A DNA stretch of 64,000 nt from Octopus vulgaris (lineage: Eukaryota). Location of the stretch: positions 73,594,001 to 73,658,000 of the forward strand of contig OX597825.1 of the NCBI GenBank assembly GCA_951406725.2, in the 5' to 3' direction. Numbering within the stretch: the stretch's first letter is position 1; every line of letters starts with the position of its first letter. The notes beneath the pieces were generated by a model. The model saw only the letters and a list, made by a program, of their open reading frames with translations, did not search any database and was not told the DNA's origin. Of this stretch, positions 1-64,000 are shown one piece after another. Position numbers and translations under genes: made by a program.

Positions 1-79
1 ATCATGCTCGAATGGTGATTTTTACATGATATATGTATGTATATATATGTATGTTTATATGTGTGTATATATATATATA

Positions 80-459
80 CATCATCACCGTTCATCACCG
101 TTTAACATCCGTTTTCCATGCTAACATGGGTTGGGCAGTTCTACCGGGGTCTGGGAAGCCAGGAGGCTGCACCAGGCTCCAGTCTTATCTGGCAGTGTTT
201 CTACAGCTGGATGCCCTTCCTAACGCCAACCACTCCGTGAGTGTAGTGGGTGCTTTTTACGTGCCACTGGCACAGGGGCCAGAGGAGGCTGGCAAACAGC
301 CATGATCAGTTGGTGCTTTTATGTGTCACTGGTGGTGCTGGCATCGGCCACATTCGGATGGTACTTTTTACATGCCACCGGTACGGGTATCACAACTACA
401 ATTTCCATTTGATTTTTATTTTGATGTTGATGTACTTGACTCAATAGGTCTCCCCAAGC
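80..459 (-). mobile_element. Family D repeat (RTE-type 3' end / RTE-tailed SINE) ending in (GAT)n
   Basis: Reverse complement has GGTTGGCGTTAGGAAGGGCATCCAGCTGTAG...CCCATGTTAGCATGGAAAACGGATGTTAAACG plus a TGA/GAT tail. Related copies: ~4558-4730(-), 12735-12840(-), 13880-13992(+), 14010-14270(-), 14685-14790(-), 19640-19925(+), 21690-21890(-), 22375-22642(+), 26424-26765(-). Confidence 0.75.
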
Positions 460-1107
460 ATATGTATGTATATGTATGTAATGTATCCTTTTATAATGGT
501 TTGTTTCAGCTCCATGCAAACTAAAGTGTCATAGGCTCAGAAAATGAATCCAAATTGTTGAGCACTGATACACACTTATAAATTTTCTTCCAGGTTTTTA
601 TATAAGAAATCTCTGCACAGATATTGTCTCTTCTAATAATATATATTGTTAGTAAATTTTTATAAAGACAATGAATATTTTGGGTTGAAACTAAATACTA
701 AAAATTTCCACCACCAGTGACAAAAAAAAAAAATGTAGAAAAACCTATAATTAATTCACATAAATTTTCACTTTTTTCCAATGTCTTTGTTTTTATTGTT
801 TTATTGTTTTACTCTTGTATTTTTTTTTCTTATTTTCGTAATATTGTTTTGTCTGCTGAAGACATTTGAAAGTATCGTGTAAGACGTGTAAGACGATGTT
901 CTATTGTTCAGTTCAGCAACAAGTCCGCACTTGATGATGGATATAGACAGTGGGTTGGGTGATAGTTGGCGGGGTGGTGGGGGTGGTGTGAGGTAAGGTG
1001 AGGGTGGAGGGTGGCAGATGAGGTGGATGGGCGGCAGGAGAGGAAGGCATGGTGGTAGCAGTTTTAATAATGTTTACTCCTCCTTCTCCTCCGCATCGTT
1101 GTCATTG

Positions 1108-1140
<33 letters not shown>

Positions 1141-1609
1141 CCATTGTCATCATCAGCAGTAAGTCAGCAGCTTCACGATTCCTCCTCGTATCTTCACCCT
1201 CCACCTCTTCTTCATCGTCACCATCATCATTATCATTGTCATCATCATCATCATCATCATCATCACCGTCATCACCATCGCCATTATTGTTGTCATCATC
1301 ATCGTCGCCATCATCATCATTTTAGTTGTCATCACCCCTCCCCCTCCCCTTTGTATCCTCTCCTCTAACTCTCTTCTTGCTTCTACTTTGGATAGATTAT
1401 GCAATGAAACAAGGTTGCCAGTGGAAGAGAAGTCTGGCAGTCAGGTACCTTTTGATGGACTTGACTATCTGTATGTGTGGGTGTGGGTGAGTGTGAGAGA
1501 GAGAGAGAGAGAAAGAGATGGAGAGAGATTTTCAGAATATGGAATATCAGAAATTAAGAAATTAGACACACACACATACACACAAATGCAATATATGTAA
1601 GTGTATGTA

Positions 1610-1661
<52 letters not shown>

Positions 1662-1664
<3 letters not shown>

Positions 1665-2072
1665 TCTTTTACTCTTTTACTTGTTTCATTCATTTGACTG
1701 TGGCCATGCTGGAGCACTGACTTTTAGTCAAGCAAATTGACCCCAGGACTTATTCTTTGTATGCCTGATACTCATTCTATCGGTCTCTTATGCCGAACCG
1801 CTAAGTTACATGGACATCAACACAGCAGCATTGTTTGTCTAGCGATGTTGGGGTGACAAACACAGACACACAAACATATGCACACACATACATATATACA
1901 TATATACAATGGACTTCTTTCAGTTTCCATCTACCAAATCCACTCACAAGGCTTTGGTCGGCCCGAGGCTATATAGTAGAAGACACTTGCCCAAGGTGCC
2001 ATGCAGTGGGACTGAAATTGAAACCATGTGGTTGGCAAGCAAGCTACTTACCACACAGCCACTACTACGCCT
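1662..2072 (-). mobile_element. Family A tRNA-derived SINE with internal (TA/CA) microsatellite and (AAAGAGT)n tail
   Basis: Head AGGCGTAGTAGTGGCTGTGTGGTAAG (A-box-like), tail GGCCACAGTCAAATGAATGAAACAAGTAAAAGAGTAAAAGAGTA; same sequence as copies at 13250, 15429, 39862 and others. Confidence 0.85.
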
Positions 2073-2091
2073 ATATATATATATAGATAGG

Positions 2092-2148
<57 letters not shown>

Positions 2149-2153
2149 GATAG

Positions 2154-2185
<32 letters not shown>

Positions 2186-2186
2186 T

Positions 2187-2217
<31 letters not shown>

Positions 2218-2675
2218 TCAGAGTGAGGATAGATCATCATGAAGGAGATAAGAATGACAAGAAGTAGAGAAAGCGATGAAAGGGATAGACAAACAGACAG
2301 ACAGATGGATAGACATCACAAGAAGGAAAGAGTGAGAGAGAGAGAGAGAGAGAATGGAGAAGTGAGAGTGAGAGTGAAAGAGGGAGTGAGAAACAGAGAG
2401 AGAGAGAAAGAGAAGTTGGGAAGACAGAGAGAATGTGTTTGTTATCCTCAGAGGTTTGTACTACACTTTTCAAGAGAGAAATTCTCACGTGGAATTCTTT
2501 CTTTGAAATATTCGGTAAAGCAAGAACAAATATTTTCTATGTCTTCAATGGAATGGTTTTGTTCTACTTTGGAATAATCTGATGTGTCCTGGGATATGAA
2601 TTGATATGAACATGCACACACACACACACACATTCTATAGATATATATGTGTCTGTATATGATGTATGTGATGTT

Positions 2676-2772
<97 letters not shown>

Positions 2773-3117
2773 ATATATATATATATACACACACACACAT
2801 AGATATACATCATATACCTTTATATGTATACATGAGTATTTGCATAAACGTATGTATATGTATATATATATATATACATGTATACACACACACACACACA
2901 TATATATAATTCATGAACATACATGCACACATATTTACACACACATATATACAAGTTTCATATTCTTCTTCCTTCTCCTTCTCATCATCATCATCATCTA
3001 ATGATAATGATGATGACAACATACACATATTTTTGCATGTATATATATCTGTATCTGTATGTATATACATATATGTATATGCATGCATGTATATGCATGC
3101 ATATAAATATGTATATA

Positions 3118-3158
<41 letters not shown>

Positions 3159-3163
3159 ATCTA

Positions 3164-3218
<55 letters not shown>

Positions 3219-3285
3219 ACATACATAAATTTATGCAAATACGCATGTATACATATACATGTATATGATGTATATATATGTATGC

Positions 3286-3316
<31 letters not shown>

Positions 3317-3334
3317 CACATACATATACCTACC

Positions 3335-3426
<92 letters not shown>

Positions 3427-4007
3427 TCTGTATATACATATTCATACAAACACACACACATATATGTATGTATATTTGTTTGTTTGTCTATGTGTGTATA
3501 TATATGAATAGATTATAGGAAATAAATAGATTGAGAGTAACAGAGAAAAAGAATGAAAGAGAGAGAGATAGAGAGAAAGAGAGAGAGAGATCAAGTGAAA
3601 GTCGTAAGATCTTTTAAGTTTTCTTTTATAACGTAGGTTTACACTGTAACGAGACTGAACATGTCTGGAATCTAACGACTATTGTTTCTGATTATTTGGG
3701 GGTATTAAGCTGATCAATTAGTTTGTAATATAATGATAACAACGATGATGAAGAGGATGCTGGAGGCGGTGGTGGCGGCGGTGGTGGTGGTGATGATGAT
3801 GACGTCGACGACAAAGATGATGGTGCTGGTCGTCGTTGTCGACGGTGATGGCGGCATCATCGTCATCATCATCATCATCATCATCATCATCAACAGGAAT
3901 GTTGTTCATAATGATAATTGATGTTAAGATGAAAGTGAAGATGATGATGATCACCATCAACGTCATAACTATGAGTGTGATGCAGGTCATAATCAATACA
4001 TATGCGA

Positions 4008-4046
<39 letters not shown>

Positions 4047-4253
4047 GTGTGTGTGTGTGTGTGTATAAATATGTATATATGGACATTAAACAATGATGAT
4101 ATATATATATATATATATATATACATCTAATATAGGATAGAGTTTTTCAAAAAAATTCTATCAATGGCCAGCATATTAAAAAATACCTTTAAAGGTATTT
4201 TAACAGGTGGTGAGCTGAACCATCCTGGGGTACAGAGGATTCACAATCTAGAT

Positions 4254-4506
4254 AGGGTCTGGAAGTTTACCACACCATAGTGGGTTACACCATGGTTCCT
4301 CTCCTTTGTGGCAGAAGTAGTAAGAACGAGTGAGTGAAAGTTGTGGTGAAAGTGTACAGCAGTGTTCCCCACTTCTCCCTGCCAGAGCCTCGTGGAGCTT
4401 AGGTGTTTTTGCTCAATAAACACTCACAATGCCGGTCTGGGAATTGAAACCGTGTTCTTATGACCGCGAGTTCACTGCCCTAGCCACTGGGCCATTCCAT
4501 CTCCAC
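4254..4506 (-). mobile_element. Family E tRNA-derived SINE, alternative-tail variant
   Basis: Head GTGGAGATGGAATGGCCCAGTGGCTAGGGCAG...GGTTTCAATTCCCAGACC. The same head and tail variant occurs at ~37600-37852(-). Confidence 0.75.
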
Positions 4507-4856
4507 TTGTTGTCATCATCGTCATCTTCCTCCTTCTCCCCCTCCACCCCCAATTCTTAATCATTGTCACCATTTAATGTCTGTTGTTTTCCAAGCTGGC
4601 ACGGGTAAGATGGTTTAACTGGAACTGGTTGGCCAGAGAGCTGGACCATGTCCCAGTCAGCTTTGGCTTGATTTCTACAACTGGATGTTCTTCCTGATGC
4701 CAACCACTCCACTGCCCTCATCAATGTTTCACTGATGCACAGAGCATCGGTGAAATATTGATGGCTCCTTTTGAGAATCCAATGTCTCAATCTTCACAAC
4801 ACTAATTCTAGTCCCTGTCTTGCAGCACTTGGCAGCAAAACCATTCAGTACACGCC

Positions 4857-5120
4857 AGAGATGCGTGGTTTAGTGGTTAGGGTGTCAGCATCATAATCGT
4901 AAGATTGTGGTTTCGATACCTGGACCGGCGATGCGTTGTGTTCTTGAGCAAAACACTTCATTTCATATTGCTCCAGTCCACTCAGCTGACAAAAATGAGT
5001 AATGCTGCGATGGACTGGCATCCCATCCAACTGGGGAACACATACGCCATGGAAACCAGGAAACCAGGAAACCAGGCCCATGAGCCTGGCTAGGCTTTAA
5101 AAGGGCCCATTTATTTATTT
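4857..5120 (+). mobile_element. Family C tRNA-derived SINE (V-SINE-like central block)
   Basis: A box TGGTTTAGTGG, B box GGTTTCGATACC, then GCGATGGACTGGCATCCCATCCA. Other copies at 10073-10949(-), 10955-11196(-), 40745-40905(-), 58884-59140(+), 59880-60015(-). Confidence 0.8.
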
Positions 5121-5587
5121 ATTAGATGCCAGAGATGACCTTCTGTTGAGTCACGTAACACCATTGTACTCTTAGTCCTTAAATAGAGTTCATTACTAAA
5201 TGTGAGCATGGGCTTGAAAGCAGAAGATAGCGAGGTTAGCTTTCATACAAACCTTTCCTCTGAAGCTAAAAACCCCAAAAGAAAGTACCCCCACCAAACA
5301 AAAAAAAAAAAAGAAGAAATAAACTACAGAAAACTAAGTAAAACAAAGCAAAAAATGAAACAATACTTTGTTTCTGATTAAATTATTTTTCAAAAATGCT
5401 GCAAATAGCTTCTATGGCAGACAAATGTGATCCCTCAATTTCAGCATGAATATTCTTTATCAAAGCAAATATGGAAAATTGGTAGCGAATTAATTCCTTC
5501 CTTTAATTATATTGTCCTTCTTTTCGAGCAACAGGGACATTTCTCTGCAGAAATTACTGCATTCAATTGCAAACAATAAACTATGGC

Positions 5588-5633
<46 letters not shown>

Positions 5634-5692
5634 ACTACTACTACTAAACTAGTACAACTACCACTACTATAATAACAACACAAGCAGCAGAT

Positions 5693-5738
<46 letters not shown>

Positions 5739-5868
5739 CTTGAAGACAATGTGGGAATTTGGTCAAAATCCAGCAATGGACTGGAACTGTATAAACTGCA
5801 TTTTGGGAGCTGATAGTCTATTTCCTTTCTCATCTCTTACACATACACGTACCACCCTAAACACACTC

Positions 5869-5901
<33 letters not shown>

Positions 5902-6534
5902 TACATACACACACATACATGTCATACACGTGTGTGTGTGTGTAATTTGATTTGTGAGCGCATTTGTCTCTGTGCATTTCTTATGATAGTGTATATAAAC
6001 ACACACACACACATACATGCACACACACGTACACACACAGACACAGACAGACAGACAGACACATACACACATACATAAATGTACATGTGTTTGTGTATGC
6101 GTGTGTTTGCATATATACATACACAAACGCACATAAGAATGCACACAAATATGTATATATATATATATATGTGTGCGTGTGTATACATAAACACAAATAG
6201 ATACACACACACACTCACACACAAATACAGACAGACAGATAGAGACATATACATACATACATACATAAATGTACATGTGTATGCGTGTGTCTGCATATAT
6301 ACATACACATATGCACATAAGAATGCTCACAAATATGTATATATATATATGCGTGTGCATGTGTATACATAAACACAGATACACACACATACAGATACAT
6401 ACAGAAAGACAGACACCTACACACACACACATACTAATTTAAATATATGTGTGAATTTGTGTTTATACATACACACATACACTCATTCATACACACATAT
6501 ACATACACACACATGTGTGTCTGTGTACATATAA

Positions 6535-6585
<51 letters not shown>

Positions 6586-6857
6586 AACATGCATAGGCAC
6601 AAATAGATACACACACACACCTACACAGACTCAGACAGACACACAGACAGACCGACACACACACACACATTTATGAATGCCTTCATACAATGCATATTCA
6701 CAAAGAATGTTATGTACCATACTGATTCTGTTTAAAATCCAATTACTGGGAACACACATTTACCCTTAATTGAAAATGAAAAAGGAGACCCAATATTAGC
6801 TGCTGACTGTCAATTTACCTAATTCTGTCTTTAGCTATTGAGATTCAATCTTCTCAG

Positions 6858-6912
<55 letters not shown>

Positions 6913-7086
6913 GAGAGAGAGAGAGAGAGAGGGAGAGAGGGAGAGAGAGAAAGAGACAGAAGGAGGGAGAGAGAGAGAATGGATGAGAAATTTAGTCCAT
7001 GCATTGTTATTTGCTGTATAAAAAGATGATTGAAAATGATATTTACTGTTGGAAAAAATGTATATTCTCTTAAAATACACATATTT

Positions 7087-7223
<137 letters not shown>

Positions 7224-7564
7224 ATAATCTTCTCTGACAACAATGCTCCACTTAAGGTAAAAAGAAAAATTTTTTGTATAAAATTATGTATGGAAAAATC
7301 ATTGTATAACTTCCACTGTGCTTAAATCTTTTCAAAGAACACCTTAGAAAAGCATCATGAGTTGTGAAATCGTCACAGTTTCAGATTTTGAAATAGTTTT
7401 AACCCTTGGATTTACAATTGGATAATCATTGTTTTCTTTTGCTTTTCATTTTTTGTTGGTGAAGTTTTAGGTCTTTGGACTTGCAAGGCGAGTCACCTGG
7501 TTTCCTTAGCACACAAGTGTCTGAGAGGGCAGTGCCCATGTGGACAATTTTTTGTAATTTTGAT

Positions 7565-8030
7565 ACCTTGGGGTCATAGTGTTTAAAGTATATGATTTAG
7601 TATTGTTCCTTAACCTCCAATGTTCACAGGAACAGACCTCTATTTCAGGGCCTTATATTTACTTAACTTACCAAATGTTTTAACAGGAGTATCACAGTCA
7701 GCTAGGATTGATATATCTATGAGCAGACATGTTTATGAATGTGATTTTTACCACAATGTCTGGTCTATTGTCCTGAATAGTTTCTCCAATTTGAATATTA
7801 AATTCCTAAAGAACAGTGATATCGTATTTTCTTCTGCTTATGTTCCCATCAGTTCTTATTATAACAAAGTTCAGACTTACATATTATCAGCTCCAGTACA
7901 AACACTGACCAAGTCTATCATGGGGATCAATATATTCATTTGAGGCTAACATAGAGTATCCAGCCAGAAATGAGGTGGTCAGTTGTTTCTCTGGCCGTAC
8001 CACAAAAGAGGCAGCAGAATCAACACCATT
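7565..8030 (-). pseudogene. Degenerate REL (PD-(D/E)xK) endonuclease and CCHC knuckle of an R4/Dong-type non-LTR retrotransposon
   Basis: Manual minus-strand translation across stops and frameshifts: CLFCGTARETTDHLISG / LASNEYIDPHDRLGQCLYW / TVL*EFNIQIGETIQDNRPDIVVK / CLLIDISILADCDTPVKTFGKLSKYKAL. Adjoins a (TAA/TGA)n tract. Confidence 0.85.
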
Positions 8031-8063
8031 TTTATGGATGTTTGCTTAGCAGTTTCTTATTTC

Positions 8064-8079
8064 ATTATTATCATCATCA

Positions 8080-8116
<37 letters not shown>

Positions 8117-8136
8117 CATTATCATCATCATCATCA

Positions 8137-8188
<52 letters not shown>

Positions 8189-8241
8189 CATTATTATTAT
8201 TATTATTATTATTATCATTATTATCATTATTATCATTACTA

Positions 8242-8300
<59 letters not shown>
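8064..8300. repeat. (TTA)n/(TCA)n compound microsatellite
   Basis: Seen directly; source of the poly-Y/I/H ORFs in the track. Confidence 0.97.
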
Positions 8301-8654
8301 TTAATGGTTTTTTGTTACATGTTTTATTGTTATAATTTATTGCTTCTTTTATAAATTTTAATATTTTTCTTTTTCTTTCTTTTGTTTTTCATTGTTGTGA
8401 TTTATATTTTTATGAATTATTAATCAGATTTTCTTTATTTTATTTCAGATTTTTTTCTTTTAATGATATTTTAAAATATATTTTATTATCATTTTATTAC
8501 CCAAATTATTCTATCGTCACTTTATTATTACCATTTTATTGGTATGATTTGTAGAAATTATTTTTTAATGATTTGTAAAAATTCCTTTTTTTATTTTTAT
8601 AATTAAGACTTCTATTTTTGTTTAGTTAATTATTTATTTGTTTGTTTGCATTAT

Positions 8655-8738
8655 TTCTTCTTCTTCTTCTTCTTCTTCTTCTTCTTCTTCTTCTTCTTCT
8701 TCTTCTTCTTCTTCTTCTTCTTCTTCTTCTTCTTCTTC

Positions 8739-8779
<41 letters not shown>

Positions 8780-8908
8780 CTTCTTCTTCTTCTTCTTCTT
8801 CTTCTTCTTCTTCTTCTAAGATAGTGCTTTTGTGGGCTATTTAGTTGTTTTGACTCTTATTTCTAGTAATACTGGTGGTGATTAATGCCCTTGTTCTCTT
8901 CAGTGACA

Positions 8909-8944
<36 letters not shown>

Positions 8945-9143
8945 TGTATGTATGTATGTTTGTATGTATGTATGTATGTATGCATGCATGCATACATGTA
9001 TGTATGTATGTATGTATGTATGTATGTATGTATGTATGTATGTATGTATGTGTGTGTGTATGTATGTATGTATGTATGTATGTATGTATGTATGTTTGTA
9101 TGTATGTATGTATGTATGTATGTATGTATGTATGTATGTATGT
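8655..9143. repeat. (TTC)n-(TTG)n-(TTC)n and (TATG)n microsatellites
   Basis: Seen directly at 8655-8817 and 8918-9143. Confidence 0.97.
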
Positions 9144-9483
9144 ATATCTATATAAAAACATAATAATCAAGATTGATTTGATTACCGAAACACTTCTAGA
9201 AAGTTCTCCACTATGTTTGCAGTCCTGCAACTAAAACCAATGAAAGCGGGAAAGAGTGAAAAAAAAGGACACTTCATGCCAACCAGCTTGAACTTCGATT
9301 GGCACTAGTTTATCTTATTCCTGGAGAGATTTATAATACCAGACTGCGTTTATACATAAGTTATGTAGTCCAAAGCCTTCAGCTATCTTTCATTTAGAAA
9401 GAAAAGATCAAAGTTCGGATCCAGTCTGGCATTATGGACATACATGGAGACATGTGTCATAGCAGTAAGAGTGTTGCATTCTT

Positions 9484-9902
9484 ATTTCTTTACTGTCCAC
9501 AAGGGGCTAAACACAGAGGGGACAAACAAGGACAAACAAATGGATTAAGTCGATTATATCGATCTCAATTTGGTACCTGGTACTTATTTAATCGACTCCG
9601 AAAGGATGAAAGACAAAGTTGACTTCGGTGGAATTGGAACTCAGAACATAGCGACAGACGAAATACCTATTTCTTTACTACCCACAAGGGGCTAAACACA
9701 GAGGGGACAAACAAGGACAGACAAATGGATTAAATCGATTATATTGACCCCAGTGCGTAACTGGTACTTATTTAATCGACCCCGAATGGATGAAAGGCAA
9801 AGTTGACCTCGGCGGAATTTGAACTCAGAACGTAAAAACAGATGAAATACTGCTAAGCATTTTGCTCGGTGTACTAACGTTTCTGCCAGCTCGGCGCCTT
9901 TG
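9484..9902 (-). mobile_element. Family B SINE, dimer of the 184-bp unit, inserted in an old family C SINE
   Basis: Units start at ~9484 and 9668 with one tRNA head at the right end. TSD GT(G/A)TTGCATTCTT at 9471-9483 and 9903-9915. Confidence 0.85.
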
Positions 9903-10384
9903 GTATTGCATTCTTGATAATAACATTGTGGCTTTGATACTTGGACCTGAGAGTGTGTTGTGCTTTTGAACAAAGCACTTCTTTTCATATTGCATTAAGC
10001 CAACAAAAATAAATAATCTTGCAGTGTATCAATGTCCCATCCAGGAGGGGAACTTTTGCACCACAAAGCTCAGGTAAGGTAAAAAGGTAAAGTTACCTCT
10101 TTGAGTCACACCGACCCATAAGGGCTGGTTTACTGGTTTCAGTAGTATATACATTCCTCACCTGGACGGGATGCCAGTCCATTGCAGGATTACTCGCTTT
10201 TTCCCACCTGAGTGGACTGGAGCAATTTGAAATGAGGTGTTTTGCTCAAGAGCACAATGCATCACCCAGTCCAGGAATCGAAACCATAATCTCACTATCA
10301 TGATACAGTTCTATATTTAAGAGATGAGGAATAATGTACATTATTTACATTTAACGGATATTTGTGCTCATCTTGTTTGTTGTT

Positions 10385-10430
10385 AACACAATGTTTCGGC
10401 TGATATACCCTCCAGCCTTCATCAGGTGTC
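10385..10430 (-). ncRNA. Type I minimal hammerhead ribozyme motif (left arm)
   Basis: GACAC CUGAUGA A GGCUG-GAGGGUAUAU-CAGCC GAAAC AUU^GUGUU. Stem I GACAC/GUGUU, stem II 5 bp. Stem III AACAUU is one CpG-type change from palindromic AACGUU. Confidence 0.8.
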
Positions 10431-10680
10431 TTGGGGAAATTTCGAACCTGGGTTCTCATTCCTAAGGTATGTTTCAATGTGATCATCATTATTATTATTA
10501 TTGTTATTATTGTTGTTCAGGTTACAGCGTGGAATTGATTTCAGAATCTTGGGGTTCTTAGCCAGTGCTCTTAACCACCATGCTATATGCCCACAGGCAT
10601 ATGATGTAGTGGTTAAGAGCGCGGGCTACTAAACCCAAGATTCTGAGTTCGATTCCAAGCAGTGACCTGAGTAGTAGTAG

Positions 10681-10732
<52 letters not shown>

Positions 10733-10802
10733 AATAATGATGATAACAACATAACAACGAAAAATACCTTGGGAATGAGAACCCAGGTTCAAAATTTCCC
10801 CA

Positions 10803-10845
10803 GACACCTGATGAAGGCTGGAGAGTATATCAGCCGAAACATGTT
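10803..10845 (+). ncRNA. Type I hammerhead motif (right arm), cleavage region damaged
   Basis: GACAC CUGAUGA A GGCUG-GAGAGUAUAU-CAGCC GAAAC, then AUGUU (about 3 nt shorter than the left arm). Confidence 0.7.
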
Positions 10846-11225
10846 AACAACAAACAAGATGAGGGCAAATATCAGTCAAATGTAAATAATGTAAATAATG
10901 CTCACTATCGTGAGTCCAACACACTAACCACTAAGCCACGTGCCTCCACAAAAGAACTTTCTTAAGTTATACTGATCCATAAGGGCTGGTTTTTCAGTTT
11001 CATGGTATATATATATTTTCCACCTGGACGGGACATCGGTCAGTCACAGAATTACTCATTTTTGCCAGCTTAGTGCATCAGGGCAAAGTGAAATGAAGCA
11101 TTTTGCTCAAAACATGTGTTGCTTGGTCCAGGAATTGAAACCACAATATGATGATCATGAGTCCAAAACCTCAACCACTAATCCATGTGCCTCTGCCAGA
11201 GAGTTCAGGAAACTGACCTTATTAA

Positions 11226-11888
11226 CCCCTTGACGCCGGTATTACCCGAAGCATGCGAGACACTGCTCCGATTTTTTTTATCTAATGAGGCCACACAAAC
11301 ACACAAGTGCCAACGAGCTCACATCTATTTACGTCCACCGTTACAATAACACAGCGTCATACATTTTCATCTACCAGTTTAGGAAAACGAACTATGTGAA
11401 GCTATTTATCATAATATGATATGCATGAGTTATTCTCGTGCAGCTGTGAAGGGAAATTGTTGAATCACCATCCATGAGTTACCAGAGGATGTACAGATTA
11501 GTTATGGTTCAGTTCCGTCCATTATCACTGAAGATTTGAGTATAAGACGTGTGTCTCCAAAGTTTGTGCAAAAACTGCTTTCAGCTAAAAAAATAGCTTG
11601 CGTGTGGTACAACTCAAAACACGGTATTATGCATGTAAAGTATCCACATGTCATTGGTCTACTGCTAGTCTCATGACTTGAACGTAACCTTTGATAGCTA
11701 AGATAATGCACGGGATGGCGAGCATGTGCACCACAAGAGATAAAATACATGATAGCAAACATAAACATACGTCAGCCGCTAAAATGTCAGTGATAGATGT
11801 GGGGCAGCTCTACATCGTATATTTATGTTAACCACGGGTAGGCAAGCAAAAGTGTGATCGCATACTGGCGTCAGCCGTTGTCAAGGGG
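11226..11888. mobile_element. piggyBac-like non-autonomous element (TTAA TSD, CCCCTTGAC TIRs)
   Basis: TTAA (11222-11225) CCCCTTGACGCCGGTA ... TACTGGCGTCA...GTCAAGGGG TTAA (11889-11892). Confidence 0.75.
11437..11589 (+). pseudogene. mariner-type transposase fragment (HTH to the WVPHEL-equivalent linker)
   Basis: RAAVKGNC*ITIHELPEDVQISYGSVPSIITEDLSIRRVSPKFVQKLLSAK matches the mariner pattern RRITIRELA..V.IS.GSV..I....LG.RKV.A.WVP..L. Confidence 0.8.
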
Positions 11889-12431
11889 TTAACCTCTGGC
11901 TCAGTGGGGACCTTTGATCCTCGTGTTGATTATATACAGACACACTTCTAAGAATGAGGCAGCTGATGATGAGTTGAGATAAAAGTCATTGAAACACAGT
12001 GTAGGTGTGAATATGTGAAAAGTTATTCTCTAAAGATAAGATTAATTAATCTGAAATATTATTTTGTTAACATCTATTCACCCCATATGTTTAGACATTT
12101 AATAATGTTTGTAATTATGTAAATGAAATGTAATAATAGCTTTATTGTTATTTGTTATAAAAGTCTGTAATTTAACTTCTGAACTACAAAACACCCTCTG
12201 TTTCTAAAGAACAAAACCGTCCATTTTTGTGTTCATACTTCAGTTAAAATCTCCCATATTAATTCAATGCAAGAATCTTTTGTTCAAATTTATGTTCCAA
12301 ATATTATCTAAATACACCAAGTTACATATACACATACATACACACATACATACATACATACACAAAAATATATGTGTATATATATATATATATATATGTG
12401 TATATATGAATGTACATGTATACATATATGC

Positions 12432-12480
<49 letters not shown>

Positions 12481-12519
12481 GCTGTGTGTATATGTGGGTG
12501 CATATGTATGTATATATTT

Positions 12520-12678
12520 AAGAATGCTGACATAGAACATATACACGCTGACATAGAACCAACATTGAACTTCTTATTCGCAAAATTACCAAATCTGGAA
12601 CTTAACTATGGTCTGTCTATAGCACTTATTCAACATTACCTGACACCTTTGGGTCTCAATCACACTATTATCTCTTAT
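12520..12678 (+). repeat. Family F dispersed ~150-bp repeat ending at (TA)n
   Basis: Near-identical copy on the minus strand at ~42792-42936 (CACGCTGAC(A/G)TAGAACCAAC...CACCTTTGGGTCTCAAT...ATTATCTCTTATATA). Confidence 0.85.
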
Positions 12679-12682
12679 ATAC

Positions 12683-12733
<51 letters not shown>

Positions 12734-12920
12734 AATCATCATCATCATCATCATCATTGTTAACATCTATTTTCTATGCTGGCATGGGTTGGACGGTTTG
12801 ACTTGGGGACTGGGAAGCCAGTAGGCTGTGCCAGGCTCCAATACATATATATGTGTAAATATATATATATATTTGTTTGTTAAGCTAGTATCTGAAACAT
12901 AACAAAGGGCAAATATATAC

Positions 12921-12952
<32 letters not shown>

Positions 12953-12954
<2 letters not shown>

Positions 12955-13181
12955 CTGTAAATTAATATGTGACCATTATTCAATAGCCAAGATAAAACTC
13001 TGAGTTTCGGATGCTGAAGTGGAAATCCACAACGCTATCTCTTCGGTTATCTGGCCATCTGAAAAACTCAGAGTTTTATCTTGGCTATTGAATAATGGTC
13101 ACATATTATTTTACAGATAAATTTCCTCTATTTACATAATATTGAGGTCTCTTTCTTTCTTTTGTTATCTTACCATTTTTA

Positions 13182-13185
<4 letters not shown>
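12953..13185. mobile_element. Head-to-head inverted, hammerhead-bearing PLE-like remnant in (TA)n
   Basis: 55-bp near-perfect inverted arms at 12953-13007 and 13064-13118; the + arm continues as a T-rich tail into (TA)n. Confidence 0.75.
12986..13055 (-). ncRNA. Type I hammerhead motif, U4C core variant
   Basis: GCCAGAUAA CCGAAGA [GAUAGC..GUGGA UU UCCAC..GCAUC C] GAAAC UCAGA GUU^UUAUCU U GGC. Stem I is 6 bp + bulge + 3 bp; stem III is palindromic AACUCAGAGUU. Confidence 0.65.
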
Positions 13186-13249
<64 letters not shown>

Positions 13250-13252
<3 letters not shown>

Positions 13253-13626
13253 TGCAGGAGTGGCTGTGTGGTAAGTAGCTTGCTAACCAACCACATGGTT
13301 CCGGGTTCAGTCCCACTGCGTGGCATCTTGGGCAAGTGTCTTCTGCTATAGCCCCAGGCCGACCAATAGTATTTGGTATATATATATGTATATATATATG
13401 TATGTGTGTGTTTGTGTGTCTGTGTTTGTCCCCAAGCATTGCTTGACAACCGATGCTGGTGTGTTTACGTCCCCGTCACTTAGCGGTTCGGCATAAGAGA
13501 CCGATAGAATAAGTACTGGGCTTACAAAGAATAAGTCCCGGGGTCGATTTGCTCGACTAAAGGCGGTGCTCCAGCATGGCCGCAGTCAAATGACTGAAAC
13601 AAGTAAAAGAGTAAAGAGAAAGAGTA
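13250..13626 (+). mobile_element. Family A SINE with internal deletion
   Basis: GGTGCAGGAGTGGCTGTGTGGTAAG...GGGTTCAGTCCC head and AAAGAGT tail. Confidence 0.9.
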
Positions 13627-14624
13627 ATATAAAGGTATATACATATGTATATATTTGTCCGTTGTTAAGTTTCAGACTCTAGCTTAACAAACAAAATGTT
13701 AATTAATTTCACAAAATCCATTTTAATCCTGCTTCATTTTAATATTAATTGAAACACATAAGTAGTAAATTTCTATGAGTAGGATGTTCACTAAAACGTG
13801 AATGTTAGAGGAGATATGAAGCGTGACGTTCATGCTTCATTCGAATGAATTTATGATATAAATGATGCTGTTGCAGGCCAAATCAGGCTGGAGCCTGGCA
13901 CAGCTCTCTGGCTTACCATTCTTGGTCAAACCGTCCAACCAATGCCAGGATAGAAAACGGGCACTCAATGATGATCATGACGATGATGATGTATACACAT
14001 CCTCCTCCTCCTCGTTTAACATCTGTTTTCCATGCTAGCATGGGTTGGACGGTTTGACTGAGGTCTGGTAAGCCATGGAGGCTGCATCAGGCTCCAATCT
14101 GATTTGCCATGGTCTCCACAGCTTGATGCTCTTCCTAACGCCAACCACTCCTAGAGTGTAGTGGGTGCTTTTTATGTGCCACCAGTACAGGAGCCAGTCA
14201 GGGAGTACTGGCATCAGCCATGTTCAGATGGTGCTTTTTACATGTCACCGGCATGGGGAGCCAGTCACGCGGACACACACACACACACACACAATATGAG
14301 TGTGTATTTGTGTGCGTGTCTTTATGTTTGTGTCCTCTTGTGTTTCACACAGGTTGCTGGCTTGATTACATTCCTTTAACTTAGCAGTTCACCAAAAGAG
14401 ATTGATAGAGTAAGTAGCAGATGTTAAAAAAATTAGACATGGCTGTGTGGCAAGAAGTTTGCTTCCCGACTACATGGTTCCAGTTTCCGTCCCACTGAAT
14501 GACATTTCAGACAAACATCTGCTGTAGCCTCAGGCCAACCAAAGCCTTCTGAGTGGTTTTGGCAGACGGAAACTGAAAGAAGCCCATTATTATTTGATTC
14601 AATGCCACACATCTATTTCCAAGT

Positions 14625-14672
<48 letters not shown>

Positions 14673-14794
14673 GTGTATATATCATCATCATCATCATCAT
14701 CGTTTAACGACCGTTTTCTGTGCTAGCACGGGTTGGATGGTTCAATCGGGGTCTGGGAAGCAAGGAGGCTGCACCAGGCTCCAGTCTGATATAT

Positions 14795-14988
14795 ATCGTT
14801 GGCAATTTTTTTTTTCTCCGTCTTCCCTTCTCTAGATCTTTCCTTTTTCTATGTTTCTGACGAAGAGCTCTGCTCGAAACTTAAAACCCTCCTTCTACCT
14901 TTCCTTCCTGAGCATCGAATAATACTATACTTGTTCCACGTCCTTGCGTTGTTGTGTTTTCTCTTTGTGTTTTCATGTTTGGATTAAC

Positions 14989-14990
<2 letters not shown>
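14795..14990 (+). mobile_element. Short pyrimidine-rich PLE-like module with a minimal hammerhead (14853-14887), flanked by (TA)n
   Basis: GUUU CUGACGA A GAGC-UCU-GCUC GAAAC UUA^AAAC, followed by a T-rich tail ending ACTATATATA. Confidence 0.7.
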
Positions 14991-15028
<38 letters not shown>

Positions 15029-15377
15029 ATGAGCTTCTTTATATATATATGTGTTTGTGTGTGTGTGTTTGTGCTTGTATTTATTTCCCACCACTTCTTG
15101 ACAACTGGTGTTGGTGTGTTTACATTCCTATAACCTAGCAGTTTGGCCAAAGAGACTGACAGAATAAGAACCAGGCTTTAAAAAATTAACAAGCACTAGG
15201 GTCGATCCATTTCACTAAAAAAAAAAAAAAAAAATTCAAGGTGATGCCCCAGCATGGCCGACCACAATCTAATGACTAAAACAAGTAAAATACACACACA
15301 CACACACACACACAAACATGTATGTATGTATATGTATATACATACATGTATTATATACAAAGCATTCAACAGTGATG

Positions 15378-15428
<51 letters not shown>

Positions 15429-15431
<3 letters not shown>

Positions 15432-15835
15432 CGCAGGAGTGGCTGTGTTGTAAGTAGCTTGCTAACCAACCACATGGTTCCGGGTTCAGTCTCACTGCGT
15501 GGCATCTTGGGCAAGTGTCTTCTGCTATAGCCCGGGCCAACCAATGCCTTGTGAGTGGATTTGGTAGACAGAAACTGAAAGAAGCCTGTCGTATATATGT
15601 ATATATATATATATGTGTGTGTGTTTGTGTTTGTCCCCCTAGCATTGCTTGACAACCAATGCTGGTGTGTTTACGTCCCCGTCACTTAGCGGTTCGGCAA
15701 AAGAGACCGATAGAATAAGTACTGGGCTTACAAAGAATAAGTCCCGGGGTCGATTTGCTCGACTAAAGGTGGTGCTCCAGCACGGCCGCAGTCAAATGAC
15801 TGAAACAAGTAAAAGAGTAAAAGAGTAAAAGAGTA
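15429..15835 (+). mobile_element. Family A SINE, full length
   Basis: Complete head, internal (TA)(TG) tract and (AAAAGAGT)3 tail. Confidence 0.92.
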
Positions 15836-16109
15836 TATGTATTTATGTATATATATATGTATGTATGCAATTTAACAGAGGCGCATGCTTTCTTCAATGT
15901 CTATCTCTCTCATAAACCATTTTTTGCTTTTTACTGTAGAAATATCATTTTTCGTTTATCATCAAATAATTGAGTTAACGCGTCAGCGAACCCACCCACG
16001 TAGACACCCACAAACACGCTCATACGCATGCATACATACACACTCACATCACACTCGCATATGCACACACATTGATATATATATATATATATATACATAT
16101 ACACATACA

Positions 16110-16329
16110 TATACACATACATGAGACACATGTACACTCACAAAAAGACCATACATAAACACATAGATACATACATACTAACAGACACACCTACACAGAC
16201 ATACATATACACACATACATGCATGCATACATACATATATACATACATATATTTACAAACATAGATGCATACATATTCTCTGACACAGAAACCATATACA
16301 GATACACAAACACAAACTTATATACAAGC

Positions 16330-16374
<45 letters not shown>

Positions 16375-17005
16375 CACACACCCATACACACTCACCTACA
16401 CATACAAGACACCTAGATATACACACACAAAGTCATATCTAAACACACAGATACATACATACATACATACATACATCCATACATACATACATACATACAT
16501 ACATACACACACACATATATATATATACAAAAACAGACGCATGCTTATTCACTGGCATAGAGACCACATATACAGACAGACACATATAAACTCATATACA
16601 GACACACAAGCACATACAAACACACACACAAACACACGCATACACACACAAGACATCTACATACACACATATTAAAAAACCATATCCAAACACACCAATA
16701 CATACATACTGTCAGACTTACATATACATACATACACACATATATATACACACATACATACACAAATATATATATGCATACACAAATACACATATAAACA
16801 AACATAGACACATACTTATTCACTTACACAGAAACCATATACAGATAGACACACACACAAACACACACACGCATACACACACAAGACATCTACATATACA
16901 CATTAAAAAACCATATTCAAACACACAAATGCACACATACTGTCAGACTTACATATACATACACACATACACACACACACACACACACATACATACATAC
17001 ATACA

Positions 17006-17037
<32 letters not shown>

Positions 17038-17450
17038 CATATACATATACGCATACACACATACATATATAAACAAACATAGACGCATACATATTCACTG
17101 ACACAGAAACCATATACAGATAGACACACAGAGAAACACACACACAAACACACACACGCATACACACACAAGACATCTACATATACACAAATTAAAAAAA
17201 CATATTCAAACACACAAATGCACACATACTGTCAGACTTACATATACATACACACATACACACACACACACACATACATACATACATACATATACATATA
17301 CATATACGCATACACACATACACATATAAACAAACATAGACGCATACTTATTCACTGACACAGAAACCATATACAGATAGACACAGACACAGAAACACAC
17401 ACAAACACACACACACACACACACATACACACACACACATAGACACACAC
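16110..17450. repeat. Higher-order tandem repeat of a CA/TA-rich ~230-290-bp unit
   Basis: Anchor motifs CAAGACATCTACATA, CATACTGTCAGACTTACATATAC and CACAGAAACCATATACAGATA recur 3-4 times (units at ~16645, 16877, 17166). Confidence 0.85.
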
Positions 17451-18313
17451 ATCTAAATACACATGAAAGAAGTCAATTATTTTACATCTTCACATGATTT
17501 TCATCTCGATGTTATCTTGACAAAGATATTTGCTGTTCTGAGAACTTGCTTTGATCATTTCCAGCAAAATATGGCTTTTCATATTTAGCATAGAATATTC
17601 TTACTCGACGTGTTCACAGCTCAGCTTCTCTTGAGAACATTCATTTCTATTAGATTATAAGACAAAAAAAAAAAACGAAGAAAAACAATCTCACTTTGCA
17701 AGATGGTTGGTGGCGCTGTATGCATATGTACATGTGTGTGTGTATGTGTGTAGGTGTGTATGTGTGTGTCTGTGTGTATTTTTACGTCTGCTTCTGTTTT
17801 TCATTTATGGATTGTTGGTCTTTTACAAAAGAAGAATTATATTATGTTTCTTTCACACCTTCTCTTTTACTCTCTATTTCCTTTCTTTCTTTCTTTCTTT
17901 CTTTCTCTCTTTTTCTTTCTTCCTCTCTTTCTCTCTTTCTCTCTTTGCACATACGTATATATATGGTTTTGATGTTTGTGCTTAAATGTACATATATAAG
18001 TACACATATGTATATGGATATCATAAGTGTATGCAAATATATGCGTATGTGTATATATATAAATCTATGTATGCGTATATATATATATATATATACACAT
18101 GCATACACATATGTGTATCTGTCTCTCTCTCACTATCTATCTATGTATCTATATGTATATATATATATACTATGTATATAATTTAGAGAAAAATCCACTA
18201 TTAAATAATTCAATAACGAAAGACGTTATTCACACCATATAGAAAACATATACTATAAAACAAACCTTAATTTAAATCAATAAAGTACAATAAATAGTAA
18301 ATAGTTGTAAAAA

Positions 18314-18433
18314 AGACTACACACGTTTCATGGCTATATTTTCAAATAGATAATAATAATATAACCAGTTCGATTCAAAATTAAATAGAACTAAAATTAA
18401 TTCTATTTAAAAATATAGTCACTCATCAGGTCT
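18314..18433 (-). ncRNA. Type I hammerhead with canonical core and greatly extended stem II
   Basis: AGAC CUGAUGA [GUGACUAUAUUUUUAAAUAGA...UCUAUUUGAAAAUAUAGCCAU] GAAAC GUGU GUA^GUCU. 20 of the 21 basal stem II positions pair (WC or GU). A T-rich tail runs to (TA)n at ~18180. Confidence 0.8.
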
Positions 18434-20018
18434 AAGATAATAAATAATAAAAATTAAATAATAGAATAAATGTACTTAACTTGTACTAATTATCAAATAA
18501 ATATATAAAAATATACAGGTATTAACTATAAATAATCGAAAAGCATTTAACAATATTTCTTAAAATAAAAATAGAACTCATCTTGTCGAAGGAATTTCGT
18601 TAACTAACAATTTAAATGTAATTTAAGCGTAAAGCTATTGAACAACTAACAAACAGTCTGCCTCTGCTTTCATACAGGTGCAGAAAAAGGCTACACTTGT
18701 TGTGGGGCCAATCCGGTTGTCAACTGAGTCTAGTATGGATATTACCCCGCCACCTCCCTTTAACCAAGAAGGCAAGACAGTTTTCATCGTACTGGTGACT
18801 GTGGTGAAAGAATGTGTATGGTGGGCTCGTTTGAAAGGCTTAATGACAAATACTTTATTCTCTGGCCAACTTATCATCAACTTTTTCAAATATTACTTGA
18901 AAATGACAGTGAGAGCAGGAAGGGAAGTTTTGTCTAATGAAAAGTTTAATAAAAGGTGGGTGAATGTAGCATGAATGATGAAACCACTTTGAACAAGAAC
19001 CTATAGAACAAAAGGACGAAGGGTGCTTTGCTCTCATGTTTTTTCCCGTAGTTACTGTGACATTTTTTCATAGTTTTTTCTTTTCACAGATAACCCTAGT
19101 CAGCATTTTATTTTCTCCCCCTTTTGGGAATTCTATTTGTTAAAACGACACTTTGTTACCCTTTTTGTACATGTTCCAAAATGTTATTGATCCTTATTGA
19201 TCGGTTTCAAAACGAAAAATGCTACATTGTATTGTCCCCCCCCCCCCCTGTTTGGCCCTGCGTGGCTTAATAAAGAAATCTATTTGAATGGTTGGCCTTT
19301 TAGATTTTTTCACAATCAATGTGCACATGTCAAAAAGCCTGGACATGTTTTTGCAAATAGCTCTTTTCTATGCTGGCATGTGTTGAACAGATTGATAAGA
19401 TCTTGAAGGCCACAGGTCATTTCTGTGGTGATTTCGTTTTGCCAAGGTCTGAAGTTTATTGTGCTTCTCAAAATAATACAACCAGAACAGAAATTTTCCC
19501 AGGCAAAAAAAACTGCAGCTTCTGGCTTTCCAGTGACACACTTATGTTAAATATGTTATATATGTATGTATGTATGTATGTATGAACGTATCTATCTATC
19601 TATCTTTCTACCTACCTACTTACGATGCTAGAGCACCACCTTAAACGGTCTTAGTTGGTGCCATGTATAATGCACTTGTGTCAGTGCTGTGTAGATGCAG
19701 CCATGCCAATGCTGCATAAATGCACCCATACTGGTGTCATGTAAAAATCACCCAAAACACTCTGAAAATTGCTTGTTGTTAGGAAGGGCATCCAGCCATA
19801 GAAACCATGCCACAATGGAAAACTGGAGTCTGGACAGCTCTCCGACAGGCCAACTCCTGTCAAACTGTCCAGCCTATGCCAGCATGGAGAAAGGGGACAT
19901 TAAATGATGACAATGATGATGATTATGCGGAACTAATTACTAATTAGGTGTCGTCTTCGTTTGGCATTCTGTCTGAAATTCACACTGTTTTCCAACAGAG
20001 TACAACATTCAAAGTACA

Positions 20019-20441
20019 TACTCTTTTACTCTTGTACTTGTTTCAGTCGTTTGACTGTGGCCATGCTGGAGCACCACCTTTTAGTTGAGAAAATCGACCC
20101 CAGTACTTATTCTTTGTAAGCCTAGTACTTATTCTATCAGTCTCTTTTGCTGAACTGCTAAGTTAAGGGGACATAAACACACCAGCATCGGTTGTCAAGT
20201 GATGCTAGGGAGACAAACACAGACACACAAGCATATACACACACACACATATATATATATATATACATACATATAGATATACATATATATGATGGGATTC
20301 TTTCAGTTTCTGTCTACCAAACCACTCAAGGCTTTGGTCGGCCTGAGGCTATAGTAGAAGATACTTGCCCAAAGTGCCACGCAGTGGGACTGAACCCAGA
20401 ACCATGTGGTTGGTTAGCAAGTTACTTACCACACAGCCACT
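20019..20441 (-). mobile_element. Family A SINE
   Basis: Reverse-complement match to 15429-15835, with several CpG-type substitutions. Confidence 0.88.
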
Positions 20442-20639
20442 AACTATAAATGCAACATCATCAACAACAACAACAATAATAACAACAACATCAACTTGGA
20501 ATAAATGGCACCCTCCCCGTCTCCACTCAACCGATCCTACTTTAGAAAAATCAGATAAAAAATATATAGAAACCTCGATGGAGGGACAAGATACTGAGCT
20601 TTGGGTTTTGTTTTATTGCAAAGATTTAATTTTTCAATG

Positions 20640-21140
20640 TCTACCATCAACCCCTATCATTGTCACCCCCCACCACCAATACCACTACCACTGCCACTAC
20701 CACTGTCATCATTCACCATCACCACCACCACCACCACCACCACCACCACCATGTTCATCATTCATCACCACTACCACCCTCACCACTGCTATCACCACCA
20801 CCACCACTGTCACCGCTACTATAATCATTATCACCACCACACCACCACCACCACCACCATCAACACCACCACCATTTTCATCATTCATCACTACTACCAC
20901 CCTCATCACTACTATCACAACCACCACCACCACCACCACTGTCACCGCTACTATAATCACCATCATCACCACACCAACACCACCATTGCCACTGCTACCA
21001 CCACCACCACTGTCACCGCTACTATAATCATTATCACCACCACACCAACACCACCATTGCCACTGCTACCACCACCACCACCACCACCACCACCACCACC
21101 ACCACCACCACCTGTCACCCTTACCGCACCACCATCCACC
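20640..21140. repeat. (ACC)n/(ATC)n compound repeat with internal block duplications
   Basis: CACTGTCACCGCTACTATAATCA occurs three times; source of the Pro/Thr/His-rich ORFs. Confidence 0.9.
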
Positions 21141-21453
21141 ATATCTGGTCTGTTTAAGACAATATGCAGGAAATTCTTTCAATGGAGTGTAAAGACAAGT
21201 AATCAACGCTTGAAGAACAACAATAACGGTTAATGAGGGAGAAAAGTGGTTATGAGGAAATGTCTGAGACAGTAAGGTACCGTAGCGAAATACATTTGAC
21301 TATTTTATTTTGTGAGTCTTTCTTCTTTTCCTTTCTTTGTTCTCGATGCAAATTTCTTTGCCATACCGGTTGTCTTTCATTCATTTGGTTTCGGTTTTAA
21401 GGGATTTGACAAAAATTTTGATTAAATACATTGGAATTGTGGAATTGCCCCAT

Positions 21454-21526
<73 letters not shown>

Positions 21527-21542
21527 TATATGTATGTGAGTG

Positions 21543-21642
<100 letters not shown>

Positions 21643-22864
21643 ATCTATTATCATCCTCATCATCATCCTCATCATCACCATCGGCGTCGTTGTCATTTAA
21701 CGCCCGCTTTCCATGCTAGCATAGGTTGGACGATTCGACTGAGGTCTGGCCAACCAGATGGCTGCACCAGGCTCCGATCTGATCTGGCAGAGTTTCTACA
21801 GCTGGATGCCCTTCCTAATGCCAACCACTCCGGGAGAGCAGTGGGGGCATTTTACATGCCACTGGTACGAGGGCCAGTCAGGCAGTACTACCATGTATGT
21901 ATGTATGTATGTATGTATGTATGTATCTATATGTATATGTAGATATATACATATATAAGTATATATATGTACATATATATATATGTATACATATATATAC
22001 ATGTATACATGTATACCTACTCACAAACCCCATTTATGTCTATCTTACTTTCTTGCTCTATATATGCATTTACAATATAAGTTATTCAAAACACTACCAA
22101 AATACCACCTGGATTTACCTGGGATTTTAACTAACGACCTGTACCTTCATGGATATTACTGACCAATATCCATATCCTCTAGAAAAAGATGGGTTGTGAA
22201 CATTATTCTCCTGCCTATATTCTTCGCCTATATTCTATTTATTCATTATGGACTATCCATGAATCTACTCTATAGAAAGACACCCCATCTCTCTCTTTCT
22301 ATACCTTTAATCCCTCAACTGGCACAATGCTTTCCCCAACTCAGTACAACTTCCTTCTCTTAGTTGATGCATGTTTGTCTTGCAAGGTACTTGATGACCC
22401 TGTCAGTGATGGTGTCACATAAAAAGCATTATTGCTGGTGCCATGTAAAAATCACCCAGTACACTCTGTAAAGTGGTTGGCATTAGGAAGAGCACATGCA
22501 GCCACAGGAACCATGCCAAAACAGACAATGGAACCTGGTGCTGCTCCTGGCTTTACCAGCTTCACCTGTTAAATCATCAAAATGCTAACAGGGAAAGGAG
22601 TGTGGATGTTAAATGATGATGATGATGATGATGATGATGATGTAATCTTCGTTATCATTAAAGCAAAATCATTGAAAAGATCCTACCCTTTACAACTTAA
22701 GTCCGTAACATTGGATTTAACCCTGAAGAGATTCTACCCTTAACAACTTAAATTTTTAACCCTGGATTTAACCCATATGTTTTGAATAATGTATTACCAA
22801 AACCTTAAAAACAAACTATGATGCAAATAAATTTAATATACATCTTTAGCTCTCTATTTTCTTA

Positions 22865-22925
<61 letters not shown>

Positions 22926-23264
22926 ATGCATATATATATATGTGTGTGTGTGTGTGTGTTTGTATATATAAACGCGTAGTAGACGAAACAGGGACAACTG
23001 AAGAAGGGGAATATTCCTTGTGTTGTATGTCTTGTACTCTGTTCTTTTCGTTGTTTGAAAAAAAAAGTTCGTTTTCCATGTTTTTGTTTTTATGTTTTCG
23101 TTTCTCATTGTGTTCAACGTTTTTTGATGTCCTGTACCTATATATGCATGTATATATACATATAGATGTAGGTATGTACATGTGTGTATGTATATATGCA
23201 TATATTTATATATTATATATTATATTCTTCAATTCCTTAAAAATGTTTTAGCCCGAAGGCCGTG

Positions 23265-23303
<39 letters not shown>

Positions 23304-23363
23304 AAATATACAAATGCAGACACAAGCATATACAAACACACACACAAACACACGCACTTCTAT

Positions 23364-23890
23364 GGGATAGCGGGACACGTACTTCTCTCTTATAGGCTGA
23401 TGGAATATTATACACATCAAGGTGTTGAGAAACGATTCCTGATGGACCCTTGCTGTAACACACCAAATTCATGGCTGAACCCTTTGCTGACACACAGCAT
23501 AATAACTGCATTTTCATCATGGCTTCCCAAACCCTCCCATGGCCCTTCTAAACCATTTGCTTAACCCCATGCTTCTTCGTTAGCGGTCACTACATAAGAG
23601 AACATAAAACCTCGTCAATGAATGCTTGGTATGAGAGCTTACTCATTGCTAAATGCTTTTCCTGCAAGTTTTTCTCTTGGAAGACGGATGGCATTGGTGA
23701 ATATCTGCTCTTGGCACAAAACCAAACTGTTTCTCATCTTGACTGATTCAGTTCCTAATCAATTGCGCCATAAATCATTCTGTTTCTTCCATCATTTCTT
23801 GTAACAATTCGATGCCTCTGTAACTTTTTTGCTCTGGGGCCACACCCTTTGCCCTTTGCAGTAGTTTATAATAATATGGCTACACCGATA
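23364..23890 (-). pseudogene. Degenerate reverse transcriptase fragment of an RTE-type LINE
   Basis: Manual translation with stops and frameshifts: ..GVAPEQKSYRGIELLQEMMEETE*FMAQLIRN*ISQDEKQFGFVP.. / LQEKHLAMSKLSYQAFID / GFSHEFGV / VHQES (NYRGI, QFGF, AF.D and GVHQG motifs). Confidence 0.8.
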
Positions 23891-24056
23891 ATTGATATAT
23901 AAACATTTGTTTGTACATATAGATATAAACACACACACACACAAATGTGTGTGTGCGTGTGCGTTTGTATATGCTTGTGTCTGCATTTGTATATACACAT
24001 ATATATATAAGCATTCACACACATATATATATAAATATATATCGATCTATATATAC

Positions 24057-24139
<83 letters not shown>

Positions 24140-24719
24140 TGTGTGTGTGTGTGTGTATTTGATAGGTTTGTCGTTTATATGTATAGTGATAATTTGTTTT
24201 TTTTTATATATTTATATATAGAGAGAGTGAATGAGGGAGAAAGAGGAAGAGCTCTAGAATAAGTGACCCATACTTAAAAATAAATATTGGGATTAATTTA
24301 TCAAATTAAAACCCTTCAGCACAATGACCGAAACATTACTGGCCATGACTTCTGACAAAAACATTCAGTGACAAGGCAGAATTTGAACTCAGAACGCGAA
24401 GATCCATGAAACACACCAAAAATTATCCTGCATGGTACTCAAACAATTCCACTGACCAGCTGCACTGAGCTGGTATATTTTTTAGTGATTCCCAAATGGG
24501 TAAAAGCCAAAGCTGGCCTTGGTGGTATTTGAACTCGTAGTGCAGCGAATCAAAAGAAATAAACACAAGGCACTAGTATGGCCGTGTGGTTAAGACCCTT
24601 GCTTACTGACCATGCGGTCTCCAGTTCAATCCTACTATGTAGCACCTTGGGAAACTGCCTTATACCGTTGCCTCACGCTGGTCAAAGACTTGTGAGAAGA
24701 TTTGGCAGATGGAAACAGC

Positions 24720-24752
<33 letters not shown>

Positions 24753-24946
24753 TATATATATACACACATACATACATAAATACATACACACATATATTTG
24801 TTTATTTATATACATACATACATACATACATACATGCATACATACATACATACATACATACATACATACATACATACATACATACATACATACATACATA
24901 CATACATACATACATACATACATACATACATACATACATACACATA

Positions 24947-25508
24947 CATGCAGGAAGTAAATACACACCTTTAATGTTCAAAATTTTTTATCTAAGCGTC
25001 TTAATATGTTTTCAGCAGTGTAGAATTTACAATGTAATTATTCTTTTTCATTCCAGGTGCTATTATACTAAACATTTGCGAAGAGTAACCATGCCATGCA
25101 CAAAAGATTCAGCAGAACTGTCAGATTTTCAAAGAGGTTGTATTGTTGGGCAATCTGAGGCTGGTCTTTGCCAGCAAAAAATTGCCGAAAATCGTCAAAT
25201 TCCTATTGCTACTGTAAATAGAATTACAGTGCAATTCAAAAGCCAAGGAAAAGAATCAACAGATTCTCGTCCCGGCTGATCTGGGCCCTTGGAAAGGAAG
25301 TTTCACTGTTTGAAGAGAATTGTAGAAGACGAACGCCGTTCGAAGGCTTCTGACATTGCAAAACAGCTAAAAGTTAGTCCAAGAACGTGTGTTACATATC
25401 TGCATAAGCTTGGTTATTATGGACGAGCAGCTAGAAGAAAACCTCTCCTTCAATTAATATCAAATAAAAGATTCTGAAAATTAAAGGTGTCTATTTACTT
25501 CCTGCACG
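24947..25508 (+). mobile_element. Internally deleted Tc1-family transposon
   Basis: TIRs C(A/G)TGCAGGAAGTAAATA(C/G)ACACCTTTAAT(G/T)TTCA at both ends; TA precedes the left TIR. Confidence 0.9.
25091..25477 (+). pseudogene. Tc1 transposase N-terminal paired-type DNA-binding domain; no DDE domain
   Basis: MPCTKDSAELSDFQRGCIVG...SRPG*SGP...LHKLGYYGRAARRKPLL; in-frame TGA at the GRP motif, probably CGA>TGA. Confidence 0.9.
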
Positions 25509-25545
25509 TGTGTGTGTGTGTGTGTGTGTGTTGTGTGTGTGTATG

Positions 25546-25595
<50 letters not shown>

Positions 25596-25809
25596 CTCTT
25601 GGAACAGGAAATTATGTAGTGAACTTCATTAGCTTACAACCGTTTCTGCTCTAAGGTGCAATGCAGTCAGAACTGAATGCTTGTCAATCACCCTAAGTTC
25701 GTATTTATGTTCTCTTTACCCAACCAGCGCTTTCTTCTGAAGCATATGTATACTGAGTTCTAACAGAATAATATTAGTACTGCTACGCTTAAACAAAACA
25801 TTAGAATAC

Positions 25810-25865
<56 letters not shown>

Positions 25866-26348
25866 TACAAACATACACGCATCAGTTTCTTACTGAGGTT
25901 CAAAGGATACATATATAGCATAAATAATTTGGATGGTGAAATATTCATGGCCTTCCAAATGGACTAAAGACTTAGATCACAGTTATTTACAATCATGTAA
26001 AGTCACTATGCTATTTTCATATGCAGTCACTCTTAAAATGTTTTTTTCTCCTTCTGGCAATCAAAAAACTTCTGGAAAATAACTTAGACCAGAGACATTG
26101 CGTTTTGAGTGTCTAACTTTAAATTCGGCAGTTTTTGTGAGCAGCTGTCGCCTTGCCTTGATTTTTTGTCTTTATTCTCTGTCATGTATAGGATTCTGCA
26201 CAAGATTTTGTATTATATTGTTGTAGATGAATTAATAAAATTACCTGTCGGTCCTTCTATCTATCTGTTTATCTGTCTCTTTGTTTGTCTCTACATCAAA
26301 CCATTTATCGTTCTTTTTATCTATCTGTCCGTCTATCTTCTCATCCAA

Positions 26349-26420
<72 letters not shown>

Positions 26421-26765
26421 CTATCATCATCGTTTAACGTCCGTTTTCCATGCTAGCATGGGTTGGCCGGTTTGACCGGGGTCTGGAAAGCCAGGAGGCT
26501 GCACCAAGCTCCAGTCTGATCGGGCAGTATTTCTACAGCTGGATGCCTTTCCTAACGCCAACCACTCCGTGAGTGTAGTGGGTGCTTTTTACGTGCCACC
26601 GGCACAGGTGCCAGGGGAGGCTGGCAATGGCCACGACCGGTTGGTGTTTTTTACGTGCCACTGGCATGGAAGTCAGTCAAGACAGCGCTGGCATCGCCCA
26701 CATTCGGATGGTGCTTTTTACGTGCCACTGGCACGGGTATCACAACTACAATTTCCATTTGATTT

Positions 26766-26847
<82 letters not shown>

Positions 26848-27783
26848 CATCCATCCATCCATCCATCCATCCTCCATCCATCCATCCATCCATCCATCAT
26901 CTATCTCTCAATCCATATATGCACTCACTATCTCTATCAACTAATCTATCTATCCAATTTTCCATCCATCTGCTCATCCATCCATCCATCCATCCACCCA
27001 CCCATCCATCCACCCGTCCACCCACTAACACAACACAACTCTGTTAAGCCATCTACCCATCTGTCCGTTTATGACAAACATAAAGCTTTTATACAAAGTA
27101 GATGCTCAAACAATCCAAGCTGCCTAGAATTTATGGATGCCATTAATGAATATTCCGTTTAAAGTCGTACAGACCATATAACATACAAACGTGCTGTGAC
27201 TGTTTGCAAATAAACCGAGCATAGTTCACAGAGGCCTAAGAATGAAACATGCATGAAAAGCACTTTTATATGTTGCTTATTGACATCCATACTAGTCCTT
27301 ACATGCTCAGATAAATTCTAGTTATCACATGTAGAACCTGTATTTAACTTGCATGTCAAATACGATTTCTTCAATGAAAGCTGGACACTCTGATCCAACG
27401 ACGGCAGAACTGGATGAGGGGAAAATAAATAGTATTTGATATAAGATATGTTACTCGGGTTAACCGATTCCAGTCGCTGCTGTTTAATCCCTGTTCAATC
27501 CTGGTTGAACAGACATATGATCAAAGATGCTTTTCAACGACGGCTGTCACATTTTGTTTGCCGGGAGATATCTAGTACTGCATTAGCTAAAGTGTCTTTC
27601 CCACTTTACAAGTTAATATAGTGGGCTGATTTAGTTACTGTTTCCATATACACCAGCACATATATATATATATATATACATTTGCATAAACCCACACGAA
27701 CACAGACACATACGTACACGTATATACATATGTACAAGAACGTATATGTACATGAAGGTGTGTGTATATATGTTATATATGTA

Positions 27784-27839
<56 letters not shown>

Positions 27840-27936
27840 GTATATATGTATATGTATGTATGTATATATACATATATATATATATGTACGGAAAAAATGT
27901 CAAGATAGAAAATGTCAAAATAATTTTATAAAAAAC

Positions 27937-27980
27937 CTTTCAGTACCGGTTTCAGCCATTGAAACTTTTTCAACTGTAAG
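27937..27980 (-). ncRNA. Type I hammerhead motif, U3-A8 core variant
   Basis: CUUACAG UUGAAAA AGUU-UCAAU-GGCU GAAAC CG GUA^CUGAAAG. Palindromic stem III ACCGGU; stem I 6/7 paired. Confidence 0.65.
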
Positions 27981-28055
27981 TATGGAAAACAATTAAATTT
28001 GGAAAAATTAAAAGAAAAGTTTTTTTATACATACATACATACATACATACATACA

Positions 28056-28125
<70 letters not shown>

Positions 28126-29408
28126 GTATATATATATATGTATATATGTGTTTATTATGTAACGATCATGGTTATGGTTTAAGCCATGGGTCACCTGAAA
28201 CGGCTGTCAAGATAAAACTTGTATTTTCTATTCGTTATTCTGTACCCTTCATTTTGTATTCTATGCATGCATGCATACATGTATGTATGTATGTATGAAT
28301 ATATGTATGTAAGTATGTATATATGTCTACACACCCACACACACATATATATGTATATATGCATGTATGTCTATACAAATATATACATATAAATATAATG
28401 TATGTATATATATATGTGCGTGTGTATTTATATATATATATATATATACACGCACACATGTAAATATGTATGTATGTATGTATGTAAGTGTGAGTGTGTG
28501 CATGTGTGTGGGTGCCTGTGTGTGCATGTGTTGGTATTTTACTTATTATACATTATGAGTGTATATGTGTGCGATGGTGTGTGAGGAGTCAGAATGTATG
28601 GTCAGGCACTTGAGAGTGTTAGCATGTTTCTGTGTGAGCATGTATCTGTGTATGTACGTGTGCACATATGCATGCATATGTATCTTTGTCTGTGTGTGCG
28701 TAAGTATGTTTGTGGTGTGTGTATAAAACATGTATGTATGTGCATGTTTGTGATGGAGCGCTTGGCGACGTTTTAAAATTAATTCGTACAACACAGGTCA
28801 GTAACATGTTTAATTCAAGCCCAAAGATGCTCATGCGTAACAACCCATCCATCCATCCGTCCATCCATCCATTCCATCCATCCATCCATCCATCCATCCA
28901 TCCATCCATCCATCCATCCATCCATCCATTCCTCCATCCATCCATCCACTCTTACTGTACATCGGTTATAATGGCGTTAACATCCTTTTCACAGCAGCAA
29001 TGGAAATACATATGGTTTTGGGTTACCAAATTATAATATTCATTTATGTTTGGACAGGTTTTTAGTTGTCAGTAGAAATATCAAGAGAAAGCCGAGACTT
29101 AGTGAAACGACTATTCCAATATTTGCTTTGGAGAAAGCATCACTAACGTACATCAGTTAAGTAATTCTAGTCACATATTTCAGAAGAATGAAAGCGAAGA
29201 ATGGTTTATTTATTTCTTTTATTTTATTTACTGCTTCTTTCTTTTTATTTATTTATTTATTATTATTTTTTTTGTTGCTTTTTTTAATATTTGGTTTCCT
29301 CATAAATGATTGCATAGTGTTATATGCGAAGAGTTCTTTAGAATAGGATCTGAAAACATACTTAGTATGTGTATGTGCATGCATGTATAATGAGTGTATG
29401 TATGTGTA

Positions 29409-29469
<61 letters not shown>

Positions 29470-29880
29470 GTATATATATATATATATCAATATGTGTGTG
29501 TGTGTGTGTGTATGTGTGGCAGGTTTCTGGTGTTCGACAGGATGACTTAGTTGTTTGATTGGAAGAATTATCTGCCCCTGAATTAGCACATGATAGCCGG
29601 GAAGAATTCTCTAGGGCAGTGTGTGTGTGACTCTGAGTGACAAAGCTTCTTAAACCTTTTGAACCACACCTCCAATCTACTCAAACCCAGCCTACAGTCA
29701 TCTATACAGGTACTACCTGCCTAATTTTAGCTGCAAGACACGAGTCGATTGAGGCTATATATATATATATATATATATGTATGTACCAGCTGCCATGCTT
29801 GATCACTAAATCCACCACTTTTTTATTGTCTCTCTTTTTATTTCTGTCTCTTTATTTTCCCTCAGTTTATTTTCTCATCC

Positions 29881-29916
29881 CTTTCAGCTGAAGAGCTTAG
29901 GCTCGAAACGTAAAAG
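29881..29916 (+). ncRNA. Degenerate minimal hammerhead motif (same family as 50724-50754)
   Basis: CUUU CAGCUGA A GAGC-UUAG-GCUC GAAAC GUA^AAAG. Downstream TTCTCACTTTCCCGAGCG is shared with the minus-strand copy at 50700-50754. Confidence 0.55.
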
Positions 29917-29996
29917 TCGTTCTCACTTTCCCGAGCGCCAAACTAAAACACACACATACACACACACACGCACACACAACCACACATATTTATGTG

Positions 29997-30035
<39 letters not shown>

Positions 30036-31047
30036 GTATGTATATATATATATGCTGTGTGTGTGTATGAGTGCGTCTATATGTGTGTATTTATAAGTGT
30101 TATAAATATATAATTTTGTATGAGTGTGTGTATGTATATATATATATGTGTATATATATACACATATGTATCAAACAAATCTCTCTCTCTCACTCTATGT
30201 GTGTGTATGTACGTACGTGCGTGTGTGTGCGTGAGTCTTTATAAGTATATTTATATATTATATATATAATATATATATATACATACACAGATAAGTATAA
30301 CTGTATGTATATATGTTAAGACCTTAACTAGAATGAGAAAACCTCTACTTGGGATGGCCACTGTTGGAACGCCTTTAATCATAAGTCCTCCTGATTAGGA
30401 CTGTCCTTGGGCTAAATAACAACAACAACAACACAAAGAGTTCATAGTTTTAAAATTCGAACCCATTATGTCGATAAAGTTTGTTTTTAATTATTGGTTT
30501 TTGATGAGAATTAACATAGATTAAGGCAGATTAACATGGATTTAAAAATCAAATTTGACATGTAAACTAGGAGCTGTCATAATCGTTATTGCGCTGCATT
30601 AAATGCCCTGAAGCATTTAGTTGGAGATTTTTACGTAGCGAGAACCAATTTCACGGATGTCAACCTCACCAGTCGTTCTTCCGGGGTTGATAAGGGATAA
30701 TACTCTAACCGCGTACAGGCGTGGCTGGATGGTTAAAGAGCTTGCTTCTAAACCATATGAAACTGCTGTTTCAAGCGTGTTGGTATCTCTTAGATACTCT
30801 AAATTACAATTTAAAATAATTATTACCTTTGAAAGGTTTTTATGCCCATCCTGGCCACCTGATAAGATCGATATTTTAAATATCGACCTTATCCTTATTT
30901 ATATAAATTTATATAATATATATATGTTTTTTTATATATATATATATCACACTTATATATGTATTTATATCTCTGAATGGATGTGTGTGTATTATACATA
31001 TATATGTTTGTGTGCGCTTTTACATGTATGAGTACTTGTGTGTTTAT

Positions 31048-31147
31048 AGAAGAAGAAGAAGAAGAAGAAGAAGAAGAAGAAGAAGAAGAAGAAGAAGAAG
31101 AAGAAGAAGAAGAAGAAGAAGAAGAAGAAGAAGAAGAAGAAGAAGAA
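31048..31147. repeat. (GAA)n microsatellite
   Basis: Seen directly. Confidence 0.98.
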
Positions 31148-32480
31148 AAAGGCTATATGCCTGTGTCTTGAAACAAATCAGTGTAATATACATAATTCTG
31201 AAGTGTGCGTGTGTGATGCGGTATATGTTATTTTTTCTGTGGTGTGTGTGTTTAGAAAAAAGATAAACATAAATGTAAAGAGACAGTGAGATCGTACACA
31301 CACTCTTACACACGCAAATACACACATATACAAACATATTTCAGTGCAGATATACTCGCGTACGTATATTCAGACAAACGTGCTCACATATCCCATTATC
31401 AAAACAACTATATCATTTCAATATTTACACTAGTACAAGACTGTGTCAATTTGTTGTCTCGAAGGTATTAAAACTAACACTCAGAAAAATTCAGTGGAAA
31501 TCTTAGATTGGAAAATATTTTTTCTCCAGATTTTTTTGAAAACTAGTATTTATTTTTAATTTTTTTTTTACGTCACTTTGAAATTAGTAATATGTTTGCA
31601 GATAGGCAAAAAGCTACGTTGGTAATTCTGGTCATAAGAAAGACTAAAATTTAGCAAAAAAATACACAGATATTCTACAATAAGAGGCGATTAAAGTATA
31701 TAGCGGGCATGAAGAAAATGCTAGCAAATGCTGAAATACTGAGAACTAGTTATATATTAAATGTGCCAGAATCGAAAGAAGTGATTTGAAGAATTACGTA
31801 TAATACTATTGTCGTTATAGGGATTGAGAGTAGCTACGTATTAATTGAAGGTGTGTGAAGCATAATATGATTAAAATAGAGCTTTTCACTGTTTAAGAAG
31901 GTTCTAGATAATAAAGGAACTGAAAGGGGAAATTGGAAGAATTAAGATATTCTCCCATTTTTTTTTTCTTTTAAGACAACTAGATAGTGCCGTGTGTTTC
32001 TTCGGTTATCTACATGTCAGCTGCTAATTTGTTTTTCGAAAGAAGCGTAAACGATGAGCATCGTATGAAGATTAAGAGTAAGGGAAGGCAAAAAAAGGTA
32101 GTAGTTTAAATTCCTTTGGAGGATGCATAGCTAGCGTGGTTTGCACAAGGACTTACCTGAATGCTCTAAAAGTTTCAGACAGTCAAAATGAAGGCAGAAT
32201 CAGAAAAAATAGAGAAGAATAGAGATGGACGGAAAAAAGAAAGGTTGAGAGAAGGGGGGGCGGAATAGAAACACAAATAGGACAAAAGAGTTGAACTGAT
32301 CGTTCTGAGAGAGGAACTGGTTAAATCAAACATGCACAACAAAAGACAGATTCAACATTAAACAGAGTTACATTTAATTACAACATAACAACAAAATAAA
32401 AATGATAATAATACATGCATATTAAAAATTGAACAAAAAAAACAAAAACACCATTAACAATAATGGACAATAACGTATAC

Positions 32481-33263
32481 ATTTCTTTACTACCCACAAG
32501 GGGCTAAACTCAGAGGGGACAAACAAGGACAGACAAACGGATTAAGGTCGATTACATCGACCCTAGTGCGTAACTGGTACTTATTTATCGACTCTGAAAG
32601 GATGAAAGGCAAAGTCGACCTCGGGGGAATTGGAACTCAGAACGTTACGGCAGACGAAATACCTATTTCATTACTACCCACAAGGGGCTAAACACAGAGG
32701 GACAAACAAGGACAGACAAACGGATTAAGTCGATTACATCGACCGCACTGCGTAACTGGTACTTATTTAATCGACGCCGAAAGGATGAAAGGCAAAGTCG
32801 ACCTCGGCGGAATTTGAACTCAGAACGTTACGGCATACGAAATACCTATTTCTTTACTACCCACAAGGGGCTAAACACAGAGGGGACAAACAAGGACAGA
32901 CAAACGGATTAAGTCGATTACATCAACCCCAGTGCGTAACTGGTACTTATTTAATCGACACTGAAAGGAGGAAAGGCAAAGTCGACCTCGGCGGAATTTG
33001 AACTCAGAACGTAACGGCAGACGAAATACCTATTTCTTTACTACCCACAAGGGGCTAAACACAGAGGGGACAAACAAGGACAGACAAACGGATTAAGTCG
33101 ATTATATCGACCCCAGTGCGTAACTGGTACTTATTTAATCGACGCCGAAAGGATGAAAGGCAAAGTCGACCTCGGCGGAATTTGAACTCAGAACGTAACG
33201 GCAGACGAAATACGGCGACGCATTTTCGCCCGGCGTGCTAACGTTTCTGCCAGCTCGCCGCCT
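32481..33263 (-). mobile_element. Family B SINE, tetramer (one tRNA head + four 184-bp units)
   Basis: Units start at 32481, 32665, 32848 and 33032. Perfect 20-bp TSD TAATGGACAATAACGTATAC at 32461-32480 and 33264-33283. Confidence 0.93.
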
Positions 33264-33314
33264 TAATGGACAATAACGTATACTTGAGCATTTTAAGTGA
33301 AACAAAATTTTTTT

Positions 33315-33693
33315 AGTAAACTAGTAAGCAGACGAGAAGAGAGTGAGCGCTTTTGAAATGTGGTGTTACCGCAGAATCCTTAGAGTGTCCGTGGACGGAG
33401 AGAAGGACGAACAACTGGGTTCTAGTAAAGCTCGGCTGCGATATGACGCTTCGGCGAAATGTCATGAAGCGCAAGCTACGGTTCTTTGGCCACGTCATGC
33501 GCCGGGATGGACTTGAGCGAACGATCATAACTGGCAAGGCGAACGGCAGACGTAAAAGAAGCAGACCAACCACTTGTTGGCTGAAAGACATCGCAACGAC
33601 AGGATTGTCTTTATTCTCAGCTGTCCATGGGGTGGAAGACAGGAGATCGTGGCAAGACATCGCATAGTGCAACACCTGACTAGGATGATGATG
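33315..33693 (+). pseudogene. 5'-truncated RTE/BovB-like LINE 3' end
   Basis: RVSAFEMWCYRRILRV/PWTERRTNNWVL...KRKLRFFGHVMRRDGLERTIITGKANGRRKRSRPTTCWLKDI followed by a (GAT)n tail. Confidence 0.92.
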
Positions 33694-33961
33694 GGTGAGC
33701 ATCTGCTGTGGCAAATGGCAAATCTAATAAGTTTGCTTCCGCTTAGAAAAATAATTTAGTCGTTCCGTGAATACAATCGCATACACGCGCGCTTAGCGCA
33801 AGAACCTGATTATTGTATAAGAAACCAACAATCCAAAACTTGTTTATAAATACACAGTTATACAATACTTAGTCAATTTGTTCTTACAGAATGCAAATGG
33901 TTTCGGCGATTAAAAGTACTCTTCAGAGAAATGTGTGATTTATGCACCCATTATATATATG

Positions 33962-34106
<145 letters not shown>

Positions 34107-35700
34107 TGTGTGTGTTCGCCTATGCTCTAGAATTACAGTAAACACGAAAACAAATGAAGAAAATCTTACAAAAACTGAACAAAATATCTCTCTCCGTAAA
34201 AAAATTAATCCCAGTGGTATATGGAATACCACAAGGCTCTAATGACGACCAATTTACTGTCTATAAATAACGCAGTAACAAATTTACTACTCATAGGAAT
34301 TCATCTGAATCTGTTTGAATAAACGATTTCAAATTCTGGCACAAGGCCAGTAACTTTTAGGGGGCGAATGTTAGCCAATTACATCGACTCCTCCCCTAGT
34401 ACTTAACTGGTATTTCTTTATTTTATCAATTTTTTTCGATACCGAAAGGAGTATAAGCGAAGCTAAACTTGGTGGAATTTGAAGCTAGGAAGTAAAGAGC
34501 CGGAAGAAATACTGTTAAGCATTTTGTCCGACTCGCTTATGATTTTGCCAAAAAAAAAACCAACAACCCCAAAAAAGCATAAATTCACCCCTCCGGAAAA
34601 AAACAAAAACAAAAAATGGTGGAAATACACTTAACGATAAGTCATCTCGGTGATATGACAAACTAGCAAATTGATATAGAGATGTACTTGCATAGCAAAT
34701 GTTTTGATTTGAGACCAAACTGTGACGAAATTGTGCTGCATATTGTGATGTAGCATAATTTCTTTTTTTTTTTTGTGTCAATGAATAGATCGCAATTTCG
34801 AGCGACGAAAATTTTGACGCCATATTACAAATCAATGTTTGAGTGAAGCTAACTATCTTTGTTTCTTTCTCATTGATAAGAAAAATACTCAAAAACCACA
34901 GCGCATCAGCTCACTTCTGTGTTTGTCTGTATGTCTGTCCGTCTGTCGGCCAGTTTGTTCGTTTCTCCCACATACCTCTCTCCCTCTCTCTTCCTTTCCC
35001 TACTCCGACTCCCTGAAATGCTCATCAAATCTTATAAGTTGCCCTAGTTATTTTCCCTGTGAAACTATATTGATAAGTCGCATTATTAACCAAAGTGTAA
35101 TACTTGGAATAAATCTAAATTTTCTTGAAACACGATTCTCATTTCTCCTTCTAAATTTGTATCACGATATTACATTTTCCGTTCTGAATCAATGGTAATA
35201 ACAAAATGTCGACCAGCTTATAACATCCATTATGACTATAAAAGCTCTATATGCACTAATGAAACAGATTTATGTTTCCTCAACACAACATTGGACCCTG
35301 TTTTTCGATTTCCTCAAATATTAAATAAATTATCAGACCATTCATATATTCGTATGGTTTATTACGAATCACCACGAACTTTAATTCAAGCCGGATGACA
35401 GATTGCCATTGGTTTTTATTACGATTGGTTGAATTAGAGATATTCAATACCACATCCAGCCAATAACTTTTCCATATTTCTAGCATTAAAAAAAAAAAAT
35501 AGAAAGAGAAGCTAATACCTTCGTTTATTTTTTATTACGTCTTACTTTAAAAATCCGAATAAAAGAAGTGAAGTGATACATTTAGAAATATAGAAGGAAA
35601 ATGCAGGAAGACCTGAAGAATATCAACATAAATTATCGTTAAGAAGAATTCCACACAAACACGCTACACATGATATGGTACTACTACTACTACTACTACA

Positions 35701-35788
<88 letters not shown>

Positions 35789-35986
35789 ATAATAATAATG
35801 GGAAAAAAATGATGGTAAATTTTTTTTTTGAGAGTTAAAAAGGTGGAGTTGCGTCCCCTAGACAGTCTGTGGTTTGTGTTTCTGATTCTCGACCCCATGT
35901 CGAATTTATCGATTTTTTTTTCAGAACTGGGGGAACTTTTAAACACACACAGACAAACTGCCGTTTATATATAGAGAGATAATAAT

Positions 35987-36141
35987 GAAAATTGCACTAC
36001 TAGGCACTGCACACATCCTACGCAGAACACTTTCCATACAATAACCATCAGAGCATCACAACAAATCACAGCACATACCCAAGGCACACAGAGCTGCGCT
36101 CGGTAGTGAAGTGAAAGCACGCTATAAAAATAAAGCTACTG
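35987..36141 (+). mobile_element. R4/Dong-type non-LTR element 3' end in (TAA)n, family 1
   Basis: KIALLGTAHILRRTLSIQ* C-terminal motif, short 3' UTR, TAA repeats on both sides. Confidence 0.8.
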
Positions 36142-36220
36142 AATAATAATAATAATGATAGAGACTTGGAGCCAACTTGCACAAATGTAAAGTAAAAGTC
36201 AAACATAAAATAATAATAAT

Positions 36221-36408
36221 CCTTTCTTCTAAAGGTACAAGGGCTGAAATGTTGGGAGAGGGGAGTAGTCGATTACATCGACCCCAGTGCGTAACTAGTA
36301 CCTAGTTTATCGATCCCGAAAGGATGAAAAGCAAAGTCGACCTCGGTGGAATTTGAACTCAGAACGTAGCAACGGACGAAATGCCGCTAAGTATTTCGTC
36401 CAGCGTGC
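36221..36408 (-). mobile_element. Family B SINE with alternative (ATT)n-ending tail, monomer
   Basis: Same core (GAGTTCAAATTCCACCGAGGTCGACTTTGCTTTTCATCCTTTCGGGATCGATAAA) with a different tail. Similar minus-strand monomers at ~34330, 37262, 46110, 47727, 48310, 54680, 58183, 58490, 61612, 61835. Confidence 0.85.
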
Positions 36409-36496
36409 AATAATAATAATAATAATAATAAAAATAATAATGATAATAATAATAATAATAATAATAATGATAATAATAATAAAAATAAAAATAATA

Positions 36497-36613
36497 ATAG
36501 CCTTATTGGGCACAGCGCACATCTTAAGGAAAATATCTGTCTGAGGTCCTTGTTGTGACTTGACAGATGACTAAAGACTCCGGTGCATTTTTACCTACAC
36601 TGTGTTACGAAGG
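36497..36613 (+). mobile_element. R4/Dong-type 3' end in (TAA)n, family 2
   Basis: IALLGTAHILRKISV* followed by a 3' UTR unrelated to that at 35987. Confidence 0.75.
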
Positions 36614-36626
36614 AATAATAATAATG

Positions 36627-36674
<48 letters not shown>

Positions 36675-36677
<3 letters not shown>

Positions 36678-37249
36678 CAGTACCAGGCAGTGGCGTTGCC
36701 CTGATGCAGTACCAGGCAGTGGCTCTCATGGCTTCTGATCTTAACTGATTGGAAGTGTTATCATGTACATTGTTTTGTCTTGGTATAAAAGATGGGCTAC
36801 AGCAAATATTCTGCTCAATACCACAGATTTGCTTGTCAGTTGTTTGACCTTAACCAGTTGAGCATGTCCCTTAGTGGCTGACGATATGTGCATCTCTGAT
36901 CACGAGCAGAAGTAGTGGGGGAGCATCATAGCCATGTGTTGAGAGGGATTCTTTGGGGTTTGAATAGTTCACCTCTGGAAACATGGGTGGTTCTTTCAAC
37001 ATCCTTAAACAACCCTTATTCAGGGACCGTTTGAGCGGGATGGGCTACTCAACCTGAAGAAAATTCTAACTGGGCCCCACCTGCAAGGTCATGTTGTTTA
37101 TCTTGATATGAGATCACCATGTCGCGCACATATGGTTGTGATGCATGTGCCTGGTGTACCTTTATCAGACGGGTAGTCATGATGGGTATATTGGGCTTCG
37201 TATATTTTACCCCAGTGTCACTTTGATGGCATGAACTGCTCTCTCACTC
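36675..37249 (+). mobile_element. 575-bp non-coding insert in (TAA)n, probably a long 3' UTR or non-autonomous partner of a TAA-targeting retroelement
   Basis: GC-richer unique block bounded by TAA repeats; 20-bp direct duplication ATGCAGTACCAGGCAGTGGC at its left end. Orientation is inferred. Confidence 0.55.
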
Positions 37250-38127
37250 AATAATAATAATAGGCCTGAAATTTGCTAAGTGGAGACTAGTCAATTACAT
37301 CAACCCATGTGCTGAACTGATACTTATTTTATCGCTCCCGAAAGGGATGAAAGGCAAAATCAACTTCCGCGGAATTTGAACTCAGAACGTACAGAGCTGG
37401 AAGAAATACTACTAAGCATTTTGTTCAGTGCTGCAGCAATTCTGCGAGCTCGACAACTTTCTGTTTCGAATCTAGCACAAGACCAGTAATATGGAAGGGG
37501 TGGGGGAACAATTTCATCAACACCAGTACTTAACTGGTACTCTATTTTATCGGCCCTGAACGATCAAAGGAAAAGCCAACCTCGGCAGGATTTGAGCCTA
37601 GGGTCTGAAAGTTTACTACACCATAGTGGGTTACACCATGGTTCCTCTGCTTTGTGGCAGAAGTAGGAAGAAAGAGCGAGAGAAAGTTGTGGTGAAAGAG
37701 TACAGCGGGATTCACCACCACCCCGCCGGAGCCTTGTAGAGCTTAGTTGTTGTTGCTCCAATAAACACCCACAATGTCCGGTCTGGGAATCGAAACCGCG
37801 TTCATACGACCGCAAGTCCGCTGCCCTAACCACTGGGCCATTGCGCCACCACAGTAATTGTTGTTGTTGTTGTTGTCTGAAGGTGGTTTACTGTTAAGAA
37901 GTCGAATTTATTGTCAAGTACGCATCGGAGCATATCTTTACGATTTGCAATATTCTGAAATTTTGAAAATTTTGAAAAGCAGACATTTAAAAAAAAAAAG
38001 AAAAAGATTTATGAGTCTTTTTCTGAAAGAAAAGCCGTCTCAAGAATCATGTTTGCTGCGGAGTCTCTATAGAATGTCGAAAGATTTCCACTACTGTGTA
38101 TCTGTACGTGTGTGTATATGTTAGATG

Positions 38128-38162
<35 letters not shown>

Positions 38163-38690
38163 GCGTTTATTATTTTCTTTTTGCTAGTTATCTTTAAAAC
38201 GATATTGTTATTTAATTAAATTTTATGCAAACTCCATGTCGTTCTCTAAAGCAATTTGTGTAAAGCCAAACAAAAGACTGCAACGTAATTTATCACGAAT
38301 AGTTTAGTTTACAAGGCTCTAGAAATAAACGCAATGATAAAAACACGCAATACGTAAATATTGTTAGTAATAAAACATTAATACACCGTAGAGCAAATGA
38401 TTTAAATTCGTTTAAAGGCATCCATTTAGATACGATCTACAGTGATTCTATGAATGAATACGTAAACTGCAACAATTTCAATCTGGATGGGTTTCATCAG
38501 GTTTGTGATAGCCACGATTAAGTTTCATGTACTTTAGGCAGACCGTATATCATCTGATTAGAAATGCTTTCAAACTGGTATATAAATCATTATCAGGATG
38601 TTAGCGTTCTTAATATCTTCGTGATCAAGCTGCTGTTTAAGTGAAACACTAGGTTGACCGATCGACTACAACCAAAGGTGTAGAAGTGGG

Positions 38691-38930
38691 AAAGGCGGCG
38701 AGCTGGCAGAAGCGTTAGCACGCCGGGCGAAATGCGTAGCCATATTTCGTCTGCCGTTACGTTCTGAGTTCAAATTCCACCGAGGTCGACTTTGCCTTTC
38801 ATCCTTTCGGGGTCGATAAATTAAGTACCAGTTACGCACTGGGGTCGATGTAATCGACTTAATCCGTTTGTCTGTCCTTGTTTGTCCCCTCTGTGTTTAG
38901 CCCCTTGTGGACAGTAAAAGAAATAGACAT
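38691..38930 (+). mobile_element. Family B SINE, full-length monomer
   Basis: GGCGGCGAGCTGGCAGAA head and B box GAGTTCAAATTCC. Perfect 15-bp TSD AGGTGTAGAAGTGGG at 38676-38690 and 38931-38945. Confidence 0.93.
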
Positions 38931-39309
38931 AGGTGTAGAAGTGGGGTAATAGATAAGGGGAAGTAATCTCGCAATACTTTCTTCAGTACCTGCCTACTTT
39001 CCTACTTTCCTACCTACCTACCTACCTACTTACCTACACAGACAGACAGACACACACACACGCACACACACACATGCACGCACGCACGCTCATACACACA
39101 TATTGTACTATTCCGTGGAGATCAACAAGAAAGGTGTTCCAGCTGGTGAGACATAAATATTATTTAATAAACACAGTATGTACTTTTAAGAACAAACTGT
39201 TTCATGCGATGAAAACAGCTCAGCAGTATTTTATAACGCGTCAGGTGTCTGAGTTGTTCTCATCGCATAAAACTGTTTGTAGCACATAAAAATATATACT
39301 GCGTTTATA

Positions 39310-39372
<63 letters not shown>

Positions 39373-39456
39373 CTATATATATACGCGAATTTACGAAAAA
39401 TGCAGTGAACGAAGCGGGACTCTTTACCAAAATGGAGACGAACACCTTTCCTCATG

Positions 39457-39532
39457 TGATTGGCTTGAAAAATTGTTAAGACACTAGGCTATTTTCCTAC
39501 TTTTCTTAACATGAAACCAAATGGTAGCCTCA
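39457..39532 (+). ncRNA. Type I hammerhead motif, U3-A8 variant with long stem II
   Basis: UGA UU GGC UUGAAAA [AU UGUUAAGA CAC UAGG..CCUA CUUU UCUUAACA U] GAAAC CAAAUG GUA^GCC UCA. Confidence 0.75.
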
Positions 39533-39659
39533 GTTCACAAATACAGAATATATATATATATATATATATTTGAAGTCCGGATATAGAAGCTGGAGGTTTC
39601 GAAACAGTTATCCATAGATATCCTCTTTTTGTTTGGACACGATGTAGGTAAAGAACTTT

Positions 39660-39696
39660 GAGAAATTGAAAAGTTTACACGAAACCGGTTTTTCTC
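39660..39696 (+). ncRNA. Minimal type I hammerhead motif, U3-A8 variant
   Basis: GAGAAA UUGAAAA GU-UUAC-AC GAAAC CG GUU^UUUCUC. Perfect 6-bp stem I and palindromic stem III AACCGGUU. Confidence 0.75.
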
Positions 39697-39861
39697 CAAA
39701 AACTATGTTACTATACACAAAAATTTTAGAACATTTTTCTAACATAACGACTTAAATATATCCTTTAACCTTATAAAACAAGCCTTCTGTAGTTTTTTCA
39801 CTCTTTTCTATTTTTTATATATCTAACGACGTGCTTTCACACACCAACTTTCTCACCTATA

Positions 39862-40265
39862 TGCAGGAGTGGCTGTGTGGTAAGTAATTGCTTACCAACC
39901 ACATGGTTCCCGGTTCAGTCCCACTGCGTGGCACCTTGGGCAAGTGTCTTCTACTATAGCCTCGGGCCGACCAAAGCCTTGTGAGTGAATTTGATAGATG
40001 GAAACTGAAAGAAGCCCGTCGTATATATGTATATATATGTATGTATGTGTATATGTTTATGTGTCTGTGTTTGTCCCCCTAGCATTGCTTGACAACCGAT
40101 GCTGGTGTGTTTTCGTCCCCGTCACTTAGCGGTTCGGCAAAAGAGACCGATAGAATAAGTACTGGGCTTACAAAGAATAAGTCCCGGGGTCGATTTGCTC
40201 GACTAAAGGCGGTGCTCCAGCATGGCCGCAGTCAAATGACTGAAACAAGTAAAAGAGTAAAAGAA
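39862..40265 (+). mobile_element. Family A SINE, near full length
   Basis: Matches 15429-15835. Confidence 0.92.
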
Positions 40266-40279
40266 TATATATATATTTC

Positions 40280-40510
40280 GTGGAGGCGCAATGGCCTAGT
40301 GGTTAGGGCAGCGGACTTGCGGTCGGAGGATCGCGGTTTCGATTCCCAGACCGGGCGTTGTGTGTGTTTATTGAGCGAAAACACCTAAAAGCTCCACGAG
40401 GCTCCGGCAGGAGGTGGTGATCCCTGCTGTACTCAAAAAGGCGGTGCTCCAGCATGGCCGCAGTCAAATGACTGAAACAAGTACAAAAAAAAAAAAAAAA
40501 AAAAAAAAAA
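40280..40510 (+). mobile_element. Chimeric SINE: family E head + family A tail + poly(A)
   Basis: E sequence up to ...CCCTGCTGTACTC (~40435), then AAAAGGCGGTGCTCCAGCATGGCCGCAGTCAAATGACTGAAACAAGTAC and a poly(A) run. Confidence 0.85.
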
Positions 40511-40934
40511 TATCTGCATGGCAGCTGACCTTTGTGACGATACATACCTTTGCCCTGTATGTATGTATGTATGTATGTATGTATGTATGTATGTATGTAT
40601 GTATGTATGTATGCATGCATGCATGCATGTATGTATGTATTATAGACTCTCGTCGTTCAACAACGGAGGAGGCCTCGGCAATTTCTTGCTCAACAGTCAC
40701 ACGCATGATTCTTTTTATAACGATCCAGTGTCTCTGTTGACAGCTCATTCCTTCCATCAAATCGACTTCACCTGTACAGGTGGACAAGTGTACCGCATGT
40801 CAGTTGTCGAAATGAAGTGTTCTGCTCAAGAACACAACGCCCTGCCTGGCGCAACAATCGAACGCATGCGAATACAACACCTTAACCACTAAGCCCCACG
40901 CCTTCACACACACACACACAGACACACACACACA

Positions 40935-40979
<45 letters not shown>

Positions 40980-41263
40980 TGTGTGTATGTATGTGTGTGT
41001 GTAAGTTCGTGTATGTATGTATATACTCTTTTTCGGAACGGTGAATCTCGAAGCAGATAAAGCTATAAATAATACCGAGTAAATATTGGGTTTAAATTAC
41101 ACCCCCCCCCACACACACACTTCTGTGTGTATGTATGTGTGTGTGAGTTCGTGTATGTATGTATATAGTCTTTTTTGGAACGGTGAATCTCGAAGCAGAT
41201 AAAGCTATATATAATACCGAGTAAATATTGGGTTTAAAATACCTTAGGACAGAAAACGTCGAA

Positions 41264-41331
41264 GGCTGCCGATGGGATCGAACCTACACCACCTGTAACC
41301 ATGACAGATATTCTACCATTGTGAACAGTCC
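41264..41331 (-). pseudogene. tRNA-like sequence (pseudogene or SINE head)
   Basis: GGACTGTTCACAATGGTAGAATA TCTGT CATGGTT ACAGG TGGTGTA GGTTCGATCCC ATCGGCAGCC: B box, anticodon-like stem and imperfect acceptor stem. Confidence 0.5.
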
Positions 41332-41769
41332 TACTCTAAGCGTGTACTGGCAACCGGAGAACAACAGCTGGGTGAGGGCTTGCGTACTTGGAGGTCGCGA
41401 TGATCCCGGGTGATTTTCGGGTCCCTCGATTGGCCTGTTGGAGGTTCTCCTGTATCACATATTTCGTATACCACGCATACGTTTATCTCATTTCCCCCTC
41501 TCCATTCCTTTTCACCCTCCGCTCCGTTTTCTGTATTCCCCCGCACAAATTGCAAGCTGTCATCATAATGTCCCTTCTCATCTGAAGCCTCTGTTGCAAA
41601 TAAATTCTCTTCTTCTTTCTCCTCATTATCACCATCATCATTAGCAACAACACAAGCAGCAGTAGTAGTAATAGTAGTAGTAGTGATGGTAGTAGTAATT
41701 CTAACCAATAGTTTCCTTTTTCAATCAATCACATTTTTTATTTAACTTATTTTTAACCCATTATTTTTA

Positions 41770-41790
41770 ATCATCATCAATCATTCATTT

Positions 41791-41840
<50 letters not shown>

Positions 41841-41843
41841 TAC

Positions 41844-41888
<45 letters not shown>

Positions 41889-41959
41889 TACCATCATTAC
41901 CATCATCATCATCAACATCATCATCATCGTCATCATCATCATCATCATCATCATCATCG

Positions 41960-41998
<39 letters not shown>

Positions 41999-42001
41999 CC
42001 C

Positions 42002-42034
<33 letters not shown>

Positions 42035-42257
42035 CCGTCATAATCATCATCGTCATCATCATCATCACAATCATCATCACTGTCATCATCATCATCATCA
42101 TCGACATAATCATCATCATCATCATCATCATCGTCGTCGTCGTCATCATCATCATCATCATCATCGTCATCATCAGGAGCAGCTGTAGCAGCTGCAATAA
42201 CCACCGCCACCGCCATCATCATCATCATCATCATCATCACCATCGTCATCGTCATCA
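41770..42257. repeat. Long (ATC)n microsatellite
   Basis: Seen directly; source of the poly-D/poly-M ORFs. Confidence 0.97.
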
Positions 42258-42431
42258 ATTATAAAACGCCATCGACAACGGCTGCAACCCGTTGCCAGGC
42301 TAAGCGACATCAGCTGCAAACACTGATACTAAACTGTTACAGCCGCACAAGGCTGTCGATGATCAATAAAATCCGATCTGCTGTGTACTACTAACTCATT
42401 ATAACCACATATACAGTCACAATTTCACTCT

Positions 42432-42497
<66 letters not shown>

Positions 42498-42594
42498 GTA
42501 GTAGTAAGTATTAGGCTCTTTTGTATACTATTGTTTATATAATGTGTGCTCAGCATTTGGCTGTTTTGTACTACTAATTATTAGTATAACTCGT

Positions 42595-42760
42595 AGGCGC
42601 AGGAGTGGCTGTGTGGTAAGTAGCTTGCTTACGAACCACATGGTTCCGTGTTCAGTCCCATTGCGTGGCACCTTGGGCGAGTGTCTTCTACTATAGCATC
42701 GGGCCGACCAAAGCCTTGTGAGTGGATTTTGTAGATCGAAACTGAAAGAAGCAGGTTGTA
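42595..42760 (+). mobile_element. Family A SINE, 5' half
   Basis: Intact head, truncated at its internal TA tract where a family F copy sits. Older minus-strand A copies follow at ~42965-43380. Confidence 0.85.
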
Positions 42761-43469
42761 TATAAGTATATAAATATATATGCATGTATATAAGAGATAA
42801 TGGTGTCATTGAGACCCAAAGGTGTCAGGTAATGCTGAATAAGTGCTATAGACAGACCATAGTTAAGTTCCAGATTCGGTAATATTGCGAATAAAGGGTT
42901 CAACGTTGGTTCTACGTCAGCGTGTGTATATAAGAATTTTTTGCGTAATGAAATAAAAATTAACCATTTCCGTCTACCAAACCCACCCACAAGGATTTTG
43001 GTCGGTCCGTAGCTTTAGTAGGAGACGCTTGCCCAAAAGGGAGATTGAACCCAGAACCATGTGGTTGGGAAGTAAGCTTCTTACGACACCGCCGCTCCTA
43101 AACAAACTAACACGAACTCTGATTGTCAAGCGGTGGGGGTCAACTACAAACACAAAAGCACAAACACACACACACACACACACACACATACACACACACA
43201 CACCAATACACACACACATGAACGATGGGATTCCACATAGTTTCCGTCCACTAAATTCACCCGCAAGGTATTGCTCGGCCCATTCCTATTGTAGAAGACA
43301 CTTTCCCAAGGGGCTACGTAGTGAGACTGAGCCTGAAACCACCTGGTTTTAAAGCGAGCTTCCAAACCACAGCTACCCAGCACCCATCTCCAATTGATCA
43401 GAATTTCTCTGTATTCTCTACATACATATGTGGTGAATATTTCTTTATATCACGCAGTCAATGTTCGTC

Positions 43470-43849
43470 AGTTTTGGAAGCATTCCGTCGGTTACGACGA
43501 CGAGGGTTCCGGTTGATAGGAATTAACGGAACAGCCTGCTCGTGAAATTAACGTGTAAGTGGCTGAGCACTCCACAGACACGTGTACCCTTAACGTAGTT
43601 AACGTAGTTCTCGGGGATATTCAGCGTGACACAGAGAGTGACAAGGTCGGCCCCTTTGAAATACAGGTACAACAGAAACAGGAAGTAAGAGTGAGAGAAA
43701 GTTGTGGTGAAAGAGTACAGCAGGGATCACCACCATCCCCTGCCGGAGCCTCGTGGAGCTTTAGGTGTTTTCGCTCAATAAACACTCACAACGCCCAGTC
43801 TGGGAATCGAAACCGCGATCCTATGACCACTGGGGGCCATTGCGCCTCC
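43470..43849 (-). mobile_element. Family E SINE, near full length
   Basis: TSD CAATGTTCGTC at 43459-43469 and 43850-43860; small deletion in the tRNA head. Confidence 0.9.
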
Positions 43850-44092
43850 CAATGTTCGTCTGTATTATGTAATGATTATATGCGTGATCTTTATATGATT
43901 GTATTTTGTACTACAAACGGTTATATCCACTTATGAGATTAGTATTTGAAAGTTTTGTAGCAATGATGTTTAGTAATGCCGAAAAGCTATAATACATCTT
44001 TTCTCTTTGTATTCATTCATGGACATCACCTTTTCTATTTTGCTTCAATCCTCACCTGTATTGCTCAAAGGTCTTTTTGCAAATATGTCGTC

Positions 44093-44437
44093 GTAGCACT
44101 CCGCCGGTTACAACGACGAAGGCCCCGATCCGATCAACGGAATGGCCTGCTCGTGAAATTAACGTGTAAGTGGCTGAGCACTCCACAGACAAGTGTGTCC
44201 TTAACGTAGTTCTCGGGGGAGATTCAGCGTGACAGGCTGGCCCCTTTGAAATACAGGTACAACAGAAACAAGAAGTGAGAGAAAGTTGTGATAAAAGAGC
44301 ACATCCACCTGCCCCTGCTGGAGCCTCGTGGATTCTTCAGATGTTTTCACTCAATAAACAACTCACAACGGCCGGTGTGGGAATCGATACAGCGATCCTG
44401 CGACTGCGAGTCCGCTGCCCTAACCATTGCGCCTCCA
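44093..44437 (-). mobile_element. Family E SINE, older copy
   Basis: Imperfect TSD TGCAAA(T/C)ATGT(C/A)GTC at 44078-44092 and 44438-44452. Confidence 0.85.
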
Positions 44438-44662
44438 TGCAAACATGTAGTCCCCATGTATATATGTTTCGCGATAGAAAATCTAACAAAAAACGTACAC
44501 ACACATTTGCATACAGTTATACACACATACATACATACATACATACATACATACACACAAACACACACACACACACACATGGATAAATTAAGAAATGGAG
44601 TCAAACGCAGGTGTTATTCAAATCCTTTTTCTTTATGCGAACATATTGAAAAAATATACATT

Positions 44663-44733
<71 letters not shown>

Positions 44734-44931
44734 ATGTGTGTGTGTAAAGAGAGAGAGAAAGAGAGAAACAAATATTGGTTTATCAAATACCATACAACAA
44801 AACGTTCATTTATTGATATTTTATCTCCGCCTCCAGAGGATGTATCAAAATAACCAGTTCCACTTGAGAAGGGGAGATAATCTCTAGAGTCAAGGACTCT
44901 CCAAAACTGACACGCCATTCAAGAAAGGTGT

Positions 44932-45146
44932 AAACTAATTTTAATACACTCTTCGACATACTCAGTGACGTGTCAAACTAATTTTAATACACTCTCCGAC
45001 ATACTCAGTGACGTGTCAAACTAATTTTAATACACTCTCCGACATACTCAGTGACGTGTCAAACTAATTTTAATACACTCTCCGACATACTCAGTGACGT
45101 GTCAAACTAATTTTAATATACTCTTCGACATACTCAGTGACGTGTC
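44932..45146. repeat. Minisatellite, 5 x 43 bp
   Basis: AAACTAATTTTAATACACTCT(C/T)CGACATACTCAGTGACGTGTC at 44932, 44975, 45018, 45061, 45104; no spacers. Confidence 0.97.
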
Positions 45147-47620
45147 ATAGTCAAAAGACTCAGTTGTATGAAAAATTACAAATAGTATTGAAGACTCGCT
45201 GGTATTTATGACTCAGTAGTATGAGAATCTCACTGATATGAAGAAAACATTTAACTGTTTGACAGACTCGATCATATGAATGATTCAACAATATATGAAT
45301 TAATACGACTTATAATAGTATGAAAGACTCATTAATGTGAATAGTAAGAAAGACATATTAATACTCGTGATTCATTGATATGAAAATTTCATTGATATCG
45401 AAGTCTCTGTGGTATGAAGCGCTAGAAGTCCACAATGATAAAAATAAGCTTTATTTATTCTCTCTCTTATCTCGATCTTATTTCCTATCATGTATCTGTT
45501 TTGTTCTTTTTTTGTTTCCAATCTGGATCTCATCAATTTCCAAGATGGGTGAAAGGATCTTCGTTCATTAATGATTTGGTATCTCTCAGTCAGCTCCGTG
45601 GTAAGAGGAAAGATGATATTCGTTGTGGATTAGAAGAAGGAAAAATTGCACTTTTGTGTCCTCTTTTCTAGAGAAATATCTGAAATCGCTATGTTATATT
45701 ATCTGGATGTTCAGCTAATTTAATTAGACCGCAAGTGATGTGTAATTAAAAATAGGAAATTGAGAGAGGATTTGAAATATAATACATATACATGTGTGAT
45801 TCAGATTATTTTTAACTTGATGTCAGGTGTACGATCGGAGATCTGAGGAAAACACAAGAGGTGATAATTTGCAGCGAATAATGTGGAAATCGGGTTAAGT
45901 TAGCAACCAGTTATAGAGGACCTTAGAGAAAATATATTCTTCTTTCTGTGTGTCCTTTCCAAAAGGGAGATAAATTCAACATTTGTCTTCTTTGGTTGTC
46001 ATATAGTAATTAGGGTTTACCTGTTGGAAACACATCTGCTACTTACTGTGTCATATAAGGTTATATTACAACAGTAACTGATAGTTCAACAGTATCATTG
46101 ATAATGATTTCAAATTTTAGCACAAAGCCAGCAATTTCGAGTGGGAGGTGGTAATCTTACATTGGCCCAGTTCTTAACTTTGCTTTTCGTCTTCTCGGGG
46201 TCGATAAAATCCGAGAAGACGTAAAGCAAAGTCGATGAAAACAGACAAAATGCCGCTATGCATTTCACCTGATGTGCTAACGAGTCTGCCAGCTCTCTGC
46301 CTTATTGATATTGATAATACACAGTTATTGCAAATATATGTCCTAACTATATTTGCAACAAAATTTCCGTAAGTTAGAAACCCTTAAATAAGTATTACCC
46401 CAGCTATAATTAGAATCACAACGAAGGGCAATCACACAATATCCAAGGAACAAAACCACCATAGGCGAAGAAAGCAAGAACCCTTTAACAAGTTCAACCT
46501 TACGAGAATGAAAGACAACTTAAAGTAACCAGAACACAAAATTTAAAAACATTCAAACAACATGCTTCCGTCATCGGCTGCCTAAAGGATATCGTTATGG
46601 TTTCGACACCTGGGCGGGACCATTCAATTCGGTGATGCCTGCGTTAAAACATAAACACTGCCTTGGAATAAATAGACAAGAATTAGGAGCAAAACATTTG
46701 TGTAACACGCCCATTACGTCTACACCTGCTAATTATTATAAACACGAATATCAAATCTCAAACTTAAATTGTTTCATACCTATATCTGCGAAGCACAGAA
46801 ATTAAAAAATACTACATATTAAACAGGCGTAGGAGTGGCTGTGTGGTAAGTAGCTTGCTTACGAACCACATGGTTCCGGGTTCAGTCCCACTGCGTGGCA
46901 CCTTCGATGGAATTTGAACTTAGTACGTAAAGACGAACGAAATGCCGCGCTAGACATTTTGGCCGGCCTGCTAACGACTCTGCCAGTTTATCGCCTTAGT
47001 ATATCCGAATTATTACTCGTCAAATACAGGTGACATACAGGTTATATAAGAACTTCGTACTTTAATTCTGATAATTCTAGCAAATTATTTGAAAGTAAAA
47101 AAAAGAAACCCAGAAACATACTTTTGTCTCGGAACATATTTTTGTTATATAATAAAATAACTGGAAAGGAGGAAGAAAATCTTCATATTTTGTACTGCTT
47201 CGGTTTTACGCCTTTCTTAAACATTCTTCCTGTATTATATCTTTCACTGGAAGATGTTTAAGTGTTCAGTACGGGTGTTAAGTGATATATTTCCATGGTG
47301 ATTTCTTTTTTCTGTTTTACTATTTGTTTCTCCTTTTTTTCTTTTTTAATCTCCTTTTTTTTTGATAGCGACGATTTCAAGAAATCAGATTCCAACATCT
47401 TGTCATGTGATTTGTTCGCTGGGAATGGCAAAGAGTACAAAGATATCCGGATGTGTAAATATCGCTTCAACAATAGAAATTGCGAAATGACTTGTTGAAC
47501 GAAAGATCTGTTATTAGAGTGAGTGAGATTATTACTGAGCAGATTCACTCAAGAAACCCATTAGCAGAATTGTGAAATTTTCGAAAATACTGAAGCAACA
47601 ACAACAGAAACAACAGCAGC

Positions 47621-47657
<37 letters not shown>

Positions 47658-47967
47658 CTAACAATAATAATAATAATAAAAATATATTTTAATAATAATA
47701 ATAGTAATAATAATAATAATAATAATCTTTTCTACTCTAGTCACAAGGCCCGAAATTTTCGGGGAGGGGGCGGCAGTCGATTAGATCGACCCCAGTACGC
47801 AACTGGTACTTAATTTATCGACCTCCGAAAGGATGAAAGGCAAAGTCAACCTCGACGGAATTTGAACTCAGAACGTAAAGACAGACGAAATGCCGCTAAA
47901 CATTTCGCCCGGAGTGCTAACATTTCTGCCAGATCGCCACATAATAATAATGATAATAATAATAATG

Positions 47968-48019
<52 letters not shown>

Positions 48020-48035
48020 TGATGATGATGATGAT

Positions 48036-48240
48036 GAAAAACATTAGAAAAATTATTGGAGCTGCTGTCAGGCTCGAAGTGATCCAGAAGACAGCATTGT
48101 TGGGTTCAGCTCGCATTCTAAGAGTATTGTCTCTTTGAGTCACAGGAGAAGGCATTACTTGGAAACTTTGGGGATTTGTTGTTGCTTGCTTTCAAGCAAA
48201 GAATAACCGGTAATTAAGAACTATCCGAGAGTCTCTCAGA
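48036..48240 (+). mobile_element. R4/Dong-type 3' end after (TAA/TGA)n, family 3
   Basis: KIIGAAVRLEVIQKTALLGSARILRVLSL* and a third distinct 3' UTR. Confidence 0.8.
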
Positions 48241-49154
48241 AAAACAACAACAACAACAATAATGATAATAATAATAATAATAATATTAATAATAATAACA
48301 ATAATAATACTTCTACTAAAGGCACAAGACCTGAACTTTTTTGTGGGGTGGGGTGGGGGATAGCCGATTACATCGATTCCAGTATTTGACCGGTACTTAA
48401 TTCATCGACCCCGAAAAGATGAAATGCAAATTCGACCTCGCCGGAATTTGAACTCAGAACGTAAAGACGGATGAAATGCCGTGAGGTATTTCACCCGGCG
48501 TGCTAACGATTCCGCCAGCTCGCCGCTTTAATGATGGTGATGATGATGATGATGATGATGATGATAACTGTTTAATATCTCGCTTTACTGCGAATCTATA
48601 TGTTTAACCTAAGTACGAAGACGAATAAAAAGAAGAAGGAAGGGGAGGAGGAGGAGGAAGAAGACGAGGGGGAAGAGGAGGGGAAGAGGAGAAGCGGCTG
48701 GGTGATATTTACCAGATATATGATAACAACAACATCAACAACACGTCCAGCTTTCAGTTTATATAAAACCTGAAGACAAATTGAATGTCTATGTCTGAAC
48801 GATGAACGAAATTGTTTACGCCGTTGGACACAATGTCATTCACGCTTGTTCCAGGTTTTTTTTCCAGGGCAACATTTTAATATTTAATTAATAAGTAATT
48901 CCAATTAAATAACACATAATTTCAATTAAATGTCTGTAAGTGGAACAAGCCTAATTGTCAAGAAACTGAACAACGGATGATGGTTTCTGCAATATTACTA
49001 TGTCGACCTAATTAGTCTAGCAGCACTTTTATTAATATCGATAATTGAAATCTGTAGGTTCTTGTCAAGAACTAAGGTGTCAGGAAGCTACAAGAACATA
49101 CCTTCGAGTGTCGAGGCGTGTGTTGGGGAGTGGAGGTCATGTGGAATATATGTT

Positions 49155-49692
49155 AGGCATGGCTGTATGGGTTATAAAGTTCGTACTTCACAACTCACAA
49201 CCATACGGACTCGGGTTCGATCTGAGTGCTTCTGCGTATCATTCTGGACCAGCATCTCCTGAAGAAAGACCAGAGTTGACCGATGCCTTGTGAGTAAAAT
49301 GTTGTAGACTAAAACTATGCGAAACTCCGTCGTATGTATGTATGTTTGTATGCATGTATTTATGTATGTATGTATGTGAGTGTGTGTTTGTGTATGTGTG
49401 TCTGTGTGTCTGTGCCATTATTCAGTTTTTTCAAGATTTCTTGTCAATAGAGAAAGAGCCGGTTTCTAACCTAGATGTTTGTGTGTCAGTGTTTGTCCCC
49501 CCACCATTGCTTGATAACCGATACTGGCGTGTTTGTGTCCCCGTAACTTACCGGTTCGGCACAAGGGCCCGATAGAATAAGTACTAGGCTTACAACGAAT
49601 GAATCCTGGGGTAGATTTGCTCGATCGACTAAAGGCGGTGCTCCAGCATGGCCGCAGTCAAATGACTGAAGCAAATGAAAGAATAAAAGAAG
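49155..49692 (+). mobile_element. Diverged family A SINE with a short foreign insert at ~49410-49475
   Basis: Degenerate head and clear A tail. The insert reads GAAACCGGCTCTTTCTC on the minus strand, resembling a hammerhead 3' half. Confidence 0.7.
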
Positions 49693-50567
49693 AATACATA
49701 CATATATACATACATACTTACATACATACATACACACATACATACATATATACACACATACATACATACATACATACACACATACATAATACATACATAC
49801 ATACATGTATACATACATCCATCCACCCATCCATCCATACATACATACACACATACATACATACATACGTACATACATACATACACACATACATACACAC
49901 ATAACATACATACATACATACATACATACGTTCACACATACATACATACACACACACATACATAATACATACATACATACATGTATACATATATCCATCC
50001 ACCCATCCATCCATCCATACATACATACACACACATACATACATACATACATACATACATACATACATACATACATACATACATACACACATAACATACA
50101 TGCATACCTACCTACCTACATACATACATACACACACTCCCACACACTATGCTAAGCTTGGGCCAGAATTGACCTAAGCCATACCTAACTTAAAAAAGCA
50201 CCACTTGAAAAAGTAATTTAATGGTGTTTCATATCACAGCCTTTCTTTGGGCACCATAAACCATTCGTCGAGCAAAGTGTTATTGTTTGAAAAGATAAAA
50301 CAGGGCGTAGGTAGTTTATCTGGAATTTCTTGGAGATATCCATCCAGGAACCGTTTTGAGTGTTATGATTGTTTTCACTTCTCTAATGTTTTTGGCACGA
50401 TGCTAAAGAGAGAGTAGGGCTAGTTGAGGTGAAATAGTTCTTTGTTGGTATTGTGATATGGTGTGAGCATGATTTTTGTAGAGGGTGGATGGCACGGGAC
50501 CAAGCGTTGCGTGATTTTTTAAGTTAATGCCAACATCATTATAGACATGCACCCAAAGTCCAAGCAG

Positions 50568-50620
<53 letters not shown>

Positions 50621-50764
50621 CATATAATATATAGTGAGAATTTACAAAAAGAAACAAAAGATGAAGACGGGTGTGTAAGTAACAAACAGGTGTATTAGGT
50701 TAACGCTCGGGAAGTGAGAAAGTCTTTTAGGTTTCGAGCCTACGCTCTTCGACACACACACACA

Positions 50765-50816
<52 letters not shown>

Positions 50817-50979
50817 TGTGTGTGTGGGGGGGGTGTTTGTGTGTGTTTGTGTGTGTGTGCGCGCGCGCGTTCGTATGTGTGTGTGTAGGTTTAGGCTACC
50901 ATTGGTTTCATGCGAAGAGAGAGAAACTCCTTAACAATTATCAAGCGTGGCACATGGAACATCCACATTGTTCAATATT

Positions 50980-51050
<71 letters not shown>

Positions 51051-51107
51051 CCGTTTGGTGTTGAGTGTCGGAAAAGAGAGTGCTCAATACTGTAGAAGTG
51101 ATTAATA

Positions 51108-51299
51108 ATAGATTCTAGTTTGGTCGAGTCAACCTCTTGCTACTCTGAGTTTCGGTTACTGGTACAGTGAGTCTTCAGTCAAATTATAACTCAGGCAGGT
51201 CATGACTTCAGACAATTGATAAGTTGCTTAACGACCCTCTGTACGCACAGGCCGAACTCAGAGTAGCAAGAGACTCGACTCGGCTAAGATAATATCTAT
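51108..51299. repeat. Inverted repeat made of two degenerate head-to-head hammerhead modules
   Basis: TCTTGCTACTCTGAGTTTCGG and CCGAACTCAGAGTAGCAAGA arms. Minus arm: CUGAAGA...GAAAC UCAGA GUA^GCAA. Plus arm: UUGC UUAACGA...GAAC UCAGA GUA^GCAA. Confidence 0.65.
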
Positions 51300-51610
51300 A
51301 TATCTGTGTTTGTACGTGTGCGTGCGTCTCTGTGTGAGTGTGTGTGTGTTTCTGTCAGTGTTCCTCTGTGATTCGCCCTCTTCATCATTTTCTCTGCCTC
51401 TGCCAGGCAGCTTATTCGCATCTCTACTTGTCTCTCAGTAAATAATCTCGGAGATTTGCTTACGTAGTTTATTCTCTCTTCTTTTCAATCTCATATTTGC
51501 CTGTCTCGTCTGTCTGTCTGTATGTCTCTCTACCTGTCTGTCTGTGTGTCTGTAAGTCTACCTACTTGGTCTTTCTGCCTTTCTATCTCTCTATCTGTTT
51601 GTCTCTTTCT

Positions 51611-52216
51611 TATTTCATTATTGCTCACAAGGGGCTAAACACAGAGGGGACAAACAAAGACAGGCAAAGGGATTAAGTCGAATACATCGACCCCAGTGCG
51701 AAACTGGTACATATTTAATCGACCCCGAAAGGATGAAAGGCAAAATCGACCTCGGCGGAATTTGAACGCAGAAAGTAACCTCAGACGAAATACATATTTC
51801 TTTACTACCCAGTAAGGGGCTAAACACAGAAGAGACAAACAAGGACAGAAAACGGATTAAGTCGATTACATCGACCCCAGTGCGAAACTGGTACCTATTT
51901 AATCGACCCCGAAAGGATGGAAGGCAAAGTCGACCTCGGTGGAATTTGAACTCAGAGTGTAAAGACAGACGAAATACCTATTTCTTTACTACCCACAAGG
52001 GGCTAAACACAGAGGAGACAAACAAGGACAGAAAAACGGATTAAGTCGATTACATCGATCCCCAGTGCGTAACTGGTACTTATTTAATCGACCCCGAAAG
52101 GATGGAAGGCAAAATCGACCTCGGCGGAATTTGAACTCTGAACGTAACGGCAGACGAAATACCGCTAAGCATTTCGCCCAGCGTGCCAACGTTTCCGCCA
52201 GCTCATCGCCGCCTTT
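51611..52216 (-). mobile_element. Family B SINE, trimer
   Basis: Units at 51611, 51795, 51979. TSD TGTT(T/A)GTCTCTTTCT at 51596-51610 and 52217-52231. Confidence 0.9.
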
Positions 52217-52439
52217 TGTTAGTCTCTTTCTGTCGTCTCTTTCCCGCTGTTTTCGTTTCACGTTTTCCTTCCCACTTCAACTCGTTCAGCAATCGAAATT
52301 TTACACCAATTCAACGCTGGTCTCTTTTCATGACATTCTCACGGTGAATTCTGTGAATCTGAAAACCATTTTTTTCTTGCTCTTTCTCTCACTCTAATTC
52401 TCCATTCATATGACTGTGTGCATGTGTAGGTCTGTATGA

Positions 52440-52470
<31 letters not shown>

Positions 52471-52948
52471 CGTGTATGTGTATGTGTTACGAGTGTGTGT
52501 GTGTACGCGTGTATGTGTATGTGTTTATGAGTGTGTGTGTGTACGCGTGTATGTGTATGTGTGTGTGTGTGTGTGTGTACGCGTGTATGTGTATGTGTTT
52601 ATGAGTGTATGTGTGTATGCGAATGTGCATGTGTGCATTAAATGTTTCTCTGTATGCGTGTCTATATACGTATTATTTTTCTTTCTCTCTATATATATAT
52701 GTGTGTGTGTGTGTATGTGTGCTTGTGAGTGTGTGAGCGAGCACATGTTTATGCACGTGTGCGTGAAGATATGTGTGGGTTCGTATGTGTACGTGCGTAT
52801 CATTTTATGAATATCTATGTATTATTTTTTAAAATTTTATTTTAGTCTTCCTGTCTCTATGTATATCCGTTTGTCCCTCTTTCCATCCATCCATCCATCC
52901 ATCCATCCACCCATCCATCCATCCATCCATCCACCCATCCATCCTTGC

Positions 52949-53039
<91 letters not shown>

Positions 53040-53162
53040 ATTCAATCAGTCTATCTACCTGTCTGTCTGTCAATTTATCGCCACCCACTCATCTATCTAT
53101 GTGTATATATCTATATATACATATACACAGATGCATATATATATAGATATATACCTTCGCAC

Positions 53163-53209
<47 letters not shown>

Positions 53210-53849
53210 TAGATATATGATCCACCTTGGAGACGTTTGTCTCTCACCTTTTCTCTCTTTCACACGTTCCATCTCTCCATCTCTCGATCGCTTCATCTCT
53301 CCATCTCTCCGTCTCTCCGTCTCTTCGTATCTCTCCTCCAGATTTATGCCATCATTTCTGTCACTTACTACATAATTTCTGATGAAGCTACGAATTCTCA
53401 CACAAAGAAACCTAAACCATTAGTCATAATGGCGCGTTCTCTCTGAAACCAGATCTGTCTTCCTCTACCCTGTTGCTAAGCAACCGCATCATCATGCCAT
53501 ACCAGAATGCTTCTCTCAGGATGACGTGACGTGTGTAGGTGGTCGAACCTACGTCTCTAATGGACGATCTCTGTATACGCGCGTGTGTGTGTGTGTGTGT
53601 GTGTGTGTGCATGTGTGTGTATGTGTATTGTGTGTGTGTATGTGTATTGTGCGTGTGTATGTGTGTGTGCGTGTGTGTCTGTGTATATGTGTGTGTATGT
53701 GTGTGTATGTGTATGTATGTGTGTGTGTGTGTATTGTGTGTGTGTATGTGTATTGTGTGCGTGTGCGTGGGTGTTTGTGTATTGTGTGTGCGTGTGTGTG
53801 TATGTGTATTGTGTGTGTGTATGTGTATTGTGGTTGTGTGTGTATGTGT

Positions 53850-53885
<36 letters not shown>

Positions 53886-54619
53886 TGCAGTCTCGGCAGA
53901 AATGAGGAGTTAATTAAAAAATATAAAAAAAGATCAAAATAAAGATTAAAGATCTCAGTGCAGGTATAACTGCTGTAACAATGACGACGACGATGACGGC
54001 GGCGGTGCGGCGGTGACGGGCGCGGCGTCGGCGGGGGCGTCGACAATAAAAATAACGACAACAACGGGAATAATGAAAGGACGACAACAGCAATGGAAAC
54101 TGCAACAAAAGAAGCAACAACAACAACAACAACAACAACAGCGTCAATAACAACATCGGCCGCAGCATGAGCAGCCGTAACAACAATGAAACGATGACAA
54201 CAACAGCAATAACAGGAACATCAACAACAGCAACAACAACAACAACAACAAGAGCATGATCGAAAATTGCAACAGTTTTTCATTCAGCTAATGGCGAAAA
54301 TTTTAAGGCAAAAAAAATGCCGAGAATGAAAACACAAACAGGAAAAAAAAACCCCTCTAAAATTAATTATCAACAAATATTTGAAGAACCTGACAAAAAA
54401 AGGCAAACTACTTAAATATATGGAGCAAGGTAAAATGAGAGAGAGAGTAAGAAAGAGAGAGAGAGAGAGGGAGAGAGAGAGAGTGGTGGAGAGAAGGAGG
54501 GATTTTAAATATTTATTAAATTTGTAATTTTTTTTTAATTCCTGAACGAACTGTTAAACCGTTGAAGCAATGCTGAAGCGGAAGTGTTTTAATGAAATGA
54601 AGAGGTTTCTGCGCTTTGG

Positions 54620-54621
<2 letters not shown>

Positions 54622-54679
<58 letters not shown>

Positions 54680-54792
54680 TTCAAATTTTGGCACAAGGCT
54701 AGCAATGCTTCAGGTTAGTCGATTAAATCGATCCCAGTTGTAATCGACTAACTCCCTCCTGAAGCATTGCTAGCCTTGTGCCAAAATTTGAA

Positions 54793-54888
<96 letters not shown>
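54622..54888. repeat. Fold-back palindrome of a family B SINE tail
   Basis: (TAA)n TTCAAATTTTGGCACAAGGCTAGCAATGCTTCAGG ... CCTGAAGCATTGCTAGCCTTGTGCCAAAATTTGAA (ATT)n; the unique arms are perfect complements. Confidence 0.92.
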
Positions 54889-54890
<2 letters not shown>

Positions 54891-56484
54891 ACTGGCACTT
54901 ATTTTATCGATCTTGAAAAGATGAAAGGTAAAGTTGACCTTGGTGAAATTTGAACTAAGAACGTGAAGACAGACAAAAATACTGCGAGACATTTTGTCCC
55001 ATGTGCTAACGGTTCTCTCAGCTCAATGGCTTCAAATATTGGCCCAAGGTCAGCAGTTCTAGGGCGTGGTTAAGTCGATTATATCACGTCCAGGTTGACC
55101 AGGCTTGGGCGTGGCTCAAGTATTTCCGCCCACAAATTACAAACATGAAAAGCAATGAGGTTGAAGAATTACTTCAGAATTGCTCTGACACAGAGAAGGG
55201 TTTCGGTTGTTGATTGACAGAGGGGAGGGCAGAAAACTGAAATGGGTGGAGGAAAAGAGTGCACAGTGGTTGTTGGAAGTTTGAAAGAGAAAACGAAGCT
55301 CGATGAGATCAAGTGAAAGCTTAGAAAGAATAACCTGTAGAAAATGGAGTGTTGCTTCTTATGCCTGTGATTCGTAGGAGGAAATGCTTGAGTCCTGCAG
55401 TGTCAGCTATCAGAGAACTCTAGGAATCAACTCATTGTAAATTGTCATATGGCTATTGTTCAAAACAGGTAATGTGCAACCTGTGGATATGTGTGCCGTT
55501 CAGTTGGAGGATTGAAAAGGCAGAGGCAACAGGCATATCATCCGCGTCAAATTGTCAGTGTCCAAACCGCCGCGCCCAATCGACTCTTTCCGAGTATTCC
55601 CATGTCTGTGAACTTTGAAGTGGCGTCTCAATTTGAAGAAATTCTCAGATCCCTGAACTATTCGCCTTGTCGTATCTTAATCCAGAGTTCCTTCGGAGAA
55701 ACCCGATTTCGACCGCATATTTTTGCTGTTGTTACTTTCTCGGTCCATCCATTGGGCTTCTTTACAATTCTCGGCTGCCCAAATTCACTCAAAAGGTTTA
55801 GATCGTTCAGAGGCTTCTTGTGTTAAACTAAATGCACTTGTAATTTCAATTTCTGTCAGACACTCAATGATTGAAATGAATCATCGTTTACTGATTTAAC
55901 GTGTAAGTGGCTGAGTATTCCACAGACATGCGGACGCTCGGAATGAGACGATAGGGCGCAGCGGTTTGGACGCTGGCAATTTGACGCGGATAATTGGATA
56001 TTGAACCTGTTTAGGTGACAGTACATTTTGGCACATGAGGCATGCACTCAGACGCGTTCGCGCACAGGCACACATATACACAAATACACACACATACACA
56101 CACACATAACAAAAACACATACACATACACAAGCACACATGCAGGTGCACGCAGAATTATATGCATGCAGATAGAGTGACAGAAAGAGGGGTAAGAGAGA
56201 CTTTACTGATGCATGCAAGCATAACTAAATGTTTGCACACATAAATGGAGAGGAGGAGAAAGATAGATTGAGTGAGAGAGAGGGAGAGAGAGAGAGAGGG
56301 GGGAGAGAAGGAAACGAACATTAAAATGTCGGATGTCAAGTAAGTCAGCATCAAATTATTGACACCAAAAAGTTTCATACTCTGTTCCCTTAACACAATT
56401 TTCGGGTAGAATCTATGAGCTAAAGGAGCAATCCACCCGATGAGTTTCTTCATAGTTTTTGCCTACCCAGTTCCACTCTTTTTT

Positions 56485-56860
56485 TTACTCTTTTTTACTT
56501 GTTTCAGTCATTTGAATGCGGCCATGCTGCAGTACCTCCTTTAGTGGAGCAAATCGACCCCAGGACTTATTCTTTGTAAGCCTAGTACTTATTCTATCGG
56601 TCTCTTTTGCAGAACCGCTAAGTTACGGGGACGCAAACACACCAGCATCGGTTGTCAAGCGATGTTAGGGGGACAAACACAGACACACAAACACACACAT
56701 ATGTACATATACATATATACGACGGAGTTCTTTCAGTTTCCGTCTACCAAATCCACTCACAAAGCTTTGGTCGGCCCGAGGCTATAGTAGAAGCAGTGGG
56801 ACTGAACCCGGAACTATGTGGTTGGTAAGCAAGCTACTTACCACACAGCCACTCCTGCGC
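56485..56860 (-). mobile_element. Family A SINE
   Basis: Reverse-complement match to the family consensus with a ~20-bp deletion. Confidence 0.9.
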
Positions 56861-57251
56861 TTAAAAAGAATAAAAAGGGTCGATCAACCCAAAGGTATAG
56901 AAAACAACATCTACAACTGCCAAAGCTACTACAAGGTGGGTTCGAACGCAGACTTATATCTGCGAAACGAACTTCTTAACCAATCGCCCACACTACGCCT
57001 AGGTACGTTATGTATATAAATACTCTATGGAAATCAGTTCTTAAGACAAAGAAAAGGTTACCAACATTGTCCAGAATCGATAGTTCAGCTGTTCGATTTA
57101 CTGTTACAAAATATTGACAAACAAGTTTCTTGTCTTCAATAATTTAGCAGCTTAACTGCTTTAACTAATCATATTCGACTAATTAATAGAGCTCTACGTT
57201 GCCGTATTGGCATCAGAATATATCATATACAAAGACGAATCATGATGGGCT

Positions 57252-57685
57252 TTCTTCTTCTTCTTCTTCTTCTTCTTCTTCTTCTTCTTCTTCTTCTTCT
57301 TCTTCTTCTTCTTCTTCTTCTTCTTCTTCTTCTTCTTCTTCTTCTTCTTCTTCTTCTTCTTCTTCTTCTTCTTCTTCTTCTTCTTCTTCTTCTTCTTCTT
57401 CTTCTTCTTCTCCTCCTCCGTCTTCTTCTTCTTCTTCTTCTTCTTCTTCTTCTTCTTCTTCTTCTTCTTCTTCTTCTTCTTCTTCTTCTGCTCCTCCTCC
57501 TCCCCTCTTCCTGCTTCGCCTCCCCTCCTCCTCCTTATTCTTCTGTTCCTCCCCTCCTCCCGTCTCCCTTCTTCTTCTTCTTGTTCTTGTTCTTGTTCTT
57601 GTTGTTGTTGTTCTTCTTGTTCTTCTTGTTCTTCTTGTTCTTGTTCTTCTTCTTGTTCTTCCACTCTTTCTTCTTCTCCTTCTTT
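57252..57685. repeat. (TTC)n / (TCC)n / (TTG)n pyrimidine-rich tract
   Basis: Seen directly; source of the poly-K/S/L ORFs. Confidence 0.97.
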
Positions 57686-58384
57686 TACTAATTTAACACA
57701 ATTTGCTCGAGTCACGCCTTACCAAAGAGAGTGACTTTTTATTACTTTTCGGGGGTTGAAATTCTAAAGGCGAAACCGAGCGAACAATAAATGAGTTTGT
57801 ATTCTTAATGCTGTTTTGCTGTTGATCTGATTAACGTTTATGTAGAAGTAAACGAAACAAGCATTAAAACACACACGAAAGTTCATGCTGTCTCATCAAG
57901 TACAGAATTAAATGTAGAGATTACAAGGTGACATACATTTCGCATAAGGAAACATGACTTGTGCTCAATCACCATTCAGTAATTATATTTAGTAAGAATC
58001 TGGTTAATGGAGCTGGTGGCTGACACAAAGGGCTTTGGTTGTTTTCATAACGGTTCTATTAACAGAGCTGCGCCAATGGCTGTTCTCGGGCCTTTCTTGA
58101 TATTTAAGTCAATAGATTATAAAGGTGAATCGTGTGTTGTATAGGCAAACATGGCCAGCATTCGATCGCCATAAAATACTGGTTTCAAATTTTGGCAGCA
58201 ATCCTAAAGGAGGGTATGAGTCGATTACACTTACCCCAGTACATGACGAACTTTATTTTATCGACTTTGAAAGGTTGACGGTCAAAGCTGACTTCGGTGG
58301 GATTTGAACACCGAACGTAAATAACCGGAAGAGAAGTCACTAACCATTTTGTTCAGAACGATAACGATTCTGTCATCTCTCGGC

Positions 58385-58482
58385 TTTTGATTAGTATAAA
58401 ATATTTTGATTAGCATAAAATATTTTGATTAGCATAAAATATTTTGATTAGCATAAAATATTTTCTGGATTAGCATAAAATA
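58385..58482. repeat. Minisatellite, ~5 x 19 bp (TTTTGATTAGCATAAAATA)
   Basis: Units at 58385, 58404, 58423, 58442 and 58461. Confidence 0.93.
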
Positions 58483-58883
58483 TTATTTTATAATTTTGGC
58501 ACAAGGATATCAATTTTAGGCAAAAGGGAAAGCCGATTACGTTAATCCCAATGCTCAAATGGTATTTGTTTTATCGATCACAAATGGCAAGGTCAGCCCT
58601 TGCGACATTTAAACGCAGAATGTAAATAGCCGGAAGAAATGCAACTCAGCATTTTATTCGACGTGATAACGATTCTGCCGGCCCGGTTCGCCGCTTTGAT
58701 GAGCATAAAATTATAAAGAGCTGGGCGTCACAGGGTTTTATGCTTGTTTTCATAATTGCTCCGCCTTAAGGGCAAAGAACATTAACGATCCTTCCTGGCA
58801 TTCTATAAGAAATTAAATATAGGGTGGACTAAAAATCAAACACCGTAACATTTGACATTTTATTTAACGGTATTATTATTATT

Positions 58884-59140
58884 GTGGAGGCGCGTGGCTT
58901 AGTGGTTAGGATGTTGAACTCGTGATCGTAAGGTTGTGGTTTCGATTCCCAGACCGGGCGATGCATTGTGTTCTTCAGTAAAACACTTCATTTCACGTTG
59001 CTCCAGTCAACTCAGCTGGCAAAAATGAGTAATGCTGCGACGGACCGGCGTCCCGTCCAGGTGGGGAATTTCTACGCCACTGAAACCGGGAAACCGGCCC
59101 TTATGAGCCTGGCATGGCTCGAGAAGAAACATTTATTTTT
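58884..59140 (+). mobile_element. Family C SINE, full length
   Basis: GTGGAGGCGCGTGGCTTAGTGGTTAGG head and B box GGTTTCGATTCCC; TSD-like TTAA(CG/TA)GTATTATTATTATT on both sides. Confidence 0.9.
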
Positions 59141-60397
59141 TTAATAGTATTATTATTATTATTCAGTTTGTTCATCATGTACAAGTACATATCTATTCAT
59201 CACTATTTTATTTATATTCATTTTTAGACAATTGTGGAGCGTATTGAACTTACTTTAAGCGTGACATTTGTCCCATCCCATATATAGATTATATGCTGGC
59301 CGTATTTTGTTTAGCCAAACAGGACTTGTGTTTAGTCCCCATAAGATAATAACTAGAAACAATCTGGTTAATAGAGAGTGTTTTGTGGTTTTAGTGGCTC
59401 CATCTTGAGGAAGGAAAACAACAAAAGCGACCGATTTCAGGCCCTCCATGACTGTTGGTAGAAAGGGATGAAAAACAGCGATACTCTCGCCTTTCGCAAA
59501 TCCTAACAAATCCACCATCCCGGCTATTAGGGGTTTTGTTGTTATTTAGCTCCGACTGATCCAAGATTTTCCAGCTGTGAATTAAGTCCCAAAACTTGGC
59601 CTAAATTCTTGAATTAGAGTGGGCCCTGCTAAGGACACCCAGAAGCCAGGCTGGGGTGTTAAATCGAGGACCGAATTGAACTCACTACCCGAGAACAGAT
59701 ACAACCCACACGATAAGATTTACATATAAGTTTTACCTGAAAGATTAAACCCAACACCTGGTTACCTGTATGGTCCAACAGTGCAGAAGTTCACCCCCGC
59801 CTCCTTTTTTTCGGTAGGTCCACCATCCATCGACGGATCGCAAGGCCCGTGGTAGATCCATCATCTGATTCATCTTTGCTAACTTAGTAAACTTAAGCAA
59901 CGTGTACTAAAGTGTTCTGCCCGTGAACACAACACACCACCAGATTCTAGATTCGAACCCACAATTTTACGACCATGAGTATAACGCCCTTAACACTAAG
60001 CCGCGCGCTCTCCACCATAACTTTTACCACCCGGGCTTTGGTCGATCCGAGCCTCAGGTAGAAAACACTTTCCCCAAAAGGCGGCGCAATGATGTTACAT
60101 CCCAAACCTCGTAAGTACGAAGAGACTATCTTAACTACAGAGCCATATTTGAGTTAGGAAGGATTCTAAGAGGACTGGAATCCAATCTGTTCAGAATATC
60201 AGAAGAATGAAAAAAATGTCTATGAGTTTGTTGACCGAGTGGTTCTATGTAACAGAAATAGAGTCTCACTTGTAATATAACGAGATATGAAGACTTTGGA
60301 AACAATTTTTAAAGCGTAATTCGTATACTTAGATTTGTGAATCACATACACATCATATATATATATATATATATTATCATATATATGTGTATGTGTG

Positions 60398-60482
<85 letters not shown>

Positions 60483-60510
60483 GTATATATATATATGTAC
60501 ATGCATATAT

Positions 60511-60556
<46 letters not shown>

Positions 60557-60561
60557 TATTA

Positions 60562-60604
<43 letters not shown>

Positions 60605-60684
60605 ATGTGTGTGTTTGTGTGTATATATATATTTAGATATAAGCATATACATACATACATACACACACACACACATATATATGA

Positions 60685-60735
<51 letters not shown>

Positions 60736-60869
60736 CATACACATTCATGCACACACATACGCAGACACCCCTCCACATATATATAAATATGAATTGTGCA
60801 TAACCCAGTGTGAATCAAGTTTGAAATATATTTGAATATATGGATGCTAAGGTTTCAAACACACACGCG

Positions 60870-60936
<67 letters not shown>

Positions 60937-62023
60937 TTACGAACATAGGCACATCATCGATTCTCGTAAAATTTTCCCTTTGTTAGTGATTTATTCTGAT
61001 GAAAAATAAAGTACTTTTTTTTTTCTCCCTTTTATAGTCAGTTTATCCTTGACACTCGAAAGGTTTTTATAATAGGTAAACATCAGGTTATAATGGATTG
61101 AATTATGTTTAGAGTAGTTAAATTGTTTTCCTTCCTGAGTTTTTCTGAGTTTAGAAGGCTTTTACAGGGAGGAAACTAGATGAAAGCAATAATGAACGTT
61201 TTCAAAGTGAATCATTGTTATAAAAGAGAATCTGTCAGAGAGTTTTTTTTCAATACAATGGAAAATACAGGACGTGACGACAGTGAACGGAAAATGGCGA
61301 CCCATTGAGAAAGAGTTACGTAACTGTGGTTCTTTCCTTTGAGAGTACTTAATAATATCTCTGCTTTCCTTTTTTTTTTTTTTTACGTCACTTGGACATA
61401 GCAATAAGCGCAACCCCTTTGGCATTTTCGAGGCATTCAGGAAAGGAAATAATTTGTGAAAGGTGCCCAGAAGCGAAGAAGCGGAAGCTTGTAATTTAGT
61501 TATCCATCCATCCATCCATCCATCTATCCATCTTTCTTCTCTGCCCAAAATTCCTGGGTGAGCCATGGGGGTAAAGCCCTCAGTCATCAGATATATTGTT
61601 TTTAACTGAGGCACAATATTTGTAGCTTTAAGAGAGGGGTCTTTATTGATTATAGTGGCTCTAATACCAGAGCAGTACTTTATTTTATGAAATCCTGAAA
61701 GATGAAAAGCAAAGTGGATCTCGTAGGTTTTGAACTTGGAATGTGAAAAAACCGGGACGAGTACCGCTAGACACGTTCACCGACGCTCTAACGATTTCAC
61801 CAGCCTGTTGCCCTGGCAATCCAGAAAATAATGATTTCTAATTTAGGCACCAGACCAGCAATGTTGAAAGGAGGTGTCAGTCAATACCATCGTGCCCAGT
61901 TCTTGGATGGTACATTATTTCATCGTTTTCTAGAAGGATGAAATGCAAAGCTGACGTCAGCAGGAATGTGAAGAGCTGGAATAAGTATCACGAGGCATCT
62001 TATTCCAATGCTATAACGATTCT

Positions 62024-62421
62024 TATTTCTTTATTGCCCACAAGGAGCTAAACGTAGAGGGGACAAACAAGGACAGTCAAAGGAATTAAGTCAATTGCAT
62101 CGACCCCAGTGCGTAACTGGTACTTAATTTATCGACCCCGGCGGAATTTGAACTCAAAACGTAACGGCAGACGAAATACCTATTTCTTTACTACCCACAA
62201 GGGGCTAAACACAGAGAGGGACAAACAAGGACAGACAAACAGATTAAGTCGATTATATCTACCCCAGTGCGTAACTGGTACTTATTTAATCGACACCAAA
62301 AGGATGAAAGGCAAAGTCGACCTCGGCGGAATTTGAACTCAGAACGTAACGGCAGGCGAAATACCGCTAGGCATTTCGTCCGGCGTGCTAACGTTTCTGC
62401 CAGTTCGCCGCCTTAATAACG
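62024..62421 (-). mobile_element. Family B SINE, dimer inserted into the head of an older B copy
   Basis: Units at 62024 (internally deleted) and 62181. Perfect 17-bp TSD AATGCTATAACGATTCT at 62007-62023 and 62422-62438. Confidence 0.9.
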
Positions 62422-63537
62422 AATGCTATAACGATTCTGCCAACTCACTGCCTTTATACGATGCATTATATTGCATGTAATTAAAATAGGATACCGAATC
62501 CGAAAACGTTTAAGTTTGAATCAAGCTATATGGCTTAAACTTTACGCCACTGCATTGTAAAACAGAATGGTTTCATCTCAAGAGATTGATGACGCGTTAA
62601 ATGTGTAATATCGGAAGCAGCCGACCACCTTCTGCGGACGTGTGACTTCAGTTTTTGGAGCTAGTTTTAATTAAGAAATTCACTTTCAGATGAACAGTTT
62701 GGTGGCCCTGTTGAACAAAGAATCACCTCAAAGTATAGCTGAAATATTGTCTTCTCTGAAGAAAGCATTGTTTCCCAAACAAGAAAAAGGAAGAAGTGAA
62801 TAAAACAAAGCTTGTGCATCTAAGTAATTAGGAAATTTGCGTCATACACATGAAATTACACTTGGGCTTTTACTCGTAAATCTAAAGCTATACAAAGGGG
62901 ATAACTGTGATTACATTAGCATATACATAGGGAAATTTATAACGTGTTTCATTAAAAGGTGGCCTTTCAGTGTTGATTATAGTCGACTAGAATACTAGAT
63001 GCTCAAAAACCAAATGAAACTACCGTACTTTGTCCGACATTTTCTTATTTTCAGGGCTTTAACTTGGACTATGGCTTTTATAAACAGATTAAGGAACTAA
63101 AAAAAAGCCCATGTAGCACATCTCTCTGAGATATCATCGAGCTAGATAGGAAATTTTGTTGAAAAACACTAAGCGCTTATTGACAGTAAGATTATGTTAT
63201 TCATTGAAAATGTCATGTCGACGTTCTTTGAAAGAGCCAACGATGCCTCTATATACAGTCGCTTAAGGTGCTTTGCAGTAGGATCGTACCTGGAACAACG
63301 CGGTTGCGAAGCGACCTACTTAACCACACAGACACATGTCACACCTGATCTGTTCGAGCTGATTAAGGATCAAGACACTCTAGTCATGACCATCAAGAAT
63401 TCATGGTCGTGAACATATTGTGTCTATATTTACTATCTAGAACTACATAATCCATTGAAACTTTCCTCTTCTTAAGACGGTTCAGTGGGATTTGAGGGAA
63501 ATTTGACTGTTATTTCAAGCAAAGGAAGTGGTCACTT

Positions 63538-63569
<32 letters not shown>

Positions 63570-64000
63570 GGAGACAGAGAGAGCGAGAGAGAGAGAGGAT
63601 CTCCCTTATTCATGCGACAAGCATACTCCACTTACTAGAAATAGCTGCCAAATTTTTTCTCATTTACATTTTACACACTCGGAAGAAAAGATATACTGTC
63701 TGACAAAAAGAGAGAAGGGCATGGTTAGACGGTCTAAGATCCCCATTTTACTAAATAAGGTCTTGCCTGAGGCTAAATAACAACAACCTAAACAGAAGGC
63801 ATTATAAGGATGGGGTGAATACAGGCTGAAACCTCAGAAATCTCAGTGAGTGAAGTCTAAATAGGATAAAGCGTATAATCCGGTGCTCTACTGATTATGA
63901 TACTCTGTAGATGAGTAGAACGGTACTTGTCGAGTACGACCGGCAGAAATTGATATAGCTTTGTTAATTACAAGGATGTAATTTAATTAATTAATTAGAA

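Follow-up and report, generated by a model that had tools for sequence, protein, structure and literature searches.

A palindrome within a host SINE

The window, i.e. the whole 64,000-nucleotide stretch of the Octopus vulgaris genome that was analysed, contains a 597-bp palindrome in which two inverted arms surround a short centre (Table 1), as recognised in the original prediction. The arms are 73% identical over the self-alignment. The centre reads TGCCC-AC-AGGCA, and what had been described as a spacer of 2–3 nt is indeed short but is really the loop (10593–10594) of a hairpin native to the parent element. The left arm had been called ~30 bp longer; it does extend ~26–30 nt further at its outer end, but overall the right arm is the longer one because of its linker. 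Similarly, the ~45 bp regarded as unique sequence are present but contain the ATG of an ORF (at 10775 on the plus and 10459 on the minus strand).

Further features were read correctly from the start. Neither arm has a T4 run in sense direction, one 13-bp target-site duplication (TSD; 12/13 positions identical) encloses the entire palindrome, and the insertion splits a host SINE: excision of the element together with one TSD yields an ungapped 81-column match to another copy in the window. Both hammerheads are mutated, the right one lacking the cleavage triplet and the left one carrying a CpG change in stem III, and the window copy is therefore dead. The host SINE family has at least four copies in the window, which are 73–82% identical (10070–10960 on the minus strand, 10962–11193, 4864–5067 and 58882–59143). 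Another SINE-like repeat, at 9478–9900, consists of two tandem copies with a spacing of 184–185 bp and 87–90% identity.

Table 1. Coordinates of the palindrome and its surroundings in the window, and of the corresponding region in the metagenomic locus L332 (last line, locus coordinates)
Feature	Positions	Strand	Remark
Left arm	10304–10592	-	self-alignment
Right arm	10595–10900	+	self-alignment
Native 5-bp hairpin at head 5' end (positions -7..+5), inversion junction	10588–10599	.	loop oriented as right arm
Left target-site duplication, 13 bp, within host SINE	10291–10303	.	family mode 12–13 bp
Right target-site duplication	10901–10913	.	12/13 identical to left
Host SINE split by insertion	10070–10960 (~10070–10303 + 10901–10960)	-	self-alignment and excision test
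PLE tail, ~30-nt extension, left arm only	10304–10332	-	family positions ~+233..+261, inside ORF 5' end
Minimal type I hammerhead, left arm	10385–10430	-	CpG change in palindromic stem III; motif by eye
Minimal type I hammerhead, right arm	10803–10845	+	3-nt deletion removes cleavage triplet
ATG of PLE ORF, left arm	10457–10459	-	family position +107
(TAA)n-type linker, left arm	10480–10517	-	approximate bounds
(TAA)n-type linker, right arm	10670–10758	+	approximate bounds
tRNA-Arg-like head, left arm, +1 at 10592	10518–10592	-	B box decayed
tRNA-Arg-like head, right arm	10595–10669	+	A box 10602–10612, B box 10645–10656
First ~42 codons of PLE ORF, right arm	10775–10900	+	frameshift from 1-nt deletion; ends at tail-minus RT start (~+235)
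L332 pLTR, headed architecture	2759–3040		stop, TATA-like motif, A box (2829), B box (2885), short AAT linker, ATG overlapping hammerhead

The parent Penelope-like element

The genome (2.8 Gb, 227 contigs) was searched with sequences of the arm. Positions in the family are counted from the first G of the head as +1, and most of the sampled copies were obtained on contig C1 and with exact-match patterns. A 26-nt tail pattern gave 9009 exact matches and a 24-nt head pattern 3293, with none for either reversed control. At ~6% divergence the 9009 exact 26-mer matches imply that the genome harbours tens of thousands of arms.

One of the 30 best relatives of the arm (L022) has RT and endonuclease-like frames immediately upstream of the head. 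When loci with the endonuclease stretch were collected, 27 of 30 ran from the ORF stop via ~30 nt into the head and/or the hammerhead; the remaining three are near-identical copies ending before the ORF end. On the other side, four loci from a search with the N-terminal region (L214, L209, L225 and L210) proceed through head, linker, ATG at +107, hammerhead and tail in frame into the ORF. Since the arm is contiguous with the RT and endonuclease ORF on both sides, it represents the pLTR and the ORF start of an autonomous Penelope-like element (PLE). The hammerhead and the tail of the arm make up the ORF's first ~52 codons (of ~835), and the head comes after the ORF stop. The suspicion that PLE machinery stands behind the palindrome was thus justified, and the search for an autonomous PLE with RT and GIY-YIG sharing the hammerhead or the tail has turned up such an element.

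The majority sequence of 26 long copies gives a single 837-codon frame, the RT of which matches Pfam RVT_1 (E 2.6e-10). A natural stop-free frame of 569 aa can be aligned across RT and endonuclease with an Anolis protein of 836 aa (P0042), at 37% identity (E 2e-108). From the fit of its N-terminus, P0042 appears to be the Poseidon ORF of PMC11167929. The GIY-YIG endonuclease was assigned by alignment through the endonuclease region of P0042, homologs carrying PF01541; the Pfam GIY-YIG profile did not match the family's own frames. As in the described Penelope/Poseidon EN+ PLEs (PMC11167929 and PMC8557442, in the portions available), a single ORF of ~835 aa comprises RT plus a GIY-YIG domain at the C terminus, the pLTR is a partial tandem, the hammerhead lies over the ORF start, there are two 3' ends ~30 nt apart, and an inverted 5'-truncated partner is present, the tail being confined to one end. 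Domain order and identity fit the Penelope/Poseidon clade, the quick trees having included no labelled Neptune or Nematis references. The family is a high-copy, decayed RT and GIY-YIG PLE. A search for other PLE families in the genome returned apparently the same family, with none in the fetched loci or the window.

According to these data the parent unit (~2.65 kb) begins with a TATA over the stop of the upstream copy, followed by a short leader with a 5-bp hairpin, the tRNA-Arg-like head and (TAA)n. It continues with the ATG, the hammerhead, the tail and the rest of the ~835-codon RT and GIY-YIG ORF up to the stop and the next head. Insertions of later date, LINE frames and SINEs among them, often interrupt the (TAA)n linker (L044, L061, L065, L084, L089, L090), and 12 of 90 heads have no part of a hammerhead inside the fetched locus. 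Near-identical copies with common flanks (L077–L079 as well as L057, L058 and L060) are segmental duplications and not independent insertions.

The hammerhead was identified from its core motif, read by eye, and was not called by Rfam. In the family majority the type I core is intact and stems I–III are present, in agreement with the minimal type I hammerhead that had been proposed, and the sequence predicted for its cut site occurs among the family copies. Five of 118 copies are perfect, and position 7 is the only common non-CpG core variant; the differences among the family copies are those of neutral decay. The hammerhead-encoded residues are kept at the N-terminus of a relative at 53% protein identity (P0005). 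They are likewise kept in P0124 and P0138; two amino-acid changes flanking the loop in this set of three would, judged from the proteins, be compatible with a compensatory stem II pair. Among 197 arms, a sample that favours long arms, 5' ends are not enriched at the predicted cleavage position (+177). A mild cluster at +175..190 (8 of 48 copies continuing into the ORF) coincides with a palindromic 8-mer. Copying of sequence 3' of the cut, which had been listed as a caveat, does occur, and is accounted for by internal RT initiation on uncleaved RNA: the hammerhead of Poseidon_Ac from Anolis contains the ORF start, and the tail is delimited by two internal positions at which RT begins synthesis (PMC11167929, as far as available).

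Copy starts and the tRNA-like head

Of 90 copies selected by the head, 73 begin at -7..+2. There are two sharp modes, one at +1 (23/90) and one in the hairpin at the leader G, which precedes the A box by 13 nt. Only five of the other 17 copies end in the next ~125 nt, and three of the 17 are segmental duplicates. In a control sample selected by the tail, 35 arms extend past the linker: 11 end at +47..+8, 18 at the head start and six continue, i.e. 18 of the 24 arms that reach the head start stop there (several end values of -12..-19 in this sample are fold-back or junction noise). Background truncation amounts to 0.0–0.4% per nt over +81..+200 (197 arms). Among 48 copies in which the tail runs into the ORF (from 71 matches), four extend to the head start, beyond which none continues in native context. 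Zero of four, or zero of six with L214 and L447, is non-discriminating at a pass rate of 19% (P ~0.3–0.4); the observation is consistent with an RNA end, but the copies are too few for proof. In the same set (L411–L458), 20 of the 48 copies start at +199..+249 and hold little beyond the tail region. The start of the RNA probably lies at about -6..+1 relative to the head.

The head best matches tRNA-Arg genes of the same genome (49–51 of 75 nt, z 7–8; 25 distinct tRNA sequences sampled), and its tRNA origin rests on this alignment to the genome's own tRNA genes. It was called as a tRNA neither by ARAGORN, in the window or in any of 56 loci, nor by Rfam. Near one family copy, ARAGORN reported a tRNA-Glu(TTC) (L135:2319–2391). 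In the family majority A and B boxes lie at tRNA spacing, so the Pol III-type head of the original prediction does exist, and it sits at the start of most copies. The TATA overlaps the upstream stop codon, 28–24 nt before the leader G. A protein-coding PLE with a tRNA-derived, promoter-like head at which most copies begin is the unusual part of the family; the accessible descriptions of Penelope/Poseidon PLEs differ in this respect, as they mention neither such an A/B-box head in the pLTR nor a sharp 5'-end hotspot at it.

Whether the head works as a promoter has to be weighed against another reading of the same PLE origin, in which it is a fossil tRNA or SINE insertion. Transcription would then start further upstream, or Pol II would use the TATA, and the hotspot would be due to stalling of RT, to fold-back or to RNase P-like cleavage of the tRNA-like structure. 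As the hotspot coincides with the hairpin, stalling or fold-back could indeed produce it without an RNA end, and 25 of the 90 head-selected copies show a palindromic extension or short fold-back of at least 7 nt. The spacing of the TATA suits Pol II, too, and among dead copies the head is conserved no better than the rest of the arm. Moreover, the Penelope promoter of D. virilis is internal and TATA-less and has been likened to LINE promoters (PMC2377424, in the part available). The sharpness of the two 5'-end modes and the tRNA spacing of the boxes argue against a mere fossil.

The distribution of T4 runs speaks to both sides. The 2610-nt sense strand has none, compared to a mean of 2.9 in codon shuffles (P 0.03); composition-weighted recoding gives P 0.002 and an order-2 Markov model P 0.22. 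Because G4 runs are absent from the ORF as well (expected 1.06, P 0.28), the T4 argument is weakened. On the other hand, 27 related metagenomic PLE frames are not depleted (126 observed vs 123.8 expected; four short frames have none), and four other LINE frames of the same genome contain six vs 4.0 expected.

A second PLE in which A and B boxes occupy the corresponding position likewise disfavours a non-promoter head. It is located on the metagenome contig JGI1357J11328_10009043 (L332) as an intact tandem of two 100% identical units of 2791 bp, each with two T4 and no T5, and its protein is 37% identical to that of the octopus family. The box patterns were fixed before this locus was examined. 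Shuffles give them at most at 1e-4 per pLTR, and the eight other distinct pLTRs tested in the same manner had no A/B boxes. The head of L332 does not align with that of the octopus family (z -0.3). With respect to the origins of the heads, a 54-row quick tree forces two changes, while in an 18-row AU test a single clade is not rejected (p 0.25). tRNA-like stretches also occur near other metagenomic PLE matches, outside the pLTR position (L337:2513–2580, L372:2944–2996, L358:142–180). A metagenome scan with one protein gave no match, and neither did a search of viral contigs.

None of the sequencing runs with matches to the family is catalogued as RNA, and four presumed RNA runs consist of contigs, which reveal neither RNA ends nor strand nor editing. 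We see about an even chance that the A and B boxes act as a Pol III (TFIIIC) promoter. The reading of the head as a non-promoter falls somewhat short of even odds, and Pol III transcription of a coding PLE appears plausible.

Inverted pairs and related elements

The fetched loci comprise 121 inverted pairs with spans of 112–1343 bp and variable centres. In 108 of them exactly one arm is tailed, in the other 13 not. A TSD score of at least 8 was obtained for 85 pairs vs 2.4% in mismatched flanks, with a mode of 12–13 bp; in 36 pairs a clear TSD is absent. The claim that the palindrome was the inserted unit therefore holds in so far as a pair is one insertion with one TSD (85/121). It does not hold for a unit of fixed form, because length and centre vary, and the fixed spacer that was to be looked for is not seen among these pairs. 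The 3' ends of the arms are bimodal, 42 of 75 lying at +217..239 and 32 at +257..261. The palindrome is a product type and not a family, and it matches the published PLE signature of an inverted 5'-truncated copy with a 30–40-bp tail at one end (PMC8557442, in the portion available). Two tail-less pairs (L097, L294) have outer flanks that are mutually reverse complementary, unlike the TSD-flanked pairs; they may have arisen by later inversion or be artefacts of assembly.

Alleles agree between the two arms of a pair at +145 (28 of 32 concordant, P 0.004) and at +64 (11 of 13, P 0.02), and both arms therefore stem from one RNA or one source locus; at +155 and +200, where variants are few, there is no concordance. 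The hairpin-junction pattern has 808 strand matches (~450 loci) vs 404 in the native upstream context. At nine of ten oriented junctions it is the tail-less arm that carries the native loop, as in the window, which led us to reject plain snap-back copying. Since a snap-back copy cannot exceed the length of its template, two cDNAs are needed. From what is known of PLE biochemistry, the PLE protein would nick both target strands 12–13 bp apart, and the two cDNAs would be primed internally on the same uncleaved RNA, at ~+229–235 and ~+260. We suggest that priming on the 5' pLTR copy would run off the RNA end after 235–265 nt, and that the cDNA end may then fold back on the native hairpin and anneal to the partner cDNA, giving a near-perfect palindrome. 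The window palindrome is very probably a dead, ordinary PLE inversion product, namely a double insertion of an autonomous PLE of the Penelope/Poseidon type, truncated at the 5' end and inverted.

Initially, the element had been read as an independent non-autonomous SINE with tRNA head and hammerhead, for which short Pol III transcripts would be mobilised by PLE protein in trans and the palindrome would be the unit. This scenario could explain why most head-bearing copies are short and begin at the head (73/90). Short copies are also slightly less diverged (0.057 vs 0.066; 0.084 vs 0.107), although the selection patterns differ, and short transcripts from any 3' pLTR with TATA would yield the same products. 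Yet the arm consists of coding sequence and pLTR of the autonomous parent, the pairs vary in centre and span, and the upstream TATA is lost in short copies. A comparison of 45 ORF-linked with 73 head-start arms revealed no diagnostic allele (smallest P 0.026 of 68 tests), and the between-group distance (0.112) lies inside the within-group values (0.117 and 0.105). As the short arms lack diagnostic alleles, they do not form a separate SINE lineage: of the hallmarks of a tRNA-derived SINE the family has the tRNA-derived head with A and B boxes but not the separate non-coding lineage. The SINE as a lineage of its own is thus largely refuted, and we regard this scenario as unlikely. A DNA transposon of the MITE or foldback type, with long terminal inverted repeats, would fit the inverted ends and the single TSD per pair, but it is practically dismissed by the continuity of the arms with the RT-endonuclease ORF, the asymmetric ends in 108 of 121 pairs and the varying centres, in place of fixed symmetric repeats around a constant internal unit. 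A non-LTR retrozyme was rejected as well, the pairs being head-to-head and not head-to-tail tandem monomers.

Several known systems resemble the octopus PLE in part; the comparisons refer to the accessible portions of the papers cited. The combination of tRNA head and hammerhead had been thought to be undescribed. This was mistaken, because Schistosoma Sm-alpha has both: Sm-alpha and Sj-alpha (PMC2770079, PMC6765202) carry a tRNA-derived head or Pol III promoter followed by a hammerhead. They are, however, non-coding tandem SINE-like repeats, whereas in the octopus head and hammerhead form the terminus of a coding PLE and occur in inverted pairs. Helenus, Ajax and Cassandra (TRIMp3; PMC10886601) have a small-RNA-derived Pol III promoter inside the terminal repeat, but are non-autonomous LTR elements of 0.3–1.3 kb; autonomous non-LTR elements use Pol II according to the same source. 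Animal non-LTR retrozymes, which are considered to be PLE derivatives (PMC7229834, PMC8969392, bioRxiv 10.64898/2026.07.22.740005), share the type I hammerhead and the derivation from PLE pLTRs. They differ in that their head-to-tail tandem monomers form circRNA, while the octopus arms are head-to-head pairs with TSD and without a separate lineage. In S. mansoni, dual minimal hammerheads on opposite strands, 100–700 bp apart, have been ascribed to truncated PLEs (PMC4209133); unlike for the octopus family, the available text reports no tRNA head. Cephalopod genome papers (PMC6962438, PMC13282606) give Penelope and SINE classes without the headed structure in the parts accessible. In the literature that we searched, neither a tRNA-derived head within an autonomous PLE's pLTR nor transcription of a coding PLE by Pol III is described; subscription journals, supplements, Repbase and Dfam lay outside this search, so the family may be curated in the latter two.

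A bolder scenario, which we rate as less likely than not, would be that on at least two occasions autonomous PLEs have swapped their Pol II promoter for a tRNA gene that they had captured. Pol III would transcribe the whole ~2.7-kb terminator-free, uncapped RT-endonuclease RNA, and internal priming at the 5' end of this RNA would mass-produce SINE-like palindromes. If true, a protein-coding retrotransposon driven by Pol III would be to PLEs what TRIMp3 is to LTR elements, and would represent the state that directly precedes Sm-alpha-like SINEs. As L332 is intact, the Pol III question is directly testable. To automatic annotation pipelines the tens of thousands of arms will resemble tRNA SINEs or MITEs. 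The family also documents, in a large natural sample, the formation of PLE inversions with two priming sites, one RNA and hairpin-guided joining, a step that is called unresolved in the accessible literature. Should the head function as the promoter, Pol III would produce the transcript of a 2.5-kb ORF, its translation would proceed in the absence of a cap, and SINEs that combine a tRNA with a hammerhead would have a path of origin in PLE pLTRs.
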